Shown: positions 1-64,000 of the stretch, piece by piece
How the letters are laid out: every line of letters begins with the position of its first letter
Position numbering within the stretch: the stretch's first letter is position 1
Origin: Escherichia phage ECML-10
Length of the DNA stretch: 64,000 nt
Direction: 5' to 3' (one strand)
Sequence record: OL631479.1
Program-made: the position numbers and the translations under genes
Notes under the pieces: generated by a model
Seen by the model: the letters and a program-made list of their open reading frames with translations, nothing else
Databases searched by the model: none
What the model was told of the DNA's origin: nothing

Positions 1-15
1 CTAGGAGAACTAGAT

Positions 16-324
16 ATGCTTAAAATTTTTATTGTTGAAGATAAAGATATTGTCCAGTTGTATGCAAACGAGAATCATAAAGGTATGATTCTGAAGAAGG
101 CAAGCAACCTTCATGAAAACACAATTCAACCTGGCGATGTAATTAAGATCTGTGGTTATATGATACCAGACTCCTTGATGAAAATAACCCACCACTGGGG
201 GTCTAATCCGTTCCTTTTTGAAAAGTATTGGGATGTTGAGTCACTTATTGCAGAGAGTGATGATGCATTCCATTACAGCATCCAACCATCTTGCAGAATA
301 ACTAACAGGAGGGTCTTTGAGTAG
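16..324 (+). CDS. hypothetical protein
   Basis: ATG preceded by AGGAG RBS; 102 aa ORF, no recognisable motif. Confidence 0.45.
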   Translation: MLKIFIVEDKDIVQLYANENHKGMILKKASNLHENTIQPGDVIKICGYMIPDSLMKITHHWGSNPFLFEKYWDVESLIAESDDAFHYSIQPSCRITNRRVFE

Positions 325-1456
325 AGAATATCCACTTATTGAGTCCATAGATTGTCTGGCTGATCTTCTTGAACCTGACGCTATAGTTTATTATGACTTC
401 GATCAGGTTGCATATCAAGCTGCAGCAAGTTGTGAAAAAAGGACAATTGAGGTAACACACAAAGCCTCCGGACGTAAGAAGATGTTTAAAACACGAACAG
501 AGTTCTGGGGGCGGCAGAAGAACACAGTTGGTGGTTGGTTAAAAGCTGAGAATACCAACCGTGAAGCTGCATGTAAAAAGGCTGGCAAGGAGTTTATTCC
601 GTGGACACGAGAAGATTTCGATGTCTTGGATATCCAAACCCCTGATCCTGTAGAGAACTGCTTGCACACAATTAAGTGTAAAGCGAATGCAGTCCTTAAT
701 TATCTCGGTATTCCGGAAGATCGGTGCGTGGGGGTACTTGGAGGCACAGGTAATTTCAGACTAGATCTTCCCATGCCGGAAAGATATAAAGCCAACCGTA
801 ACAATACTCTTCGACCACTGCTGCTTGGAGATGCAAGACAGTATCTCCAAAAGCAGTATAATGCTCAAGTGATCAACGGTATCGAGGCTGACGACTGGTT
901 AGCTATCCAGCAATTTGAAGGTTGGAACCACTACCAAAAAACAGGTAAGTTCAACAAGTTTATTATCTCTATTGATAAGGACCAAAGAACACTGCCGGGG
1001 CTTGTGTTCGATCCCATGCGAAACGATAAGGGAGATTTTGTAAGGGAAACCCCTATGCTGATCGATAACGGTATGGGGAACATCTTCATGAAGCCTAATG
1101 GAGAGGTTGGTGGTTACGGAATGCTGTTCTTCGGATACCAAATGCTGTGTGGTGACTCTGCCGACAATATCAAGCCGTATCAAGGACTTATCGGTAAGGG
1201 TAAGTTCGGGGATGCCTCAGCATTCTACCTACTGTCTCAGTGCAGCACTCCAAAGGAGATGTGGGTGGCTATTATTGATCAGTACAAGAAGTGGTTCCCG
1301 AAAGGTGTTGTTAAGTATACTGACTTCAATGGTGTTGATCGTAGAATTTCCGTAGGTCAATGGATGAGTATAATTTTTGACTGTTTGTATATGAAGCGAA
1401 CATTCAATGATCAAACAAAACTTGTTAACGTTCTTAGAAATGTTGGAGCAATTTGA
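317..1456 (+). CDS. 5'-3' exonuclease / flap endonuclease (FEN, T4 RNase H / T5 D15-like)
   Basis: TTG start 5 nt after AGGAGG; motifs YKANR and GIEADDWLA typical of the 5'-3' exonuclease/FEN family. Confidence 0.75.
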   Translation: MSREYPLIESIDCLADLLEPDAIVYYDFDQVAYQAAASCEKRTIEVTHKASGRKKMFKTRTEFWGRQKNTVGGWLKAENTNREAACKKAGKEFIPWTREDFDVLDIQTPDPVENCLHTIKCKANAVLNYLGIPEDRCVGVLGGTGNFRLDLPMPERYKANRNNTLRPLLLGDARQYLQKQYNAQVINGIEADDWLAIQQFEGWNHYQKTGKFNKFIISIDKDQRTLPGLVFDPMRNDKGDFVRETPMLIDNGMGNIFMKPNGEVGGYGMLFFGYQMLCGDSADNIKPYQGLIGKGKFGDASAFYLLSQCSTPKEMWVAIIDQYKKWFPKGVVKYTDFNGVDRRISVGQWMSIIFDCLYMKRTFNDQTKLVNVLRNVGAI

Positions 1457-1788
1457 TGACTAAAAATTCTGTAGATAGTGCAATTATGGAAGCTGTTTTT
1501 GAGGATGATCATACAACAGGGACACTTAAAACAAAAAATACATTCGTTGTTGCCACAGGTATGTGGCGGTTGTATGAAGATGACACCATTTCATACATCC
1601 TGTACACTGATGATTACGCAGATGACCGTGTATGGTCTGCTGTTTTAAAAGAGGATTGTGAACTGATTGAGGGCGAGCGGTTATGCATGTTCCCCAGTGT
1701 GGAAACAGATGTTAAGCTTTGCTCTCTCGTCTTGTTCAAAGATAAGGCTTATGCTCCTGATGAAGGAGAGGAGGATGAGGAAGTATGA
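1456..1788 (+). CDS. hypothetical acidic protein
   Basis: ATG overlaps upstream stop (TGATG); acidic C-terminus EGEEDEEV. Confidence 0.45.
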   Translation: MTKNSVDSAIMEAVFEDDHTTGTLKTKNTFVVATGMWRLYEDDTISYILYTDDYADDRVWSAVLKEDCELIEGERLCMFPSVETDVKLCSLVLFKDKAYAPDEGEEDEEV

Positions 1789-2414
1789 GAGAGCGTCTAT
1801 TATCCATAGACCAGTCGTTGACACACACAGCTTGCGTTGTATGGGACGATGGAAAGCCTGTTCATAAGGTTGTGTTACGAACTCAAAGCTCATCTGCAAA
1901 AGAGAAGAAACCAGGGACGGTTTCTTTTGCAACAGCTGCTGAGCGTATTGACTGGATCTGCAAACAGGTCAGATATTATATCCACACGCACGGAGTTGAC
2001 ACCGTGGTTATGGAAGGACTTTCCTTCGGATCTCGCGGGGATGCCACACGTGAACTGGCTGGGTTGTTTTACGGTCTCGAAGTTATGCTTTGGGATGCTT
2101 TAGCTGATTGTGAAAATGACGGCCTGTTTAAGGTTCACACAGTGACACCAACAACTGCCAAAAAGTTTGCTCGTAGTCATCTTCCTGAAGAACTTGCTTT
2201 TGAGGAGAAGAAAAAGCTTGACAAAAAGACAGGTAAAGAGCATACTGTGAAGAAACCTGTTACGATGGATAAAAAGTTGATGGTTAAGGCCTGCGAAGTA
2301 TCTGAACCAGGGTTCCTAGATGGGATCAATTTGGTACAAGGTAAGGCCGATCTCGCAGATGCTTATTGGATAGGCAGGGCGCATCTGGAGGGGTTATCGC
2401 AAAGCGTAAAATAA
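1785..2414 (+). CDS. RuvC-like Holliday junction resolvase (putative)
   Basis: ATG overlaps upstream stop; N-terminal LLSIDQS, central VVMEG, C-terminal GKADLADAYWIG resemble the RuvC acidic catalytic residues. Confidence 0.5.
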   Translation: MRERLLSIDQSLTHTACVVWDDGKPVHKVVLRTQSSSAKEKKPGTVSFATAAERIDWICKQVRYYIHTHGVDTVVMEGLSFGSRGDATRELAGLFYGLEVMLWDALADCENDGLFKVHTVTPTTAKKFARSHLPEELAFEEKKKLDKKTGKEHTVKKPVTMDKKLMVKACEVSEPGFLDGINLVQGKADLADAYWIGRAHLEGLSQSVK

Positions 2415-2971
2415 GAAAGAAAGCTGTCAAAGCCCCCGTTCATAGCGGGTGGCTAAAAGATTCTAAGGACATAGCCAACTTTCGAAAAGAATTGTCAGAG
2501 GAGCAGGATGGTCTTGATCCGATCTTGTGCGAGCCACTTCGTAAGCCTTGTTTAGATCATGATCATCTGACTGGTCGTTGCAGGGGTGTTTTGTCTCAGT
2601 GCACTAATACCTTTGAGGGGTATGTGCTTAAATACTGGATGAAATACTGTAACGAGTATACAGATTGCAGTTTATCAGAGGCGTTGCGCCGGATGGCTGA
2701 CTATCTGGAGAAAGACTACAGCGACTTCCCGCTCCACAAAAACTACAGAGATGATATGACAAAGTTCTTGAGGAGATGCTCTAAAGCTACGATTATTGCA
2801 CGAGCAGAATCAGATCTCAATCTTGTCATTAATCCAGAGTGCACCAAGCATGAGGCTATTGAGTCCTACATGCAGGAGTTTATAAAGAAAACTGAGGAGA
2901 GAGATTTCTATGGGGATGAAAAAGGTATTCAATCCTTGCGACTCAGTCCTGATCAGGATGAAATACCGTAA
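2366..2971 (+). CDS. recombination endonuclease VII-like (T4 gp49 family)
   Basis: motif CLDHDHLTGRCRGVLSQCTN matches the EndoVII DHDH-TG-RG-C-N signature; start uncertain (TTG in track, overlaps upstream gene). Confidence 0.65.
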   Translation: MDRQGASGGVIAKRKIRKKAVKAPVHSGWLKDSKDIANFRKELSEEQDGLDPILCEPLRKPCLDHDHLTGRCRGVLSQCTNTFEGYVLKYWMKYCNEYTDCSLSEALRRMADYLEKDYSDFPLHKNYRDDMTKFLRRCSKATIIARAESDLNLVINPECTKHEAIESYMQEFIKKTEERDFYGDEKGIQSLRLSPDQDEIP

Positions 2972-3131
2972 CTGGAAAGGTGTTGTTGCAGATCGCTGCG
3001 TTACTGAGCCTAATTTATGGTTTGGCTCTACAGAGTATCATAAAGAAGAGCAGTGGTTGATGCATGCCTTTGATGTAGACAAGGGCGAATATCGTGACTT
3101 CGCTTTAAAAGACATTCTTCAGTTTTACTAA
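2910..3131 (+). CDS. hypothetical protein
   Basis: 73 aa ORF overlapping the 3' end of the endonuclease VII gene in another frame. Confidence 0.3.
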   Translation: MGMKKVFNPCDSVLIRMKYRNWKGVVADRCVTEPNLWFGSTEYHKEEQWLMHAFDVDKGEYRDFALKDILQFY

Positions 3132-3137
3132 GGAATT

Positions 3138-4127
3138 TTGACGATGATGGCAAAGTTAACTCTTGAGCAAATTTTAACACTAAAGCAGCAGGGATACACT
3201 AATAGACAAATTGCTCGTGAATTTTTAGGCCGTGAGTCACGTGAGAGTTGGATCCGACTACAGCTTAAACGTGCACAAGAGAATATGTCAGAGATTGTAG
3301 GAGAAGCAACGGAGCGCTTCCTTGAAGAACACAAAGGAGCTAAAGTTTGGGTGTATGATACAGAAACATCACCAACAAACGGCTGGTTCTTTGGGCACTA
3401 TAAGACCAACATTCAAACCTGCGGTATTGAAATTATGCCCTATATGCTAACTTTCGCAGGTAAGTGGTTAGACAGTCCTAGTGTGGTTGACTGCGCTCTT
3501 CCCGATTACAAAATGTGGGATGAGGATATTCACAATGACCTCGAATTGATTCAGGACTTGTGGTATTATCTGGATAAATGTGATGTCGCAGTAGCCCACA
3601 ATTCAGGTTTTGACTGTGGGTGGGCAAACCAACGATTTGCATTTCACGGGTTGCCTCCAACAAGCCCATACAAAGAGGTTGACACCCTTAAAATGATCAA
3701 GAAGGCATTCCGTTTGAATGCAAACACTTTGGAGTATGCATGCAAATACTTCCAACTTGCCAGACAGAAACTGATTGACCACACATTTGAAATGTGGATC
3801 AAGTGTGTTCATGGTGATCTTGAGGCGTTTAAACAGATGCGGGAGTACAATGTTGGTGATATCCTATCTCTGGAAGGCCTGTATTTGCTGGCACGCCCGT
3901 TTGCTAAGCAGCACCCCAACATGTCATTGTACTACCAGGATGAGGAGCCAAAAGTTCGTTGCCCACGCTGCGGTGGAGAACACCTTCACGAGGAAGAAGC
4001 TTTGGCGTATACTCAACTGAGTGCATTTAAAACATATCGCTGCGAAGGTTGTGGATCTGTTGTTCGTGACCGTAACAACATCCGTACCAGAGAAGAAATG
4101 AAAAACACCCTGATTCAGATAATCTAA
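3138..4127 (+). CDS. DnaQ-like 3'-5' exonuclease with N-terminal HTH-like segment and C-terminal CxxC zinc ribbon (putative)
   Basis: AAGGA RBS; exo-like motifs VYDTET, AVAHNSGFDCGW, YNVGD; C-terminal CPRCGG...CEGCG. Confidence 0.5.
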   Translation: MTMMAKLTLEQILTLKQQGYTNRQIAREFLGRESRESWIRLQLKRAQENMSEIVGEATERFLEEHKGAKVWVYDTETSPTNGWFFGHYKTNIQTCGIEIMPYMLTFAGKWLDSPSVVDCALPDYKMWDEDIHNDLELIQDLWYYLDKCDVAVAHNSGFDCGWANQRFAFHGLPPTSPYKEVDTLKMIKKAFRLNANTLEYACKYFQLARQKLIDHTFEMWIKCVHGDLEAFKQMREYNVGDILSLEGLYLLARPFAKQHPNMSLYYQDEEPKVRCPRCGGEHLHEEEALAYTQLSAFKTYRCEGCGSVVRDRNNIRTREEMKNTLIQII

Positions 4128-4136
4128 TCAAGTATA

Positions 4137-4165
4137 GGGAGGCTTGCGCCTCCCTTTTCCTTTTG
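4137..4165 (+). terminator. intrinsic terminator
   Basis: GGGAGGC-ttgc-GCCTCCC hairpin followed by TTTTCCTTTT. Confidence 0.6.
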
Positions 4166-4173
4166 GAGGCACT

Positions 4174-4992
4174 TTGAGCAAGAAAGAGTCCAACGACAAA
4201 TATTACACAAACCCTGAGTATGCAGAATATCTTGTTGGTAAAGTAAAAGATAAGTATGGAAATTGTGCATACGTTGAGCCTTCTGCTGGAAGGGGTTCTT
4301 TTTCAAAACTATTTTCAGAGATACTGTCTTACGATCTAGTACCAGATCCTGAATTTGAAGGACCAACACCGTGCATTCAGGCAAACTTCTTGGAGGTGCA
4401 TCCCAAGGCAGATGTCTTCATAGGTAACCCACCATTTGGCAAGAATTCATCTTTAGCTTGCAAATTCTTTAACCATTGTGCATCATTGCTAGAGCTTGGA
4501 GGGGCTATAGCCTTCATCTTGCCACGGACATTTGAAAAAATATTTTTTGCAAACAAACTGGACATGTCGATGCACCTTGTCTACAGTGAAAGGTGCCCTA
4601 AGAACTCGTTTCTACTTAATGGCAAACCTTATGACGTGCCGTGTGTTTTCCAAATTTGGGAGAAAAAGGCGTGCAACAGGGATCCTGTAGAGATTGGGGA
4701 GAATAAGTTATTTTCTTTTAGCACTCCAGATGACTACGACTTCTGTGTAAGACGTGTTGGGTATAATGCTGGAAAAGTATTGGGGGAGGATGACCCAAAA
4801 TCTGAAGAATCAACATATTTCATAAAATCTTTAGTTGACGGTGTTGACAGAGTGTTTGCTGAATGCTATTCTTCTTTTCAAGAAGAAGCAGGTAAGACTG
4901 CCGGAATGAAGAGTATAGGTAAGAAAGAACTACAATACATTTTGGAGACTAGGTATGATCAAAAGCATAGACTTGACCAAAGAACTTACTGA
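4174..4992 (+). CDS. DNA N6-adenine methyltransferase (putative)
   Basis: motifs DKYYTNP, EPSAGRGSF and NPPFG; start placed at in-frame TTG after the terminator, uncertain. Confidence 0.6.
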   Translation: MSKKESNDKYYTNPEYAEYLVGKVKDKYGNCAYVEPSAGRGSFSKLFSEILSYDLVPDPEFEGPTPCIQANFLEVHPKADVFIGNPPFGKNSSLACKFFNHCASLLELGGAIAFILPRTFEKIFFANKLDMSMHLVYSERCPKNSFLLNGKPYDVPCVFQIWEKKACNRDPVEIGENKLFSFSTPDDYDFCVRRVGYNAGKVLGEDDPKSEESTYFIKSLVDGVDRVFAECYSSFQEEAGKTAGMKSIGKKELQYILETRYDQKHRLDQRTY

Positions 4993-5413
4993 TGCAAAAG
5001 CTTTTGGTGAGACAGCGGTACAAAGGGGGCAGGCGATGGGACTGGCACTACCTTTCGTATTAAAAGAGCACTTTACAGATTTTCAACTTATCAAGGGTGA
5101 TAAGGGAATGCTTATCCTGGAGCATAAGTTGAGTAAGAAACGCTATAAAGTTGTTTTTAATTCTAAAGCTCCAACAAAACTGGGATTCAGAACTTACAAT
5201 CTTAACCCATCCTACACTAAGGGTGTTGGAAGGGTAGAACAACAGCATTTCAGTGCCAGAGCTTCTTTAGCCCCTTTGATGCTAAATTTCTCAGGGGTGG
5301 CTTTAGGATACCTTGATAAGAAAAGAGTTCTTCATGTCCGTTTCACAGACTTTGTAACGCTTCTAGCCAACAACGAGGTTGATGAAAAGGGACGTGTAAA
5401 AACAAACTTCTAA
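4955..5413 (+). CDS. hypothetical protein
   Basis: 152 aa ORF, GGAGA-like RBS. Confidence 0.45.
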   Translation: MIKSIDLTKELTDAKAFGETAVQRGQAMGLALPFVLKEHFTDFQLIKGDKGMLILEHKLSKKRYKVVFNSKAPTKLGFRTYNLNPSYTKGVGRVEQQHFSARASLAPLMLNFSGVALGYLDKKRVLHVRFTDFVTLLANNEVDEKGRVKTNF

Positions 5414-5440
5414 TAACGCATAGTATGATTGGAGAACGCA

Positions 5441-5632
5441 ATGACACTAAAGTTAACAATTCCAGACAGCTTTTCAGAAGACTTTATCCCAGAAATGATG
5501 GGTAAGATGCGATCATTGCTTGATCAGATCGAGGAAGCTGTTTGGGAAGACGATGCTGTAGTGGCTAACGAGCTGGTAGATAAGTGTAAAAGTATTATTG
5601 ATGCAGTTGAAGAATACCACGGAGGTTTTTGA
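5441..5632 (+). CDS. hypothetical small acidic protein
   Basis: ATG after TTGGAGA; 63 aa. Confidence 0.4.
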   Translation: MTLKLTIPDSFSEDFIPEMMGKMRSLLDQIEEAVWEDDAVVANELVDKCKSIIDAVEEYHGGF

Positions 5633-6246
5633 TGGATATTATTGTTCTTAACGCCCCACCCAGCAGTGGTAAGGATCACATTGCAGATCTCTTGTTGGAA
5701 GCTATTCCTAACTCACACCACCGTGAGGTTAAGGAGATGCTCTTCAGTGTGGCAATTAAGGCAGCTGGTGTAACTCCTCAACTCTGGAATGCACTTTATG
5801 ACCGCCACTACAAAGAAGAGCCTTGCCCTTTCTTAATGATAGACGGCAAGCATGTTTCTCCGCGAGAATGGATGATCCATTGTAGTGAAAATCTGATTAA
5901 ACCTATCTTTGGTGAAGATGCTTTCGGTAAAGCCGCAGTCGCATCTTTGAAGAAAGATTTCCCTAAAGGTAAAGGGGTTGTTGTTTACTCCGATGGTGGA
6001 TTCAAAGAGGAGCTGGCATGCCTTAGCGAGTACGCGTACAGCACAGGTGGAGATCTGTTGTTGTTCCGTATTCACCGTGTCGGATATGACTGGGGAAATG
6101 ATTCCAGAACCTATCTAAGTCTGGAAAAGAACGGAATAAAAGGAATTGAGTTCGATGTTGTAAACCCTGAAGGTGCACCTTGGGAATGTGCATCGGAGAT
6201 TGTGTGCAAGTATATTGATGCTAAAGAGGCCCAAGAAGAATGTTAA
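5632..6246 (+). CDS. deoxynucleoside monophosphate kinase (T4 gp1-like)
   Basis: N-terminal P-loop-like IVLNAPPSSGKDHIADLL resembling T4 dNMP kinase; GGAGG RBS. Confidence 0.6.
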   Translation: MDIIVLNAPPSSGKDHIADLLLEAIPNSHHREVKEMLFSVAIKAAGVTPQLWNALYDRHYKEEPCPFLMIDGKHVSPREWMIHCSENLIKPIFGEDAFGKAAVASLKKDFPKGKGVVVYSDGGFKEELACLSEYAYSTGGDLLLFRIHRVGYDWGNDSRTYLSLEKNGIKGIEFDVVNPEGAPWECASEIVCKYIDAKEAQEEC

Positions 6247-6833
6247 TCGGTATTGATGTAGATTTGACACTGGTAGATTCAGGAACAGCATGGTGGGAGT
6301 GGTTGGAGCGTTTATATGGTCCAGCCAGTAAGACAGTCACTAAACCTTCTAATGGGTTAATGTATTACGATCTGTCAAAGTATTGGCCTGATCGCCCCAA
6401 AGAAAACATCATAGGGCCTTTTGATTTCTGGAGTGACCCGTTCCTCTACGACTTTCTTAAGCCTGAAGAGGGGGCTATTGAGGTTATGAAAGATTTGGTG
6501 GCTCGTGGTCACAAGCTTGCATTTATCTCGGTATGCAAGAAAGGTCACCTTGCATCTAAATCAAGGTTCTTAAAGCGTTGGACTAGTGATTTTATGGATC
6601 TGGACGATCACACCCAGGGTCACGGCTTCTACGCCACGCATTTCAAGGGAAATGTGGCTGTAGATGTTATAATTGACGACAGGCATGAATACCTGAACCA
6701 ATTCGCTTCACGCCCTGAAGTTATTAAAATCCTAAAAGATACGCCTTATGAGCAATTTGAGGAGTTAAAGGTTAGTGTTGACTATACCGCTAATAGCTGG
6801 TATAAAATAGGAAAGTTTTTAGAAGGTATTTGA
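6240..6833 (+). CDS. HAD-superfamily phosphatase, putative 5'-deoxynucleotidase
   Basis: N-terminal HAD motif I GIDVDLTLVDSG; start overlaps upstream stop (ATGTTAA). Confidence 0.55.
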   Translation: MLIGIDVDLTLVDSGTAWWEWLERLYGPASKTVTKPSNGLMYYDLSKYWPDRPKENIIGPFDFWSDPFLYDFLKPEEGAIEVMKDLVARGHKLAFISVCKKGHLASKSRFLKRWTSDFMDLDDHTQGHGFYATHFKGNVAVDVIIDDRHEYLNQFASRPEVIKILKDTPYEQFEELKVSVDYTANSWYKIGKFLEGI

Positions 6834-6834
6834 A

Positions 6835-7035
6835 ATGGGCAGATGTTCTAAAGGTGGCGATCCTGTAGTCAGATACGGTGACTGGCTAGAGGTGTATGAT
6901 CTGGGAGGTAAGCTGGTGTATGCCTCCAGGATCACCCAAGACATGTGCTCCGATATGTTCAACAGATACCTTGCATTTAAGGCCAACATAAACCCAGACG
7001 AAATTTCCAAAATTAAAACAAGGAGAGCTAAATAA
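6835..7035 (+). CDS. hypothetical protein
   Basis: 66 aa ORF tightly packed between neighbours. Confidence 0.4.
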   Translation: MGRCSKGGDPVVRYGDWLEVYDLGGKLVYASRITQDMCSDMFNRYLAFKANINPDEISKIKTRRAK

Positions 7036-8018
7036 TGCTAAAACTGTGCACTGCAAAGATCATTGCTGACAGCATTTCCGAGAAAGGTAAGCGCATCACA
7101 ACTTTTGAGCTAGAGTATCCTCGAATTATTCACTCAGAGCTTATGACGCACCGAGTGTTCAGCCGAAACGCCATGTCTTCCCGTGCAGTGCCTGTCGGAA
7201 AGATGCTGCAACAGATTGTGGAGAATCCGGCAATGCCAGTTCGCTTCGGTGTAAATAAGCGAGGAATGGAAGATGGTGGGGAACACGATCAAAAGATCCG
7301 TGTAGAGTACACTGATATGGAGCTAACTCCGGAAGAGTTTTGGAAAGAAGCTGCAAAAAACGCCGCTTGGCATGCAGAGAAGTTTGCCCTTGCTGGTTAC
7401 CATAAGCAAGTATGTAACCGCTTAGTGGAGCCTTTTCAGCGCATGAAAACAGTTGTAACAAGCACCGAGTGGAATAATTTTTTCCACCTCCGTTGCTGGC
7501 ACGATGCGGATCCTACGATTCAGATGTTAGCTAATTGTATGTGGGAGGCTCTTGTGAATAGCACTCCTGAAATCCTTAAACCGGGTCAATGGCACACTCC
7601 ATATGTAGAGCACGTTTATTTGGACGGGGAGTTTAACTACGCTGTACGTGACACAGAAGGAAAGCTCTGCATTCTCGATACTAAAGAAGCTCTGTCTATC
7701 AGTGCTAGTTGCTGTGCACAAGTATCTTATCGAAATATTGACAGCACGTTTGAAAAGGCAGACAGTGTGGCTAAAAAATTGATTGGTGGGGATCGTATTC
7801 ATGCAAGCCCTTACGAGCACCAGGCAACACCTATGGATCACGATAACGCAATGGAACGTTTAAACTACTACCTGTCTTCATGTGAAATCACACAAGACAT
7901 CAGTACTTGGCAGGAAGGTGTAACCCATCAAGACCGTGATGGTAAATTCTGGTCTGCCAACTTTTGTGGGTGGGTTCAGCACAGACAACTGCTTAATAAC
8001 CACTTCGTGAAAGGTTAA
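7035..8018 (+). CDS. thyX: ThyX-like FAD-dependent thymidylate synthase (atypical)
   Basis: AAGGAGAG RBS; segment LMTHRVFSRNAMSSRAV resembles the ThyX RHR-x7-S signature but with T in place of the first R; 327 aa is longer than typical ThyX. Confidence 0.55.
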   Translation: MLKLCTAKIIADSISEKGKRITTFELEYPRIIHSELMTHRVFSRNAMSSRAVPVGKMLQQIVENPAMPVRFGVNKRGMEDGGEHDQKIRVEYTDMELTPEEFWKEAAKNAAWHAEKFALAGYHKQVCNRLVEPFQRMKTVVTSTEWNNFFHLRCWHDADPTIQMLANCMWEALVNSTPEILKPGQWHTPYVEHVYLDGEFNYAVRDTEGKLCILDTKEALSISASCCAQVSYRNIDSTFEKADSVAKKLIGGDRIHASPYEHQATPMDHDNAMERLNYYLSSCEITQDISTWQEGVTHQDRDGKFWSANFCGWVQHRQLLNNHFVKG

Positions 8019-8047
8019 TCCTATCACAGCGATAGGTAACTTTTGTG

Positions 8048-8076
8048 TTGACTAATAGTATTAGATAATCTATAAT
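8048..8076 (+). promoter_or_regulatory. sigma70-like promoter
   Basis: TTGACT-17 nt-TATAAT. Confidence 0.55.
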
Positions 8077-8103
8077 AATGGCTCACTTTGTTGGTGAGCC
8101 AGA

Positions 8104-8578
8104 AATGGAGACAGATATGAGTAATGTTATGATTCCTAAAAAGACATTTATTTCAGTTACTTTGGATTTCCTATCTACCGTTCCCGGGTTTAACGTTCGC
8201 ACACGAAACGGTCTCCGAGCTGCACTCTTTGCCGTAGGGTTTGATTTAAAAAGTATTGATGTTCTTCGTGGAAAAAACGTTCGATGCAAAAATAAGCCAA
8301 CACATTATCGAAAGGCAGATGTATTTGCTGGTGTCATGCGTGCAGACTTTAGATACCCGCAAATGTATAACGGTGTAGATATTTTAGATGTGGATAAAGC
8401 ACCTGGTGAGGCAATGCTTGTTCAAGATCTTCCGTATGATATTCCTGTAGAGGATCGTGTTAATGTAAGAAAGTATACAAAACAATCTGAAAAGGCTGAA
8501 GATATTCATATTGTTGATGAACCTTTCAATTTTGAAGATCTGCATCGCCTGGAAAAATTATTCGGTATTGAAAGCTAA
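8104..8578 (+). CDS. hypothetical protein
   Basis: ORF downstream of promoter; start uncertain (ATG at 8104 or 8116). Confidence 0.45.
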
Positions 8579-8588
8579 GGTGGTGAAG

Positions 8589-8819
8589 ATGAGTCATAAC
8601 TCCAAGTGGAAGGATCTTGGTTTTGCAAGTCGGTCAGAGTATGTTGGTTGGCTTTGGTTCAACGGCCTGACAAATGATATTAAAATGTATGATGATGTTT
8701 ATTATGACGAGTATACAGGCAAAATTATAAATATCTCTGTAGAAGAGGATACCTTTATCCAGCAAGATACTGATACCTGCCTTGATAAATACGTTGATGA
8801 AGTGGAGGAAGCAAATTGA
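8589..8819 (+). CDS. hypothetical acidic protein
   Basis: ATG after AAGGTGG RBS. Confidence 0.4.
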   Translation: MSHNSKWKDLGFASRSEYVGWLWFNGLTNDIKMYDDVYYDEYTGKIINISVEEDTFIQQDTDTCLDKYVDEVEEAN

Positions 8820-11131
8820 TCACCAAGGTAATTAAAAGCAACGGATGTGAAGTGGCATTCGATCCAGAACGTTTAAATAAGGCAGCTATTTTCGGTGACG
8901 ACGGTAACGGCAATTGGTCACATATTGCACTGGATGCATACAAACGACTGTATGATGGATGTACAACCAAAGAAGTTAACCAAGCTATCATAGACTCCTG
9001 TGTTAGCCGTAAAGACGAAGCACATTCCTGTATGGCTGGTCGTGTTCTTATTGGTCAGATTTATAAAGAGGCTTTTGGAGGGTTTACAAAGATCCCTTCC
9101 TTACCATCATTTTACAACGACATGGTTGAGAAAGGGTATTGGGAGGATATGGGATATAGCTTTACCGAGCTAAACACTTTAGACGCTGTTATTGACCACA
9201 GTAAAGATCTCGGTTATGGCTATGCAGTCCTTAAACAGTTTCGCGACAAATACGGGATCAAGGATACTCTTAAAGACACCTTGTTTGAATCTCCCCAGAT
9301 GATGTTTATGGGGATAGCAATGGCTGTCATGAAGAATATGCCGAAAGAACGTCGTATCAACGATGTTGTAAAATTATACACTTATCTGTCCGACTTAAAG
9401 ATCAATGCCCCGACACCGTACTTAAACGGGCTGCGCACAGGTAAGACAGGGTATGCATCTTGTTGTGTAATAAAAGCTGACGATACAGCAAAATCTATTG
9501 GTGTGGCACGTGAAGTTGCGTACACAATGACGGTTAACCAAGCAGGTATCGGCTACTATTTATCATCAAGATCTGCAGGTGATGGTGTTCGCGGTAACAC
9601 TATTAAACACATGGGTAAGATTCCATATTATCGAGGTATTGACGCTGGGGTTAAGGAGAACAGGCAACAATCACGTGGCGGTTCTGCAACAGTATCATTC
9701 CTTGCACTAGACCCGCAGATTGATGAGCTAATCCGCTTGAGAAACCCTATGACTGTTGCTTCAAAAAGAATCAACACCATGGACTACTCCATCGGTATTA
9801 ATAGGTCGTTTATCAACCGTGTGGCTAAGAATTTAGATTGGATGCTTGTTTCTTATAAGCACGCTCCTCAACTGCATGAGGGTATCTTCACCATGTCTAT
9901 GGAGGAGTTTGATGCAGAGGTTGATCGTATTGCTAAAGATGACAGTATCCCTAAAACATGGATCCGAGCCAGAGATCTTGCTGTTGAACTGATCACGCAG
10001 CGTACTGAGGTGGGAAGGCTGTATGTATACTGGACAGATGAGATGAATAGACATACACCTTTTAAAGATGTGATCTATTCAAGTAACCTGTGTGCAGAAA
10101 TAGCCCTCCCTACAAAAGGCTATTCAGATATGCGTAATATCTTCAAGTACGATGCTGATGATGGAGAGGTTGCATTGTGCTTCCTGTCATCTCTTGTAGC
10201 TGGAAGGGTTACTCCAGAGGAGTATGAGGATGTTGCATACTACACGGTGCTTATGATTGACAATGTTATGGAAATCATGACATATCCGTATGAAAATATG
10301 GAAAGCACAGTTAAAAAACGCAGATCCATCGGGGTTGGCCTTACCAATGTTGCACATTTTATTGCCAGCCACAAGGTTACTTACGGATCTCCTGAAAGTA
10401 AACAGCTTGTTCACGATCTTGCAGAACTTCACAGCTACAGCTTGCATAAGGCAAGTTTACGGTTGGCAAAAGAGCGTGGTGTCTGCGAGTGGATGCATAA
10501 AACAAAATATCCAGAAGGTTGGTTACCAATCGACACCTATAACAAAGAGGTCGATAGCGTGGTGAAAGATCCTTCTCTTAAACAGGATTGGGAAGGGTTA
10601 CGTAAAGAAATTATTGAAAATGGTGGGCTACGTAATAGCGTTCTTGAAGCATATATGCCTAATGAAAGCTCTTCGCTGGCAACAAACACCACTAACGGGG
10701 TTTATCCTGTCCGTGAGCACATTATCTTTAAAAAGTCGCCACAAGGGCAGGTGCTGTTTATCGTTCCTGACTATGATGAGTTGAAAGAGTATTACACCTC
10801 GGCTTGGGACGTTGATACTAACGACATGATCGATATGTATGCTGTGATTCAAAAATTTACAGGTCAGGCAATCAGCGCGGATTTATACATAGACTACACC
10901 AAGTTGAAAGATGGTAAAATTTCAATGAAGGAGCAGCTAGGGTACCTTATCCGTGCCACTAAATTCGGGATGAAGACATGGTATTATTTAAACTCCAGGG
11001 TTGGTGCTGGTGACTCATTGGCAGAGGAACTTCATGCCAAGAAACAGGCTGAAGATGAAACCAGAAAGAACTACCCTTTGATTGCAGATAGTTCGGTTGA
11101 AGATCCGTATTGCGAAAGTTGTGCACTATAA
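8816..11131 (+). CDS. nrdA: ribonucleotide reductase class Ia large subunit
   Basis: N-terminal ATP-cone (VIKSNGCEVAFDPERL), active-site NLCAEIALPT, 771 aa. Confidence 0.9.
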   Translation: MITKVIKSNGCEVAFDPERLNKAAIFGDDGNGNWSHIALDAYKRLYDGCTTKEVNQAIIDSCVSRKDEAHSCMAGRVLIGQIYKEAFGGFTKIPSLPSFYNDMVEKGYWEDMGYSFTELNTLDAVIDHSKDLGYGYAVLKQFRDKYGIKDTLKDTLFESPQMMFMGIAMAVMKNMPKERRINDVVKLYTYLSDLKINAPTPYLNGLRTGKTGYASCCVIKADDTAKSIGVAREVAYTMTVNQAGIGYYLSSRSAGDGVRGNTIKHMGKIPYYRGIDAGVKENRQQSRGGSATVSFLALDPQIDELIRLRNPMTVASKRINTMDYSIGINRSFINRVAKNLDWMLVSYKHAPQLHEGIFTMSMEEFDAEVDRIAKDDSIPKTWIRARDLAVELITQRTEVGRLYVYWTDEMNRHTPFKDVIYSSNLCAEIALPTKGYSDMRNIFKYDADDGEVALCFLSSLVAGRVTPEEYEDVAYYTVLMIDNVMEIMTYPYENMESTVKKRRSIGVGLTNVAHFIASHKVTYGSPESKQLVHDLAELHSYSLHKASLRLAKERGVCEWMHKTKYPEGWLPIDTYNKEVDSVVKDPSLKQDWEGLRKEIIENGGLRNSVLEAYMPNESSSLATNTTNGVYPVREHIIFKKSPQGQVLFIVPDYDELKEYYTSAWDVDTNDMIDMYAVIQKFTGQAISADLYIDYTKLKDGKISMKEQLGYLIRATKFGMKTWYYLNSRVGAGDSLAEELHAKKQAEDETRKNYPLIADSSVEDPYCESCAL

Positions 11132-11135
11132 TTTT

Positions 11136-11157
11136 AAAGGGGCTTCGGCCCCATTTT
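11136..11157 (+). terminator. intrinsic terminator
   Basis: GGGGC-ttcg-GCCCC hairpin followed by ATTTT. Confidence 0.55.
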
Positions 11158-11170
11158 AGAGGTTAGAATA

Positions 11171-12259
11171 ATGGCTGTATTTAATGCTGAGAACACCGCT
11201 CATAAAACTGGTGACTATCCGCTGTTTCTAGGACAGCAAATGGGTATGTATGACTCTATCAACAAAAAATATCCACAACTGTTTGAACTATACAAAAAAC
11301 AAAAAGAGCAAGATTGGGCAGAGGATGAAGTGGATTTGTCGCAATCTATTTCAGATTTTGTAACATGCTCCAAGTCAACTTATGACGTGATGGTGCAGAC
11401 CTTGATGTGGCAATGGGAGGCTGATAGCGTTGCGGCAAGATCGATCATCTGCCTCTTTTCACCATTCATCACTAATAGTGAGCTTTTCACTCTATTGATG
11501 AAACAGTCAGAGATTGAAGTTCTTCACGCACTAACTTACTCAGAGATTGTTAGACAATGCCTCCCCAATGCCCGTGAGATTATAGAAGAGATTCAGGAAA
11601 ACCAAAACGTTCTGAGCAGATCTGGCGTTATTGTCAAATACATGCAAGAGCTCGAGGTTATTGGTGCAAAATACCGACTGGATCCTTCTAGTGTTGAAGA
11701 AGATGTTGTGCGGAAATGCATTCTTAGAGCGCTTTTTGCACTTTTAGCCCTGGAAAGTATTGAGTTTATTGCAAGTTTTGCATGCACTTTCGCAGTAGCT
11801 GAACAGGGTATCTTTGTTCAGGTGGCGCAGCTTGTTCAAAAAATCATGCTTGACGAAATGCTACATTCGAAAGGTGATTTTGCCATCATTGATATCCTGC
11901 TTAATGATCCCACATGGGAGAAAAGCTTCCTTGAGATAAAGGGGGAGTTAAAAGAGATTCTTGATGAAGTACGAACCAAAGAGTACGGTTGGAGTGACTA
12001 TATTTTCAGCGAAGGAAGGGCGATTATAGGTCTTAACTCACCGTTGCTTAAAGAATGGGTTGACTATAACTGCTCACCGATTTATGATTACTACGACATC
12101 GACAAAGACTTTGTGCCGCCAACAAAGGACCCGCTACCGTTTATGCAGGTGTGGATGAAACCTTCATTGCAACAGACGGCGAACCAAGAAATGTCGAACA
12201 CTGACTACCGCGTCAACACAACTGTTAACGACGCTGAAGAAGAAATTTGGGAGTTTTAA
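11171..12259 (+). CDS. nrdB: ribonucleotide reductase class Ia small subunit
   Basis: 362 aa directly after nrdA; diiron-ligand-like E..H segments (LDEMLHSKGDF). Confidence 0.85.
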   Translation: MAVFNAENTAHKTGDYPLFLGQQMGMYDSINKKYPQLFELYKKQKEQDWAEDEVDLSQSISDFVTCSKSTYDVMVQTLMWQWEADSVAARSIICLFSPFITNSELFTLLMKQSEIEVLHALTYSEIVRQCLPNAREIIEEIQENQNVLSRSGVIVKYMQELEVIGAKYRLDPSSVEEDVVRKCILRALFALLALESIEFIASFACTFAVAEQGIFVQVAQLVQKIMLDEMLHSKGDFAIIDILLNDPTWEKSFLEIKGELKEILDEVRTKEYGWSDYIFSEGRAIIGLNSPLLKEWVDYNCSPIYDYYDIDKDFVPPTKDPLPFMQVWMKPSLQQTANQEMSNTDYRVNTTVNDAEEEIWEF

Positions 12260-12262
12260 TAT

Positions 12263-12541
12263 ATGAGCTGCGAAAAATCTTTTTTCATCATCATTTACGG
12301 TAAGGATAACTGCCCACATTGTGTCAGAGCAAAAGAATTTGCAATCAGCAAAGGTCTGCCTTTTGTATATAAGACACTTGGCGAGGGCTACACAAAAGAA
12401 GAGCTTATTGAGAAGTGTAGTCCAATCGTCCCCCGAACGTTGCCGCAGATCTTCTTAGAAAGCGATCTTGACAGTATCCATATAGGCGGTGCCGACGATT
12501 TCATCTCTTTTGTTAAGAATGGTTTTGGAGAGAAAAAGTGA
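12263..12541 (+). CDS. glutaredoxin/thioredoxin-like redoxin (NrdH/NrdC-like)
   Basis: CPHC active-site motif near N-terminus, 92 aa, between nrdB and nrdD. Confidence 0.6.
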   Translation: MSCEKSFFIIIYGKDNCPHCVRAKEFAISKGLPFVYKTLGEGYTKEELIEKCSPIVPRTLPQIFLESDLDSIHIGGADDFISFVKNGFGEKK

Positions 12542-13398
12542 AAGTTGTAAAACGGGACGGTAGAGAAGAGTTCTATAACGGAATTAAGGTGATCAAGGCG
12601 GCAGAGTCCGCCTTATTTGAGTCTGGACATACTGAAGAAGAAGCTTACCGGATCGCCTGCGAGGTTAATGAAGTTGTTGCTAACAATCTACCAACCGACC
12701 AGTGCACGATCTCTGTAAAAAATATCCATATCCTTGTTGAAGACGCTCTTATGGATATGGGTTTAAAATGTGCAGCCAGAGAATACATCCAGTATAGGCA
12801 GACAAGAGATAATAACAGAGAGGCAGGTGGAAAACTGCTCGCAGATATTAGTGGCTTCTTGGATCGCACTTGTGATGAATTTACAAAAGAAAACGCAAAT
12901 AAGCCTACCAATCATGTACACACTCATCGTGACCTGCTTGCAGGCATCCTTAGCAAACACCTTGCATCAACACAGATCCTGCCAGACCGTGTCTCAGAAG
13001 AGCACAATAAAGGCTTCATCCATGTGCATGATCTTGACTACTTGATCAGTCCGTTAACAAACTGTTGTTTGGTAAATTATCCAGATATGTTGGAAAACGG
13101 ATTCAACATTGGTAACGCCCATGTCAGTAAGCCGAAGTCAATAGGGGTTGCAACAACAATCCTTAGCCAAATCTCTAGTGCGGTAGCTAGTGCTCAATAT
13201 GGGGGTCAGACTATGAGCCATATTGATCATTATCTGGCACAGTATGCTGAAGCGACCTATGAGAAGAACCTTAAATTTTGCCAGGAACATTGGTTGCCAG
13301 ATGCTGAGACTGTTGCAATGCAAATGACAGATAAAGACGTATTTGACAGTATGCAGACATTACTTTATCAAATCAACACGTTAACCTCTGTCAACGGT
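12538..13398 (+). CDS. nrdD: anaerobic ribonucleotide reductase, exon 1
   Basis: GTG start overlapping upstream stop; ATP-cone N-terminus; ORF closes with a stop immediately after ...TSVNG, which continues in frame after the intron. Confidence 0.8.
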
Positions 13399-14195
13399 TA
13401 ACAAACTGGCCGTTGTAAAACTCTCCTAACCTCATAAGAGGGGTCGGTAAATCCGGCTAACGGGGAACGCTAAGGCGAAAGCTATGCCAATCCCGTGACT
13501 AGTTCTTACAGGAGTTGGAACGGTTGTAACGACTAACGAAAGGCAGAGATGCTTGACAAACATTTCTGAACCAAGTAGTGTAGGGGTTAGTTGAAATACT
13601 AACTTCGAAATGGAGAGGCTCTATGAAAAAGATCATTCTTAATGGTGAAGAATCAAACTATGTGATTGATGAGGTTGGAAACGTATACGGAAAACGTGGA
13701 ATGCTACACCCAATATTGTGGGGAGGTTATGGAAAAGGTAACAAGCATGTTAAACGCCGTTATATGTACTCTTTCAACCACAAAGGTAAAAAGATTCGAA
13801 TCCAAACCTCAAGGATTGTTGCCTTGTATTGTTTGCCGGATGTCCCAGAAGACCCTGAAAACTGGGAAGTGAATCATAAAGATGGCAATACATTGAATGA
13901 TCATCCGTCTAACCTAGAGTGGGTTTTGCCGGAAGATAATAAGAGACATGCTTTCCGAACAGGACTTTGTCCAGGTAAGTGCTATAGGAAAGTGCAGGCA
14001 TACAAAGGGAAAACCTTGGTGGGTGAATATCCTTCACTCTATGCCTGTGCAAAAGCCTTAAATTTGAACGTAGGTAACGTTCATAGGGCTATCGAAGGAA
14101 ATGCCGAAGGTAAGCATCTCACAATAAAGGGTTATTATCTTATTGAAGTAGAGTAAGAGATAGTCTGGCCCTGTGGAAACACAGGGAGGAGACAG
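13399..14195 (+). mobile_element. group I intron in nrdD carrying an HNH homing endonuclease ORF
   Basis: about 800 nt between nrdD halves; exon 1 ends in U, intron ends in G; fused junction reads TSVNG|QTPFITLSLG; structured non-coding flanks around the endonuclease ORF; boundaries approximate. Confidence 0.6.
13623..14156 (+). CDS. HNH homing endonuclease (intron-encoded)
   Basis: GGAGAGG RBS; motif WEVNHKDGNTLNDHPSNLEWVLPEDN typical of HNH family. Confidence 0.8.
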   Translation: MKKIILNGEESNYVIDEVGNVYGKRGMLHPILWGGYGKGNKHVKRRYMYSFNHKGKKIRIQTSRIVALYCLPDVPEDPENWEVNHKDGNTLNDHPSNLEWVLPEDNKRHAFRTGLCPGKCYRKVQAYKGKTLVGEYPSLYACAKALNLNVGNVHRAIEGNAEGKHLTIKGYYLIEVE

Positions 14196-15458
14196 CAGAC
14201 TCCATTCATCACATTAAGTTTAGGACTGGATACCTCGGTCTTTGGTAGAATGATTACCAAAAACTACTTGAAAGTCCACAAAATGGGTCTTGGTGAAGAA
14301 CGTATCACACCTGTGTTCCCTAAAGTGCTGTTCTTCCTAGAAGAGGGTGTCAACATGAACCCTGGAGATCCTAACTATGATTTGAAACGATTAGCTCTGG
14401 AATGCTCTGCAGAGCGGATTTATCCTGACTTTGTTTCTGTTCCACTAAATCGTAAAGTGACAGGCTCGACAGATGGTAAAGTAACGAGCATGGGTTGCCG
14501 GAGTTTTCTTAGCAAATACAATGACTTGGAAACAGGCGAGGAGAAATACCTTGGTAGATTTAACTTAGGCGTTGTTAGCCTTAACCTGCCAATGATTGCG
14601 GCAAAAGCTAAGACGGAAGGTGTTGATTTCTTTGCCGTTCTTGACGAGTATCTGGATTTGGCATATGAAGCTCACCTTGTAAGGGTTAACCGTCTGAAAG
14701 GCACCAAAGCAGGGCAGAACCCTATCATGTGGTGTGAAGGCGCTCTTGCTCGCCTGGATCCTGAAGAGAGTATTGATAAACTCTTCTATGACGGGTACGC
14801 TTCCATCAGTATTGGGTATATTGGTGTGTATGAAACCTGTCAGATTTTGGGCAGGGAGGGTGACAAGGCTTTAGCTCTTGGAATACTTCAGCACATGAGA
14901 GATGCTTGTGAGCGATACAAGAAGGAAAGTAGACTAGCGTTTAGCTTGTACGGCACCCCTTCTGAGAGTCTATGCTATAAAGCTGCAACCTGTCTGGATC
15001 GTGAATATCCTGAAGTGTTGAAGCACGAGCATGAATATCTCACCAACAGTTTCCATCAGCCAGTATGGATCAATAGCTCTCCTTTTGATAAGTGGGAGTA
15101 TGAGGAAGGTTTTGCTATGATCTCCTCTGGTGGCAACATCGGATACGTAGAGACACCAAATCTGAAAAACAACTTAGATGCTTTGGAAGCTCTTGTTGAT
15201 TTCGGATATAAACACATTATGTATTTTGGTATCAACCAGCCTGTGGATAAATGTCTCAAGTGTGGTTTCTCTGGTGAGTTCAGTGCAACAGCTAAAGGCT
15301 TTGTATGCCCAGAGTGCGGAAACCATGAAGAGGGAACGATCAGCGTAATTCGACGTGTGTCTGGATACCTTTCCAGTCCTAACTCTCGTCCTTACAATAA
15401 AGGTAAGCAAGCGGAAGTTATCGAGCGAGTTAAGCACTACGGAAGTTGTGGTTGCTGA
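14196..15458 (+). CDS. nrdD: anaerobic ribonucleotide reductase, exon 2
   Basis: C-terminal zinc ribbon CLKCG...CPECG and glycyl-radical motif RRVSGY; exon start inferred from reading-frame continuity. Confidence 0.8.
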   Translation, partial: QTPFITLSLGLDTSVFGRMITKNYLKVHKMGLGEERITPVFPKVLFFLEEGVNMNPGDPNYDLKRLALECSAERIYPDFVSVPLNRKVTGSTDGKVTSMGCRSFLSKYNDLETGEEKYLGRFNLGVVSLNLPMIAAKAKTEGVDFFAVLDEYLDLAYEAHLVRVNRLKGTKAGQNPIMWCEGALARLDPEESIDKLFYDGYASISIGYIGVYETCQILGREGDKALALGILQHMRDACERYKKESRLAFSLYGTPSESLCYKAATCLDREYPEVLKHEHEYLTNSFHQPVWINSSPFDKWEYEEGFAMISSGGNIGYVETPNLKNNLDALEALVDFGYKHIMYFGINQPVDKCLKCGFSGEFSATAKGFVCPECGNHEEGTISVIRRVSGYLSSPNSRPYNKGKQAEVIERVKHYGSCGC

Positions 15459-15524
15459 TACTTGACAAAAGCCACAAGGATGTGGCACACTTAGTTCAAA
15501 GATTAGAGCTAAGAAGGTTCAGCA

Positions 15525-16652
15525 GTGTCCAGAAAACTTACAACAGATGAGTTTATAAAGAGGGCAAAAGCAGTTCATGGAGATAAGTATGATTACTCTA
15601 AGGTTGAGTATGTAAATGCCTGCACCAAGGTTATAATTATCTGCCCATATCATGGAGAATTTGAACAAGCTACCCACCAACACCTTGCAGGACGAGGCTG
15701 CCGGGAATGTGGAAAGCTAAAAATGGCACAAAGCCACATTATACCACATAAGGAGTGGTTGAATGTTATCCAAGAGGTCAATCCTTATGTCGAAGTGATT
15801 GGAGAAATAATAAGCTGCAGAACAAAAGTGCCGTGCCGCTGCAAAATTTGCAGTCATGAATGGTCAGCAATGCCTTATCTTCTTAAACAAGGACATGGGT
15901 GCCCTAGATGCGGCAAGCTAAAATTCGCACAAAGCAGAGCTATAGCCCATACCGAGTGGGTCGAGGACATAACGAAGAAAAATACATATATTGAAATAGT
16001 AGAAAGGGTTAAAAATAGCGATACACCAGTATTGGCACGATGCAAAATTTGTAGTCATGAATGGTTAGCAAGACCATCCCATCTTAAACGAGGGCATGGG
16101 TGCCCTAGATGTAAAGGCAATGCAAAGAGATCCCATGTGGAATGGGTAGGGCATATAAAGGTTGTCAATCCAAGTATTAAAGTGCTTGGAAAAATTAAAA
16201 ACGGCAGTGCAAAAGTATTATGTAGGTGTAAGATTTGTGATTATGAATGGTCTCCTGCTCCTATTAGGCTCAAGCAAGGACATGGGTGCCCTAGATGTGC
16301 TAACTACGGCTTTTTATCGTACAATCACGGCAAACTTTACATTATGGTTGATGACTTAGAAGTACCAACACTTATGAAGATCGGTATTAGCGTCAGTGTC
16401 GAAGAGAGAAAAGATAGGATATTGAAAAGTGCCAAAAGGGCAGGGGTAGGTATTTATGATCTCTACCTGGCGAAAACGTGGGAAGGATCAACTCAAAACA
16501 TGGCAGATTTAGAAAAATCTGTGCATAAGGCCTTCAGCAAGTATAAAATAAACTTCCCTGTAAAATTTGATGGTAGCACAGAATTCTTCTACTACAGGCC
16601 TGAAGTGTTTGACACGGTGGAAGAAGTATACAGGAAGATTTGTGGTAAATGA
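15525..16652 (+). CDS. zinc-ribbon repeat protein with C-terminal T5orf172/GIY-YIG-like domain (putative freestanding homing endonuclease)
   Basis: GTG start; four repeats of C-x-I-C-x-H/Y-EW...GHGCPRC; C-terminus YIMVDD...KIGIS...TEFFY. Confidence 0.5.
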   Translation: MSRKLTTDEFIKRAKAVHGDKYDYSKVEYVNACTKVIIICPYHGEFEQATHQHLAGRGCRECGKLKMAQSHIIPHKEWLNVIQEVNPYVEVIGEIISCRTKVPCRCKICSHEWSAMPYLLKQGHGCPRCGKLKFAQSRAIAHTEWVEDITKKNTYIEIVERVKNSDTPVLARCKICSHEWLARPSHLKRGHGCPRCKGNAKRSHVEWVGHIKVVNPSIKVLGKIKNGSAKVLCRCKICDYEWSPAPIRLKQGHGCPRCANYGFLSYNHGKLYIMVDDLEVPTLMKIGISVSVEERKDRILKSAKRAGVGIYDLYLAKTWEGSTQNMADLEKSVHKAFSKYKINFPVKFDGSTEFFYYRPEVFDTVEEVYRKICGK

Positions 16653-16704
16653 TCGTAGAAAGATATGCATATCTTAAATATGCTATTAACTAAGGAGGTT
16701 CAGT

Positions 16705-16821
16705 ATGTCATCGGGTATCTATAAAATCTGCAAGTGCGGTTGTCATTGTAATCTTCGTTGGTGCAAGGCACTGGACGATTTTATTTGGCATTGCCCTAAA
16801 TGTGATGCGGAGTATCTATGA
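16705..16821 (+). CDS. small Cys-rich protein (38 aa)
   Basis: strong AAGGAGG RBS; CKCGCHCN...HCPKCD; stop overlaps nrdG start (ATGA). Confidence 0.4.
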   Translation: MSSGIYKICKCGCHCNLRWCKALDDFIWHCPKCDAEYL

Positions 16822-17291
16822 ACATTGCCGGATACACAGAAATATCTTACACCGAAGGGCCAGGTATTAGAACTGCCTTATGGGTATCTGGGTGCCCACA
16901 CGCCTGCCCTGGTTGCTTTAATCAGGCATTTTGGTCAAAAGATAAAGGAAGAGAGTTCACTGAAGAAGACTTGCAAAAAATCTTGTCAGATTTAGATAAC
17001 CCGTCTGTGTGCGGTATCTCTCTGCTGGGTGGAGAACCCTTAGCATACTATAATGAGCCAGATATTATTAACCTGATGGAGAAAATTAAGGAAAAATTTG
17101 GTGACAAGAAAACTATTCTTGTATATACTGGGTTCACATTTGACCATATCTCTAGCGATGTTCTTAAACTGGCTGATATCATCATTGACGGTAAGTATGT
17201 AAAAGATTTACCAACCAAGAAACCGTTCCGAGGTAGCGATAACCAAAGAATGTTTAAAAAAGTATCAGGCGGTTGGGTTCAGGTAGACTAG
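16818..17291 (+). CDS. nrdG: anaerobic ribonucleotide reductase activating protein
   Basis: radical-SAM cluster motif CPHACPGC near N-terminus, 157 aa, adjacent to nrdD. Confidence 0.8.
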   Translation: MNIAGYTEISYTEGPGIRTALWVSGCPHACPGCFNQAFWSKDKGREFTEEDLQKILSDLDNPSVCGISLLGGEPLAYYNEPDIINLMEKIKEKFGDKKTILVYTGFTFDHISSDVLKLADIIIDGKYVKDLPTKKPFRGSDNQRMFKKVSGGWVQVD

Positions 17292-17294
17292 TTG

Positions 17295-17324
17295 TTGACA
17301 AAGCTTTGTTTAGATAGGTATAAT
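17295..17324 (+). promoter_or_regulatory. sigma70-like promoter
   Basis: TTGACA-18 nt-TATAAT. Confidence 0.55.
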
Positions 17325-17355
17325 TATCGTAAAATGAAAGCAGAGGAGGTGCCAA

Positions 17356-17469
17356 ATGGCTAAAAAAGCCTTGAAGAAGGCGTACAAGAAAGAGATTGCG
17401 CTTGAGCTTAAGAAAAAACACAAGCGTGAAAAGAAACATCATGAGGATGAAGAGGGGGTGCAACAGTGA
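17356..17469 (+). CDS. small Lys-rich basic protein (37 aa)
   Basis: GAGGAGG RBS; MAKKALKKAYKKEIALELKKKHKREKK; stop overlaps next start. Confidence 0.35.
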   Translation: MAKKALKKAYKKEIALELKKKHKREKKHHEDEEGVQQ

Positions 17470-17816
17470 CACAAGAACGTATCGATTTGGCTAATAAGTT
17501 TGTAGATCTCATTTTGCCACGGTTAGTTACTCAACATGCAGACGCTATTTCTACTAATCTTGATGGCTTACGTCTAATGCTAAATCGCACAGATGACCCT
17601 CGTATTCGGGCTGATTTAGAAGCCTCTGCCAACAAACTGGAAAAGTTCTTGCAAGTAGATACGCAAGAAGCCTTACACAAGATTATGGTGGAAGGTTTCT
17701 CTAAAGAATTTACCATTAAAGAGCTTAAGGAGCTGATCCACCAAGAAGAGATGAATATCCGAGTTCAGGCTGTTGCAAGCAGCATGGAGGCGGCTATTGA
17801 AAAACTGTTGCAGTAA
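17466..17816 (+). CDS. hypothetical protein
   Basis: 116 aa ORF, GTG start. Confidence 0.4.
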   Translation: MTQERIDLANKFVDLILPRLVTQHADAISTNLDGLRLMLNRTDDPRIRADLEASANKLEKFLQVDTQEALHKIMVEGFSKEFTIKELKELIHQEEMNIRVQAVASSMEAAIEKLLQ

Positions 17817-17854
17817 AAGTACTTGGCACATCTCAATCTGAAAGGAGTCCCAAC

Positions 17855-18643
17855 ATGGGTCGAGCTAAAGAAACAAAACGCATGCGTGATGAAGCTAGAG
17901 AGGCTCGCAAATCTGATCGCCTGCGTAAGGCTGCTGAGAAATTTGCTGACGAACGAGAGCACACCGCTCCAGCTCTCCGACCAATGAATAAAAAGCAGCA
18001 AAAGTATCTTGATTATCTAGGGTCACGTAAGATTATTATTGTAAACGGTGTGTTTGGATCCGGTAAGACATTCATGGCATCTGCATATGCAGGTGATCTT
18101 CTGCGTAAGAATGAGATTGATAAGATCATTGTTGCACGTCCTTATGTACAGACCGGAAAATCAAGCGGATACAAACCGGGAACGTCAATGCAGAAGCTTT
18201 GGCCTTACCTTCGTAGTATGATGGACACGATTTGTCGTCGTGTTGGCAAAGGTGCTTTTGCCGCAATGCTGGGAGACGGTCAGAACAGCCGTATCGAGAT
18301 TTGTGAAGTTGAAAGCATTCGTGGTCGTAGTTTCGATGAGCGATGCTTTGTCCTGATTGACGAGGCACAGCAAACTAACCCTGAAGAAATGTTGTCAATT
18401 ATCACAAGGATCTCTGATCAGGCCACCCTTGTAATTATGGGCGATAATAGCCAACGTGACATCCCTGGTAAATCTGGCCTTGCATGGGTGACGGATTTCT
18501 TTACTCGTCATCCAGATCCTGAGGTTGGAATGATCAGCTTTGATAGTCCAGACGATGTCGTTCGTTCCGGGTTGGGTCGTCAGATTGCACTCAATCTTAT
18601 TGAGGATCGTGCAAATCATATTTGGACCCCTGTTTCCGAGTAA
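17855..18643 (+). CDS. phoH: PhoH-like ATPase
   Basis: Walker A GVFGSGKTFMAS and overall PhoH-like layout; GGAG RBS. Confidence 0.85.
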   Translation: MGRAKETKRMRDEAREARKSDRLRKAAEKFADEREHTAPALRPMNKKQQKYLDYLGSRKIIIVNGVFGSGKTFMASAYAGDLLRKNEIDKIIVARPYVQTGKSSGYKPGTSMQKLWPYLRSMMDTICRRVGKGAFAAMLGDGQNSRIEICEVESIRGRSFDERCFVLIDEAQQTNPEEMLSIITRISDQATLVIMGDNSQRDIPGKSGLAWVTDFFTRHPDPEVGMISFDSPDDVVRSGLGRQIALNLIEDRANHIWTPVSE

Positions 18644-18687
18644 TACAGAAGGGTGGTTATTCCACCCTTAAATATCTAAAACAGTTG

Positions 18688-18716
18688 TTGACAAATAGGC
18701 AAGCTTTAGATATTAT
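18688..18716 (+). promoter_or_regulatory. sigma70-like promoter
   Basis: TTGACA-17 nt-TATTAT; spacer resembles that of the promoter at 17295. Confidence 0.5.
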
Positions 18717-18742
18717 TATCGGACAAAACAAGGAGAAGGACA

Positions 18743-19056
18743 GTATGGCCACAATACAAGAGAAACTGAATAAAATATACTGCCTGTTTGTCTATAACGG
18801 CGAGACAATTTTGGCATATAAAGGATCCAAGAATGTATGGATCAAGGACAGTGGTGGTAATATAATCAATTTAGCGTTGCTACGTGAGCGCCGACACAGA
18901 TTCTTTATCGAGTCTAGAATTATTGAAAGTAGTACCTGCTACAGAACAGGCGATAAAGTAATTGTTGACAATGATACGTGGTATGTGGTAGACTGGCAAT
19001 CATTGAGCTGTGATGCTTCTGACAATCGTAAGTACTCTATAGTGATTGCTAAATAA
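18743..19056 (+). CDS. hypothetical protein
   Basis: ATG after AAGGAGAAGG RBS downstream of promoter. Confidence 0.45.
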
Positions 19057-19116
19057 AGGTAAATGTGAATCAGGTTTAAATAAATAGCTTTCAACTTCCA
19101 ATATTAAGGATTTCTC

Positions 19117-20166
19117 ATGAATTTAACACCTCGCAGCACCATGGTACACGGCATGAAAGAAAAACAGAACGGTTTCGAACCTATGAGTAATAAAATGTTC
19201 GGTATGCCGGGTGGTATTATGGAAACATACAGCTACCCAACACCAGTTGTTGACCACGTTCTTTATATCGACGATTTGGAAGACTTACAAGATCATATGT
19301 CTCGTCTGCAGACGATCCGTATGGCTCAGCCGGAAGAAAGCATTCGGGTGATCATCAATAGCCCTGGGGGTTGCGTGCACATTGCAATGGCTTATCTGCA
19401 GGCATTCCGCGAGTCTCAGGCAAGCGTTGTTGCACATGCTGAAGGGATGTGTTGCTCTGCTGGAACAATCTTATGGCTTGGTTGCAAAGAACGTACTGTG
19501 GCTCCGGACACAGAATTTATGTTCCACTACTATCAAGGTGGCACTTATGGTAACGGTGTGAACATGAATACTCAGGTCAGCTACTGGAAAAAACGTTTTG
19601 AACGCCTGATCGAAAAATACTACGGTGAGGTGCTGACAGAAGATGAGATCGCATCCATCACAGCTGGTGGCGAAGTGTGGTTGGACGGAGAAGAGCTGGC
19701 AGCACGCACTGGAGCTATTATTCTGGATGAAGGCAACATACAACGCATCCAGAACGGACAAAAACCGAAAAAGCTTCTGGCAAAAGGTGATGAGGAAGGC
19801 GTGTTAGGTGAAGCAGGTCTTCCGGAGATTCACCAGTGCACATCTTTAGATGAGTTAGTTCATGCTGTTGAATCTGCAAAAGAGGGTGGTTCGAAAGGTG
19901 ATGTTCACACTGTGTTCCTGAATCTGCAGATGGAAAGTGGCGAGACCGTCCGAATTGCCCTGGGTGAGATTACTTCAGAAGATCTGCAGAGATTCTCTGT
20001 CGTTGAACTTCAGGATATTCTGTCTCAATTGAAGACCACTCTGAACGGCGGTGAAGAGGTTAAGGTGAAAGATAAGACTCGCAAGCGTCTTGTGGACAAT
20101 ATTATTAAAACAGCAAAAGAGCTCAATGAAAAAATCCTGGGTGCAGGAATTGTCGAAGAAGCTTAA
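19117..20166 (+). CDS. ClpP-like serine protease
   Basis: segments INSPGGCVHIAMA and GMCCSAGT resemble the ClpP nucleophile region; 349 aa with C-terminal extension. Confidence 0.6.
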   Translation: MNLTPRSTMVHGMKEKQNGFEPMSNKMFGMPGGIMETYSYPTPVVDHVLYIDDLEDLQDHMSRLQTIRMAQPEESIRVIINSPGGCVHIAMAYLQAFRESQASVVAHAEGMCCSAGTILWLGCKERTVAPDTEFMFHYYQGGTYGNGVNMNTQVSYWKKRFERLIEKYYGEVLTEDEIASITAGGEVWLDGEELAARTGAIILDEGNIQRIQNGQKPKKLLAKGDEEGVLGEAGLPEIHQCTSLDELVHAVESAKEGGSKGDVHTVFLNLQMESGETVRIALGEITSEDLQRFSVVELQDILSQLKTTLNGGEEVKVKDKTRKRLVDNIIKTAKELNEKILGAGIVEEA

Positions 20167-20177
20167 ACATTAATTCT

Positions 20178-20200
20178 AAAGCCCTCTTCGGAGGGCTTTT
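20178..20200 (+). terminator. intrinsic terminator
   Basis: AAGCCCTC-ttcg-GAGGGCTTTT. Confidence 0.65.
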
Positions 20201-20217
20201 ATGATCTGGAGATTTGC

Positions 20218-20751
20218 ATGACTTGTGCTAGAAAACCTGATGAACAACGTAACGCATACGATGAGTATGTGACACCGGAGTGGTGTGCAGAAGGGCTGTA
20301 TGACCTCATTCCGTTCCCAGAAGATTGGACCTATTTGGAGCCTTGCAGAAATAGCGCCTCAGGCGTGTTCTACTCCCGTATGCCGTTAGGATCTGCATGG
20401 GGAGAAATCCAAGAAGGTGTTGACTATCTGAATACAGAATACAACCATGTTGACTGTATTATCACCAACCCACCGTACAGCTTGGCTCGTGAGTTTGTAG
20501 ACAAGGCGTTGAAAGATGCTGACGTAGTTATTATGCTTTTGCGTCTTAATTTTCTGGAAAGCAAAGCCAGATTTGAATGGTGGCTTGATAATGCACCTAC
20601 CACTGTGATCACAATATCTAAGCGTCCATCATTCCAATCGAATGGCAGAACTGACGGGCAAGCATATGCATATTTTGTATGGGACAAGAAAAACCGTCTA
20701 GACTTGCCGCCATTTATGTGGTTGGCACCACCAGAGGCAGATTTGAAATGA
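20218..20751 (+). CDS. small DNA methyltransferase (N6-adenine/N4-cytosine type, NPPY)
   Basis: motif DCIITNPPYS; 177 aa. Confidence 0.55.
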   Translation: MTCARKPDEQRNAYDEYVTPEWCAEGLYDLIPFPEDWTYLEPCRNSASGVFYSRMPLGSAWGEIQEGVDYLNTEYNHVDCIITNPPYSLAREFVDKALKDADVVIMLLRLNFLESKARFEWWLDNAPTTVITISKRPSFQSNGRTDGQAYAYFVWDKKNRLDLPPFMWLAPPEADLK

Positions 20752-20753
20752 AA

Positions 20754-21032
20754 ATGAGTGCTAAGGACAAGTTGCACCAGTTAGCGCTAAAACGTCCTGT
20801 AACGCTCCCTGACGAGCTTAACTCCATTTATGATGCGATTGTAGGGGAGATACAAAATAAAGCGTTAGCAGGCTTTCTGGGATGCGGATTTTCGATAAAT
20901 CTACCCTCACATCTCTCAGATTACTTCCCGCATATTGTTGGGGATTTGAGGGCAGGAGGTCTGCAGGTAGATGTTGTTGGCATCTCTCCAGAGAAAAATA
21001 ACACGGTTGCCTACTTGACAGTAACCTGGTAG
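20754..21032 (+). CDS. hypothetical protein
   Basis: ATG just after methyltransferase stop. Confidence 0.4.
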   Translation: MSAKDKLHQLALKRPVTLPDELNSIYDAIVGEIQNKALAGFLGCGFSINLPSHLSDYFPHIVGDLRAGGLQVDVVGISPEKNNTVAYLTVTW

Positions 21033-21066
21033 TTGTGTATTGTTGTTATCAACAAGGGGGTCATTT

Positions 21067-21306
21067 ATGTACAAGTCATTTTCAATTTACTCAAGACAGG
21101 CGAAACACTACACAGAGATCCTGATTACTCAGAAAAAATCTGTAGAGGGTGAGTGGGAGTATCACCATAAAATGTTGCGTCCAGCTTGGGTTTTTGATAG
21201 ACTTATTGCTATGATCCCTCTTGGAGAAGTATACCCTCTGACAGGTCATAGGGATGCTTGGGATTTAATTGATTACATAGATTCATTTAAGGAGCCCAGT
21301 GTATGA
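21067..21306 (+). CDS. hypothetical protein
   Basis: ATG after AAGGGGG RBS. Confidence 0.4.
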   Translation: MYKSFSIYSRQAKHYTEILITQKKSVEGEWEYHHKMLRPAWVFDRLIAMIPLGEVYPLTGHRDAWDLIDYIDSFKEPSV

Positions 21307-21701
21307 AGATTGAGATCACTAAAGAAGGTAAGAAAGTGTCTGGAGACTATGCAACAGTAATTCGAGATTTAATGTTTGAAACCACCAAGTTCGGCACATC
21401 TAAAGTTGGTCAAACGGTGAGTGTGCAAGGTAATATCACCTCAGGAGAGAAGATAATCATCGTGATCAAAGGACAAGATCCTGTGGAAGGAACAGTGGGC
21501 CGAGGAGGCTACCTGTGCATTTCTGAAGAACCGCGCATGCTGGTTGCTGATGACTCCACAGGTAAAAAGCGGGTATGTAACACTGACGAGGTGATGATTA
21601 TCTATCCAGTCAACCCAGATGATCCTGCAACATGGATTGTGGGGAATGAAATCTTCTCTTTAGAAGAGTTATCCTTCCCAGCTCCGCGCTCTGTTCAGTA
21701 A
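21303..21701 (+). CDS. hypothetical protein
   Basis: 132 aa ORF, overlaps upstream stop. Confidence 0.45.
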   Translation: MKIEITKEGKKVSGDYATVIRDLMFETTKFGTSKVGQTVSVQGNITSGEKIIIVIKGQDPVEGTVGRGGYLCISEEPRMLVADDSTGKKRVCNTDEVMIIYPVNPDDPATWIVGNEIFSLEELSFPAPRSVQ

Positions 21702-21740
21702 TAATTTATCTTACCAGGGACGGTAGAAGTAGGAGGTAGC

Positions 21741-21974
21741 ATGAAAGTTAAATTTCTTACAGATTTAGGGTACCCTTCCTTGGTTGACTGCGTTGGTAAA
21801 ATTGTGGAAGCAAAACGACTATCTGCAAACGATAATGTTGTCATGGTTAAGGGAAAAGATTTACTATCTGCAGGTGCAGAGTCTGGCAGGATCTCTCCTG
21901 ACTATACGTATTACCTGTCTTTAAGTAATCTACCAGAACGAGGCGGCAAAGGCCTTGAAGTTGTGGAGGAGTGA
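21741..21974 (+). CDS. small acidic protein, paralog family member
   Basis: MKVKFL... start, K-G-K-D-L-L-S-A-G-A core, C-terminal EVVEE; AGGAGG RBS. Confidence 0.5.
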   Translation: MKVKFLTDLGYPSLVDCVGKIVEAKRLSANDNVVMVKGKDLLSAGAESGRISPDYTYYLSLSNLPERGGKGLEVVEE

Positions 21975-22498
21975 CAGGTATGCTACTGGTTGATTGGAAA
22001 GATTTTTATGGCGATAAAGACCCGAAAGCATTTATATATAAGCCTTGGAGATACTCAGAGAGTCAAATTGCTGCAATAAACCTTACAGCAAAGCGCCGAA
22101 AAATTATTGAAAGTAAATATAGATACGCCCAGCTAGTGGCTGGTGTTTCTCCACAGGTAGAGGGTTTTGTACTTAAACTGTACGAAAAGTTTATGAATTA
22201 CGATTTGTCATTCGTGAAGGTGGGCGAGGATTTATCCCCTGGTAACAACGTAACCCGTTGGAAAGTTTCGTGTGACAAAAAACTCCCGATCAGTATTGAG
22301 GTGTGTCGATACTGGGGGTATCATGATTGTGGATTGTATGACTACCATGATGTGGAAATAAAGCCACGCAATCATCTAAGCGACCCAGAAAAAGATTACT
22401 TGAAGCATGTGATTCTTTCCATGTTTGGAGGGTATATCACAGAGAAAAATAGCGAAGACAGAGTATCCTTTCTTAACAGTTTGAACCAGGAGATGTAA
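21971..22498 (+). CDS. hypothetical protein
   Basis: 175 aa ORF, overlapping stop/start. Confidence 0.45.
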   Translation: MTGMLLVDWKDFYGDKDPKAFIYKPWRYSESQIAAINLTAKRRKIIESKYRYAQLVAGVSPQVEGFVLKLYEKFMNYDLSFVKVGEDLSPGNNVTRWKVSCDKKLPISIEVCRYWGYHDCGLYDYHDVEIKPRNHLSDPEKDYLKHVILSMFGGYITEKNSEDRVSFLNSLNQEM

Positions 22499-22499
22499 T

Positions 22500-22736
22500 A
22501 TGGCCATAGATACTGTGTTGGTTTGGTATTGCGCATTGACCTTTCTGACAATGGTTGTTTTAGCAACTCTTTGCATCATATCTTGTAGAAAAATTAAGTT
22601 TGACGACTTTATAACTATAATCACTGCCGCACCTTTTTGGCCTGTCGTTCTCTTCATTGTTGTTATGTGCTTGGTAGATCACTGTAAAACCGTCAGAAAA
22701 ATGAAGGAGGCAGATAAGAATGGTAACAGTGACTGA
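22500..22736 (+). CDS. small membrane protein
   Basis: two hydrophobic helices (VLVWYCALTFLTMVVLATLCII; FWPVVLFIVVMCLV). Confidence 0.4.
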   Translation: MAIDTVLVWYCALTFLTMVVLATLCIISCRKIKFDDFITIITAAPFWPVVLFIVVMCLVDHCKTVRKMKEADKNGNSD

Positions 22737-22956
22737 AACTGTTTATACTGTTCTTAGGGAGATTGCATTCTATACAGACCTTAGTTCAGTATCTTCATGG
22801 GAAAAGAGTGTGTATTTAAAATGGTGCGTGAAATTAGAGGTGACCTTCTAATGTTTCAAGCCATGTTTATTGAAATGCTCTCCGGAGTATTACTGCTGGT
22901 AGCCATTTTGGGTGGTGCGGCACTAATGTATAATTATCTTGAAAAAGGGGACAGTA

Positions 22957-23142
22957 ATGACAAAAAATAAATCCTTAGAACAGGCTGAAAACCTTCTCCA
23001 CGAGCTGGTAAAGGAGTGGAAAGTTGAATACTCAGATTTTAATGCAAGAGAGGGGGAAGATTATTGGCCTACGGAGCGCTCAGAGGGAGAGTGGTATCAA
23101 GATTTCATAGAATGGTTATATCAGACGTGTGATGAGGGGTGA
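22957..23142 (+). CDS. hypothetical acidic protein
   Basis: ATG after AAAAGGGGA. Confidence 0.4.
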   Translation: MTKNKSLEQAENLLHELVKEWKVEYSDFNAREGEDYWPTERSEGEWYQDFIEWLYQTCDEG

Positions 23143-23145
23143 CGA

Positions 23146-23600
23146 TGTTTGTTAAATATGTAAAAACGTGCCTCAACAACCTTGGTAGAGAGCATTGGTA
23201 CACCTTGCTTGAAAAAGGAGAAATTTTAACAAAATCTGGAAAGATAACTTTGATACCCTTGGATGATAAAGACCCGTCACTACTTGTCATAGATGATTAC
23301 GTTACAGGTGTGTCGTACGAGGTCTCTGTGGAGAGGTTAATACGCAGATCTGGAGGGCCTTATGACCGAAGAGAGTATGTTTTCGATTCTGTTACAGAGA
23401 AGGAGGATCCGTCTCTAATGTTTAGGATGGTAATCAGGGATATGAAATCATCTATAAATAGGATCGTAAAGGACATTAAAGAGCCTTTTAGGGTAAAAGT
23501 TAAGAAGTTTTTTGATTCTAAGATTAACATACTCGCCGTTGTGCTAGGCGTAATTCAACTTCTGTTAATTTTGCACTATCTTGAACTGTTGTTCAAGTAG
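23146..23600 (+). CDS. hypothetical protein with C-terminal TM helix
   Basis: ATG overlapping upstream stop; C-terminal ILAVVLGVIQLLLILHYL. Confidence 0.4.
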
Positions 23601-23660
23601 TGTGCAACAAGGCACAAAGGATGTGCCATGATTAAATAAACTAAGAAAGAGGTAGAGAGA

Positions 23661-24008
23661 ATGCCAAAGATTAAGTCGGTATTAATGTGGGCAGCTGTTG
23701 TAGCTTTTGTAGGATACTGGACTTGGGAAACTGAATTAAAAGATATCGGATATACCAGTCTTGAGAGCAAGGCATGCATTGGCATAACCGATGCATTCAG
23801 GCAAAATGCTATGGATCACGAATGTGTTGATGCAGATATAGATGAGAAACTGTCTAAGGACAAGGATTTTTACCATGGTCATGCCTTGCTTGATAGTGGT
23901 GACACTGTGGAATTCTGGTCGTGGTTCCGTGAAGATGGAACAATAAAGACAGCAGTAAAGATTTCCAACAAAGAGTTAATGCTGTTGCAGCAGAAGGAGG
24001 TGCAATGA
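23661..24008 (+). CDS. hypothetical protein with N-terminal signal/anchor
   Basis: GAGGTAGAGAGA RBS; N-terminal VLMWAAVVAFVGYWTW. Confidence 0.45.
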   Translation: MPKIKSVLMWAAVVAFVGYWTWETELKDIGYTSLESKACIGITDAFRQNAMDHECVDADIDEKLSKDKDFYHGHALLDSGDTVEFWSWFREDGTIKTAVKISNKELMLLQQKEVQ

Positions 24009-24292
24009 TTTGGATATCCTACACTGATGGCACCATGCTGTATACCGCAGGTACTAGGTATGAAGTTCAGGAGGACGATAAAAAATTTATCGTAAAAACA
24101 TTTGACAAGGACGACAACCTTTTGCTAGAATTGACTTACAAGGTTGGAGAGGTATCCGATATCCAATTGGATTGTGGTCATAAAGATAATCCACTCAAAA
24201 AACCTGGAATAGGCAAGGCTTCAGAAGAACGTTTGTCTCGTATTGCAGAAAGCGTTTCTCCCCAAAAATCTAAGAAGAGGAGTAGAAAATGA
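24005..24292 (+). CDS. hypothetical protein
   Basis: 95 aa ORF overlapping upstream stop. Confidence 0.4.
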   Translation: MIWISYTDGTMLYTAGTRYEVQEDDKKFIVKTFDKDDNLLLELTYKVGEVSDIQLDCGHKDNPLKKPGIGKASEERLSRIAESVSPQKSKKRSRK

Positions 24293-24489
24293 GTGACAAA
24301 ATTCTTAAATTTAATACCTACTATGAGAATGATTTGAACGATCTGTATTATATAGTGCGTAGCGAAAACCCGAATGTAGTACTGTTTTGCCGAGAACCTT
24401 TCAAAGGAGAGGAGATTGAATCTACCATGAATGTGGATCAGATTTCACACCTGCTGCTCCTTGGATCATTAAAAGAGGCAGTATTCTAA
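24289..24489 (+). CDS. hypothetical protein
   Basis: 66 aa ORF. Confidence 0.35.
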   Translation: MSDKILKFNTYYENDLNDLYYIVRSENPNVVLFCREPFKGEEIESTMNVDQISHLLLLGSLKEAVF

Positions 24490-24508
24490 ACCAGGATGGA
24501 GGGTTTTT

Positions 24509-24694
24509 ATGAAGCACTATTGTCTGTCTGGCAGAATGGGTGCAGATTGTGATTGGGTTTTCTTAAAACTTGTCAGTATTCGAGAGTTCATTCCAGAGGA
24601 AGAGCAAGAAAGTGAGCTGATGTCATGGATCAACCATTACGGTAACACTTTTCGGCATGTTAAGGTGGAAGAGTTGCCAAGCGAGGCTGATTGA
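24509..24694 (+). CDS. hypothetical protein
   Basis: 61 aa ORF after GGATGGAGGG. Confidence 0.35.
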   Translation: MKHYCLSGRMGADCDWVFLKLVSIREFIPEEEQESELMSWINHYGNTFRHVKVEELPSEAD

Positions 24695-24789
24695 CTATGA
24701 TTGCATCAATATTAACGTTTATGGGTGGCGTGGCATTCGGATTCATTGTTTGCCTGTTTATAGTGATTATGTCTATGCGAGGCTGAATT

Positions 24790-25083
24790 ATGAAACTTTT
24801 TGAGTGGTTTAAAAAGTTTAAATATAAAGCTGTAGCCATCGTGCCGTGGTCCATTCAGTGGGTGGACGATGAGGGATTACCAATTCCAGGTGATAAAGAC
24901 ACGGGATACTGGATCATGCTTGAGAACGGGTTCGGTAAACGGAAATATTCCTGCACGGATACCTCAGGAGCATCTTTTAGGAGAATTCCTGGGTATAAAT
25001 GTATGATTGTGTGGAAGATGTCTGGTGTACCTCCGGCCAATGCACAATATCTTACTACCAATCCAACCACAGAAGAGGACTAG
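24790..25083 (+). CDS. hypothetical protein
   Basis: 97 aa ORF. Confidence 0.4.
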   Translation: MKLFEWFKKFKYKAVAIVPWSIQWVDDEGLPIPGDKDTGYWIMLENGFGKRKYSCTDTSGASFRRIPGYKCMIVWKMSGVPPANAQYLTTNPTTEED

Positions 25084-25085
25084 TA

Positions 25086-25367
25086 ATGAAAAAGATTTGC
25101 GATACAGATGTGGAGTTCAAGGTGTGTAGTAAGGAGACCTATTGGGAAGTGAGACAAAAGGTATATTTGTTTGGACTTATCCCATATTGGTCCAAATTCT
25201 ACTGGGGAGCAGATGAATTAGGGAGATATGCCACCAAAGCTATGGCGCTTATAGGTATAGCTGAATATATTGCTGCTAGGGACAGGGCTGGAAAAACCTG
25301 CTACTACACTGCTGACGAGATTCGTAACAGTGTTTACGTCCCCCAACCACCTGAAGGAGACCGTTGA
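25086..25367 (+). CDS. hypothetical protein
   Basis: ATG at 25086; 93 aa. Confidence 0.4.
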   Translation: MKKICDTDVEFKVCSKETYWEVRQKVYLFGLIPYWSKFYWGADELGRYATKAMALIGIAEYIAARDRAGKTCYYTADEIRNSVYVPQPPEGDR

Positions 25368-25591
25368 TGAAAGTTAAAGTTTTAGATTCAAGCTTCTATA
25401 TTGGTCAGGAGCCTTTAGTGGGTAAAGTGTTTACCGCTGTCCATAACGAAGATTATCCTGACCTTTTAAAAATAAAGGGTGCAGATCTTATTGCCGCTGG
25501 TGCATCTCAGGAATGCTTTGACAGTCAGTGGACCTACAACTTTGCCCTAGGTGAGGATGTAGAGATAGTGGAGGACGATCATGAAGGTTAA
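25364..25591 (+). CDS. small acidic protein, paralog family member
   Basis: MKVKVLDSSFYIGQ..., IKGADLIAAGA, C-terminal EIVEDDHEG. Confidence 0.5.
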   Translation: MMKVKVLDSSFYIGQEPLVGKVFTAVHNEDYPDLLKIKGADLIAAGASQECFDSQWTYNFALGEDVEIVEDDHEG

Positions 25592-25835
25592 AATTCTTGA
25601 TTCTAACGTCTACTTGGGGCAATCCTTCCTGAAAGGAAAGGTCGTACCTGCGGTATACTTTGAAGGGTTGCCGTGGGATGATCCTGTGCGGCAACATCAC
25701 AGTTATGTAGGCCACAACGTGGTGTTTATCTTGGGATCAGACCTGATCACCGCTGGTGCACCTGAATATTATTTCGGGGAAGAGTCCTATTATGCCTTTG
25801 GGGTAGGGTCAGATGCAGATATTGTAGAGCTGTGA
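25581..25835 (+). CDS. small acidic protein, paralog family member
   Basis: MKVKILDSNVYLGQ..., GSDLITAGA; close paralog of 25364-25591. Confidence 0.5.
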   Translation: MKVKILDSNVYLGQSFLKGKVVPAVYFEGLPWDDPVRQHHSYVGHNVVFILGSDLITAGAPEYYFGEESYYAFGVGSDADIVEL

Positions 25836-25847
25836 TGGGTAACCGTT

Positions 25848-26246
25848 GTGAAAAATAAACTGTTCAAAGTTACAATGAAAATTCGCGGAGCTTGGAGCGT
25901 AAAGCAAGGGCGTATCCCAGAATTTGAGAAAGATTTCTACGTAGTCTCCACCTCGGAGGAGGCTGCATGCTGGCAGGCTGGCTATGCCTATGCAAGAACC
26001 TGGTACGAAGGATACCAGACTGGGGGCTATGACGGAGAAATTGTCAGCAAGGGTGTAGAAGAAATTAATGTGTTGACAAGTGAAAAAGTTTTTGTTATAG
26101 TGCATCCAGATTCCAGAGTGAAGCATTACTGGAATGCCAGAACAAAAACTTGGACACCGTTTGCAGACTCTGCTACACCACTTTTAAACCAAAAAGCTCT
26201 TGACTCTGCCCCGAGCTATGGGGTTGTTGAAGAAAAGCTAAACTGA
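25848..26246 (+). CDS. hypothetical protein, paralog of 28057-28452
   Basis: shared segments VIVHPDS..HYWNARTKTWTP versus VMRHPHS..YYWDVLNNEWTP. Confidence 0.5.
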   Translation: MKNKLFKVTMKIRGAWSVKQGRIPEFEKDFYVVSTSEEAACWQAGYAYARTWYEGYQTGGYDGEIVSKGVEEINVLTSEKVFVIVHPDSRVKHYWNARTKTWTPFADSATPLLNQKALDSAPSYGVVEEKLN

Positions 26247-26263
26247 AACAGTGAGGTGTCACT

Positions 26264-26554
26264 ATGATGGATTTAATTCTAAATATTGATAACGCAGAAG
26301 AATTTAAAGACGATGGTGTAACAAGCATGGACAAACCCTGCTCTGCTAAGGTTGACTCAAAATGGACCTACAAGTTTGACGGAGAGATCTTTGCAAATGA
26401 TGAGAAGGTTGTAGATGCTGCAGCCATTTTAAACGCTCTAGGGTACGACCCTGTGAATTCTTTGATCAAGGATCCTGTTGAGTTTGCAGAGTATGTTCGA
26501 AAAATGGCAGATCTTGCTGCGGATATTTTAAAAACTATAGACAACAAGCTGTAA
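26264..26554 (+). CDS. hypothetical acidic protein
   Basis: 96 aa ORF. Confidence 0.4.
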   Translation: MMDLILNIDNAEEFKDDGVTSMDKPCSAKVDSKWTYKFDGEIFANDEKVVDAAAILNALGYDPVNSLIKDPVEFAEYVRKMADLAADILKTIDNKL

Positions 26555-26560
26555 AAACTG

Positions 26561-26589
26561 TTGACACAACGCTTCAGATTTAGTATCAT
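26561..26589 (+). promoter_or_regulatory. sigma70-like promoter followed by leader hairpin
   Basis: TTGACA-17 nt-TATCAT; hairpin AGAGGGTTTGGTTCCCTCT at about 26598-26620 before the RBS. Confidence 0.45.
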
Positions 26590-26636
26590 TGTTTTCAAAG
26601 AGGGTTTGGTTCCCTCTTCTTTAAAAGGAACACGTT

Positions 26637-26954
26637 ATGCAAATTGAAATCACTGGCAACGTAGAAATCACTGAAGGTATGGTGTCTTTCATTTCCCACA
26701 AAATGTCTAAGCTGGAGCGTTTGCACCCCTCTGCCAACTATACACGTGTGAGTGTAAAAGTTGAAAATGATCACCAGGAAGTCATGGCGTTCATTTTTGA
26801 CACTTCCGGAAAAGAAGTTATTGCCAAAGCTAAAGGCAGTGACGCTTACGAGGCAACTGACCGTATGGTAGATGTTGCAGCACGTCAGTTGGCTAAATGC
26901 GGTGGAAAGAAAGGTAAAGGGAAGGGCAAAGTAAAGATTGACTTTGGAGAATGA
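26637..26954 (+). CDS. hypothetical protein with Gly/Lys-rich C-terminus
   Basis: 105 aa; C-terminal GGKKGKGKGKVK. Confidence 0.45.
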   Translation: MQIEITGNVEITEGMVSFISHKMSKLERLHPSANYTRVSVKVENDHQEVMAFIFDTSGKEVIAKAKGSDAYEATDRMVDVAARQLAKCGGKKGKGKGKVKIDFGE

Positions 26955-27091
26955 GGTGCTACAATGGGCGTGATTAAGAAATTAGTACCAAATGTAGAGA
27001 TTGCATGCTTTGAAATTATGTTTGCAATCGCAGTTGTAGTTAATGTGTTAGGTTACGGCTATTAATATCAAATAATTGAGGAGACCTCTAA

Positions 27092-27361
27092 ATGAAAATT
27101 AAATTATTCAAAACTGAGCTGGCAGACAAAAACTGTGGACTGGTTGAAGGCATGATCGTTGAAGCACAACCAGTGGACTACATGAAGGTAGTTCGTGATG
27201 CCTTGGGTGAAGGCTTTGATCTGATGGAGCCAGCTCTGCGAGAAGATGTTATCGAGATGGCTAAAAAGCACACACCTGAAGGCTTGGTGGTGTTTGTTGC
27301 ACCGGGTAACGGAGAAGAGTTGATTGTAACTCCTGATGTGTATGAGATTGTAGAAGAGTAA
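27092..27361 (+). CDS. small acidic protein, paralog family member
   Basis: MKIKLFK..., C-terminal YEIVEE; GAGGAGA RBS. Confidence 0.5.
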   Translation: MKIKLFKTELADKNCGLVEGMIVEAQPVDYMKVVRDALGEGFDLMEPALREDVIEMAKKHTPEGLVVFVAPGNGEELIVTPDVYEIVEE

Positions 27362-27456
27362 TCCTGCTTGGATTAGCATACTTCTCTCAATAAAAAGAAA
27401 AGTTTGTAATTATTTGTGGGAAAGGAATCCCCATCTCTTGCCAGAGGTGATACTAT

Positions 27457-27720
27457 ATGATTGTTTATTTTAAAACTTCAGGTGGATACCCTGATTCTCA
27501 AAGCTTGATCGGAAAAACGTGCACAGCATACTCACCTCTTGATGAGGAGGTAAGCGATATTCTACGAGATATGTATCGGATTGATCCCCAAGAAGCTTTT
27601 GATCAAAACCTTGTATTTGTCAAGGGCTCAGACATGAAGTCTTTGGGAGCATTCCCTGAAGCAGATGATGATGCCGTTTATTCGTTCATGACTCCTTTTG
27701 AAGCTATGGTTGTTGGGTGA
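27457..27720 (+). CDS. small acidic protein, paralog family member
   Basis: VFVKGSDMKSLGA core. Confidence 0.45.
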   Translation: MIVYFKTSGGYPDSQSLIGKTCTAYSPLDEEVSDILRDMYRIDPQEAFDQNLVFVKGSDMKSLGAFPEADDDAVYSFMTPFEAMVVG

Positions 27721-27724
27721 GAAT

Positions 27725-28057
27725 ATGAAAGTACGATTTATTGGTGAAACAATTCCTGTGCATCTCCGGTCGCCTGAAGATTCTGCAGATCTTGCATCTC
27801 AGAAGGCGAGAGGTTATGATAAGAAAGTAATCTCAAACGATGTAGAACTTGAGGCTACTAGTTTACCTGACCCTGCTGCATTCTTTAATCATTATGGATA
27901 CTATTTCAGCAATCTGATGAATATCGGTGAGCTTGTGTTTATTAGTGGTGGAGAAATTGTTAGCAAGCTTGGCGGCGATCCGGATGTCTTTCATGAAACC
28001 TGTCCTTTTGCATTTGTGGTAGGTTCAGATGTGGAAGTTATTGAGGAGGTGCGGTAA
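27725..28057 (+). CDS. small acidic protein, paralog family member
   Basis: MKVRFIGE..., VFISGGEIVSKLGG, C-terminal VEVIEEVR. Confidence 0.5.
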   Translation: MKVRFIGETIPVHLRSPEDSADLASQKARGYDKKVISNDVELEATSLPDPAAFFNHYGYYFSNLMNIGELVFISGGEIVSKLGGDPDVFHETCPFAFVVGSDVEVIEEVR

Positions 28058-28452
28058 TGGTAAGACTATACCGTGTTGAGTATAGCTCAGATACTGTATA
28101 CAACGTAAGAAGCAAAGATCGCAGCGACAGAGTGCAAGAAATGTATGTTCTTGCCGACAGTCCGCTATCTGCAGCGTTCAAGGCAGGGGCTCTTGCATCT
28201 CGTTGGAAATTTGAAGGTGGATCTTTCTATGAAGAAACCCTTGAAGATTCTGTTGTTATTTCTTCTGTAGAGGTTTCAGATGACTACGAAGGGAAAAAGT
28301 TCGTAATGCGGCACCCACACAGCAACATTGCGTACTACTGGGATGTTCTGAACAACGAGTGGACCCCAGATCTTCAGAAGGCTACTGTGCTAACACCGTT
28401 TTTGGCAGATAAGTTTCCACCAGAAGGTAATTTATCCGCACTGTTTCAGTAA
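28057..28452 (+). CDS. hypothetical protein, paralog of 25848-26246
   Basis: see 25848-26246. Confidence 0.5.
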   Translation: MVRLYRVEYSSDTVYNVRSKDRSDRVQEMYVLADSPLSAAFKAGALASRWKFEGGSFYEETLEDSVVISSVEVSDDYEGKKFVMRHPHSNIAYYWDVLNNEWTPDLQKATVLTPFLADKFPPEGNLSALFQ

Positions 28453-28470
28453 TTTTCTTGCACACAGGTG

Positions 28471-28499
28471 TTGACAACGCCAACCCTGTGTGAAATAAT
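28471..28499 (+). promoter_or_regulatory. sigma70-like promoter with flanking 8-bp inverted repeat
   Basis: TTGACA-17 nt-AATAAT; CACACAGG ... CCTGTGTG brackets the -35 box. Confidence 0.45.
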
Positions 28500-28531
28500 A
28501 CCTTCATCTTAACAAGACAGGAGACCGATTG

Positions 28532-28789
28532 ATGAAGATTAAATTGAAAAACCTTGAAACGGCAGAGATTCAGGACGGTGTAGATTTCCGTTCTAAAGAT
28601 GGTGACATCTTAGAGGTAAATCTTCCAACCTACACGCTGATTAAAGGTTTTGGCAACGTTCCGGAAGAGGATATTCCAGAAATTCTTATGATGTTGATTC
28701 TTGACGGAACTGTGTTTGTAGGTGAAGGTGAGAACGCTATTGCAATCCCAAGCCATTTTTATGAAGTAGTCGACGAAGAGGTGCTGTAA
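28532..28789 (+). CDS. small acidic protein, paralog family member
   Basis: MKIKLKNLE..., C-terminal YEVVDEEVL. Confidence 0.5.
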   Translation: MKIKLKNLETAEIQDGVDFRSKDGDILEVNLPTYTLIKGFGNVPEEDIPEILMMLILDGTVFVGEGENAIAIPSHFYEVVDEEVL

Positions 28790-29140
28790 ATGAAAGTAGA
28801 AATTACCGGTTTTGATGTGAATGCGGTTCCGGAAGATATTTTATCTAAATTGCCGGAAGGTTTTGGTAACGGTGTTGTGGTGGATGCTGTTCCTCCTACC
28901 AAAGACATTCTGCTGCAGTATGGTGTAGCAGAGGAAGATGTTGATAAAGTTCTTACAATGATGGCAATCGATCGTGTTGTCGTTGTTAAAGGTCTCGATA
29001 ATTTTGAGAGTGATCCTCTGATTATTCGTGGAGATGACTACAAAATCATCGATAATGAAGGCCAAGAGTTCTATGAGCCTTGTGCAGAAGATATTCTTAA
29101 CTTATTACTGGAAGCAGGCACCGAAGAGGAGGACGAATAA
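28790..29140 (+). CDS. small acidic protein, paralog family member
   Basis: MKVEITGF..., VVVVKGLD, C-terminal TEEEDE; strongly acidic. Confidence 0.5.
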   Translation: MKVEITGFDVNAVPEDILSKLPEGFGNGVVVDAVPPTKDILLQYGVAEEDVDKVLTMMAIDRVVVVKGLDNFESDPLIIRGDDYKIIDNEGQEFYEPCAEDILNLLLEAGTEEEDE

Positions 29141-29469
29141 TGAAGATTGACCCGTTACTGAAGGCTCGTGCAGAAAAAGCGTACACCATTAAGCTGACCA
29201 ACCTGGTTCCTACTTGTCATCCAGATGTAGGTTGGCCCGAAGGTTTGGTGGAGGGAACTGTAACAGCTGCATACCTTCCTAACATCAAATACCTCATGGA
29301 GATCTTAGAGATGGATGAGGAAACTGCAGAACAGTTCCAGTTGGATATGAAACAGAGTGGGACTCTGGTTATTCACGGGTGGTATAATACTAAAGATGCA
29401 GAAGACCCTCTGGTAACTTCTAATCTGGCATATGAAATCTTAGGGCCTTTGAACCTGGAGGAAGACTAA
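29140..29469 (+). CDS. small acidic protein, paralog family member
   Basis: MKIDPLL..., C-terminal LNLEED. Confidence 0.45.
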   Translation: MKIDPLLKARAEKAYTIKLTNLVPTCHPDVGWPEGLVEGTVTAAYLPNIKYLMEILEMDEETAEQFQLDMKQSGTLVIHGWYNTKDAEDPLVTSNLAYEILGPLNLEED

Positions 29470-29756
29470 TGAAAGATCTGGTTAAGATTAAGATTAAAGA
29501 TACCAATGGGGAGCTCAGCCATTTTGGAATTAATGATGGTGACGAGCTGATCGCACACCTGCCTACCAAGGAGGTTGTAAGCAAAGCAGTTGCCGGAGAA
29601 GAAGCTGCAATGCAGGCTGCAGGTGTGGATGAAAACTATGTAGCTATGTGCATGTGCCGAGATCAGGTTGTTCTGTATAAAGCGTATCGACCAAACGGAG
29701 CCACGGAGTGGCTTGTATTCCGACCCGAAGGATATGAAATCTTAGAGGCACTATGA
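29469..29756 (+). CDS. small acidic protein
   Basis: MKDLVKIKIKD..., C-terminal YEILEAL. Confidence 0.45.
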   Translation: MKDLVKIKIKDTNGELSHFGINDGDELIAHLPTKEVVSKAVAGEEAAMQAAGVDENYVAMCMCRDQVVLYKAYRPNGATEWLVFRPEGYEILEAL

Positions 29757-29845
29757 TAAATCTTGCCAAGGTTGCAACGGCACTGTTAATTATTTGCTGG
29801 TCAGTAACCTTAACACTGTGTCTTGTATTTCAGTGAGGTGCTTGT

Positions 29846-30109
29846 ATGAACATCCTGATGTGGGTTATAGCAGTGGCGTTTGTTGCATGTTTTTGCTGCT
29901 GGGTTGCGGTGAGGATTTCTGTAGCTACCCTTCGGAAGTTGGGGTTCTCAGAATGGGATATTAATATCCTTTCTTTTCGCAATGAGACAATATCAGCCGC
30001 CCTGCTTTGTAAGAAATTCAAGTGGGAACCTTGTGAGGTCATGAACTATCTAAGAACGGGAGATATCCCTGAAAGATTTAAAAAAGTTCTTGACGGTAAG
30101 GATAAATGA
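29846..30109 (+). CDS. small membrane protein
   Basis: N-terminal TM helix WVIAVAFVACFCCWVAV. Confidence 0.4.
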   Translation: MNILMWVIAVAFVACFCCWVAVRISVATLRKLGFSEWDINILSFRNETISAALLCKKFKWEPCEVMNYLRTGDIPERFKKVLDGKDK

Positions 30110-30264
30110 TAGTATAGTGACTAACAAGAGGTGAGGAATGACAGATTTTACTGAAGCTTTAATGATGGCCTTGTCTGTTTTAGCGCTATCGGTGTGTTTT
30201 GGGGCGTTATTCACATCTCTGGTTAAAGTTTTACATACAGTATTATTACCCAAGGAGCGCAGTA

Positions 30265-30516
30265 ATGACGAAGATTGACTTGAATGCTGGCGACCATGTT
30301 GTTGTCAAATGCATCGGAGATTATCTTGGATTCACAATCGGCAATACTTACGAGGCGGTAGTGGCGAAGGTTTATCATGATAAAGTCCTCAGTCTTGTAT
30401 TTGACTGCGATGATGATGGGGATGACCGATACGTCTGTGAGGTGCTGGCACGAGACGATAGTGAAGACCAGAAATTCCTGGTTATTGAACTGAACGGTAT
30501 TTTTGTAGAACGTTAA
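30265..30516 (+). CDS. hypothetical acidic protein
   Basis: ATG at 30265; 83 aa. Confidence 0.4.
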   Translation: MTKIDLNAGDHVVVKCIGDYLGFTIGNTYEAVVAKVYHDKVLSLVFDCDDDGDDRYVCEVLARDDSEDQKFLVIELNGIFVER

Positions 30517-30544
30517 TTTAAAACAACATAAGGAGACTCTTACT

Positions 30545-30850
30545 ATGGCTAAATCTAAAGTTGAACTGTTCACCTCTCTTCCTTCTGACACTGCAGAGCG
30601 TGATCGCCTTCGCAAAACAATCGAAGAACTGGTGGAACTCCAACTTCAGATTAAAGATCTGAAAGATGCCATCAAGGATATCATTCTTGTTGAGAAGCAG
30701 GATCATCTGTATTCTCCTAAATTCATCAAATCTCTGGTGGCTACCGAGTTCGATATTCGATATGAGGCTGAAAAACGTCGAGCTAAAATCGAAGAAGAGG
30801 TTGAGCACATGTCCGAGGCAGACATTCTGTTCAAACGCTCTGTAGAATAA
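30545..30850 (+). CDS. hypothetical coiled-coil protein
   Basis: AAGGAGA RBS; heptad-like charged sequence. Confidence 0.45.
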   Translation: MAKSKVELFTSLPSDTAERDRLRKTIEELVELQLQIKDLKDAIKDIILVEKQDHLYSPKFIKSLVATEFDIRYEAEKRRAKIEEEVEHMSEADILFKRSVE

Positions 30851-30856
30851 TGACAA

Positions 30857-30882
30857 AGAGAGGGGCTTGGGCCCCTCTTTTT
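30857..30882 (+). terminator. intrinsic terminator
   Basis: AGAGGGGC-ttgg-GCCCCTCT followed by TTTTT. Confidence 0.7.
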
Positions 30883-30905
30883 ACTATCTATGAAGGAGAT
30901 TTGAG

Positions 30906-31232
30906 ATGGGTATACCGATCACTGTAAAAGAATTGAATGAACGTGATGCAGGTGGTCTATGGCCTGCACGAAAAATACGCTGCGTCTACATGAAAGAGAA
31001 CCTTGAACATCTTGATCAACAGATCAAGGTCGGTGATATTTTCGAGGTCTTCTATTCCAATCGTCGCAACTGGGAAACCATTCAGCCTTCTGGTTTTGTT
31101 CTTGCCAAACTTGACACTGGAGAAGTGATTATCCCAGGGTTGGATATTGTCTTCGAAATTATCCAGGAGTGGGATCCGGATAAGATTAGATATGAAGAGT
31201 TATTCGGTGAAGGTATTATCAAACCTGTGTGA
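30906..31232 (+). CDS. hypothetical protein
   Basis: 108 aa ORF after GAAGGAGA RBS. Confidence 0.45.
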   Translation: MGIPITVKELNERDAGGLWPARKIRCVYMKENLEHLDQQIKVGDIFEVFYSNRRNWETIQPSGFVLAKLDTGEVIIPGLDIVFEIIQEWDPDKIRYEELFGEGIIKPV

Positions 31233-31240
31233 GGTGGATT

Positions 31241-31540
31241 ATGTCTACAAAGACGGCTAAATACTCCTACATGCCATCAACCTCTGCAGAGGTAGATTTT
31301 AGTTTCGATGTGTTTCCACTGTTTGAGGTGGTTCTGGCATACCCAACAATACTATCTACTCCGGAATCACTTGTGCCTGTTAAGTTGCAGAACGCCATGC
31401 ATTCTATGCACTACAACAATAAATGCAGGCACAGATGGTGTCAGGACGAGGAAAAAGATCTGGATAGTTTGAGAGATTTTGACAGTCACCTTTTGACACC
31501 TTTCAGCTACTCCAACCTTGATAAGCCATCATGGGTATAG
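31241..31540 (+). CDS. hypothetical protein
   Basis: ATG after GAGGTGG. Confidence 0.4.
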   Translation: MSTKTAKYSYMPSTSAEVDFSFDVFPLFEVVLAYPTILSTPESLVPVKLQNAMHSMHYNNKCRHRWCQDEEKDLDSLRDFDSHLLTPFSYSNLDKPSWV

Positions 31541-31565
31541 CAAAATATCAAATTTAAGACACCTA

Positions 31566-31592
31566 GGACGCTCTGTGGCGTCCTTTTCTTTA
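31566..31592 (+). terminator. intrinsic terminator
   Basis: GGACGC-tctgtg-GCGTCC followed by TTTTCTTT. Confidence 0.7.
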
Positions 31593-31753
31593 TCTGGTGC
31601 ACGATTGCATACCTTGGACAGATAATCTCCTTACAGAGCGTTTAAGAGCTTCCTACAAACAACTCTCTTTTTCGAGCGTAGCGAGAACGCACGTCCGTTT
31701 TGACCCAAATCCCCATACGCTCGGATTTTAACCAAACCCTCGCGGCGTTTCTA

Positions 31754-31782
31754 TTGACACATTACCGCTCCAGTGATAGTAT
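31754..31782 (+). promoter_or_regulatory. sigma70-like promoter
   Basis: TTGACA-17 nt-TAGTAT. Confidence 0.5.
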
Positions 31783-31900
31783 CCACACATAGTTTGTAGA
31801 ATATGGAATACACAATGAGAACATTGTCCGAAGTTTTAGTAGTGATCCTGATGATCATTACGTCCATAGCGGCTGTTGCCGGAATACTCACGGGTGGAAC

Positions 31901-32113
31901 ATGATCAACACGCATGCACCTGAAGAGACATCCGAAGGAGTGACCATATGTCCATTGTCTGAGCCAGTGAAAGAGGAAAACTTCGATTCTGAAGATTCTC
32001 CATCTTCGCTCCAGGTAGATCCTGAGGCTGATGACCTAACGTGGGAAGACATCGTAGACATCTGGTTCTCCATTATGCCTGAGCACGAAGAGTTCAGAGG
32101 TGGTAGACTATGA
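31901..32113 (+). CDS. hypothetical acidic protein
   Basis: 70 aa ORF; a possible 29-aa hydrophobic peptide ORF lies just upstream (about 31816-31905). Confidence 0.35.
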   Translation: MINTHAPEETSEGVTICPLSEPVKEENFDSEDSPSSLQVDPEADDLTWEDIVDIWFSIMPEHEEFRGGRL

Positions 32114-32234
32114 AGCACCGAGCCCACACAGGTTCCTCATGCTAAAGCATGGCCTGAAGAGGCAAACGTGTATAATTCCAGTGCATTGGAACGTATAAAA
32201 CCCTGTTCACACTCTCATTTCCAGAGGAGATTTC

Positions 32235-32450
32235 ATGAAGATAGAAATATTTGGTGGAGCTGACAACACTCGTGGCCTGATTTACCTTGAATTCGATGAA
32301 ACATACCTGCCAGAGGTGTTAAATATAGACTCTGTTGCTGAGGCTTTGGGAGTAAACCCTAAAGAACTCCACTCTTGTGCTGAGATCGATGGTTGGGAAG
32401 AGACCATGAACATTGATTTCAGTGAAGTAGAGGATGAACCGCTGGACTGA
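32235..32450 (+). CDS. small acidic protein, paralog family member
   Basis: MKIEIFGG..., C-terminal EVEDEPLD; last plus-strand gene. Confidence 0.45.
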   Translation: MKIEIFGGADNTRGLIYLEFDETYLPEVLNIDSVAEALGVNPKELHSCAEIDGWEETMNIDFSEVEDEPLD

Positions 32451-32577
32451 CACACAATTAGCTGCCCGGCTAAAGTGCTGGAAGCACCTATAACACATCT
32501 TTCAACTAAATTTCCCACCACCACAATCACTTACCTCCCACACATGACTGTTTGCTTGTTTAGTGAGCAGTCATGCC

Positions 32578-32605
32578 TTGACATTCTTGCCTATCCTGAT
32601 AAAAT
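32578..32605 (+). promoter_or_regulatory. sigma70-like promoter facing into ORF-poor region
   Basis: TTGACA-16 nt-TAAAAT; no credible ORF downstream. Confidence 0.4.
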
Positions 32606-34030
32606 TAAGTTCTTCTCTTTTCTTTTACCGAGTAATTCGGGTTTTCTGTTCTCTTCGGTTTGAAGGGGTATGGAGATACACCTGAGTGAACAGGGTGAAC
32701 AACCGAACATTTGGCTATGGCATTAGCATGGCGAAGCGGACGGGTGACGAAAGAGGGGCCGGAGGACACCAGTCACTGCCATATGATATATGGGTGATAA
32801 CCTGAAGAGTCTGAATAAGTGTTTAAGTACCAGTCAGAGGAAAAGGTGAATGGTAGCCGAAGGGGGAGGGGGTTTCTTGTATCTTTAATTTGTATATTAT
32901 GTATACATTCGTAAACCAATCTCATCTGAATCTGTTTACCACACAAAGTGGATAGAGACAAATATTACCTATTAAACTTGAATTATTTATAGAAAATACT
33001 ACAACACTACTTAAGTATTTGATTTTACACACAAATCCTGCAGATATTCACCCCCCATATTTAACATACTTGTAACATATTCCATACTCTACCTGACCGA
33101 TCAACTCACCCAACTACATCCTCCATATTTCCCCTGTCTGTACTACCCCTGCCCAGCCGGGAGTCCCGTCATATCTGGCTTTCCAGCAAATATCACACCC
33201 ACAAATATCATTGCCTGAAGAGGGTTTCATCCCATAATACATGCCTTACCTGAAGAGCGCTTCATATACCCCGTAAATTTTTTAATTGACACCCTCCCCG
33301 CCGCCGGAGGGGGTTGGCTTTTCCCACACAGACCCGAAGAGCCAGCCAGAAATATCTGAACAGGTCCAGCTATGCCACGATTTTGACCTGACCTACAGGA
33401 GTGCTTCCCTGTCAGGAGCCGGTAGCGACTGGAGTGCTGCCAGGCGGACGAAATGGGAATACTTCTCATTCTTATAATAATTCTCAAATATCGAGGCAGT
33501 GAGGCAAATTAATAGGTGAGGCCGTTCACACAGTGGCACAACATTTGCAACCTATCTTGTGTGGGGGAATGAGAATACCTATCATTGTGAGAATAGTTAT
33601 CATTACGGGCAATTTAACATAATACCCATTATGCGCACCACTGGCGATCCATACAGGGATTGATAACATGAGTTACTGTTTATGCATATAACAATTATAT
33701 TTCTTACTATTTGTGTGGGATATAGTTAGCAGCCAATAGATTAGATATTGACCTGTAGACTTCTGACCGTCCAGACGTCTAAACGCCCACACAACAAGGC
33801 TTATACATACATCGCTGAATGTAAACAGGGCCGCAAAAATGCTACCATACCAGATTGTAAATTTTTCATACAGCACTTGACAAAGAGGAGAAAAACTTGT
33901 CTGACACTTTAGACACAATAGTGACATAATGGTGACACACTGGGCATACTCAACACACTGGATACAATAACAGTTGTTACTATTGCATGCTTCACTGTTC
34001 ACGTATAGATTGTTTACACAGAGATGATAA

Positions 34031-34311
34031 GCCATGCCATTCGTTTGCATGACAATAATTAACTTGTTTACAATCTTTCACTGGCTATGCCAGGTGACCT
34101 TTGGTCACCCCTTCGGGTGTTTCTATGACATAATATAAAAGCAGGGCAACTATTAGAAGATCTATAGTTGCCTTGCTTGTTATGTCACGATTAACTAAAT
34201 ACAAGGCAACTATGATCTGATTAATAGTTTGCAGACAAACTATCACGGGGGTGATGGTTACTGCTTTTATATTATGTCGCGACTCCGTCGCGCCATGCCA
34301 TTCGTTTGCAT
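34031..34311. repeat. composite palindrome/iteron locus bounded by 20-bp direct repeats
   Basis: direct repeats GCCATGCCATTCGTTTGCAT at 34031 and 34292; perfect 18-bp inverted repeat GACATAATATAAAAGCAG (34127) / CTGCTTTTATATTATGTC (34261); GGCAACTAT / ATAGTTGCC palindrome at 34145-34172 with more copies at 34205 and 34310; GGTGACC..GGTCACC at 34093. Confidence 0.7.
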
Positions 34312-34924
34312 AGTTGCCTTATTGTTACGAATAAAACAATTGCATTGTTAATGATTTCTTATCTTTCTCTTAGTCATCTAATGATTCCAGTCAGTATAGT
34401 AATGTACAGTAAACATTAGACGACTAAAGATTTCTCTGTTTATTATAACTCACCGTTATAATTTCGAGCTGTTTACGAAAAATGTTGACATCCTAGCCGA
34501 TTTATGTTATGCAGTTTACACGAATAATTATTTTATGCAGGTATTGACTATTCCGTTATTCTATGGTTGGAATAAATACTTAGCAGGCTATAGACTGGTG
34601 AGCGTACGTAAATTCTGAGATCTGGCGGCTATAGTTATACTCGATTTTTCACGTAGAACACGCTTTTGTGGTTATGTAAGTGCATGAATTATAAGAATTT
34701 TTATTTGTTGACAAGATATTGAAGATATGCATCAGGTTAAAATTTATGCAATAGCGGCATTACGTGCAATTTTGGAAGGAAAAGCGTGTAAAAATGGCCC
34801 TGCTACCACACAATGAAAGGTTATGCAATAGCTATTTTACATGTATATTTGTACAGTGTGTGGGATTGATGGCTCGTCAATTATTCCACTTGCCAGGTAG
34901 GGCCGTTTGTGGTAGGAAAAGAGA

Positions 34925-34951
34925 AGACAAAAAGAAAGGGGCTTTAAGCCC
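34925..34951 (-). terminator. intrinsic terminator for the leftward gene block
   Basis: minus-strand GGGGC-uuaaa-GCCCC followed by UUUCUUUUU. Confidence 0.65.
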
Positions 34952-34972
34952 CTGACCGTTCATCTTGTTGTA

Positions 34973-35236
34973 TTATTTGTTGCTCATCCAGTTTTCCCAA
35001 GCTGCCTGATAATCTGCCTCACTACGGCGGATCTCTTCTTGTTCTTCAAGTCGGATCTCTTCTTCCAGGTACCCCAAGATGTCAGCCTTTTTGGTCTGGC
35101 GTAGCATCCAGTCATCTTTTTTGCGGGTAAAGATCTTATAAGCTTTCTCGCAAACCTCTTTTTTGCTACCTTTCTGGACTTCCAGAACACGATAAGCCAT
35201 ATATTGAACTAGTTTGAGCTGGTCAAGACGTTTCAT
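34973..35236 (-). CDS. hypothetical protein
   Basis: AAAGAGGAAAAA RBS; 87 aa. Confidence 0.5.
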   Translation of the reverse strand: MKRLDQLKLVQYMAYRVLEVQKGSKKEVCEKAYKIFTRKKDDWMLRQTKKADILGYLEEEIRLEEQEEIRRSEADYQAAWENWMSNK

Positions 35237-35298
35237 GATGTTTTTCCTCTTTATGTGGTTTTTGTTCAGTGGGCCTTTTGGCCCGTGTCATTATCTTA

Positions 35299-35571
35299 TT
35301 ACTTACGGCGGCAGAATTCAAGCGTTTTTAATTGATAATCTTCCTCAGCCTGGAGTACAACCGCCTCGATCATTTCGTTGGCATTGTTGAAGCCATACCC
35401 TTTAGCGAACTCATCCGCACCACCTTCGTGATCATGTTCTGCGTTCATCGCTTCCACGAAATGGAATTCAAGATTATTGAGATAAGGGCTTGATGTTCCG
35501 TCCTCTTTTTCGATGAGATCCCAAATAGCATTAAAACGTGATTCGACTTCTTGATTAATCCAGCTTGACAT
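35299..35571 (-). CDS. hypothetical acidic protein
   Basis: AGAGAGGAAAA RBS; 90 aa. Confidence 0.5.
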   Translation of the reverse strand: MSSWINQEVESRFNAIWDLIEKEDGTSSPYLNNLEFHFVEAMNAEHDHEGGADEFAKGYGFNNANEMIEAVVLQAEEDYQLKTLEFCRRK

Positions 35572-35782
35572 AATGTTTTCCTCTCTTCTGGTTGTTGTGT
35601 GGGCACTTTTGCCCCTTCAAGATAAATGTTACCCCACCACCTGGCAGATGTCAACGGTTTTTATAGTTCTTATATGACAGGCAGGCCCGGTGATTGTCTC
35701 CCCCCGTCGCCAGGTGCCTGCCGTGTAATAAGTATAACAAAAAACAGGACCATTGCAAGCCCTGTTTTCTAGTTAATAAGGA

Positions 35783-35974
35783 TTATATTTTTTCGCCTAT
35801 GTAGTCCGGTCGGTTTTTCTCTGTCATGCGCTTTAGCAATTCTTGCATGTTACTTATGGCTTGTAGTGTATCCTCTTCCAGACTTGAATCAACATAATCA
35901 GGATCGTCTATGACCTTTCTATGATTATGATAACGCAGTACCGCCAATACCTTTCTAACTTGTTCAACATTCAT
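35783..35974 (-). CDS. hypothetical protein
   Basis: 63 aa ORF; weak RBS. Confidence 0.35.
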   Translation of the reverse strand: MNVEQVRKVLAVLRYHNHRKVIDDPDYVDSSLEEDTLQAISNMQELLKRMTEKNRPDYIGEKI

Positions 35975-36123
35975 TTTTATCGCTCTTTAAAACAAGGTGC
36001 CAACCGTTTCTAGTAGATCACTGACCACCAGGACAATACTGATCAGCACATATCTAACCATAAGGGGAAAGAGCGCCAGCGATCCCGCCACAATCCCCAA
36101 GGTAATGATTATCTTTTTCACGG

Positions 36124-36408
36124 TTAACGGTTAACGTAAGCTTTACCGTTCACGGTTATGGGTAGATCCTCCAGGTCTGGATCTTCCTTAAGGTCGCGAG
36201 CAAGCTCACCGCACCGGATACCCTCGAATCCGTAGTACTCTGTTGTACCGTCATTAAAAGTTTTAGCGGCAAGGCATAAGCGATAAGTAACCCCGATTTG
36301 ATTGACGGCATGGATATCCGTTAGATCAACCTCTTTTGCCAGCTCTTTAGCCATTACAGGCGCATTAAGTCCAACAACCAGGGCAACTACTGCGATCATC
36401 TTTTTCAT
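36124..36408 (-). CDS. secreted/periplasmic small protein
   Basis: AAAGAGGATAG RBS; N-terminal signal-peptide-like MKKMIAVVALVVGLNAPVMA. Confidence 0.5.
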   Translation of the reverse strand: MKKMIAVVALVVGLNAPVMAKELAKEVDLTDIHAVNQIGVTYRLCLAAKTFNDGTTEYYGFEGIRCGELARDLKEDPDLEDLPITVNGKAYVNR

Positions 36409-36499
36409 TGTGTCTATCCTCTTTCTGCTACGTTTAAGGCGGCGGTAACCGCCTGTTTATGTTTTGTTGGTTAATTTTCGGGTATCGGTATAAATTAAA

Positions 36500-36715
36500 C
36501 TATGCTGTACGCTCAACTATAACAACGGCTTGAGGGATCTCACCTTCAACCACTATCAAGGCTTTTTTCTGCGTGATAGATATCTTTACCCGCTTCAGTG
36601 TGGCGGTAAAATCTTTCATTTCGTCACGTGGTGTTTTAGTGCAATGCCAGATCTCGGGCTTGCCGATCTGTAAGCTGCGCAAGAATTCCGTTTTACCTGT
36701 TTTATTCGTGATCAT
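36500..36715 (-). CDS. hypothetical protein
   Basis: ATG after AAGGTGA; 71 aa. Confidence 0.4.
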   Translation of the reverse strand: MITNKTGKTEFLRSLQIGKPEIWHCTKTPRDEMKDFTATLKRVKISITQKKALIVVEGEIPQAVVIVERTA

Positions 36716-36917
36716 TTGATTCACCTTATCCAATACCGTGGGAAGATAGGATCATGTTAGCCATAGTTGCAACCACTCCAACCGATAATGCCAGGCCAAC
36801 TACTACAACCGTGAAAATTTTATCTAACATGATTCTACCCTCATTAATGGGCGTTGCCTTATTGCCCCGCCCTACGAAATACATTCTACCTGATTTACAA
36901 TTGTTGTCAAACTATTT

Positions 36918-37096
36918 TAACGATAATCATCATATGCTTTATTGACCTGGCGAATATAACATTCAAAAGCTAGATCAATAGATTTATATTCACGGATATA
37001 TTCACCATAGGAAACCACATACATTTCTATAGCTTCCTCATATGCGAGGAGAATAGAATCTAAGCCTACGATCTCAGTCTTTGCAATAATAGCCAT
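36918..37096 (-). CDS. hypothetical small protein (59 aa)
   Basis: ATG after AAAGAGGATAAAAA preceded by GC hairpin; not in the 60-aa ORF track. Confidence 0.4.
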
Positions 37097-37172
37097 GATT
37101 TTTATCCTCTTTGTGGTTGGTGGGGCTTGTTGCCCCCATTTGATTTATATATTACAGTCTTATATGGTCATG

Positions 37173-37406
37173 TCAACTATTTTCAAAAAATTTTTCTGCT
37201 GTGATATTTTTCCCGGTAGGGTTCGCTACTTTTAAAATTCTATCATGCACCGGACGCCCGAAAGAATAAGATCCGTATACAGTAAACCAATAATTGCCGT
37301 CAGGCTGTACTATTACCGTCGCATATGGTACGCCTTTTTCGTTTTTGCTGACAAAATAGATCACATTGCCATTAATAGCCTCGGCGCGTTTAATTTGTTC
37401 CATCAT
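37173..37406 (-). CDS. hypothetical protein
   Basis: AGGTGA RBS; 77 aa. Confidence 0.45.
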   Translation of the reverse strand: MMEQIKRAEAINGNVIYFVSKNEKGVPYATVIVQPDGNYWFTVYGSYSFGRPVHDRILKVANPTGKNITAEKFFENS

Positions 37407-37469
37407 GATGATTCACCTATCTTTATTTTTTCATAGTTTCAGGAGGGGGCCTTTTCGGCCCCGCCAGGT

Positions 37470-37754
37470 TTATTTATTGATAGCGTGCAGCGGGAAAGGT
37501 ACGCCAGGTTGATAGATAACCTTTACAACCTCATCAGGACAAAAGAAATTGCAGAACTCACCGCAATAGGCCTCATCCTCTTTCAACTCTTCATCAACAT
37601 ACTCAAAAAAGTAGTCGATGCTTGGATAATCTTGACCAGGGTTATAATCAACCATAGTGAGGACCAGTTCAAGATCATTGCGGATGATATGCATACCAGC
37701 TTTTAAATACTTCGCTTCCATTTTTACTACATCGCCAGCGGTAACAATAGCCAT
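37470..37754 (-). CDS. hypothetical acidic protein
   Basis: start placed at internal ATG (MAIVTAGDVV) with RBS. Confidence 0.45.
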   Translation of the reverse strand: MAIVTAGDVVKMEAKYLKAGMHIIRNDLELVLTMVDYNPGQDYPSIDYFFEYVDEELKEDEAYCGEFCNFFCPDEVVKVIYQPGVPFPLHAINK

Positions 37755-37979
37755 GGTTTTAACTCCTGTTTCTGTTAATGATTGGAGGCATAACCCCCCT
37801 CGACAACTCTTATTATCCATATTGTAGGGCTTGATGCAAGTACTTCTTTAAAAAATTTTTAAGTGCCTTGGAGGCCGCTGTAACGCCAAAATAATAAAGG
37901 CCATGCAACCGCATAGCCTTTATGTGATTATATCGCTGCAGGCCCTGCTAGGGGCCTTATTTTGCATCATTTGCCGGAA

Positions 37980-38279
37980 CTATACAGAGAAAACATCGTT
38001 CACAATAGCGATCACAATGCCGCCCACCTTGTCACGGTCAACAATGCACAAATCACCATAGATCATGTGGTAGTCTGGATGATCTTTCACGGAATAGTCA
38101 ATGAGCGTTTTCTTGTCGTCCAGCTTTGTAACTTCCATTCTCATAACGATATGAGAATCATCAAAGGCATTATTCCGAAAAGTCATAGCCTGACCACCAT
38201 GGCACCCAGTGATCTCCACTTCCACACCGTCTACGATCTGACCATTAAAGAAATAAAGATTATTAGCCAGGATAAACAT
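37980..38279 (-). CDS. hypothetical protein
   Basis: ATG after AAGGAGTG RBS. Confidence 0.45.
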   Translation of the reverse strand: MFILANNLYFFNGQIVDGVEVEITGCHGGQAMTFRNNAFDDSHIVMRMEVTKLDDKKTLIDYSVKDHPDYHMIYGDLCIVDRDKVGGIVIAIVNDVFSV

Positions 38280-38324
38280 GTTTATCACTCCTTGTTAACT
38301 GCGTGTTATTTTTACCACGATTAA

Positions 38325-38376
38325 AATTTACTTTACTGATGGCCCTGGCGTCAAGGCCATCTAAAAATAAATTTAC
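38325..38376. repeat. conserved ~50-bp intergenic stem-loop element, copy 1
   Basis: TTTACTTTACTGATGGCCCTGGCGTCAAGGCCATCTAAAAATAAATTTAC; 7-bp stem GATGGCC/GGCCATC. Confidence 0.7.
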
Positions 38377-38573
38377 AGGCCTACAATCTCTTTGATTCGT
38401 TTAACTGCTGCCTCAGCGCCTTGGGGGTAGAAATTATGGTAACCGATCACGCGAGTGATACTAATTGCAGTTTGATGATCTTCATAATAGCCCTTGAAGA
38501 TTTCTTGACCGTCAATCAGCACGGCAATTTTTTCTTCTTTTTTGAAGTTAATAACGCGGATATTGTTGCTCAT
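38373..38573 (-). CDS. hypothetical protein
   Basis: AAAGGAGAAACAAA RBS; 66 aa. Confidence 0.5.
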   Translation of the reverse strand: MSNNIRVINFKKEEKIAVLIDGQEIFKGYYEDHQTAISITRVIGYHNFYPQGAEAAVKRIKEIVGL

Positions 38574-38830
38574 TTTGTTTCTCCTTTCTGGTTTTTGTGT
38601 TGGTGGGGATTAGCTCCCCGTTGATTATTATTATCCATATTTCGGACCGGATTGCAACACCCCGGAAGAAAAATTTTTTGAAAAAGTTAGGCCCCCAGGG
38701 ATCGGGGGCCGTTATCAGTTACTTACAGCGATAAAATACATCCCTACGCCTAACAATATTTCAAGGGCGATGATCTCAAGCCATACCATAACCCGGCGCA
38801 CCTTATCGGTGCGGGGCTTATCCTTGGTTG

Positions 38831-39078
38831 TCATCGTCTCCCCCTTTCATCCTGGTAGTAGTGACGTGGTTTACAATGGCCCCCAGGAGTACCATCACCA
38901 CGCACATCACAAGAAAAATTATCTCTGTCGTTGTTCGATCCATTGTTATAAAATTCCTTAAGATCAGGCCTGAAAATAAAGCGTTCGTTATTGAATCCAT
39001 CACGCCAGGCGGCTGGCTTCAAATCTTCATCAAAGGGATTAATTAACGTGGTATTATTTAAACGGCTGGCCCACATAT
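38831..39078 (-). CDS. hypothetical protein (frame choice uncertain)
   Basis: two overlapping minus-strand ORFs here (38831-39094 and 38818-39003); neither can be preferred with confidence. Confidence 0.3.
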
Positions 39079-39425
39079 TTTCTATTCCTCTCAAATAGGC
39101 GATCCGCCTCAGTTAAACAAATCTCATGGGCGTGATCTCTGGTTTTAGCTTCATCGAAAACCTGTTGTGCAAGGCTGCAGCGTAGGGAGACTGGAAGATC
39201 ACTATAATAGGCGTTGACAAATGTTTGCGCGTCATACAGGTCGGAAAATACTTTACCCTTTCTATTATCGCCTTTGTCAACAATTGCAAGGATAACAAGT
39301 ACAATAGTTGCAACCACCCCCAGGAAAATAGATATAATAAACCATAAAAAGGCGGATCTACCCATCTTGCCAGCGATCCAGGCGTTAAACAAGGCAACTA
39401 ATACGGCCAAAATAATAAATTCCAT
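39054..39425 (-). CDS. membrane protein (two predicted TM helices)
   Basis: start at MEFIILAV after AAAGAGG; hydrophobic helices FIILAVLVALFNAWIAG and FLWFIISIFLGVVATIVLVILAIV. Confidence 0.5.
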   Translation of the reverse strand: MEFIILAVLVALFNAWIAGKMGRSAFLWFIISIFLGVVATIVLVILAIVDKGDNRKGKVFSDLYDAQTFVNAYYSDLPVSLRCSLAQQVFDEAKTRDHAHEICLTEADRLFERNRKYVGQPFK

Positions 39426-39489
39426 TCTATGTACCTCTTTTGCAGTTCTGTTTAACAATAAGGCGGCAAATATGCCGCCTGTTACCTGA

Positions 39490-39870
39490 TTAAAAATTAT
39501 CGCCGTAAATCTTTCCGCTTTCTGCCCACACCACCACGCGGGGCATACTATCCCACACGTCTTGTTTTAGATTGAGCGCGTGCAATTCTTCGGTGGTGCC
39601 CATACCAGGCACGGGCTGATTGTATACTGCAAAACGACCACCTGCATAATCATAGGCCAGGGTTAAATCACACTGAATCATCTTTTTGATCATGGCGTTG
39701 AGCATAGCGTTAGCCGCATACTGGTCACGTTTTAAAGGCAACTCTTTGATTAGTTTGCGATAGTTTTCAATGTGATCGCACACTGTTTCACGTGGAAGAT
39801 CTTTCATATCCTCGCGAAAGGTAACCAGGTTAAACATAACGGTGTCAATAGCTTTAGTAGTGTTTTTCAT
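39490..39870 (-). CDS. hypothetical protein
   Basis: AAAGAGGAAAACATT RBS; 126 aa. Confidence 0.5.
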   Translation of the reverse strand: MKNTTKAIDTVMFNLVTFREDMKDLPRETVCDHIENYRKLIKELPLKRDQYAANAMLNAMIKKMIQCDLTLAYDYAGGRFAVYNQPVPGMGTTEELHALNLKQDVWDSMPRVVVWAESGKIYGDNF

Positions 39871-39960
39871 AATGTTTTCCTCTTTGTTTTGTGTGGGGCA
39901 AACGTCTTGCCCCCCTTGAGTTTTAATATAGCAAGTTTTTAGATTATTGCAACACTTTAT

Positions 39961-40137
39961 TTATGAAAAACTCATCTCTCCATATTCATCCACATCAAAC
40001 CGCCAATCATTGGCCTCAATAAGGCCGATCAGGTTTTCGGTAGTGAACTGTTCTAGATAGGCCTCCTCCAGGTCTACGTAAACCTTGCGGGATAGCTCCC
40101 GTACCGTCTCGGTGATCAGCTCTTCCAGGTCTTCCAC
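39961..40137 (-). CDS. hypothetical small acidic protein (58 aa, GTG start)
   Basis: first ORF downstream of the minus-strand promoter at 40185-40212; weak RBS. Confidence 0.3.
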   Translation of the reverse strand: MEDLEELITETVRELSRKVYVDLEEAYLEQFTTENLIGLIEANDWRFDVDEYGEMSFS

Positions 40138-40158
40138 TTTGTTTTCTTTGTTAGTGGC

Positions 40159-40212
40159 GGGAAGTTTTCCCGTTTACATGCTTAAGTATACTTATCGAGA
40201 TTTACTTGTCAA
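40159..40212 (-). promoter_or_regulatory. sigma70-like promoter with palindromic operator-like leader
   Basis: minus strand TTGACA-16 nt-TATACT followed by GTAAACGGGAAAACTTCCC (palindrome GGGAA-aac-TTCCC). Confidence 0.55.
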
Positions 40213-40462
40213 CACTATTTTTTAAATTATTGTGGCGCAAAATGTTTAAAATCTCTTCAACGTCATCAACACGGCGGCAATTTTTAAACGCTACCAATTG
40301 CCCCAAGATTTTGATCACTGGGCGGCCTTGCCAGTGCCCCTGGAGAAAGCGCGCTTTAACTTTATCGGTGGAACTATCACGCCACCAAACTGCTTTATTA
40401 TTGCAGTAGTAAAAATTATTCAGGACAACATCAACTTTATCAAAATTTTTTAATTTACGCAT
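40202..40462 (-). CDS. hypothetical protein
   Basis: GAAGGAAGGAG RBS; 86 aa. Confidence 0.5.
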   Translation of the reverse strand: MRKLKNFDKVDVVLNNFYYCNNKAVWWRDSSTDKVKARFLQGHWQGRPVIKILGQLVAFKNCRRVDDVEEILNILRHNNLKNSVDK

Positions 40463-40707
40463 GGCGTTTACTCCTTCCTTCTTGCTTTGATGTGGTTAGT
40501 ATATCCGGACTGTTCCAAGGTGTCAATCTTTAAATAAAATCACTGTTAATGATATTTTTAACACCATAAAACGGCCCTAGGTGATGTTTTCAGGTCAATA
40601 AAGGGGATTGCATAGGTAGGGGCTTTTGTGGCGTTTGTGGGGCCAACCAGGGGCGCTATTCGTAGGATAGAAATAAAAAGCCCCGCACAATGGCGGGGCG
40701 TTGGTTG

Positions 40708-40905
40708 CTATTTGTCTTTATGGCGGTACCGTTCCGCCTGTCGTTCACGTTCCAAAAGCAGGCCCGGCAGTTTACGATCATAATGATTCCGCCAGATCTT
40801 CCCAAATCTTTTTGGCTTATTTAGTTTATTGTTACGCTGGCGGCGTTCCGGCAGCTCTTCGGAATCATGAGATCGCTTTACAATCTTTTCAAAATTAATC
40901 TTCAT
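40708..40905 (-). CDS. small highly basic protein
   Basis: ATG after AAGGGGGG; Arg/Lys-rich (RRQRNNKLNKPKRFGKIWRNHYDRK). Confidence 0.45.
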   Translation of the reverse strand: MKINFEKIVKRSHDSEELPERRQRNNKLNKPKRFGKIWRNHYDRKLPGLLLERERQAERYRHKDK

Positions 40906-41243
40906 ATATTCCCCCCTTGCTAACTTCAATATTGGCCTGAATAGCCCGGATACGGCGCTTTATAACTTCCTGATCTGTGTGATCGTATCCCCAAAAGTCT
41001 ACAATTTTTGCGCCCCCCGCTTCCAGGCGGTACAGTGTTTCCTGCATTTTGTAAGCCGGGATCGGTCGCGGTGTTACTTGGTCACCTTCTTTATTTTTAT
41101 ACTTTATAATATAATCTTCATTATCGTTGAATGTCCAAAATGGATATTCTGCAAGGGCGGTACTTTCCTTTTTATCCTGGATCTTGTTTACAATTAAAGC
41201 CGTAGCAATAGCGCCAATAATAAAACTAGCCCCGCTGATCATG
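40895..41243 (-). CDS. membrane-anchored protein
   Basis: ATG after AAAGGAGAAAG; N-terminal TM helix ISGASFIIGAIATALIV. Confidence 0.5.
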
Positions 41244-41317
41244 TACTTTCTCCTTTCATTGTGTTGATAAACTATCTTTATAGATGGCCCTGCTACCAGG
41301 ACCACCGAAAAACCAGC

Positions 41318-41563
41318 TTATTTGACGATACCGACAAAACAGATCCCGCCTTCCCCTATATAGGCAATATCGGTAATTTGATAATTTGTCAAGATCCGCG
41401 TGTTCAGATCATTAATAAAATCGGTCATCGCGTTGGTGTAGTTGTCTTCCGTGTCTAAGGCATAATCCCAGGTGTAAACCTTTTTACGTCCGAAGCCTTT
41501 TACCATGATACGGGCGCTTTTGGTGTTGGTAGGGGCATAATATTTGGTGATTAGTGCTGCCAT
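41318..41563 (-). CDS. hypothetical protein
   Basis: ATAGGAG RBS; 81 aa. Confidence 0.45.
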   Translation of the reverse strand: MAALITKYYAPTNTKSARIMVKGFGRKKVYTWDYALDTEDNYTNAMTDFINDLNTRILTNYQITDIAYIGEGGICFVGIVK

Positions 41564-41604
41564 GGTTTTAACTCCTATGCATTAGTTCAGTGTTAACAGT
41601 ATAA

Positions 41605-41656
41605 CGTTTACTTTATTGATGGCCCTGGAGTCAAGGCCATCTAAAAATAAATTTAC
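41605..41656. repeat. conserved ~50-bp intergenic stem-loop element, copy 2
   Basis: TTTACTTTATTGATGGCCCTGGAGTCAAGGCCATCTAAAAATAAATTTAC. Confidence 0.7.
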
Positions 41657-41994
41657 TCGTTTTCTTCCAGTTCTGCAAGCTCTTCTTTCACTTCTTCAAG
41701 CTCTGTATGCAATTCCTGGTATTCTTCATCGTCCTCAATATCCAGGCTGTCGATGTAGTCGCTAAATCCGCAGCGGTAAGCGATAGGATCTAGCTCCTTG
41801 AGGATACGCGACGGAAGAAAAGAAATGTTTCCGATCATAATTTCGCCGTAGATCTCGTCTAACCATTCATCATAGTTTTCGTCGTACTTGTCCTCGTCGA
41901 TTTCAAAGTTATCGATCTTGTTCTCAAGGTCTGCGATCTGTTTTTTCAGCGCGGCGATCTGCATAGCTTTTTCTGCGGCGGTCATAGTAGTCAT
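41653..41994 (-). CDS. hypothetical acidic coiled-coil protein
   Basis: AAAGGAGAAAACACT RBS; 113 aa, Glu/Asp-rich. Confidence 0.5.
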   Translation of the reverse strand: MTTMTAAEKAMQIAALKKQIADLENKIDNFEIDEDKYDENYDEWLDEIYGEIMIGNISFLPSRILKELDPIAYRCGFSDYIDSLDIEDDEEYQELHTELEEVKEELAELEENE

Positions 41995-42019
41995 AGTGTT
42001 TTCTCCTTTTGTGTGCTCT

Positions 42020-42073
42020 GGGAAGTTTTCCCGTTTACGTGTTTAAGTATATCGATCTAAGTTAGTTTGTCAA
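42020..42073 (-). promoter_or_regulatory. sigma70-like promoter with palindromic operator-like leader (paralog of 40159-40212)
   Basis: minus strand TTGACA-16 nt-TATACT followed by GTAAACGGGAAAACTTCCC. Confidence 0.55.
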
Positions 42074-42193
42074 TTAAAAATTTAAGAAAAATTTTGCAAA
42101 ACTGTTAGCGCTACTCATTAACATTTGCGCCAGGATGTAACCGACAACGCAAACGATAATAGTTATCTTTGTGTATTGGCGTGTAGTGCTCAT
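42074..42193 (-). CDS. small hydrophobic peptide (39 aa)
   Basis: ATG after AAAAAGGGGG; TM-like ITIIVCVVGYILAQMLM; not in the 60-aa ORF track. Confidence 0.35.
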   Translation of the reverse strand: MSTTRQYTKITIIVCVVGYILAQMLMSSANSFAKFFLNF

Positions 42194-42225
42194 CTTAAAG
42201 CCCCCTTTTTCGCTTAGTTGAGATT

Positions 42226-42276
42226 AGTTTACTTTATTGAAGGCCCTGGAGTCAAGGCCATCTAAAAATAAACTTA
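42226..42276. repeat. conserved ~50-bp intergenic stem-loop element, copy 3
   Basis: TTTACTTTATTGAAGGCCCTGGAGTCAAGGCCATCTAAAAATAAACTTAG. Confidence 0.7.
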
Positions 42277-42678
42277 GTAAGTTTTCAGTACTTTACCGTC
42301 CAACCTGTCAAGCTGGATCTCGATAGCTGCAGAAAACCTATTGTAAACCACATCGCCCATAGAATCCAACCAGTCTATGACATTATACACTTGCTCTTTG
42401 TTCTTGCAGGTCCGGATCCGTTTCATGATGTAAGCCGGATCAATATTGGTACTCTCGTTGGTGTTCCCCTGTACCTGGTTTGCCGTATTAGTTACATCTT
42501 TAATGGCCTTTACCACCACCTGGAATGGCTTTAAGGTGCCTTTTGCGTTCATCTCACGCGCTTTTGCGGCGCGGTTGTTATATGTTACACAACGGCGGCA
42601 AATGTTGACCAAATGCATGTCAATAATTTTTTCATCGTTTGCCAGTTCGTTCATGATGCGGCGTACGTTCTTATTCAT
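42274..42678 (-). CDS. hypothetical protein
   Basis: CAGAGGAAAAGCT RBS; 134 aa. Confidence 0.5.
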   Translation of the reverse strand: MNKNVRRIMNELANDEKIIDMHLVNICRRCVTYNNRAAKAREMNAKGTLKPFQVVVKAIKDVTNTANQVQGNTNESTNIDPAYIMKRIRTCKNKEQVYNVIDWLDSMGDVVYNRFSAAIEIQLDRLDGKVLKTY

Positions 42679-42757
42679 AGCTTTTCCTCTGTGTTGGCGG
42701 GATGTTCCCCGCCTTTTGTGTCTAGTTTACTTAAATTTTGCAGCGTGTCAATGATTT

Positions 42758-43156
42758 TTATTCGTGGGCGCATGTTACAATGTGCTTTTTATAGCCTAGG
42801 TGGTCAGCAAGTGCCGACAAAAACTCTTCTTCGTAGATCCAGCCGTCGGCAGTGATCCCCATAGCATTTAATGCGCTCTCAAGTGCTGCGTTAGCTTTAT
42901 CATAACCGTGACCGCCCGCCTTGCCGCCAGTATAGCCGTACTTATTGTTCTTGTTGTCGTGTATCCAAAAAACGCAGTAGTGAGTGTTCCCGCTGGCGGC
43001 GGCATAATACCGGATCTCAGCTACTTCGTGCAAATTATTGTCATCGTCCAGGCCCACCAGATTATAAGCCTTGTAAAATCCACGATCACGGCGGCAGTTC
43101 TTGACATCAGAAAAAGAAAAGTCCGCATTATCAAAATTAAAGGTAGTGGTTTTCAT
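42758..43156 (-). CDS. hypothetical protein
   Basis: AAGAGGATAAAATC RBS; 132 aa. Confidence 0.5.
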   Translation of the reverse strand: MKTTTFNFDNADFSFSDVKNCRRDRGFYKAYNLVGLDDDNNLHEVAEIRYYAAASGNTHYCVFWIHDNKNNKYGYTGGKAGGHGYDKANAALESALNAMGITADGWIYEEEFLSALADHLGYKKHIVTCAHE

Positions 43157-43220
43157 GATTTTATCCTCTTAGTGTCTTTTGTGCTTTTAGTGTATTTTGT
43201 GTCAGGCCATATGTCAATAC

Positions 43221-43418
43221 TTATTTTTTATTAAACCAGTGGTTGATCTGGCCTTTTGTCAGGGCGCAACGATTAAGTTGGTGCCGGGTATAGCTCTGAC
43301 CGCGACGGAATTTATAAAGGCCTTGCCCGTTGTTGATGGTTACGTCCACCTGGCAAACCATTTGATCGGTGACCACCTGGCGAGTGCTGCGACGTACTTT
43401 GATTCCGTAGGCGTTCAT
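43221..43418 (-). CDS. small basic protein
   Basis: ATG after AGAGAGGATAAAAAAATC; 65 aa. Confidence 0.45.
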   Translation of the reverse strand: MNAYGIKVRRSTRQVVTDQMVCQVDVTINNGQGLYKFRRGQSYTRHQLNRCALTKGQINHWFNKK

Positions 43419-43497
43419 GATTTTTTTATCCTCTCTGTTAATTAGTGTGGTGTTGTTCACCTTGCGAGGATAAGAATAACAAGAACTGTCCGAGCTG

Positions 43498-43657
43498 TCA
43501 ACCATTAGTTAAAATTATTTTTGCCCCTGCCAGGTTAACCATCATTTTTTCGTACTCTTCTTTATGTTCCAACGCTCCCGCCATAGCCTTTTCAACCAGG
43601 GCGATAGCCTCAGCGTCATTAATAGCTACATTTTCCAGGGGGATTATATTACCTTTC
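43498..43657 (-). CDS. hypothetical small protein (53 aa)
   Basis: ATG after GGAGGTACAAAA; not in the 60-aa ORF track. Confidence 0.4.
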
Positions 43658-43818
43658 ATTTTTGTACCTCCCCTTCAATTGTTACCTATCCTATAGCATA
43701 GGCCCACCAGGTTTACAAGCCTTCATTCTCTCCTGCCTGGTCAGTTAGGTCCTGCCAGGCTGGCCCCGCCAGGTTGCAGCGGTTAGCGCATCAGGTTAGA
43801 AAAATTTTTTGAAAAGTG

Positions 43819-43950
43819 TTGACAGCGGCCCCGCCAGGTGGCACAATATACCTATCGAAAGGACGGCAGGCACCGGTGACGGGGGAGACAACCACCGGGG
43901 ATGGGCGCTGCATAAAATGAGAACGGTTATCATTATCATTTAAAAATTTA
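43819..43950 (+). ncRNA. candidate small RNA unit 1 (promoter plus ~90-nt structured transcript)
   Basis: AT-rich UP-like tract, TTGACA-17 nt-CACAAT, then CCGGUG stem with loop containing GGGAGACAAC, ending GAGAACGGTTATCATTATCATTT; no ORF. Confidence 0.35.
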
Positions 43951-43961
43951 TGCAAAAAATC

Positions 43962-44075
43962 CTTGCTTTCTTTGTCCTGTGTGATACTATAATAACAAGC
44001 CGGGGCAACAGGGGCCGGGAGACAATCACCGGGCCTGCCCGTTATTCTGCAAACGAGAATGATTATCATTCAAAA
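43962..44075 (+). ncRNA. candidate small RNA unit 2 (paralog of unit 1)
   Basis: TATAAT at 43988, then GGGAGACAATCACCGGG and GAGAATGATTATCATT, homologous to unit 1. Confidence 0.35.
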
Positions 44076-44179
44076 TTCTAAATGAGAACTCCTCGCATTT
44101 AATAAATTTAATTAGCATGCTAATTACCCTCCGTAACAATTTCCTATAAAACAGTATCCCATAAAATATTCCCATATAG

Positions 44180-44640
44180 AAATTTTAAAAATCCATTTCT
44201 GAAAACGAAAAATCGATTTCGTCCCCAAAAATTTCAGGTCGAGATCCGGAACGATTTCCAGAAAATCCGATTCAGAAAACGAAAAACAGATCGAGTACTG
44301 AGAAATTTATCGAGAAAAATTTTCAGAAAATCCAAGCCATGAAATGAAAAGTAGATCGAGTACTTGGAAAGCTGCACCGCAACTTCAAGATAGTGGTTAG
44401 ATTGTTACCATAGAAGGTTAAGGGCAAGTGGAGGAAGTTCTAGTAGAGGGAGGTTAGCATGTGTGGGAAATCTATAATGGTGGCCTGGAATATGGTGCAA
44501 ACGATAGGATGAGTTATTCAGCTTGTCGCGCCTACTCTGAAAAATCCATTTTAGTTTTCGATCCATTTTCTGATTTTCTAAGAATTTTAAAATATCCAGC
44601 CCGGTGAAATATCAAAAGGAGGAAATCCATTTTAGAAATC
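44180..44640. repeat. iteron-like degenerate direct-repeat region
   Basis: repeated CAGAAAATCC(R)ATT, GAAAACGAAAAA and AGATCGAGTACT motifs in an AT-rich ORF-free stretch. Confidence 0.6.
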
Positions 44641-44675
44641 CCCCTTACACTTGATATGCCAGGAATTTTCAAGTA

Positions 44676-45005
44676 TCAGCTGTCTTTGTTTTTAGGTTTG
44701 TACATGCGTAAAGGTATGGTCTTTGTAACATTCCATTTCCTCAATCCTTCCCAGCTCCAGTTGTGGGCGTGGTATCCGGTTATGCATGCACTACTGGAGT
44801 GATCGTAAGCATAAGAGAACGCTAAGCGCACCAGGTGGGGCCAGTCCTTCCATGGTTGTGGACCGTAAGCTTTTCTCCAACACCGACACAAACTAAATGT
44901 CTCAAGGATAGGAAGGATAACAAACCCATACACTGTCACCAAAATAGTCAGTGCAATGATTGTCAGGAACACATACCCTGCAGTTGAAATGATGATCTCT
45001 GTCAT
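44676..45005 (-). CDS. membrane protein
   Basis: AAAGGGGA RBS; N-terminal TM helices. Confidence 0.5.
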   Translation of the reverse strand: MTEIIISTAGYVFLTIIALTILVTVYGFVILPILETFSLCRCWRKAYGPQPWKDWPHLVRLAFSYAYDHSSSACITGYHAHNWSWEGLRKWNVTKTIPLRMYKPKNKDS

Positions 45006-45199
45006 TTGTCGTCCCCTTTCTTACGGATATAAATGTGAGAACCTGCCTGTATATAAATTTCTCGACCATCTTCTGCGAAGATGTGGAATACACGGTCACC
45101 TTCGTACTCAATACGAGATATCTTCATAATGGTCTTTCCACCTGGGATACGGATCTCGTCCCCCACAGCGATGTTCCATGCAGATTTAAGCTTAAACAT
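45002..45199 (-). CDS. hypothetical protein
   Basis: ATG after GGAGGGTGCAG; 65 aa. Confidence 0.45.
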   Translation of the reverse strand: MFKLKSAWNIAVGDEIRIPGGKTIMKISRIEYEGDRVFHIFAEDGREIYIQAGSHIYIRKKGDDK

Positions 45200-45437
45200 C
45201 TGCACCCTCCTTTGGGAACTTGAACTCTGGCATAGCCATATACGCTACAACAGGGTTGTGATCAAAGTAGAACTGACCGTTAATTATCCCGGTTTTACTC
45301 ACATAGTTACCAGATCCTGCAAGAACAACCTCGCAAGCTCCGAAATCTACATTGCCATCCTCATCAGCCATGGCTACGATATACTTTCCTAGAGGCATGT
45401 TTTTAACGCCGTCTACAAATGTCCACCCTTTGTTCAT
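45192..45437 (-). CDS. hypothetical protein
   Basis: CAGGAGATAAAGT RBS; 81 aa. Confidence 0.45.
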   Translation of the reverse strand: MNKGWTFVDGVKNMPLGKYIVAMADEDGNVDFGACEVVLAGSGNYVSKTGIINGQFYFDHNPVVAYMAMPEFKFPKEGADV

Positions 45438-45457
45438 ACTTTATCTCCTGCACTTTC

Positions 45458-45790
45458 TTAAGGTAACCAGTAAACAATCTCGCCTTTCAGCTTCATGTCG
45501 TTTCCAACATAAATTTCCCAGCCATCCATCTTAGCAACTGTAGGCCCAAAGTCATCCGCACCCCTTACCTCTTTCCAGGCTCCGTAGTCAGGTTGCCAGA
45601 TATAGAATCCACCTTCTTTGTCCCATGCTCCGTACACTACGTTTAACAGGTTTCCCATTGCAACAATGGTGGGCCGTGGGAATAATACATCTACAGATGC
45701 GCCACAATTTCGGGTATCTTTTAAGTTGCAATCCCAAAAGATGTCTGCCAGTGTGGCGGCGATAGCTTTACGTCTTTCTAATGTTACCAT
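45458..45790 (-). CDS. hypothetical protein
   Basis: 110 aa ORF. Confidence 0.45.
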   Translation of the reverse strand: MVTLERRKAIAATLADIFWDCNLKDTRNCGASVDVLFPRPTIVAMGNLLNVVYGAWDKEGGFYIWQPDYGAWKEVRGADDFGPTVAKMDGWEIYVGNDMKLKGEIVYWLP

Positions 45791-45799
45791 GTATCATAC

Positions 45800-45991
45800 T
45801 CACTTGTTGTTAATAAGTTCTAAAACTTTCTGTCTTACTTTGTCAAGGTCTGTTGATTCAAAAACTGTGCGATATCCCCAACTTTGCCCATAGGAGTGAC
45901 TGCAATCTCCGTAGCACCATTGCTCAATTTGATAGTATTCAAGGAAGGGGTGCTGTCTAACTATGATGCCATCCCGGTTAAAAATTACCAT
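45800..45991 (-). CDS. hypothetical protein
   Basis: 63 aa ORF. Confidence 0.4.
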   Translation of the reverse strand: MVIFNRDGIIVRQHPFLEYYQIEQWCYGDCSHSYGQSWGYRTVFESTDLDKVRQKVLELINNK

Positions 45992-46054
45992 AATACGTCG
46001 CTCTCTGTTAGTCTGTGCGTATATTATACACTGTAGTTTTCAGATGTCAATCTT

Positions 46055-46306
46055 TTACAGGTTACTCCAGTATGCTCGGCATTTACATTTCGGGCAATGA
46101 GGCTCTTTTATGTAATAACCATCAGTCTTTGGAACACTTTTTGGTGCAGTTTTAAGATTGTACCGAGTAAAACACCGGAAGCAGGTTACCTCTCCAACCT
46201 GTTGATCGTTTATCCACTCGCCAGAGTAAAGCTCTCTCTTGTTTCTCATAATTCTCTCCCAAATCCTCTGCAATCTTATACCAAAATCTCCAGCCAGAAA
46301 GCACAC
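46055..46306 (-). CDS. small Cys-rich (zinc-ribbon-like) protein
   Basis: CFRCF...CPKCKC; start uncertain. Confidence 0.4.
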   Translation of the reverse strand: MCFLAGDFGIRLQRIWERIMRNKRELYSGEWINDQQVGEVTCFRCFTRYNLKTAPKSVPKTDGYYIKEPHCPKCKCRAYWSNL

Positions 46307-46499
46307 GGGAACACTTTGATGATTGAATCTTTACCTGGTTCAGCAGTTCTTTTTCCGTAGGGTAGGTAGAAATACCCTCCTGCAGATTCGAACACAGCCC
46401 CTTCGGTTGTATCTATCACAGCCAGAATTAAGATTTTAGTCTCCATAGTGCTCCCTCTCTCAATCGTTGTGGTGACTATACCATCTCAAAAACCAGCTG

Positions 46500-46958
46500 T
46501 CAACACTTTTTGTACTCCACCACGATAATATTCATATCAAAAGTGGCAAGGTTAATAACGTCCTCTACGTGCTCCCACTTCAAACCGCCTATGCCGCACC
46601 CGATCTTAGGGATGTAGAATGGTAAAGTCGATCCACTGAATACCTCATTGACTAGCTCAAAGCCTTTCAGGATTGAGAAATATTCAGCATTAGGCCCTGG
46701 GTAGAACTGAGTATACAGATTGATTCCGTAGACAATACCTCTCGGAGATAAGTGCTCCCATCGGGAGAACGCACCCAGTTTACTTAGGCAACCATATCTA
46801 GTCTCTTTGTCAGCTGCCAATGCTTGAGGGAACTCACGGGAAATCTGTTTTGCTATCCCCTTGCCCATTGTGTGGAAGCAGTTACAACCGTGGATCAGGT
46901 GACCAGCACCGCTCTTAAAAAGGGAGATTAAATCTCCCTCTACAGTATCAATAATCAC
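46500..46958 (-). CDS. macrodomain protein, DarG/TARG1-type (putative ADP-ribosyl hydrolase)
   Basis: GTG start overlapping upstream stop gives MIIDTVEGDL...; motifs HGCNCFHTMGKGIAKQISREFP and PKIGCGIGGLKWEHVED closely match recalled DarG macrodomain segments. Confidence 0.7.
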   Translation of the reverse strand: MIIDTVEGDLISLFKSGAGHLIHGCNCFHTMGKGIAKQISREFPQALAADKETRYGCLSKLGAFSRWEHLSPRGIVYGINLYTQFYPGPNAEYFSILKGFELVNEVFSGSTLPFYIPKIGCGIGGLKWEHVEDVINLATFDMNIIVVEYKKC

Positions 46959-47373
46959 GGTATGCCAGCTCCTCTTCCGCAATTTCAAAAAACTCAGTCC
47001 AGCACTGTGGCATATTGGAGTTACCGAAGTGGCTTTCATAGTAAAGGTTCTCACCACTTGGAAGATAGAAATCTGTTACCTCATAGAATCCACAATCGTC
47101 GCACTCGCCTTCTTCAAACTTAGCCTCAACCTTAATACCGAGGAAGGTGAAAAGTTTATGGATATCTTCAGTTTCGAACTCCCAGTGAATGTTGTTTTCC
47201 GCATCGGTGTAGAACTGGATCAGCAGACCATTGTCCAGTTTACCAAAATACTCTGTGAAGTAACTTCCTTCCCAGAAATCTTTATGACAAATAATATCCA
47301 TGCGTTTGCCCATAATAATGGTGTGAGCGTTTTGGGCATCGTCACGAATCAGTTTTGGCATTTCATAGATCAT
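46948..47373 (-). CDS. hypothetical acidic protein
   Basis: CCGGAGAACTAAG RBS; 141 aa. Confidence 0.45.
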   Translation of the reverse strand: MIYEMPKLIRDDAQNAHTIIMGKRMDIICHKDFWEGSYFTEYFGKLDNGLLIQFYTDAENNIHWEFETEDIHKLFTFLGIKVEAKFEEGECDDCGFYEVTDFYLPSGENLYYESHFGNSNMPQCWTEFFEIAEEELAYRDY

Positions 47374-47441
47374 CTTAGTTCTCCGGGTTCAACAGGTGGT
47401 GGTGCTACAGGAAGATCATAAAACATGGCTATCACAGTCTC

Positions 47442-47639
47442 TTACACAGGAATTGCTTCAAATAGACCGTTATCTATACCGTCCTTCAGATAGAGATTAT
47501 ATTCTATGTCGGTATCTGTATAAAGGGCAGCATCCAGCATTCTATCCGTGAGTCCATCCATCGGGTGGAGAAACCACCACCCACGCCAGTCAAAGTAACA
47601 GCCTGGTGCATCTTCTCTTACACGGATTCGATAAATCAT
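47442..47639 (-). CDS. hypothetical protein
   Basis: ACAGGAGG RBS; 65 aa. Confidence 0.45.
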   Translation of the reverse strand: MIYRIRVREDAPGCYFDWRGWWFLHPMDGLTDRMLDAALYTDTDIEYNLYLKDGIDNGLFEAIPV

Positions 47640-47735
47640 GGGCAGTGGCCTCCTGTTAGCTATACATCCCAGTTTTCTTCGTTCATCACGTCCTCCCGTT
47701 CTATGAAGTTATAATTGCACACCTTTCAACCTGTG

Positions 47736-48152
47736 TCAACAGAAAACTTCAACAAATTCTTCCACAGTTTTAATGTCGTGGGAAAAAGGTTTACGGCTAT
47801 AGCGGGCAATAGCACTATCAACCACCGCCCGGTACTCCAAATCTTCAGAATATTTCATGAAGCATTGCAGCGTCTCTGGGCAGATAGCTAAATAGCTCCA
47901 CCACCCCTCTTCAGATTGGTAGTCGAATCCCATACTCTCCAACCATGAAGCATATACTCCTGCACCCTCTAGCCAGTGGGTATTTTCATCAAGAAATTTA
48001 TTCACCGACATGTGTGCTTCCAGGCACTCGTCAAGCTCTTTTCCGTTAACCAGCCATGCACTGACTGTGGCGCATCCGAGGTCTACAGATTGAGTTGGCA
48101 GGTTGTATTGGTCATAGTTCTCAGGTTTAACAATGATATCTTCTAATGTCAT
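47736..48152 (-). CDS. hypothetical acidic protein
   Basis: GGAGATCTGAAAA RBS; 138 aa. Confidence 0.45.
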   Translation of the reverse strand: MTLEDIIVKPENYDQYNLPTQSVDLGCATVSAWLVNGKELDECLEAHMSVNKFLDENTHWLEGAGVYASWLESMGFDYQSEEGWWSYLAICPETLQCFMKYSEDLEYRAVVDSAIARYSRKPFSHDIKTVEEFVEVFC

Positions 48153-48214
48153 TTTTCAGATCTCCTTATACAAAAATGCCCCACCCTTTCGGGCAGGGCT
48201 ATGTTAGTTAGGTG

Positions 48215-48838
48215 CTAAAAGTATTCATAGAGGTATCCATCTGGGGCTGGAATTTTTTCATGAATGTAGTAATCAACACATATTCCGGTTTCTCTTCTGC
48301 AAGAATTGTGGGATACCCATTCTTTGAGAACGTTGCCATTCATGTCCAGCCTCCTTACATTTTTACACCGTCTACCGCTGGTGCTTCTATGCAACAGAAT
48401 ATCCTCTGTCTGCTTGTCTTTATTTTCTCCCCAAGTCGTTAAACGGATATTATCAAAAGAGTACCCTTTGAAATCATCTATCCTGTCACAAGAAGGCTTT
48501 TTCCTTTTGTCGTATCCGCTGGCTACCCACTGGTCATACAACTCTTTGTAACCGTTTAGGTATAGCCACTCCTTAAACTCTTTTTTGGTGTAAGTCGGAG
48601 GTGGGTGACCTCTCTTCTTACTGTTGCACTTTTGAGTCTTGTACAACACGCGGATCACACCTTTTTCTGAAGAGTCGTGGGAAAATTGGTCAGCCTCCCT
48701 GCTGGCCTTCTTGCAACACTCTTTGCACTTATTAAGATGACCGTCAGACATCTTTGGGTGTTTGTAGAACTCGGAGAGGTTTTTCACCTCTCCGCACTTG
48801 ATGCACCTCTTACAATGCGTGGATTCTACTTTTGCCAT
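48215..48838 (-). CDS. zinc-finger protein, possible nuclease or DNA-binding protein
   Basis: start at [16 protein letters not shown] after GGTGGG; CxxC...CxxCC cluster; function not recognisable. Confidence 0.4.
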
Positions 48839-50081
48839 ATTGCAAACCCACCGGAGCGAAAGGTATGTCATCACAGAAGTCGTACTGTGCTGGATTCTGA
48901 TCCATCGGGTCATCTTCCTCATCATTTACAGGAGGGGCGTCTACAGTGTTTTGCTGTGGAGCTGCTTCCTGTTTGGCAGCCTGAGGTTCTTGATGGTCAG
49001 TTGACCCAGCACCGTTCTTGATCCAATCGTACAACGGCTCAGCCAGATTAGTCAAGACATCTTTTGCTTCTACAGTAATTGCCGCTGCAAAATCATCAAC
49101 TTTCGTTTTCTTGTCAATACGGCGACAAGCGTTCAACACTGCATTACCGACACTGGCACCTACTTCATCTTCAGTTCGGTTGGTGGCTTGAGCATACTCT
49201 TTCTTAAGCTCAATGGTGACTACGTGCAGTGTTTTAGCCACGCCCAGTGGGTCGTCTACCTTAAACCCGCGATCCAGGATGATCTGCAACGCATTGATGC
49301 TATGCCCCGTTTCCACACCGATAGGGTCGTAAGAGGATTTACGCTTGCCACCGGAGCCTTGAGTGCCGTTCTCTGCCTTAGGAGGATAGGCCTTGAAACC
49401 ACTGATAATGTTTCCAGTGTCTTTGTCAACAATGGCTGCAACACGACCACCTACCACCAGGTCTTTAAGCTGCTCATCAGTGACAACCATAGCACCTTCG
49501 CCAATCTTGTGGTCATTAACAGTAACCACGTTGCCAACAATCTGAGTCACATCACCATAGATGCGTAAAACGTCCTGATTGGCATTCTGCTGAGGTTTCT
49601 GCTTCTGGCCTTGTGATTGTGCACCTTGTTGCTGTTTTTGCTGCTGAGTCGCTGCTGGAGCCTCTCCTGCACCCAGCTTGACCATCTTAGCCAGTGAGCC
49701 TTTGTAATAGGTCTTACCGTTATGCTCGTTTGCCTTCAAAGGGATATTTACGATCCATCCTGGCGTTACGGTTTCCCACTTGTCATCAATCTTAACAGAG
49801 ACAGAGTCTTGATGCCCCGGTTTAAGCAGCTTATCACCCATGCTGATCCAGACTTCTTCACCGCCTTGAAGCAGGTTATCAGAGGAATCCAGTTCAGAAA
49901 TCAGTAAAGAGATAGTGTGGCTGGATTCAATTTTCTTACCTTGCCACACGGTGGTTTTAATACCTGTTGCAGGATCAGCCCCTTTAATAGGTTTAATGCT
50001 AACACGCTTGATCATGCCGTGAGCCAGTAAAACAGTTTCACGCGGATTCATCGGGTTAGCGAATTGTTGAATAACGCTCAT
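48810..50081 (-). CDS. putative ssDNA-binding protein (SSB-like acidic tail)
   Basis: AAGGAGA RBS; Gln-rich linker; acidic C-terminal region ...[23 protein letters not shown] resembling the bacterial SSB DDDIPF tip, followed by a 15-aa extension. Confidence 0.45.
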
Positions 50082-50446
50082 TATTTGTCTCCTTGTTCTT
50101 CGTTAGTGTTTGCCGTGTGTGCAAACCCTGCTTGAATTAATTTGTCCTGAACTTGAGCCAACAGGCCCATTGCAAAACTTGTGGTCCCAGAGAGGGCCAT
50201 CAACATATCTCGTTGTTGAGCTACCCAACCTAAGGCATAGTCCAAACGACGATATTTTTCTTCTTCACGCAGAGCCTGAAATAATTGTTCAGCCTCCGGT
50301 TGTTGTGTGAGCTCCTGAAGTCTTCCCATGAAAGAAGAAAGCACTAGCAAAAGAGACACTTGATCTTTACTTAACCCTAAGAAAAATTCTTGAGGTTGTT
50401 CTTGCTCGTTCATCGCAACCGACTCTTGATCGTTCATTTGTTCCAT
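50081..50446 (-). CDS. hypothetical protein
   Basis: GGAGATTCCATA RBS; 121 aa. Confidence 0.45.
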   Translation of the reverse strand: MEQMNDQESVAMNEQEQPQEFFLGLSKDQVSLLLVLSSFMGRLQELTQQPEAEQLFQALREEEKYRRLDYALGWVAQQRDMLMALSGTTSFAMGLLAQVQDKLIQAGFAHTANTNEEQGDK

Positions 50447-50529
50447 TATGGAATCTCCGATTTTATTTGAACAACATAGAAGGAGACACTATTTTAGCAT
50501 CCCCTTCTGTAAATTACAATAGGTATTTG

Positions 50530-50775
50530 TTAGCCAATCACTTCGAAAGTTCCCCAATTCCCGTCCAGCAGGCAGGTGATCGGATCCCCATCGTCGTCAA
50601 AGATTTCAAAGTTTTCAGCATCCAGGATGTGGCCCTCGAACACAATACTTTCGTCGCCACCACCAGAGATAACAGCGTATTCCTTACCTTGTGTCAAGTT
50701 TTGACACCCTTTGCCACCAAAACCTACTTCAACACAACGTACTTTCTGTCCTGCGCGAGCAACTACTTCAGCCAT
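50530..50775 (-). CDS. hypothetical protein
   Basis: CAGGAGACC RBS; 81 aa. Confidence 0.45.
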   Translation of the reverse strand: MAEVVARAGQKVRCVEVGFGGKGCQNLTQGKEYAVISGGGDESIVFEGHILDAENFEIFDDDGDPITCLLDGNWGTFEVIG

Positions 50776-50792
50776 CTTAAGGTCTCCTGATA

Positions 50793-51095
50793 TTAATCGT
50801 CAAGTTCAAAATAGATTTTAACAGCTTCATCAAAGATTGGAATCCCGATGTTGTTGATAAGCTGCCAAACTACCATATCTTTACCGGGGTCTGGGAGAAT
50901 GTCAACCTTTCTCCATGCGCTGTATATCCAGTTCGGACCACCTTCTGCACTAACTGGCAGATTTTCACCAGCCTCCTGCAGATACTTATACAGCAAAAGA
51001 TATTCTGGATACTCTAGAACACTGTCCTCTGTAGTGTATAGCAGTTCACGGTATACTTTTAAGAACCCTGCGGGGGTGATGTTTTCAGTCTTCAT
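50793..51095 (-). CDS. hypothetical protein
   Basis: start at MKTENITP after AGGAGAGG. Confidence 0.45.
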   Translation of the reverse strand: MKTENITPAGFLKVYRELLYTTEDSVLEYPEYLLLYKYLQEAGENLPVSAEGGPNWIYSAWRKVDILPDPGKDMVVWQLINNIGIPIFDEAVKIYFELDD

Positions 51096-51477
51096 TTGCT
51101 GCCTCTCCTGCATTCATCAGATCTGCCATAGCGTCACCAACGAAGAGAACAACCACATCGTTGACAGCGTCAGTATCATCTTTGTTGACGTTGCTGAATT
51201 TAGGACACACAGCAATGATCATATAGACACCGTTACCCACCTGAACTGTCCGTGTGGTGCACATCATGGCGGTATTTGTGCCTTCTTTGAAGGCGAAGCC
51301 TTGAAGACGCTCCTCTAAAGTGTTACCGGTAGATTTCAGAAGCGCCAGCTCGTCCAAGGCATAGATGATATCTCCGGAAGTTAGTGTTGCCTTGCCATCA
51401 GACACCATAATCACTCCATCAGCACCGTCAAGCTTAGAGGCTTCAAAGATATCAATATCCCAAATATTTTTCATCAC
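51085..51477 (-). CDS. hypothetical protein
   Basis: GAGGAAG RBS; 130 aa. Confidence 0.45.
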   Translation of the reverse strand: MMKNIWDIDIFEASKLDGADGVIMVSDGKATLTSGDIIYALDELALLKSTGNTLEERLQGFAFKEGTNTAMMCTTRTVQVGNGVYMIIAVCPKFSNVNKDDTDAVNDVVVLFVGDAMADLMNAGEAANED

Positions 51478-51734
51478 GCTTCCTCGTCGTCTAAGGAGTT
51501 GAAGATTTCACCGAAGTATTCTAAGACTTCTAGCTCCCGTGTGGTGCAGAAAACACAGTCACCGTTGTCATCCTCGATAACGGCCTCTTTACCCAGCACA
51601 TCTACTTCAAGTTTATCGTTCAACAGGACAGCCCCTGTGTAAACTTTGTCGGCTGTGCAGTCCCGAAAAGCAGAGTCCTTCTCCAGATAGTCTGGCTTAA
51701 CCTTGGCTTTAATTCGTTGATATTGTTTGGTCAT
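51474..51734 (-). CDS. small Cys-containing protein, paralog of 51798-52052
   Basis: start at MTKQYQ after AAAGGGGA; KPDYLEKDSAFRDCTADKVY / DDNGDCVFCTTRELEV mirrors the neighbour. Confidence 0.45.
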   Translation of the reverse strand: MTKQYQRIKAKVKPDYLEKDSAFRDCTADKVYTGAVLLNDKLEVDVLGKEAVIEDDNGDCVFCTTRELEVLEYFGEIFNSLDDEEA

Positions 51735-51797
51735 TACTGTGGTCCCCTTTCGTTTGGATAGGGCCATTATAATAGGTCCTATCACTGTTGTCAAGTA

Positions 51798-52052
51798 TTA
51801 ATGTTCAGGTTTTACAAAAACTACCTCGTTAACAGTGCACCAGACAGAGTCCCCTTCATCATCTTTAAAGGTAAGGCACTGTGCTGAGTTTTCCAGCTCA
51901 TCAATCTCTTCTTGTGATAAAGGAGCCCCTTCTTCCAGAAGGGCTTTTACCAAAGGGTTCTCACAAAACTCTGCTTCATAAATTGCACCGACTGTGCAAT
52001 CTTTAAAAGCTCGGTCATTTGCAACGCATTCTGGCTTCAAAGTAATTTTCAT
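51798..52052 (-). CDS. small Cys-containing protein, paralog of 51474-51734
   Basis: GAGGAGA RBS; KPECVANDRAFKDCTVGAIY / DDEGDSVWCTVNEVV. Confidence 0.45.
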   Translation of the reverse strand: MKITLKPECVANDRAFKDCTVGAIYEAEFCENPLVKALLEEGAPLSQEEIDELENSAQCLTFKDDEGDSVWCTVNEVVFVKPEH

Positions 52053-52128
52053 CTTGGCAGTCTCCTCAGTTATTTAAAAATCAACGCTCTGTTTGTGTGA
52101 AGCATCTTATATCTAATCTTACTTCTTG

Positions 52129-52500
52129 TCAATGGCTATTTTCAATCAGCCACGCAGGGTCGAGGTAAATTTGTTGGCGTGTTGCCCAATGACAAACTTC
52201 ATTGTACATCTGAATCTCTTTGTCTGTCAATTCACGAATAGGCTCATCTATACCCTCATTTTTGTGGTAATCCCAGTCGGCATCGATTTCCCACAGCCAT
52301 GACTTGTTGTCACCACGCTTACGCACACAAAAGTCACCCGGACGGCCTGCCAATGCATTTAAGAACTCGTTCTCCGCTCGCTCTTGGAGAATACTAAGGA
52401 GCAAAACGTTAGAACATGACCGTAGAATATGCTTCAGCTCACAATCATCAATCTCAACTTCAATACGTTGTTTGACTGTGTGGGTACCTTTTACTAACAT
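52129..52500 (-). CDS. hypothetical protein
   Basis: start at MLVKGTH after AGAGGAGG. Confidence 0.45.
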   Translation of the reverse strand: MLVKGTHTVKQRIEVEIDDCELKHILRSCSNVLLLSILQERAENEFLNALAGRPGDFCVRKRGDNKSWLWEIDADWDYHKNEGIDEPIRELTDKEIQMYNEVCHWATRQQIYLDPAWLIENSH

Positions 52501-52510
52501 CCTACCTCCT

Positions 52511-52705
52511 CTAAACGAACTCTGCAAGGGTTGTGTTGTTCACTGCACCGCAGTAAATGGAGTATCCCAGCCCATTAGAGTGCAGAAACCACGGCGTTCC
52601 GAAATTATCTTTCACGTAGACATCGCCGTTGCTTGTAAAGGGCCAATATTCTTCGCCAAGGGTAAAATACCTACTCATACCTTCAGCAAGATACTTTACT
52701 TTCAT
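52511..52705 (-). CDS. small protein, W-F/Y-L paralog family
   Basis: GAAGAGGACC RBS; GTPWFLHSNGLGYSIY. Confidence 0.45.
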   Translation of the reverse strand: MKVKYLAEGMSRYFTLGEEYWPFTSNGDVYVKDNFGTPWFLHSNGLGYSIYCGAVNNTTLAEFV

Positions 52706-52929
52706 AGGTCCTCTTCTACAGCTACAAACTTGGCAAGCAGGGTGGTTCCGTAGATATGATACTCACCGTTTGCCAGATGGGAGATAAACCAGGCAATCCC
52801 TTCCTCGTCTTTAATCATCTTGTTTGCACGATTTTTATCGTAATAAACCTCGTAGGTCTTTCCTTCTTTAAAGAATGACAGGTCTGTCATCTTTTCTTCT
52901 ACAAAAGTAGCTTTAACCAAAGTTGTCAT
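52702..52929 (-). CDS. small protein, W-F/Y-L paralog family
   Basis: AAGGAGA RBS; EGIAWFISHLANGEYHIY. Confidence 0.45.
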   Translation of the reverse strand: MTTLVKATFVEEKMTDLSFFKEGKTYEVYYDKNRANKMIKDEEGIAWFISHLANGEYHIYGTTLLAKFVAVEEDL

Positions 52930-53210
52930 TGATCGGTCTCCTTCTTGTTAAGTCTGAATACTGCAATAATAACATTCCCAAGGTGCAGTGTCAAATCATT
53001 TCCAAGATACCACAACATTCCACGGTCATCTTTGATGAAAGGGTAACAATCTGGTGCCTTCCAGACATTGTACACTTTCCCAACCTGAAAGAAATCAGGC
53101 CCTGTTGGGATTTTGGTACCAGGCCACACTTGAGATACCTGAACACACTCCACCTGCATAATAACAGGGATAGTCATAGATGTAAATGTTTTTGTTGGTT
53201 CTACTACCAT
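52926..53210 (-). CDS. small protein, W-F/Y-L paralog family
   Basis: start at MVVEPTK after AAGAGGAG; RGMLWYLGNDLTLHLGNV. Confidence 0.45.
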   Translation of the reverse strand: MVVEPTKTFTSMTIPVIMQVECVQVSQVWPGTKIPTGPDFFQVGKVYNVWKAPDCYPFIKDDRGMLWYLGNDLTLHLGNVIIAVFRLNKKETDQ

Positions 53211-53259
53211 AAAAGTCTCCTCTTTGCTCAACAACACTTCCATGTGTTGATAGTTTACA

Positions 53260-53613
53260 TTAGTGACAATCACCCCAATTACGACCACACAAGTATTCAC
53301 CTGTGATCTGGAACGGGACTCCCATCATTTTAGAAGCTTGCCAGAAGCAATGTACCACCATTTCGCCCACAGGACTCCAGATAAGTTCAAGCTTTCCGTC
53401 ATCGTTCAGGATAGGATCGTACACCGTGTTTCCGTCTCTGTCAACCACTTCGTTTCCGTTTTCATCCTTGCGTGCCTTTTTGTACTTATGACCGTCAAAC
53501 ACATGAAGTTTGGCCTCCTGCTCTGCCTTAAATGCTTCCAATTCTTCAATTGTGTCGAAGGTGTACACAGTCTTATACTTAGGCGTGTCAGGAACCTGAA
53601 GTTGGTACTCATC
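53260..53613 (-). CDS. family A DNA polymerase, exon 2 (C-terminal segment)
   Basis: begins DEYQLQV and ends GRNWGDCH, matching the recalled T7 gp5 C-terminus after the HDE motif (HDEIQV ... ends in CH). Confidence 0.7.
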   Translation of the reverse strand, partial: DEYQLQVPDTPKYKTVYTFDTIEELEAFKAEQEAKLHVFDGHKYKKARKDENGNEVVDRDGNTVYDPILNDDGKLELIWSPVGEMVVHCFWQASKMMGVPFQITGEYLCGRNWGDCH

Positions 53614-54456
53614 CATCTGTTCAGGTAGGTCGTTAAGCTACCCCGCACCATTACGTGCATAGCCATACAGTTTCCTGTATGGATCGGACTACCTCACTGC
53701 CTTGGTAACAAGGCACCTCCCATTTCGACCGCACTTGCTGGCCTACTCTACTCGCTTCTTCACACCAACCTGTGTTGGAGCTATGCTTTCGATAGTCTCT
53801 GAACGTTACTACCAGGTGTAGTTTTTAGAGATATGTTTCCACTGTCTTCTTTGCTTTATAGCCCTGACGGTCTCATAAGGATATCCAAGATCCCTAATCT
53901 CGCATTGTCGTAGACCACTCTGCAACAGTTCGCAAATCTCTATTACCTCATCTTCTGTCAGCACAGCGTTGGCATTATACTCACCAACTGGCCTTACTCT
54001 GAGGTCATTATCATAGGCGTGCTTGATATTTCCACCAGGGGTGGTCCATTCCAGGTTCCAGTATGCATTGTTGTACTTATTCCCATCCTTATGGTTCACC
54101 CATGTGAGCCTTTCAGGATCTGGGTTTGATACAAAGCATTCAGCAACCAGGTGGTGGACACCTTTTGTGCACTGCTTCCCCTCGATTAGCATGGTTACGC
54201 AAAGGTAACCTCTACCATTATCAAAACAAAACATTGTTGTATGATCACGTTTCGATAAAGGTATTGTTCCATCATCAAACACGGTATACCCGTGATAATC
54301 AGCTGTTCTAGCCATTTTAACTACACCCCTTTAGTCTTCGCTGCGGATTAGCATATTGAGCTTTTACCATACTCAGGTGTAAAAGTCAACTTAGCTTTCC
54401 CGTCAATTAAAGAGGTTATTCGACATAGATCACTCTATGAAGCCACAATGTTATTT
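53614..54456 (-). mobile_element. group I intron in the DNA polymerase gene carrying an HNH homing endonuclease ORF
   Basis: exon 1 ends ...IIYYH then K-stop, exon 2 starts DE: the insertion sits inside the HDE motif; exon 1 ends in U and intron ends in G on the coding strand; about 840 nt. Confidence 0.65.
53809..54315 (-). CDS. HNH homing endonuclease (intron-encoded)
   Basis: motifs GVHHLVAECF and WVNHKDGNKYNNAYWNLEW typical of the HNH family. Confidence 0.8.
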   Translation of the reverse strand: MARTADYHGYTVFDDGTIPLSKRDHTTMFCFDNGRGYLCVTMLIEGKQCTKGVHHLVAECFVSNPDPERLTWVNHKDGNKYNNAYWNLEWTTPGGNIKHAYDNDLRVRPVGEYNANAVLTEDEVIEICELLQSGLRQCEIRDLGYPYETVRAIKQRRQWKHISKNYTW

Positions 54457-56880
54457 ATGGTAATAGATAATACGACGAACACCTTCATCGTACCACCCAC
54501 GCTTCACCATTTGGTGGTGCATAAGTATCCCAACCAAGTCACACAGCGATGCACCACCATTCTGTTGGTATGCATTAAGTAAAGAGTGTTTAGATCGGGT
54601 CCAGATGGCATGACCATCAAAAGAGTAGATAAACTTCTTACCCGTTGCTTCCCAGAATTTCTCCAGATCCTCTTTACGGCCCTTAAGACCAGGGTTGGCA
54701 TCCCAAAGCGCATCGATTACCCTTTGTCCCAACTCTGGAGAGATGTCCAGCATATCTGCAACTTTATCTTTTTGTGCCCCGTACATAACCCCATACGTGA
54801 TAGGTTTACCGTCGTTACGGGACACCTCTCTGCCTGCTACTTTTGTATATGCCTCAGCATTGTTTTGGTGTGCGTCTCCGTTACTTACAACATCGTAATA
54901 CAGGCCGTTGTCGAACTCAAAGGCACCCCAAGCCCCGATAAGCTGCTCTAAGTTGGACCCGTCGATACCGATCTCAAAGTATCCTGGAGGAACACCCCAC
55001 AAGCTACGCATCTCTTTACCCATAACCACTTTAGGAGAGGGTTTAGGCATGTTTGCACAAATACTGTGTTTCTGTCTGGAAGTGTTTGTTAATCCAGAGC
55101 TTTTAGCAGGAAGCTTATGGTCAATCTTCAAACGTGGGTGATTAAGAAGACCAGTGTCAACCTTATCCTCCTTGATTGGATCAAGTACCGATCTGCGGTT
55201 TCGCAATGATAACCATAAGACGATATCTTTAGCCATCTCTCCGTTCAATTTTTCAAGATTCGGACACAGGTGTCCAAACGTATCTTTCAGTTGCGGAGAA
55301 GTAATAAGTGCCCTAGCTTTTCTACGTATTTTCCCGAATACTTCCTTTTTAATCCTTTCGGAGTTAGGAAAGCTTCGGAACTTGTGCACGGTTGTCTGGA
55401 ACTTAGCATCAGTTTTGTTCCAGAAGTTGATAATTAGGTCACAATACTCTGACTCCAAAAGCTCGTCCATATATGCATATACTCGTGCATCAACATCTGC
55501 ATCAGGTAAAGCTTTCTTCTTGCTGTCTTTAGTTACATCCTTAGTTCTCCACATTGTCGGAAGCCAACCAGCACTGATCAGGTATCGCTTAATGTCGTCC
55601 TGATTGCTGATTTTCATAGGTATCTTGCAGTCCGGCATTCGCTTCTGCTGTAGATCACTTATTGCCTGATCCATTAGCTCTTTAGGTAAAGGTTGTGGTG
55701 TGGAGGTGCCCTTAATATAGCCTCTCAAGAAATCAGCCATCTTATCGTGGTCTTTGCAGCCCATCTCTTCACACCATTTTATCCCCATCTTACTGACATC
55801 TCCTGTAGAGGTAAATGCTCGCTTAGGTGGGGCTTTGAACTCTAAAGCACTCATGTCCACAGGATAGCCAAGCTTATCTTTTAACCATTTCCAACCATTA
55901 TTAGAGATTGTCCCATCTTGGTTAAACGGCTTTTCAGGGAACTTGGGCCGCTGAGACATTGACAGCTCTTTTAAAGGCAGTTGTGGTTCAACACGATCAG
56001 CGATTTCTTTCATCCACGCATCGCAACGGTCACGTAAAGCAATAGCTCCATCTATGTCGAAGTATACACCCTGACGGGCCTGCAGCTCCATCAGGAAGTG
56101 CTGCAACATGCCTCGACGTAATGCGTTCTTCCAGGTGATCTTCTTGAACCCTTTCGGCTTCTCTTTGGCAGGATCGTACATAAAGTTCTGCATGTCAGAT
56201 TTGCCGTAGAATACACCTTTTGATTCCGCTACCAGCTCTTTCCAGAGCAGCTCCTGGATGATAACGTCCTCAAATACACGATCCACATACTTCCATAACG
56301 GAAGATCGCGCCAGTCATCAATTTGAACTTTCTGGTTACCAAGGGCGTAGCCCCATGCCATAAGGCCGTGAGGACCAACAGGCTGCATTTTCTTAGTAAC
56401 CGGGTTGAATACAGAGTCCGGACAACCTTTTGGTAAAGGGCGATCAGGCCACAAGATTCGGCTCATCGCCAACGTATCAAACAGGTTAACCTGGTGATCG
56501 TTGATAGTCCCCATACATTTAGGATCACGGAACATATCAAAATGAATACCAGATAATCTTTCCATCAGCATAAAGTCATAACTGTAGCAGTTATGGCAGT
56601 TCAAAGCTGTTGGTGACCAGTCAGAATTTCCTGTAAGCCAACCTTCCAACTCTGAAAAATCTGCTATGCGAACTTCAAAATCTTTATAAAGAGTTTTCTT
56701 TGCCAGAATGAAGTTCTTAGCCTTTTCTATATCCTCCTCGGAGTAGTGTGTGCGGTCATTTAGAGGAAGGAACAGCATAAAACGGTTCTTATTCAGCTCT
56801 TTAAACAGGCCGCAGTGATAATAAAGATCTAGGTCTTCTAGTAAACCAGAGGCCTCAAGGTCGAAAGACCACATACTCAT
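54457..56880 (-). CDS. family A DNA polymerase, exon 1 (3'-5' exonuclease and most of the polymerase domain)
   Basis: AAGGAGAAC RBS; N-terminal exo motif FDLEASGL; motif-B-like RNDGKPITYGVMYGAQ; reading frame stops one codon after the H of HDE. Confidence 0.8.
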
Positions 56881-56938
56881 ATACAGTTCTCCTTAAAGGG
56901 GAGGCGGTTGTACTACCCCTCCCACTCTTGGTTAAACA

Positions 56939-59017
56939 TTAAAAAGGTGTTTCATCGTCTTCAAAACCGGGAACAGGGTCAGAGGACGGATCATCATACG
57001 GAAGGTCTTCTTGTGTGTCAACAGGGTTAACAGTAGGAGTTACAACCTTATCGGCCACAACCCTACCTACAGGTGTTTCTACAACTGCGTGCTCTTGATC
57101 CTCAAACATAGCTTGAGGTCTCCAAACAACCTCCCCACCTTCGCCGTCTGTGAACATCTGCATTTCTTTGTCCCAGTACCAGTTGCTGGCATCATGGAAC
57201 TTACCTGTGTGGGGATCCATAACTAAGGTATCCGCAATGCCTAACGTTTTTGCTGGGCGGTTTTTAAGACCTACCAGTCGGACACGTCCACGGGAACGAT
57301 CCACCATCTCTTCTGCCTCCACCCCAACAACTACCCAGCTAAGCTGCTCCAATCCGGCACTACCCCGAAGGTTCTCTTTTCGTACAGGGTACCAGAAAGG
57401 TAACGGATTCCCATCCTTGTCCTTTGGAGGCACAATCTCTGTGCGTTTCAGGTGAGCGATCACCAAGATAAATACATTAAACTGCTTACAGAACGCGGCT
57501 AGTTGCGTCATAGCCATGTCAAGTTCTTTGCGCTCATCCTTAACATTAAGCCCTGAAATTACCATGGACAGGTGATCCAGTACAATGTAACGGCAGTGAT
57601 ACAGACACACCATTTGTTTAAGCTTAGTGATCAACTCATCTACAGGAATAGACCCAAAATGCTTGAACACTTTGATTTTTCCAGCCTTGGCCCAAGATTG
57701 GTGAATCTCAGCATGCTCCTGATCAGTCAGGAACTGACTAGGGTCTTCAACAAACTCTTTAACATCAAACCCCAACTGGTTGGCGTATAGAGAGTTAATT
57801 GCTTCCTCAGGGTCCTCTTCAAGGTGAATCAGACACAGGCGATCATCCTCTTCATAATCATCGGCTTTAGGGCATGTCGGATCCATCAAGTATTTTGCAA
57901 TGCAGTGCTCTAGTTTCTTGGCTACAGTTGTTTTACCACCGCCAGATGGGCCTGTCAGCATCATCAAGGTGCCTTTGTGGAGTCCTTTCAGCATCTTCTG
58001 CAATTTAGGGAACTCCGCGCTGATATCTACGCCATTAGAAGTCTTCTTACGAAGAGATTCAATGGAGAAGTCTTCTAAATCAGATACAGCATCGGGCACA
58101 TATTTGACTGGGTGACGGAACATGTTGACAATATCTTCCAGCTTTTTAGCCTTCAGCATGTCACGGATATCTTTTACACCGTCAGGGTCGTTTACCTCGC
58201 TAGGGTATTCCACGTGGTAAACGTTATCAGCCATCAAAAATGCCGCGATATTATGTGTGGCTTCAACACCTTTGATAACGTGTTTTTGCTTCTCTACCTC
58301 GTTAGCTGCATCGTTGTCCATTGCAAGGACCACTGTTCCGTAGCTACGGATAAATTTCTCATTGTTTGCAAAAGTATCTACTGCGTTTGCACATCCACAG
58401 TTAATTCCAACAAAAGGCAGGCAGGGTTTTCCTGCCAGATCACCCCCGTTGATAACTGCATCGATCCCGTCCTGGACCTCTTTAGCCCACTGTTTCACCT
58501 TTGCCGGGGCTTTAGCGTTGGTGAGAATCCCTTTTACTTGTATCTGATATGCAGCCTGCCACGCTGCAATAACATCACCTTCCCCCTCACAAACGTTAAT
58601 TTGCTTACGGTTGTTGGAAGATGCACACAGCTTTTGCCCAAACATCTGGGAGTTAGCCTTTACTATGCCAACAACGGAGAAATGGCCCCTTTGCTCTTTA
58701 GGAATCGTCCAGTCACGCTTTTTGAAACCTGACAGATTTCCGTAGCGGTCGTAATATGGGAAATATGTTGCAGTGACTGTCACACCGTCTTCTTGGGACA
58801 ATGCTGATCGCACACCAAAATATTGTGCAGCCATCAGACCGATATTTTGTTGTGGGACAGGGACAATTTTAGTATTTTCTAAAACAGTCTCTACAGTTTC
58901 AACTTCTTTTTCATCACGATAGTCTCGTTTCACACTTCCCCCACTTTTATACTTAGTTGCTTTCGGGTTTGGCTCACCGAAACGGTTGTATGCAGATGCC
59001 ATAAATTTACTTCCCAT
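56939..59017 (-). CDS. bifunctional primase-helicase (T7 gp4-like)
   Basis: TOPRIM-like NVCEGEGDVIAAW in N-terminal half; Walker A MMLTGPSGGGKTT in C-terminal half; 692 aa. Confidence 0.75.
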   Translation of the reverse strand: MGSKFMASAYNRFGEPNPKATKYKSGGSVKRDYRDEKEVETVETVLENTKIVPVPQQNIGLMAAQYFGVRSALSQEDGVTVTATYFPYYDRYGNLSGFKKRDWTIPKEQRGHFSVVGIVKANSQMFGQKLCASSNNRKQINVCEGEGDVIAAWQAAYQIQVKGILTNAKAPAKVKQWAKEVQDGIDAVINGGDLAGKPCLPFVGINCGCANAVDTFANNEKFIRSYGTVVLAMDNDAANEVEKQKHVIKGVEATHNIAAFLMADNVYHVEYPSEVNDPDGVKDIRDMLKAKKLEDIVNMFRHPVKYVPDAVSDLEDFSIESLRKKTSNGVDISAEFPKLQKMLKGLHKGTLMMLTGPSGGGKTTVAKKLEHCIAKYLMDPTCPKADDYEEDDRLCLIHLEEDPEEAINSLYANQLGFDVKEFVEDPSQFLTDQEHAEIHQSWAKAGKIKVFKHFGSIPVDELITKLKQMVCLYHCRYIVLDHLSMVISGLNVKDERKELDMAMTQLAAFCKQFNVFILVIAHLKRTEIVPPKDKDGNPLPFWYPVRKENLRGSAGLEQLSWVVVGVEAEEMVDRSRGRVRLVGLKNRPAKTLGIADTLVMDPHTGKFHDASNWYWDKEMQMFTDGEGGEVVWRPQAMFEDQEHAVVETPVGRVVADKVVTPTVNPVDTQEDLPYDDPSSDPVPGFEDDETPF

Positions 59018-59801
59018 TAATTCTGCTCCTTACTGCAGGCTCGTTTGCTAAGAATACGGCTTTTGCCCAGCCACGTGGTGTGAGGCTTCGGATCATCTTC
59101 GTTCTTGCACTCTTTCCACCCAGCTTAGCGTGTTGCATGGAGTACCCACTAACCGCGTCAACTATTTGCGGGACAGGTTTTGTGTCCGGGATTATAAATC
59201 CATTACCTATCCAGCCGCAAGTTATTTTTGGATAGGCATCACGTGGAGCTATAAATTCAGGAAACCAGGGGTTTACATCATCCTCCGGTAAATACCCGCC
59301 ATAGTCAGAAGGGTGAAAACGGTAATCAGGTTTGCGCCACAGTGTGGACATAACACCCACAGGATTCTCTACATGCCACGGGCAATCGTAAATCTCTCCT
59401 AGCTCTTCCGCAACCCGAGCATCCTTTACAGCATTAATTTGGATCAAAGGATCCTTAGCCAGCTTTTTCTTAAAATGTGCAGCACCTGATACCGCTAAAT
59501 GCGTGCACGGAGGAAATGCAAGAATAAAGTCTGGAGCTGGATACATGCAAAAAGTTTCCTGAGGGAACCATGGGTCAATCCAATAATCCACATAGTGAAT
59601 GTTAGGATGATCGGTTATCACCTCTGCATAACTGCCGTGGTCAGCACCTTCTGCATTAAAGCACAGGTACAGGTACCCAGCTTTTGCCCAGTCAATAACT
59701 GCACCACCAGACCCGTCAAATAGACTCCACACAACACCTTTGTGGTAGTGTTCTTTGTAGATGAATTTCAATTTGCTGTCTCCTAATGCAAAAAGCCCCA
59801 C
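59007..59801 (-). CDS. compact DNA (cytosine-5)-methyltransferase-like protein
   Basis: motif I WSLFDGSGG, motif IV FPPCTH (catalytic Cys), motif VI ENPVG; only 264 aa. Confidence 0.5.
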   Translation of the reverse strand: MGLFALGDSKLKFIYKEHYHKGVVWSLFDGSGGAVIDWAKAGYLYLCFNAEGADHGSYAEVITDHPNIHYVDYWIDPWFPQETFCMYPAPDFILAFPPCTHLAVSGAAHFKKKLAKDPLIQINAVKDARVAEELGEIYDCPWHVENPVGVMSTLWRKPDYRFHPSDYGGYLPEDDVNPWFPEFIAPRDAYPKITCGWIGNGFIIPDTKPVPQIVDAVSGYSMQHAKLGGKSARTKMIRSLTPRGWAKAVFLANEPAVRSRINGK

Positions 59802-59822
59802 CCTTTCGGGCAGGGCCTAGTG

Positions 59823-60305
59823 TTAAACCCGGATACCTATTGTATACTCGGTGGATACCAATGTCAAATCTAAATTTAAAATTTCTTGCATCTCATAATA
59901 TGCGTCCAGGGTTAGATACATTTCCCCATCCTTTTCTACATACTTGTCCAAGTGCTTGAGGCATTTCGGATAACTATCAAGTGCAGCTTTCAGGCACTCA
60001 AACTCTGTGCTGTTGATGAATCCTTCCATCTTGGCTACCCGTTCTGGGGTAATGATAGCACTGTAGTGAGATTTAGCCTCCTGAATGCAATGGGTCCAAG
60101 CATCAACCTTCTCTTCGAAAAGTCCAAAGAACTTCTTTTTGGTAAGCTTCAGATTCTTTAAGTGCTTAAGCACTCGGTTGCCGATTACAGCCACATCACG
60201 AAACTTAAGAATCACTTTGTCGATATCTTCGCGACCTATTTTCACAAAACAGGCCTTACACATTTCAGGGGAGGAATAACCAACTTTCCACATAAAATCT
60301 GACAT
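59823..60305 (-). CDS. hypothetical protein
   Basis: 160 aa ORF. Confidence 0.45.
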   Translation of the reverse strand: MSDFMWKVGYSSPEMCKACFVKIGREDIDKVILKFRDVAVIGNRVLKHLKNLKLTKKKFFGLFEEKVDAWTHCIQEAKSHYSAIITPERVAKMEGFINSTEFECLKAALDSYPKCLKHLDKYVEKDGEMYLTLDAYYEMQEILNLDLTLVSTEYTIGIRV

Positions 60306-60317
60306 ACCACCTTCTCC

Positions 60318-60713
60318 TTATTCCTGAAAAGCAACGATATCATATGAACTTGCAGACGATCCTAGTGAAGAATGACTCCAGTCTAGGTTATCAGAGTAGT
60401 CAGCGTACTGTGCACCACTGCGTAGTTTATATTTTACCCACTTACCTGGTGCAGGGTTTTCACCACCTTCCCATACTTCCCAGTCTTCTGGCAGGCCGTC
60501 CTGAGGGTAGTCATCCACCTCACTAATAATCTTAGGGTTTGGCTCCAAGATCCATGCAGGCTCTTCCTTCCGGGTAAGTGTCCACACAGCGTAGGTATCT
60601 GAGCAGGCGCATGATAGCAAAGTATATCCACTATTCAGAACTTCTGCAAGCTCTTTTTCAGCATCTTCTAATTTGGTTAAGTGGTATTGGATAATCTTCA
60701 CACCTGTAATCAT
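60318..60713 (-). CDS. hypothetical protein
   Basis: 131 aa ORF. Confidence 0.45.
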   Translation of the reverse strand: MITGVKIIQYHLTKLEDAEKELAEVLNSGYTLLSCACSDTYAVWTLTRKEEPAWILEPNPKIISEVDDYPQDGLPEDWEVWEGGENPAPGKWVKYKLRSGAQYADYSDNLDWSHSSLGSSASSYDIVAFQE

Positions 60714-61015
60714 CAGAAACCTCCAACTTCTTCAGCAAATGCAGCTGCTGTCGTCGCTGCATCCAGATAGGACTCTAGTTCACGGGCTGCACGTTTGTAA
60801 ATTGAGTGGCGCATATCGTTTGGCAGTTGGTGGAAGTCCACCTCTTCACCGTTGTGGTAAACACGCACATCGGTAATTTGTCTAAATCCGTAATAGTCAA
60901 CATCAGAGTCACGGCACTCCGAGTCTGGCAACTGGACAACTGCTTGAGCTTCCACAGTAAACATATCGTCAAGTTCGAAATCGATTTCAAAAGTGTATGG
61001 TTTATAACGTTTCAT
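60713..61015 (-). CDS. hypothetical protein
   Basis: AAGGAAG RBS downstream of GGGGAGG hairpin; 100 aa. Confidence 0.45.
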   Translation of the reverse strand: MKRYKPYTFEIDFELDDMFTVEAQAVVQLPDSECRDSDVDYYGFRQITDVRVYHNGEEVDFHQLPNDMRHSIYKRAARELESYLDAATTAAAFAEEVGGF

Positions 61016-61075
61016 CGTTTAGTGCTTCCTTAGTTTTTGTGGGGAGGAGTGCCTCCCCTTTATACTTACATCTTA

Positions 61076-61417
61076 CTACTGGAGGTCTTCAGAGTCAAGC
61101 TCAAAAAGAATCAAACTGTGCATACCTGCAGAGAGATCAACACACCCTGCAACGATAAGGGTCTGATAGTAAGGTTCAGCACCCTCGATGTCTTCGTTAA
61201 AATCCACAACAAGATAGTCACCTTTGTTAAAGGTGTATTTGTCCGATGTAAACGCAAAACCTGCCCAGTCCCCTACTGCAGGATCTTTATCAGTCACCTT
61301 TGTTAGCAGTAGATCTTTTTCACGAGATCTTTTAGTAAAATCGTGAATCACAACATCCTTCTCTTCAGGAGTTGGATTGCCACACACGTAGTTAACGATA
61401 TTTCTCCACAAACTCAT
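61076..61417 (-). CDS. hypothetical protein
   Basis: 113 aa ORF overlapping helicase stop. Confidence 0.45.
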   Translation of the reverse strand: MSLWRNIVNYVCGNPTPEEKDVVIHDFTKRSREKDLLLTKVTDKDPAVGDWAGFAFTSDKYTFNKGDYLVVDFNEDIEGAEPYYQTLIVAGCVDLSAGMHSLILFELDSEDLQ

Positions 61418-62784
61418 ACGTCCCCCTCTTCTGCTCTGGTTTCAAAATCTTTCCTGACAATTTTGTCTAAGTCAGGGAATGTTGTATTGTAAAACTCTAC
61501 AACTCGCGGGTCAACAATAATGTCAACTTCTCTTAGTGGACGCAACAAGTTTATTCCTTGTATTGTCTTAACTCGACTCAAAGCAACATACGTCATCCCC
61601 GGAGAGAAAGCTCCGTTCTTTCCAAGGTCTAGGTTGTAACAATCTAGCGTAAGTCCTTGACTTTTATGAGATGTTACGGCGTACCCAGATTTCAGAGGAA
61701 GTTGCTTGTATGACCCAATCACTACCCTCTCTATAAACTTCTCCATCTTCCTTTCTGCAATGTTGTATCTCTGAGAGGGCTTATACTCGTTATTCTCCCA
61801 CAACCTCTGCTCTATGTCAACCTGTGTTCCATCTTCAAGCTCTACCACCACCGCCTTGTTCTTAAATTTAACAATTGTGGCACGTGTTCCGTTAACATAA
61901 TAAGGTACTTTGTGCGTCGGGTCAACATCGTTGGCGGTTATCATAACTTTCATGCCAATTTTCAACTTCATCTCCTGCTCAACCGGCAGGGTGGAGGGAA
62001 ACTTACCCTTCATTTCACCAGTGTATACCTTCTCTGGGGCGTTGATGGCATCATAGAACCTTCTGTTTACTTCCTCTGCTTGTTTGTTGGTGGCGCAAAT
62101 TGTGAGAGCATCTGTTGGTACACCACCTTTGTAACAGCGAGCATTAAGTTCTGCTACAACCTCTTTTATGCGACGACCCTCACGAACACAGTTGAGCATT
62201 GTGGCAAATCGAATAGACTCCTGTCGGAACTGATCTATTAGGGCTATGTTGTGGAGGTCAAGCTCTTTCCAAGATTCGGTATAGCAACATAGGTCCGTAT
62301 GGTAGAAGTTGAAGTAGGCTTCCTTCTCCATAGAAGAGACAACAGGGAGTGCCTGGTAAAAATCGCCAAACAATATGACCTGTATGCCTCCGAAAGGTTT
62401 GTCATTTTTTCGAAGGAAGCGAAGTTTCCTATCCATCTCTATAAACTTATCAGCACGGATCATAGAGATTTCATCGATAATTAGGATGGTAAATGCCTTG
62501 CTTTTCAAAGGCTTTGCTGTTTTTGCCCTTATTGCGGTCCAGTCTGACTCCATGCTCACACCTGCTGCAAGATCGAAGGTTCGGTGTGCTGTTGCTCCAT
62601 TAACGTTTAAAGCGGCTACCCCTGTCGGGGCAACCGTTATGCAAGAGTCTCCATACATTGACTGGATCATGTTGATGAGATACGTCTTCCCACAACCTGC
62701 AGGTCCTGAAACGAAGACATTCTCACCGCTCATGATTGCAACGAGGGCAGCATCTGTGCCTACATCATACTGCCCTTTTTCCAT
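61414..62784 (-). CDS. SF1B DNA helicase (Dda/RecD/Pif1-like)
   Basis: Walker A FVSGPAGCGKTY, Walker B IIDEISM, and TSHKSQGLT motif. Confidence 0.75.
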   Translation of the reverse strand: MEKGQYDVGTDAALVAIMSGENVFVSGPAGCGKTYLINMIQSMYGDSCITVAPTGVAALNVNGATAHRTFDLAAGVSMESDWTAIRAKTAKPLKSKAFTILIIDEISMIRADKFIEMDRKLRFLRKNDKPFGGIQVILFGDFYQALPVVSSMEKEAYFNFYHTDLCCYTESWKELDLHNIALIDQFRQESIRFATMLNCVREGRRIKEVVAELNARCYKGGVPTDALTICATNKQAEEVNRRFYDAINAPEKVYTGEMKGKFPSTLPVEQEMKLKIGMKVMITANDVDPTHKVPYYVNGTRATIVKFKNKAVVVELEDGTQVDIEQRLWENNEYKPSQRYNIAERKMEKFIERVVIGSYKQLPLKSGYAVTSHKSQGLTLDCYNLDLGKNGAFSPGMTYVALSRVKTIQGINLLRPLREVDIIVDPRVVEFYNTTFPDLDKIVRKDFETRAEEGDV

Positions 62785-63989
62785 TACGCCTCCTCGTAAA
62801 GAATGTCGATAGTGTTACCGTCACGATCAACTACATATTCAATAGGGTCTCCATCTTTGCGTGCTTCCGGAGCTACCACAATCTCATAGCGGCATGCACG
62901 GCACTTAGCGCTATTGTGTTGATATGGCACACTAACTACATCTGCAGGGTCAACCATGACAGTCATTACAGTGCCGTAGCTCTTTGCATACTCTTTGCTG
63001 GCGCAGTGTAAGCCATAGGAGCACGCAGCTTCAGGATCATCCTCTACAAAGTTACGAGGCATGGATACAAAAGCACCTTGGTATTGTGGGACTTTACCAC
63101 TGTGCCAATCCACCCACTTGCTGCCGTTAAACTGAACCCCTTTGTAGCAAATGATTCGACCATCTTCTGCAATCTGAATATCATTGGCCTGCATAAAATC
63201 GTAGAGCATGTTTACAGATTTTGCAGAAGGATTGCGTAGCAGGCGAACGAGGAATTTCACATAGCGGTCATCCAGCGTTCCGTCTGCATAATCTTTCTCA
63301 ATTTTCTTTGCAATGGTGGATCGCATCTCTACACCGTAGTAGTAGAGCTTACCATCTTTCATGATCAGGTTGTCTGCAAGTGTGGTGAACTCATTCTTGC
63401 GTTCCAGCCAGACAAGGATTTCACCAATTGCCTCATCATATTCCTGAACAGAGATATGGTCGAAGACTTTCTGGTAAATTTCCTCACTTTCGCTGCGGCG
63501 AATTTCAAAAATTCCTTCGTTGCAGGTGATCTGGAGGAGTTCCCCGCAAATAACTACCAAAGGCTCGATGCTTCGAGTCTGTTGCTGAGACACACTGCTC
63601 ACCACTTCCAGCACCGGATCTTTGACTTCTACTAAAGGTTCTTCTGACTTGATTGCTACCCCAGTAAACCCCACACCGTGAACAACACACAGTGGGTATA
63701 CCACGACCCAACGTTTAACGGAACCTTCGCCTAAGTCTAAGATCATGGCGTACTTACCGTTATCTTCCAGCCCATATCTAAATAAACGGGCCTCTTCACG
63801 GGTTTCAAAATCCTCACGGGTGTAGCAGACGCTGTCACGGTCAGGATCGAACAACTCTGGGGCACCAACTGCCAGTGTCCAGGTTGTGTCGCCTTTCTCA
63901 ATGGCACATGTGAAACCCTTCTTCTCAAGTTCTGCACGGCGGTCACGTGCTTCTTTACGAGTTTTGAAATGTTCGTAGATGAAAATCAT
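62784..63989 (-). CDS. hypothetical protein with tandem N-terminal repeats
   Basis: 401 aa; two similar ~45-aa N-terminal units (FKTRKEARDRRAELEKKGF... / FETREEARLFRYGLEDNGK...). Confidence 0.45.
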   Translation of the reverse strand: MIFIYEHFKTRKEARDRRAELEKKGFTCAIEKGDTTWTLAVGAPELFDPDRDSVCYTREDFETREEARLFRYGLEDNGKYAMILDLGEGSVKRWVVVYPLCVVHGVGFTGVAIKSEEPLVEVKDPVLEVVSSVSQQQTRSIEPLVVICGELLQITCNEGIFEIRRSESEEIYQKVFDHISVQEYDEAIGEILVWLERKNEFTTLADNLIMKDGKLYYYGVEMRSTIAKKIEKDYADGTLDDRYVKFLVRLLRNPSAKSVNMLYDFMQANDIQIAEDGRIICYKGVQFNGSKWVDWHSGKVPQYQGAFVSMPRNFVEDDPEAACSYGLHCASKEYAKSYGTVMTVMVDPADVVSVPYQHNSAKCRACRYEIVVAPEARKDGDPIEYVVDRDGNTIDILYEEA

Positions 63990-64000
63990 CTTGGTCTCCC

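Follow-up and report, generated by a model that had tools for sequence, protein, structure and literature searches.

A group I intron with an HNH endonuclease gene interrupts the catalytic HDE motif of a family A DNA polymerase gene in an rV5-like coliphage

The polymerase gene and its interruption

The DNA polymerase gene of Escherichia phage ECML-10 (OL631479.1) lies on the minus strand of the window (i.e., the whole 64,000-nt stretch of DNA that was analysed), where the list of open reading frames (ORFs) gives three ORFs that share one frame. The upstream ORF (54451..56880, 809 aa) ends ...GWYDEGVRRIIYYHK*, i.e., ...IIYYH-K-stop, the middle ORF encodes a 168-aa HNH-like protein, and the downstream ORF (53260..53616) reads MDEYQLQV...GRNWGDCH. 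On the coding strand, the upstream junction is ...UAU UAC CAU|AAA UAA... and the downstream junction is ...ACAGAUG|GAU GAG UAC; the 5' splice site comes directly after a U and is followed by a single extra codon and a stop, and the final intron base is G. In the intron-free phage CarlMeissner, the polymerase is encoded by a single unbroken CDS (925 aa) with the junction ...TATTACCAT|GACGAATATCAG (beginning GACGAA after the junction). Because of this intron-free allele, and because a shift of one base either way fails to restore its sequence, the limits of the intron could be set at exactly 53614..54456 (843 nt).

Joining the exons gave a 925-aa protein that matched T7 DNA polymerase (gp5) in a PDB search (E = 3e-16), with the alignment running through the junction (riiyyHDEyql in the joined protein vs ymawvHDEiqv in T7 gp5). 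H808-D809-E810 of the joined protein correspond to H653-D654-E655 of T7, so that the split falls between H808|D809 in motif C, and the motif A Asp, D640 in exon 1, aligns with T7 D475. Once rejoined, a single polypeptide holds the Asp of motif A as well as the His-Asp-Glu of motif C, as in family A polymerases. T7 gene 5 reads GTA CAT|GAT GAA at the homologous place, and direct alignment of the C-termini set GRNWGDCH against GPNWAICH of T7 gene 5. The PHROG profile phrog_8888 is likewise shared out between the exons, with positions up to 185 matched by exon 1 and those from 186 onwards by exon 2. Exon 2 alone gave no meaningful match in PDB, and Pfam DNA_pol_A matches to the polymerase stayed below the cut-off. 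The two carboxylates that bind metal in T7 gp5 are D475 and D654; because the equivalent of D654 sits in exon 2, exon 1 alone cannot polymerise.

An 843-nt insert is thus confirmed to interrupt the catalytic HDE motif of the phage polymerase gene, between the His and the Asp. The first-pass annotation, made from the sequence alone, had proposed a split inside the HDE motif at 53614-54456, a frame that stops after one extra codon and a downstream ORF reading DEYQLQV...GRNWGDCH. All of this agrees with our results, the coordinates to the base; the ORF list merely sets an M before DEYQLQV. It had further proposed that joining the ORFs restores H-D-E, that the spliced product should be aligned to family A polymerases, and that the C-terminus resembles that of T7 gp5 (...CH). 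The joined protein is contiguous with both T7 gp5 and phrog_8888, and the C-terminal resemblance holds.

Table 1 Features of the interrupted polymerase gene (window positions; RNA sequences given on the coding strand)
Feature	Position	Strand	Description
Polymerase exon 1	54457..56880	-	808 codons, ends ...IIYYH; exonuclease domain, motif A (GIDGSNLE, D640), motif B; phrog_17 (6e-90), phrog_8888 positions 1-185
P1	54443..54460	-	Exon CCAU + intron AA pair with internal guide UUGUGG; splice-site U54457 pairs with G54446 (U.G)
Group I intron	53614..54456	-	843 nt; IA2-type architecture on the P7.1-GUA-P7.2 criterion; in-frame stop UAA at intron nt 4-6
Putative P10 guide CAUU (intron nt 7-10)	54447..54450	-	Complementary to the first four exon-2 bases GAUG (53610-53613); assigned from sequence
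P2 hairpin CAUAGA-GUGA-UCUAUG	54424..54439	-	GNRA loop; 6/6 pairs change on both sides, 100% paired
P3 5' strand ACCUCUU	54410..54416	-	Partner GGGAGGU, 53715-53721; pseudoknot with P7; three compensatory pairs
P4-P5-P5a domain	54342..54405	-	J3/4 AAU; P4 UGACGGG/UCCGCA (94% paired); extended P5a hairpin
P6 5' strand GCG + P6a closing stem 5' strand ACUAAAGGGGUGUAGUU	54319..54341	-	Includes Shine-Dalgarno-like GGGG of the HNH gene
HNH homing-endonuclease ORF	53809..54315	-	168 aa, I-HmuI-like; looped from P6a (intron nt 142-648); same orientation as polymerase
P6a closing stem 3' strand AACUACACCUGGUAGU + P6 3' strand CGU	53803..53823	-	Last ORF codons + stop; P6 covaries
P7 5' strand GAGACUA	53793..53799	-	Partner UAGUCC, 53686-53691; guanosine-binding helix; 100% paired, three compensatory pairs
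P7.1 (extended hairpin), GUA linker (53744-53746), P7.2 (GGCCAGCAAGUGCGGUC)	53727..53792	-	P7.2 96-100% paired, 5 compensatory pairs
P8 hairpin GCCUUG-UUAC-CAAGGC	53699..53714	-	Five compensatory pairs
P9 (GAAA loop), P9.1, P9.2 hairpins	53624..53682	-	Model helices 16-18
Terminal guanosine (omega-G)	53614	-	Last base of an AUG; G invariant in 15 homologues
Polymerase exon 2	53260..53613	-	DEYQLQV...GRNWGDCH, 117 codons + stop; motif C Asp-Glu, C-terminal His; phrog_8888 positions 186-295

The group I core and its HNH gene

RF00028 was the only Rfam family matched by the insert, which it covered at full length (model positions 1-253; 29.1 bits, E = 5.8e-5, or E = 0.0019 when the whole window was searched), the score lying under the 50-bit gathering threshold because a 528-nt ORF sits in P6a. 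ORF-less homologues at the same site scored above this cut-off, with 72.5 bits for JLBYU08 (329 nt), 64.7 for rV5 (276 nt), 91.2 for 18-1-2 (317 nt) and 77.3 for Vibrio phage K412 (254 nt). The core of the JLBYU08 intron differs from that of the window by 1 nt and has the hairpin CAUCC-GAGA-GGAUG in the place of the ORF. For the window copy, cmscan put P3' inside the HNH ORF. We rejected this placement because ORF-less homologues do without that sequence; the real P3' covaries with P3.

A model of P1-P9.2 was based on JLBYU08, and we assessed it with 14 intron cores, stripped of their ORFs, from Vequintavirus, Avunavirus, Certrevirus and Seunavirus phages and from Aeromonas, Vibrio and Pseudaeromonas phages; controls were slid, i.e., partner columns were shifted by 1-3. 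Standard pairs filled 92.1% of the cells of the model vs 35-44% in the slid controls, a percentage that is inflated because the structure was derived from one aligned member, which leaves the compensatory counts unaffected. Pair changes on both sides numbered 44 in the model vs 8-18 in the slid controls, the covariation score was 0.383 vs at most 0.087, and none of 500 shuffles reached the values of the model. P2, P7, P9 and P9.1 were 100% paired across the 14 homologues, and each of P3, P6, P7, P7.2, P8, P9 and P9.2 had two to five compensatory pairs (two in P6). The P1 pairs were invariant in the same homologues and so carry no covariation information. In the window copy, every pair of the model is canonical. 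Exon 2, whose first bases could pair in P10, opens with GAUGA in all 15 intron-bearing alleles and with GAC in CarlMeissner, the sole intron-free allele inspected at nucleotide level. These results support the identification of the insert RNA as a group I intron.

P7.1 and P7.2 lie between P7 and P3' and are linked by an invariant GUA, and P7.1 forms hairpins in all types examined except K412. The P7.1-GUA-P7.2 arrangement is the criterion for assigning subgroup IA2 (PMC3428280), and on that criterion alone it gives the intron a predicted IA2-type architecture. An alternative P7.1 pairing of CUAUCG with CGAGUAG, which would compete with P7, was rejected because the changes in Pseudaeromonas phage KLEP7 keep P7 and break the alternative. 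A tertiary pairing of J2/3 (GUCG) with the P9.2 loop (CGAC) was dropped, as it is not kept in KLEP7.

The 168-aa ORF contains an HNH motif with the conserved His and Asn residues. Its best match of solved structure is I-HmuI (1u3e, E = 3e-5; vnHkdgNkyNNaywNlew vs vdHkdgNkdNNlstNlrw), which is encoded in the polymerase intron of SPO1 and is an HNH nicking endonuclease. It also matched phrog_59 "HNH endonuclease" (E = 1.5e-36), reached only 17.7 bits vs a cut-off of 24.8 with Pfam HNH_3, and has relatives in 1452 phage records. The position of I-HmuI Asp74 is Asn in this protein (vNHkdgN), an N-H variant that is common to many family members, including the second HNH in the window.

How the ribozyme accommodates this gene can be seen in P6a, where the 17 nt that follow P6 pair with the last 16 nt of the ORF insert. 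The resulting duplex (-16.6 kcal/mol) was reached by 2 of 500 shuffles and by none of 90 internal windows. Closing stems were significant in seven of eight ORF-bearing variants, with differing sequences, and, relative to the window, Av-05 has a G-C pair of the closing stem replaced by A-U through a synonymous codon change. We infer from this modelled fold that folding of the ribozyme may mask the ribosome-binding site of the endonuclease. Such masking by the intron fold has been described for other phage introns.

The first-pass annotation had called the insert a group I intron with an HNH endonuclease gene in the orientation of the polymerase, citing the U before the 5' splice site and the G at the 3' end, both of which stand in the coding strand. 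The covariance-model search that it advised returned the full-length RF00028 match, and the P3-P9 core on which it had staked the reading is present, with compensatory pairs in P3, P6, P7 and P8 beside the U.G pair of P1, the terminal G and the P10 complementarity. The polymerase-intron precedents that it named exist in both SPO1/SP82/Bastille and the T7-like phages phiI and W31 (PMC3428280).

Relatives and distribution of the intron

The phage is an rV5-like (Vequintavirus) coliphage, and the 1.5 kb around the insert is 98-99% identical to phage FFH2 and to several "Campylobacter phage" records; the FFH2 annotation of this region runs DNA polymerase, HNH endonuclease, DNA polymerase. The intron with its HNH gene is present in 30 of about 118 closely related records, and the rest either have no intron or have an ORF-less form of 329 or 276 nt. 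With an 80-nt probe that spans the ligated junction, 68 records showed no interruption; in intron-bearing records, the match breaks exactly at base 40. The intron with HNH, the two ORF-less forms and intron-free alleles coexist among genomes that are more than 90% identical. In Aeromonas phage 4L372D, Vibrio phage K412 and Pseudaeromonas phage KLEP7, the polymerase exons are barely alignable, and still the same ribozyme occupies this codon boundary. An intron that is precisely present or absent at a single site in close relatives, and that occupies this site in distant hosts too, has the distribution expected of a mobile intron.

This ribozyme lineage carries three kinds of endonuclease. The type found in the window (162-168 aa) is 46-76% identical across genera; a second, a 127-130-aa HNH protein, is encoded in P6a in phiTE, CB7 and 4L372D; and the third is a LAGLIDADG gene in PVP-SE1, which lies after P7 (in the P7.1 region) and not in P6a. 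In FFH2, 241Ecol014PP, Av-05 and CB7, the polymerase gene has free-standing HNH genes as immediate neighbours.

Pectobacterium phage CB7 (with the HNH gene CB7_50) and phiTE (Certrevirus, Vequintavirinae) have a homologous ribozyme at an identical codon boundary, IIYYH|DEYQLEV, and share with the intron described here the ends 5' AAATAACATTGTGGC and 3' ...TTG|GATGAA. They differ in a shorter P5, a short P7.1, a second intron upstream in the host gene, and another, shorter HNH protein (127 aa) that is related to the one in the window only through the HNH motif. The CB7 intron with CB7_50 splices in vivo, as found by RT-PCR and Sanger sequencing (PMC7344957). Our intron and the experimentally spliced CB7 intron are thus related by descent.

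His881-Asp882-Glu883 is motif C of E. coli Pol I; because Pol I 881 is the His of that motif, corresponding to H808|D809, an intron at position 881 occupies the same site as the one described here. This is the position of the introns in the polymerase genes of the T7-like phages phiI and W31, which are of subgroup IA2 with an HNH gene in P6a (PMC3428280). In the account of Bonocora and Shub (2004) given there, this gene encodes the HNH endonuclease I-TslI (PMC3428280). Judged by that description, the phiI/W31 introns are like ours in host gene (family A polymerase), site, IA2 structure with P7.1-GUA-P7.2 and location of the HNH gene, and differ in residing in 40-kb podoviruses, whereas ours resides in a myovirus of 137 kb whose polymerase has 925 aa. 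A further T7-like example was sought through an HNH match in the autographivirus Koot, where the HNH gene lies between structural genes and not in the polymerase. Introns of the SPO1/SP82/Bastille type are also group I introns in phage family A polymerase genes and encode HNH nicking endonucleases of the same family; unlike the present intron in motif C, those of SPO1, SP82, Bastille and Pf-WMP3 lie at Pol I position 674 (PMC3428280), in the fingers subdomain.

Comparison of the exon flanks of the window with those of CarlMeissner revealed that the last 160 nt of exon 1 are identical, that the first 33 nt of exon 2 have eight synonymous differences, and that the sequence beyond is nearly identical. 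This mosaic pattern is suggestive of co-conversion of the exon flanks, and is graded as suggestive only because FFH2, with the same intron and HNH gene, lacks the exon-2 tract and has an almost intron-free-like flank. The idea that HNH-bearing alleles share a fixed "immunity" signature of synonymous changes in exon 2 was also rejected, as it is absent from FFH2.

In the collaborative-homing model of Bonocora and Shub (2009), as PMC3984707 summarises it, the free-standing HNH gene 5.3 of phage T3 acts together with the phiI intron. ORF-less introns, introns with HNH genes and free-standing HNH genes flanking the polymerase all occur in the present phage group as well; cutting of the insertion site by the flanking HNH genes here is hypothetical. 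One long-lived ribozyme lineage may have held the motif C site as a shared landing pad, capturing unrelated endonuclease genes several times beside the free-standing flanking HNH genes, a history that we put forward tentatively and regard as somewhat doubtful. If it is true, the rV5-like phages with their ORF-less and intron-free alleles would be a living series of all stages of collaborative homing.

Splicing, mobility and annotation

Taken together, the element is very probably a splicing-competent, HNH-bearing mobile group I intron in a family A polymerase gene, where splicing, the activity and target of the endonuclease, and current mobility are the parts that we infer. Its homology with the CB7_50 intron, spliced in vivo at the same site, points to splicing here. 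The polymerase gene would be transcribed from the minus strand as one pre-mRNA, in which P1 would hold the 3'-terminal U of exon 1 opposite a G of the internal guide (U.G pair). The core from P3 to P8, with its P3/P7 pseudoknot, would bind exogenous guanosine, which would attack the 5' splice site; P10 (CAUU with GAUG) would then align exon 2, and the freed 3'-OH of exon 1 would attack after the terminal G. The predicted ligated mRNA, reading TATTACCAT|GATGAGTAC, would encode ...IIYYH-DEYQLQV... in one 925-aa polymerase with motif C intact, for which the predicted tryptic junction peptide is IIYYHDEYQLQVPDTPK, spanning H808-D809. Unspliced RNA would yield a product that stops one codon into the intron and has no second catalytic carboxylate. 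The 168-aa HNH protein would be made from the P6a loop, where the ORF-closing stem would cover its ribosome-binding site. In mixed infection, the expected targets of this protein are polymerase alleles that have no intron, which it would nick or cut close to the insertion site, and recombinational repair would then copy the intron into the cut allele (homing).

For the RNA step, the only serious alternative is a permanently split polymerase, in which the insert stays in the RNA and two polypeptides, one from exon 1 (809 aa) and one from exon 2 with its start at the AUG at 53614-53616, come together without a covalent link. A precedent for a polymerase in two parts is gp43, which is split in some T4-like phages. 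Here, exon 1 has its own stop, an in-frame AUG precedes exon 2, and the last three intron bases are AUG, UUG or GUG in every homologue; moreover, the HNH-split NrdA of Aeromonas phage Aeh1 is cited, and one CB7 HNH insert did not splice (PMC7344957). We nevertheless consider two separate polypeptides very improbable. The insert retains a complete, covarying group I fold, which argues for splicing since the fold would not be maintained otherwise, and the homologous CB7 intron splices. The exon-2 AUG is preceded by no Shine-Dalgarno-like sequence (UUAACGACCUACCUGAACAG-AUG), and the break would part His from Asp-Glu inside one active-site motif. More speculatively, the invariable NUG at the 3' end of the intron could be a fallback start codon for exon 2. 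Readings of the insert as an intein or a group II intron have in their favour that the three ORFs are in the same frame and that 843 is a multiple of 3. They were ruled out, as close to impossible, by the in-frame UAA at intron nt 4-6 and more stops between the ORFs, by ORF-less versions whose lengths of 329, 317 and 254 nt are not divisible by 3, and by the group I fold; Pfam and PHROGs gave no intein or reverse-transcriptase domain, and group I was the sole Rfam family matched.

The mobile part of our preferred reading has a rival of its own, in which the intron splices and is no longer self-mobile, the HNH protein being inactive or mainly a weapon that damages the polymerase genes of competitors. 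The HNH of the phiPA3/phiKZ RNA polymerase intron, for which a role in phage competition is discussed (PMC11878797), provides a precedent. The Asn at the Asp74 position of I-HmuI would fit an inactive protein, but the same variant is found in many family members, the second HNH of the window among them, and about 30 isolates have an intact ORF with 96-100% conservation. The abundance and evident stability of ORF-less introns, and exon flanks that are not a clean co-conversion tract, speak for this rival; against this, HNH homologues follow the intron across genera at 46-76% identity with no stops, and the patchy distribution among genomes that are more than 94% identical fits ongoing gain and loss. 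Loss of self-mobility is therefore unlikely in our judgement.

The intron had not been annotated before; its kind is already well known, its site is already reported for T7-like phages, and the finding leaves current concepts unchanged. Among the papers searched, none describes this polymerase intron in rV5-like phages. It adds a further case of homing elements aiming at the most conserved codons of essential phage genes, and the many natural variants of one intron at one site could be used to study the co-evolution of introns and endonucleases and phage-phage competition. The main practical value is a correction of annotation, i.e., a single 925-aa enzyme with its active site intact. Records of rV5-like genomes show the polymerase as a pair of "DNA polymerase" CDSs together with an HNH gene. 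The rV5 genome paper puts the polymerase at 775 aa, which is an exon-1 product, and the terminase gene is the only one in which it reports introns. In the rV5 reference, exon 1 alone is likewise annotated as the polymerase (775 codons, RefSeq), the exon-2 CDS begins at an internal start, and small ORFs that are spurious have been annotated within the 276-nt ORF-less intron and overlapping it.

Endonuclease genes and further inserts at homologous polymerase loci

PVP-SE1 and vB_Sen_SG_WM_RUS_R7 carry the same intron as the window at the same polymerase site, but with a 197-aa LAGLIDADG gene. This gene is positioned after the 5' strand of P7 (P7.1 region), and the P6a hairpin is still intact. 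The arrangement in these two phages looks like an independent invasion by an endonuclease gene. In phiTE, CB7 and GEC_vB_MG, a second insert bearing an HNH gene was found further upstream in the polymerase gene, with the split point just before ...MYGAQ (motif B region), and the polymerase of these phages is therefore in three pieces.

In phage 241Ecol014PP (locus 1195..1842), a free-standing HNH gene lies directly 3' of the polymerase stop codon, and the polymerase intron is ORF-less (i.e., it contains no endonuclease gene). This pairing of an ORF-less intron with an adjoining free-standing HNH gene is reminiscent of T3 gene 5.3. The exon 1 CDS of 241Ecol014PP encodes 1133 aa. Before motif B it differs from its relatives over a stretch that stays in frame, possibly an intein or other insertion.

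Variation in P6 and at the intron 3' end

In A3, our alignment of 14 homologous intron cores with ORFs removed, 10 sequences have G.U as the first pair of P6 (columns 157/192; window 54341 with 53803) and one has A-U. The remaining three (rV5, CB7 and KLEP7) have no standard pair; in each, A stands opposite C, which may represent an isosteric wobble exchange and not a broken pair. At the 3' end, the last three intron bases are AUG, UUG or GUG, never CUG, and are in frame with exon 2 in all 15 homologous introns. We found no Shine-Dalgarno sequence upstream of the intron-terminal AUG in the window copy (53614..53616). This NUG may be structurally constrained, may have arisen by chance or may act as a fallback start codon.

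A second candidate intron and related sequences elsewhere

An Rfam search of the whole window returned a second match to the group I intron family RF00028 (27.7 bits, E 0.0047; curated cut-off 50 bits). The match falls within what appears to be an anaerobic ribonucleotide reductase (NrdD-like) gene split in two ORFs, with an HNH ORF between them. The insert is probably another group I intron bearing an HNH gene.

Features of the NrdD-like locus (window coordinates)
Feature	Position	Strand	Details
NrdD-like gene (apparent)	12538..15458	+	
N-terminal ORF	12538..13401	+	287 aa
HNH ORF	13623..14156	+	177 aa
RF00028 match	13899..14186		
C-terminal ORF	14250..15458	+	402 aa, RVSGY glycyl-radical motif

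Within the P4-P6 region of the polymerase intron, a segment of 60-80 nt is 82-94% identical to sequences elsewhere (matches H100-H119). One set of matches is in the same phages at a different locus, where the sole annotated example is the terminase large subunit (DrSchubert); the other comes from Felixounavirus-like phages of Salmonella and E. coli and includes one match within a DNA polymerase I gene. These sequence similarities suggest that related introns form a family that circulates among enterobacterial phages.

Database records of the polymerase locus

At the same polymerase site as the window, the rV5 reference genome (NC_011041 126071-127604) has a group I intron of 276 nt that is ORF-less and scores 64.7 bits against RF00028. 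This intron is not annotated in the rV5 record, where the polymerase label is placed on exon 1, exon 2 is a separate CDS with an internal start, and two small 'hypothetical protein' CDSs either lie inside the intron (gp222) or overlap its 3' end and exon 2 (gp221). The rV5 genome paper gives a polymerase length of 775 aa.

Over the polymerase locus, sixteen 'Campylobacter phage' records (MG0656xx), whose stated host is C. jejuni, share 94-99% identity with E. coli rV5-like phages, and the host labels of these records look doubtful. One 'Campylobacter phage' record, A147, is the closest match to the window at this locus (99.1%).

Follow-up and report, generated by a model that had tools for sequence, protein, structure and literature searches.

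Cytosine-C5 methyltransferases of a compact, Dcm-like type are already known from phages, and one family member, the Dcm enzyme of the Hanrivervirus phage K42, has been characterised. It has been demonstrated by LC-MS that K42 Dcm raises the level of 5mC in msDNA and that a C82A/E128A/K175A/K176A mutant does not (bioRxiv 10.1101/2023.08.16.553469). The same work matched K175 to the active site of DNMT3A and assumed a CCWGG specificity from that of E. coli Dcm, an assumption backed by msDNA mutants only (bioRxiv 10.1101/2023.08.16.553469). In addition, phage lacking Dcm escapes the retron Ec86 (bioRxiv 10.1101/2023.08.16.553469; restated in PMC12916289). A second point of reference is CmoX, a phage DNA cytosine C5-carboxymethyltransferase, in which an Arg replaces Asn304 of motif X in HhaI and binds the carboxyl group (PMC12783734).

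The window analysed here, a stretch of 64,000 nucleotides of Escherichia phage ECML-10 DNA, belongs to a Vequintavirus (rV5-like E. coli myovirus) and is 98% identical to phage MiataMamis. A sequence-only reading had drawn attention to an ORF on its minus strand, 59007..59801, as a compact C5-methyltransferase-like protein within the replication module. The ORF is present, has 264 aa when counted from GTG 59801, and carries WSLFDGSGG, FPPCTH and ENPVG in the order claimed. Judging from the signals around the start, translation probably begins at TTG 59771 and not at GTG 59801, so that the mechanical ORF is 10 codons too long upstream and the coding sequence of the predicted compact Dcm-like DNA C5-cytosine methyltransferase spans 59007..59771 (minus strand; 254 aa, stop at 59007-59009). 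The TTG is preferred because an AGGAGA Shine-Dalgarno sequence (59784-59779) lies 7 nt upstream and because relatives start at the equivalent position, while the GTG is disfavoured because it falls within a GC-rich hairpin (11 bp, with a T-run behind it; 59818..59793). The ten additional codons (59772..59801, minus strand), which include this GTG, are thus probably untranslated. The TTG start yields a 765-nt CDS, as annotated in rV5 (gp226) and in the BASEL phage MaxTheCat; in the MiataMamis record the longer 795-nt form is annotated.

A sigma70-type promoter-like site, TTGACA-17-TACAAT (11/12; 59839..59867, minus strand), lies upstream of the gene; the rV5 record lists it as promoter P231. 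The hairpin mentioned above (59793..59818, minus strand) stands between this promoter and the start codon and is terminator-like, with an 11-bp stem, a GAAA loop and then the T-run; it is identical in rV5, and the 71-nt leader of the gene has an MFE of -23.5 kcal/mol. Further downstream, the location in the replication module holds, the order being helicase, four small ORFs, the methyltransferase gene, primase/helicase and DNA polymerase, and the 3′ end of the gene does overlap the primase/helicase gene (56939-59017, starting at ATG 59017) by 11 nt (59007..59017, minus strand), as gp225 and gp226 do in rV5. This position between helicase and primase/helicase, together with a promoter of its own, suggests that the gene is probably expressed with the replication genes.

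Several lines of evidence bear on the identity of the protein. Profile searches give a match to PHROG 757, 'DNA methyltransferase', over the full length (E 1.5e-85, residues 10-261 of the 264-aa ORF), and the AF2 model (pLDDT 90.3, pTM 0.89) has the catalytic-domain fold of C5-cytosine DNA methyltransferases, DNMT3A/B being top-ranked in a Foldseek search with this model (E 1.7e-6). Pfam and NCBIfam scans of the window protein returned no relevant match and no model above threshold; PF00145 gave none even at E <= 1, thus nothing above its gathering threshold, and it matches only 2 of 77 family members (best E 0.0039). Profile matches to DNMT3B and DNMT3A place motifs I-IV in register (E 0.38; hhalign E 4.6e-4), and hhalign aligns the family with E. 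coli Dcm over motifs IV-VI only (E 0.13). A single-sequence PDB search of the window protein produced a chance match only. In addition, the protein shares 54% identity over its full length (E 6e-84) with gp76 of Hanrivervirus G29-2, an orthologue of K42 Dcm encoded by a 711-bp gene, in which C82, E128, K175 and K176 stand at the exact residue numbers reported for the K42 enzyme. With the fold, the invariant catalytic residues described below and this identity to a phage enzyme that makes 5mC, the C5-methyltransferase-like assignment is borne out, and our analysis indicates that the gene very probably encodes an active AdoMet-dependent DNA cytosine-C5 methyltransferase of the compact, single-domain PHROG 757 family. 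That it would be instead an RNA enzyme, a Dnmt2-like tRNA cytosine-5 methyltransferase, is scarcely credible, given that DNA enzymes score higher, that the K42 relative methylates DNA and that the gene is located among DNA replication genes.

Conservation was counted over 77 family members sharing 30-54% identity with the window protein. Motif I, W15-SLFDGSG-G23 (59703..59729, minus strand), forms the predicted AdoMet-binding loop after beta1: F18-D-G20-S-G22 directly follows strand 13-17 of the model and precedes helix 23-30, thereby displaying the FxGxG pattern, the first Gly of which is variable in the wider compact family (position 20 is Y, R, F and others). Motif IV, F86-PPC89TH (59499..59516, minus strand), follows beta4, strand 82-85 of the model, and contains the putative catalytic cysteine C89, found in 77/77 members and equivalent to C82 of K42 Dcm; F86 is present in 71/77. 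Motif VI, E135-NPVG (59355..59369, minus strand), closes beta5, strand 132-136 of the model, with E135 (77/77; E128 of K42 Dcm) and P137 invariant and N136 in 74/77. Since none of the 77 members departs from C89, E135 or P137, these motifs are not chance resemblances. The motif II position at the end of beta2, where classical enzymes have an acidic residue that binds the ribose, is occupied by Asn39 in the window protein and its close clade, Asp being found in 73/77 of the wider family, and the same Asn also occurs in the active K42-type enzyme.

These residues also bear on whether the protein could be a catalytically inactive, methyltransferase-like factor that binds DNA or has a regulatory role, comparable to DNMT3L. 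The missing small domain, the unrecognisable motifs VIII-IX, the failure to match Pfam and the Asn in place of Asp/Glu in motif II would all fit such a factor; however, the invariance of the catalytic Cys and Glu across 77 diverse members would be unexpected for a dead enzyme and the 54%-identical relative carrying the identical Asn is active, which makes an inactive protein very unlikely.

The hhalign alignments to E. coli Dcm and DNMT3A are too weak for the C-terminal half, and for this reason the equivalents of motifs VIII and X are ones that we infer. The QxRxR of motif VIII is absent from the sequence, and a conserved D178-A-Y180-x-K182 is found ahead of beta7 instead. K182 (59226..59228, minus strand), immediately ahead of this strand, is K in 76/77 members and R in 1/77, corresponds to K175 of K42 Dcm and is likely the equivalent of the motif VIII arginine. 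Neither motif IX nor the GN of motif X is recognisable in the window protein. The segment I227-R228-S-L-T-P232, which together with the beginning of the C-terminal helix (233-253 in the model) occupies 59043..59093 (minus strand), resembles the GRSWSVP of DNMT3A by pattern and may represent the motif X equivalent; R228 is conserved in 75/77 members, P232 in 73/77 and G234 in 75/77.

The same segment raises the question of whether the protein might be a carboxymethyltransferase that uses carboxy-SAM from the host CmoA and produces 5-carboxymethylcytosine, as CmoX does. The 97%-conserved Arg228 falls in the segment that matches motif X by pattern, where CmoX has its Arg (PMC12783734), and R228 fits the position of HhaI Asn304 by sequence pattern only. 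However, the window protein has FPPC in place of the SPPC hallmark of CmoX (PDB 8yf3). DNMT3A, whose cofactor is SAM, likewise has G-R-S-W at what we take to be the motif X position. Moreover, the annotations of close relatives showed no gene for CmoA, CmoY or an amide ligase in the regions inspected, excluding about 21.5-40 kb of the relative's record, and the K42 relative made 5mC in E. coli, a host that contains carboxy-SAM. A carboxymethyltransferase is thus highly improbable.

A further claim of the earlier reading, that the protein is too short for a conventional target-recognition domain (TRD), agrees with the model, where just residues 190-232 separate beta7 from the C-terminal helix. 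These residues carry two short helices in the model and do not form a small domain (TRD plus motif IX). They include a hypervariable loop, residues 196-216 (59124..59186, minus strand), with the sequence DTKPVPQIVDAVSGYSMQHAK, which is the most sequence-variable and length-variable stretch of the family and exists in at least two types, 'GYSxQH' in the window protein and 'NPGW' in K42/G29-2; it is a candidate DNA-reading element in place of the TRD. Tentatively, these features can be read jointly as those of a minimal single-domain C5-methyltransferase that would read DNA without a TRD/small domain, by means of a hypervariable loop of 20-35 residues and a conserved insertion and might dimerise in a DNMT3-like way, with the Vequintavirus 'GYSxQH' loop directing it to a non-CCWGG motif or to a relaxed or structure-dependent target (e.g., hairpin DNA). 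This reading we consider possible but rather doubtful; if true, no smaller active DNA C5-methyltransferases than these would be known, and their mode of sequence recognition would be new.

The gene is not newly found, since the annotations of rV5 and of dozens of relatives already include it, under the GenBank labels 'DNA cytosine methyltransferase' or 'Dcm-like C5 cytosine methyltransferase', and it is intact in 115 phage records at 95-99% protein identity. The compact single-domain family has spread widely among enterobacterial phages and prophages. PHROG 757-type members, which range in length from 210 to 260 aa, occur in 1,503 phage records; one search gave 3,418 homologs of 225-260 aa, and another 2,004 cluster representatives at 50% identity. 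The family illustrates that a small size suffices for a working cytosine-C5 methyltransferase, and its absence from Pfam and NCBIfam means that members are often left as 'hypothetical protein'. PHROG 757-type genes are found in the nin region of a lambdoid prophage, beside the primase in T1-like phages and in the Vequintavirus replication module, always as solitary genes within an early or a replication module, the phage types being unrelated. No conserved partner gene was seen in the genomic contexts of one prophage and the T1-like phages, and the longer family members scanned for fused domains yielded a single HNH_2 fusion and nothing else.

It had been suggested that this protein, together with two adenine-type methyltransferases encoded on the plus strand, serves anti-restriction DNA modification. 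Both ORFs exist and carry amino-methyltransferase-like NPPF/NPPY motifs, their Pfam hits lying below the gathering score. The first (4174..4992, plus strand; 272 aa, EPSAGRGSF ... GNPPFGK) matches PHROG 5172 (1.5e-129), to which no function is assigned there, and PHROG 799, 'DNA methyltransferase' (3.3e-13); its matches to Pfam Eco57I and MTS are below threshold only, and it is a 'hypothetical protein' in MiataMamis. The second (20218..20751, plus strand; 177 aa, ITNPPYS) matches PHROG 799 (5.1e-67) and, below threshold, Pfam EcoRI_methylase and Dam, and is labelled 'DNA methyltransferase' in MiataMamis.

The anti-restriction role itself is not supported as it was put forward, since the BASEL study, which tested restriction-modification (RM) systems of types I, II and III, found Vequintavirinae and their relatives 'exceptionally susceptible' to them and seemingly without effective protection (PMC8594841). 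A broad protective role is unlikely in view of this sensitivity; protection at one specific site, outside the RM systems tested in that study, may be compatible with its data. The composition of the window does not help, as CCWGG occurs 121 times versus about 145 expected, GATC is not depleted and several GC-rich 6-mers are absent with small expectations, so that oligonucleotide statistics are uninformative. For rV5-like phages or Vequintavirus, the papers searched contained neither methylation nor restriction-digest data. An active cytosine methyltransferase might be kept for a reason other than blocking restriction enzymes, such as countering another defence, tagging phage DNA that is to be replicated or packaged, or changing host gene expression. 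Besides the exceptional RM sensitivity of Vequintavirinae (PMC8594841), the finding that methyltransferase genes in Drexlerviridae show no simple link to resistance against restriction and the solitary position of the gene in early/replication modules across unrelated phage types would favour this account; against it, the BASEL study covered just six RM systems, mostly adenine-directed, leaving room for site-specific protection, and the present analysis turned up no positive evidence for any alternative role. Overall, a non-restriction role appears rather unlikely.

Returning to the active DNA cytosine-C5 methyltransferase as the preferred reading, the chemistry expected from the family is that Cys89 of motif IV would attack C6 of a flipped-out cytosine and Glu135 of motif VI would protonate N3, Lys182 substituting for the motif VIII arginine. 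AdoMet would be the methyl donor, held by F18-D-G-S-G22 of motif I, by Asn39 at the end of beta2 and by the Arg228-Ser-x-Thr-Pro segment. In the absence of a small TRD/motif IX domain, DNA would probably be read by loops of the catalytic domain, one being the conserved insertion at 153-183 and the other the hypervariable stretch 196-216, and DNMT3A-like dimerisation may contribute. The enzyme would methylate newly made phage DNA, and reachable host DNA, at some short motif. The likely benefit would be protection from particular cytosine-sensitive restriction enzymes; methyltransferases of this kind are also known to carry a cost, in that the retron Ec86/Eco1 can be triggered by them.

Compared with the classical enzymes M.HhaI, M.HaeIII and E. 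coli Dcm (PF00145), the window protein has the same order of motifs I, IV and VI and presumably the same covalent Cys mechanism, but with 254 aa versus 327-472 aa it is without the small domain and fails the Pfam model. DNMT3A/DNMT3B (PDB 6u8p, 4u7t, 6f57) have in common with it the SLFDG of motif I (SLFDGIATG in DNMT3) and the PC motif in register, a similar-looking Arg-Ser...Pro segment ahead of the last helix and a strongly reduced TRD. The two differ in that identity is about 15%, that DNMT3, with its 285-aa domain, retains a TRD loop and motif IX as well as the ENV and RxR motifs, and that the phage protein, some 30-60 residues shorter, contains the conserved 153-183 insertion.

The likeness to the K42/KarlJaspers-type Dcm of T1-like Hanrivervirus is closer in detail: the Cys, Glu and Lys C82/E128/K175 correspond to C89/E135/K182 with a constant offset of +7, the motif II Asn and the RSLTPRG C-terminal segment are common to both, and in both the gene is solitary and upstream of a primase or helicase. 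The K42-type enzyme differs in having 236 aa versus 254 aa, a second Lys, K176, where the window protein has Ile183, and a host genome that is that of a siphovirus and not of a myovirus. Finally, the loop DKDNPGWAKTGG of the K42-type enzyme (NPGW type) is replaced by SGYSMQHAKLGG (GYSxQH type) in the window protein. Because these variable loops differ, the target sequence may differ too, and CCWGG is not transferable to the Vequintavirus enzyme; as retron Ec86/Eco1 senses such enzymes, the loop type carried by each phage could help to predict its sensitivity to the retron and to methylation-dependent restriction.

The ORF at 59007..59801 (minus strand) indeed carries the WSLFDGSGG, FPPCTH and ENPVG motifs reported by the sequence-only reading, and there is good support for assigning it as a methyltransferase. 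It was annotated before, and one member of its family has already been characterised; this compact family is missing from Pfam and has a minimal architecture. Pfam and NCBIfam scans of the focal protein gave no match, and PHROG 757 ('DNA methyltransferase') matched it over its full length (E 1.5e-85). Among 77 diverse members, only 2 touched Pfam PF00145 (best E 0.0039). A large protein collection yielded 3,418 homologs, nearly all of 225-260 aa; searching representatives at 50% identity with a profile matched 2,004 clusters, of which 914 scored below 1e-10, mostly of 210-260 aa; and of 50,697 phage records searched by tblastn, 1,503 contained the gene, chiefly those of Escherichia, Klebsiella and Salmonella phages. 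Since the compact length is shared across such a large family, small size is a family property and not a truncation. The same family is found in a lambdoid E. coli prophage (locus L003, 4494-6747), where its gene lies in the nin region, two genes past a Dam-type methylase and ahead of NinG/RusA/Q, and in T1-like Salmonella phages (locus L004, 6001-9603), upstream of a DUF3987 primase/helicase. The 49-kb 'Streptococcus phage MBBL140' contains a T1-phage-type copy.

The 4.6-kb stretch around the gene is 98% identical in Escherichia phage MiataMamis and 94-98% identical in rV5, LL12 and many BASEL isolates, all of the genus Vequintavirus. Sixteen unannotated 'Campylobacter phage' records (GenBank MG0656xx; sequence matches H24, H25, H86, H87, H91) share 94-99% DNA identity with E. 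coli Vequintavirus genomes; their C. jejuni host label looks doubtful. The gene was rightly placed in a replication module: on the minus strand the helicase is followed by four small ORFs, the methyltransferase, primase/helicase and DNA polymerase, and the claimed overlap with the primase/helicase ATG measures 11 nt, as in rV5. The polymerase frame (809 aa, within the minus-strand 53809-56880 region) ends at 54451, just upstream of a 168-aa HNH homing-endonuclease ORF (53809-54315, minus strand) likewise present in FFH2, isim and I29. This 1-kb stretch is at least 80% covered in only 29 of 116 related records, consistent with an insert absent from many relatives. The MaxTheCat polymerase is annotated as a two-piece join.

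The protein is taken to comprise 254 aa from TTG 59771, 30 bases downstream of GTG 59801, because an AGGAGA lies 7 nt before this TTG, rV5 (gp226) and MaxTheCat annotate the resulting 765-nt CDS, and the starts of family members coincide with it; MiataMamis is annotated with the long form. GTG 59801 falls within a hairpin at 59818-59793, which has a GC-rich 11-bp stem, a GAAA loop and a T-run. A near-consensus sigma70-type promoter, TTGACA-17-TACAAT (within 59793-59867, minus strand), is annotated P231 in rV5; the strong terminator-like hairpin follows it after ~20 nt, and the Shine-Dalgarno sequence and methyltransferase start come only beyond the hairpin. Judging from this layout, transcripts starting at P231 would reach the hairpin almost immediately; its role might be to attenuate expression, to make the 5' end more stable, or to stop transcription coming from the upstream gene.

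An AlphaFold2 model built from a 32-sequence alignment (pLDDT 90.3, pTM 0.89) places the strands in catalytic-domain order: beta1/motif I, beta2, beta3, beta4/PC, beta5/ENP, beta6, beta7. DNMT3A/B take the top Foldseek ranks, and the BFVD matches are the same compact phage proteins (TM 0.8-0.9). Only 43 residues separate beta7 (184-189) from the final helix (233-253), and the model has no small domain comprising the target-recognition domain (TRD) and motif IX, in keeping with the earlier view that the ORF appears too short for a conventional TRD. Across 77 members 30-54% identical to the focal protein, C89, E135, P137, P154, Y180, W187 and P195 are invariant, and K182 (76/77), R228 (75/77), D178, T184 and G234 nearly so. 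At residue 39, where beta2 ends, 73 of the 77 have Asp and the focal clade has Asn; the focal protein has the first Gly of FxGxG, which most of the wider family lacks. Residues 196-216 vary most in sequence and length, with at least two recurrent types, 'GYSxQH...LGG' (focal protein) and 'NPGW...GG'. We infer that this loop, together with a conserved 153-183 insertion, replaces the TRD.

R228 appears to match the Arg at the HhaI Asn304 position through which CmoX, a phage cytosine carboxymethyltransferase, binds carboxy-SAM (PMC12783734), which raises the idea that the focal enzyme uses this cofactor too. However, the CmoX hallmark SPPC reads FPPC here, and none of the inspected regions of annotated close relatives names a CmoA or ligase partner. 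The same place in DNMT3A, whose cofactor is SAM, reads G-R-S-W (sequence validated). Together with the 5mC made in E. coli by the related K42 Dcm (bioRxiv 10.1101/2023.08.16.553469), these points render carboxy-SAM use very improbable.

The count of three methyltransferase-like proteins in the window is borne out, the other two being plus-strand, PHROG-supported amino-methyltransferase-like ORFs at 4174-4992 (EPSAGRGSF/GNPPF) and 20218-20751 (NPPY). The former matches PHROG 5172 ('unknown function') and is a 'hypothetical protein' in the closest relative despite clear motif I/IV signatures. The anti-restriction role proposed for the set fares less well, as the Vequintavirinae are reported to be 'exceptionally susceptible' to RM systems, apparently without effective protection; in Drexlerviridae, the same study saw no simple relation of methyltransferase genes to restriction resistance (BASEL study, PMC8594841). 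Oligonucleotide statistics of the window were uninformative. Site-specific protection may still occur. A further 1,326-bp adenine-methylase-like gene, gp230 (locus L009, 4333-5658), occurs in rV5, nimi, pangalan, CarlMeissner and CM1 between the equivalents of window ORFs 60713-61015 and 61076-61417; it is missing from the window (~61015-61076), and methyltransferase content therefore differs within the genus.

The characterised relative is the 711-bp dcm of T1-like phage K42. All four K42 mutants escaping retron Ec86 were altered in or just upstream of this gene (a deletion removing it, a frameshift inside it and, 9 bp ahead of the start codon, two point mutations), and its expression was toxic only when the retron was present (bioRxiv 10.1101/2023.08.16.553469). 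In the same preprint, whose authors modelled the enzyme on DNMT3A, msDNA gained 5mC with K42 Dcm by LC-MS and a C82A/E128A/K175A/K176A mutant was inactive; the finding is restated in a later NSMB paper (PMC12916289). The 711-bp orthologue of Hanrivervirus G29-2 has C82, E128, K175 and K176 at exactly these numbers and shares 54% identity with the focal protein over its full length (E 6e-84); the latter therefore belongs to a family in which one member has been shown to form 5mC. K42-type C82, E128 and K175 correspond to focal C89, E135 and K182 at a constant +7 offset. The CCWGG specificity of K42 Dcm was adopted from that of E. coli Dcm, the only test of it being through msDNA mutants (bioRxiv 10.1101/2023.08.16.553469). 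The variable loop is 'NPGW' in the K42 type and 'GYSxQH' in the focal protein, and this specificity is not transferred here to the focal protein.
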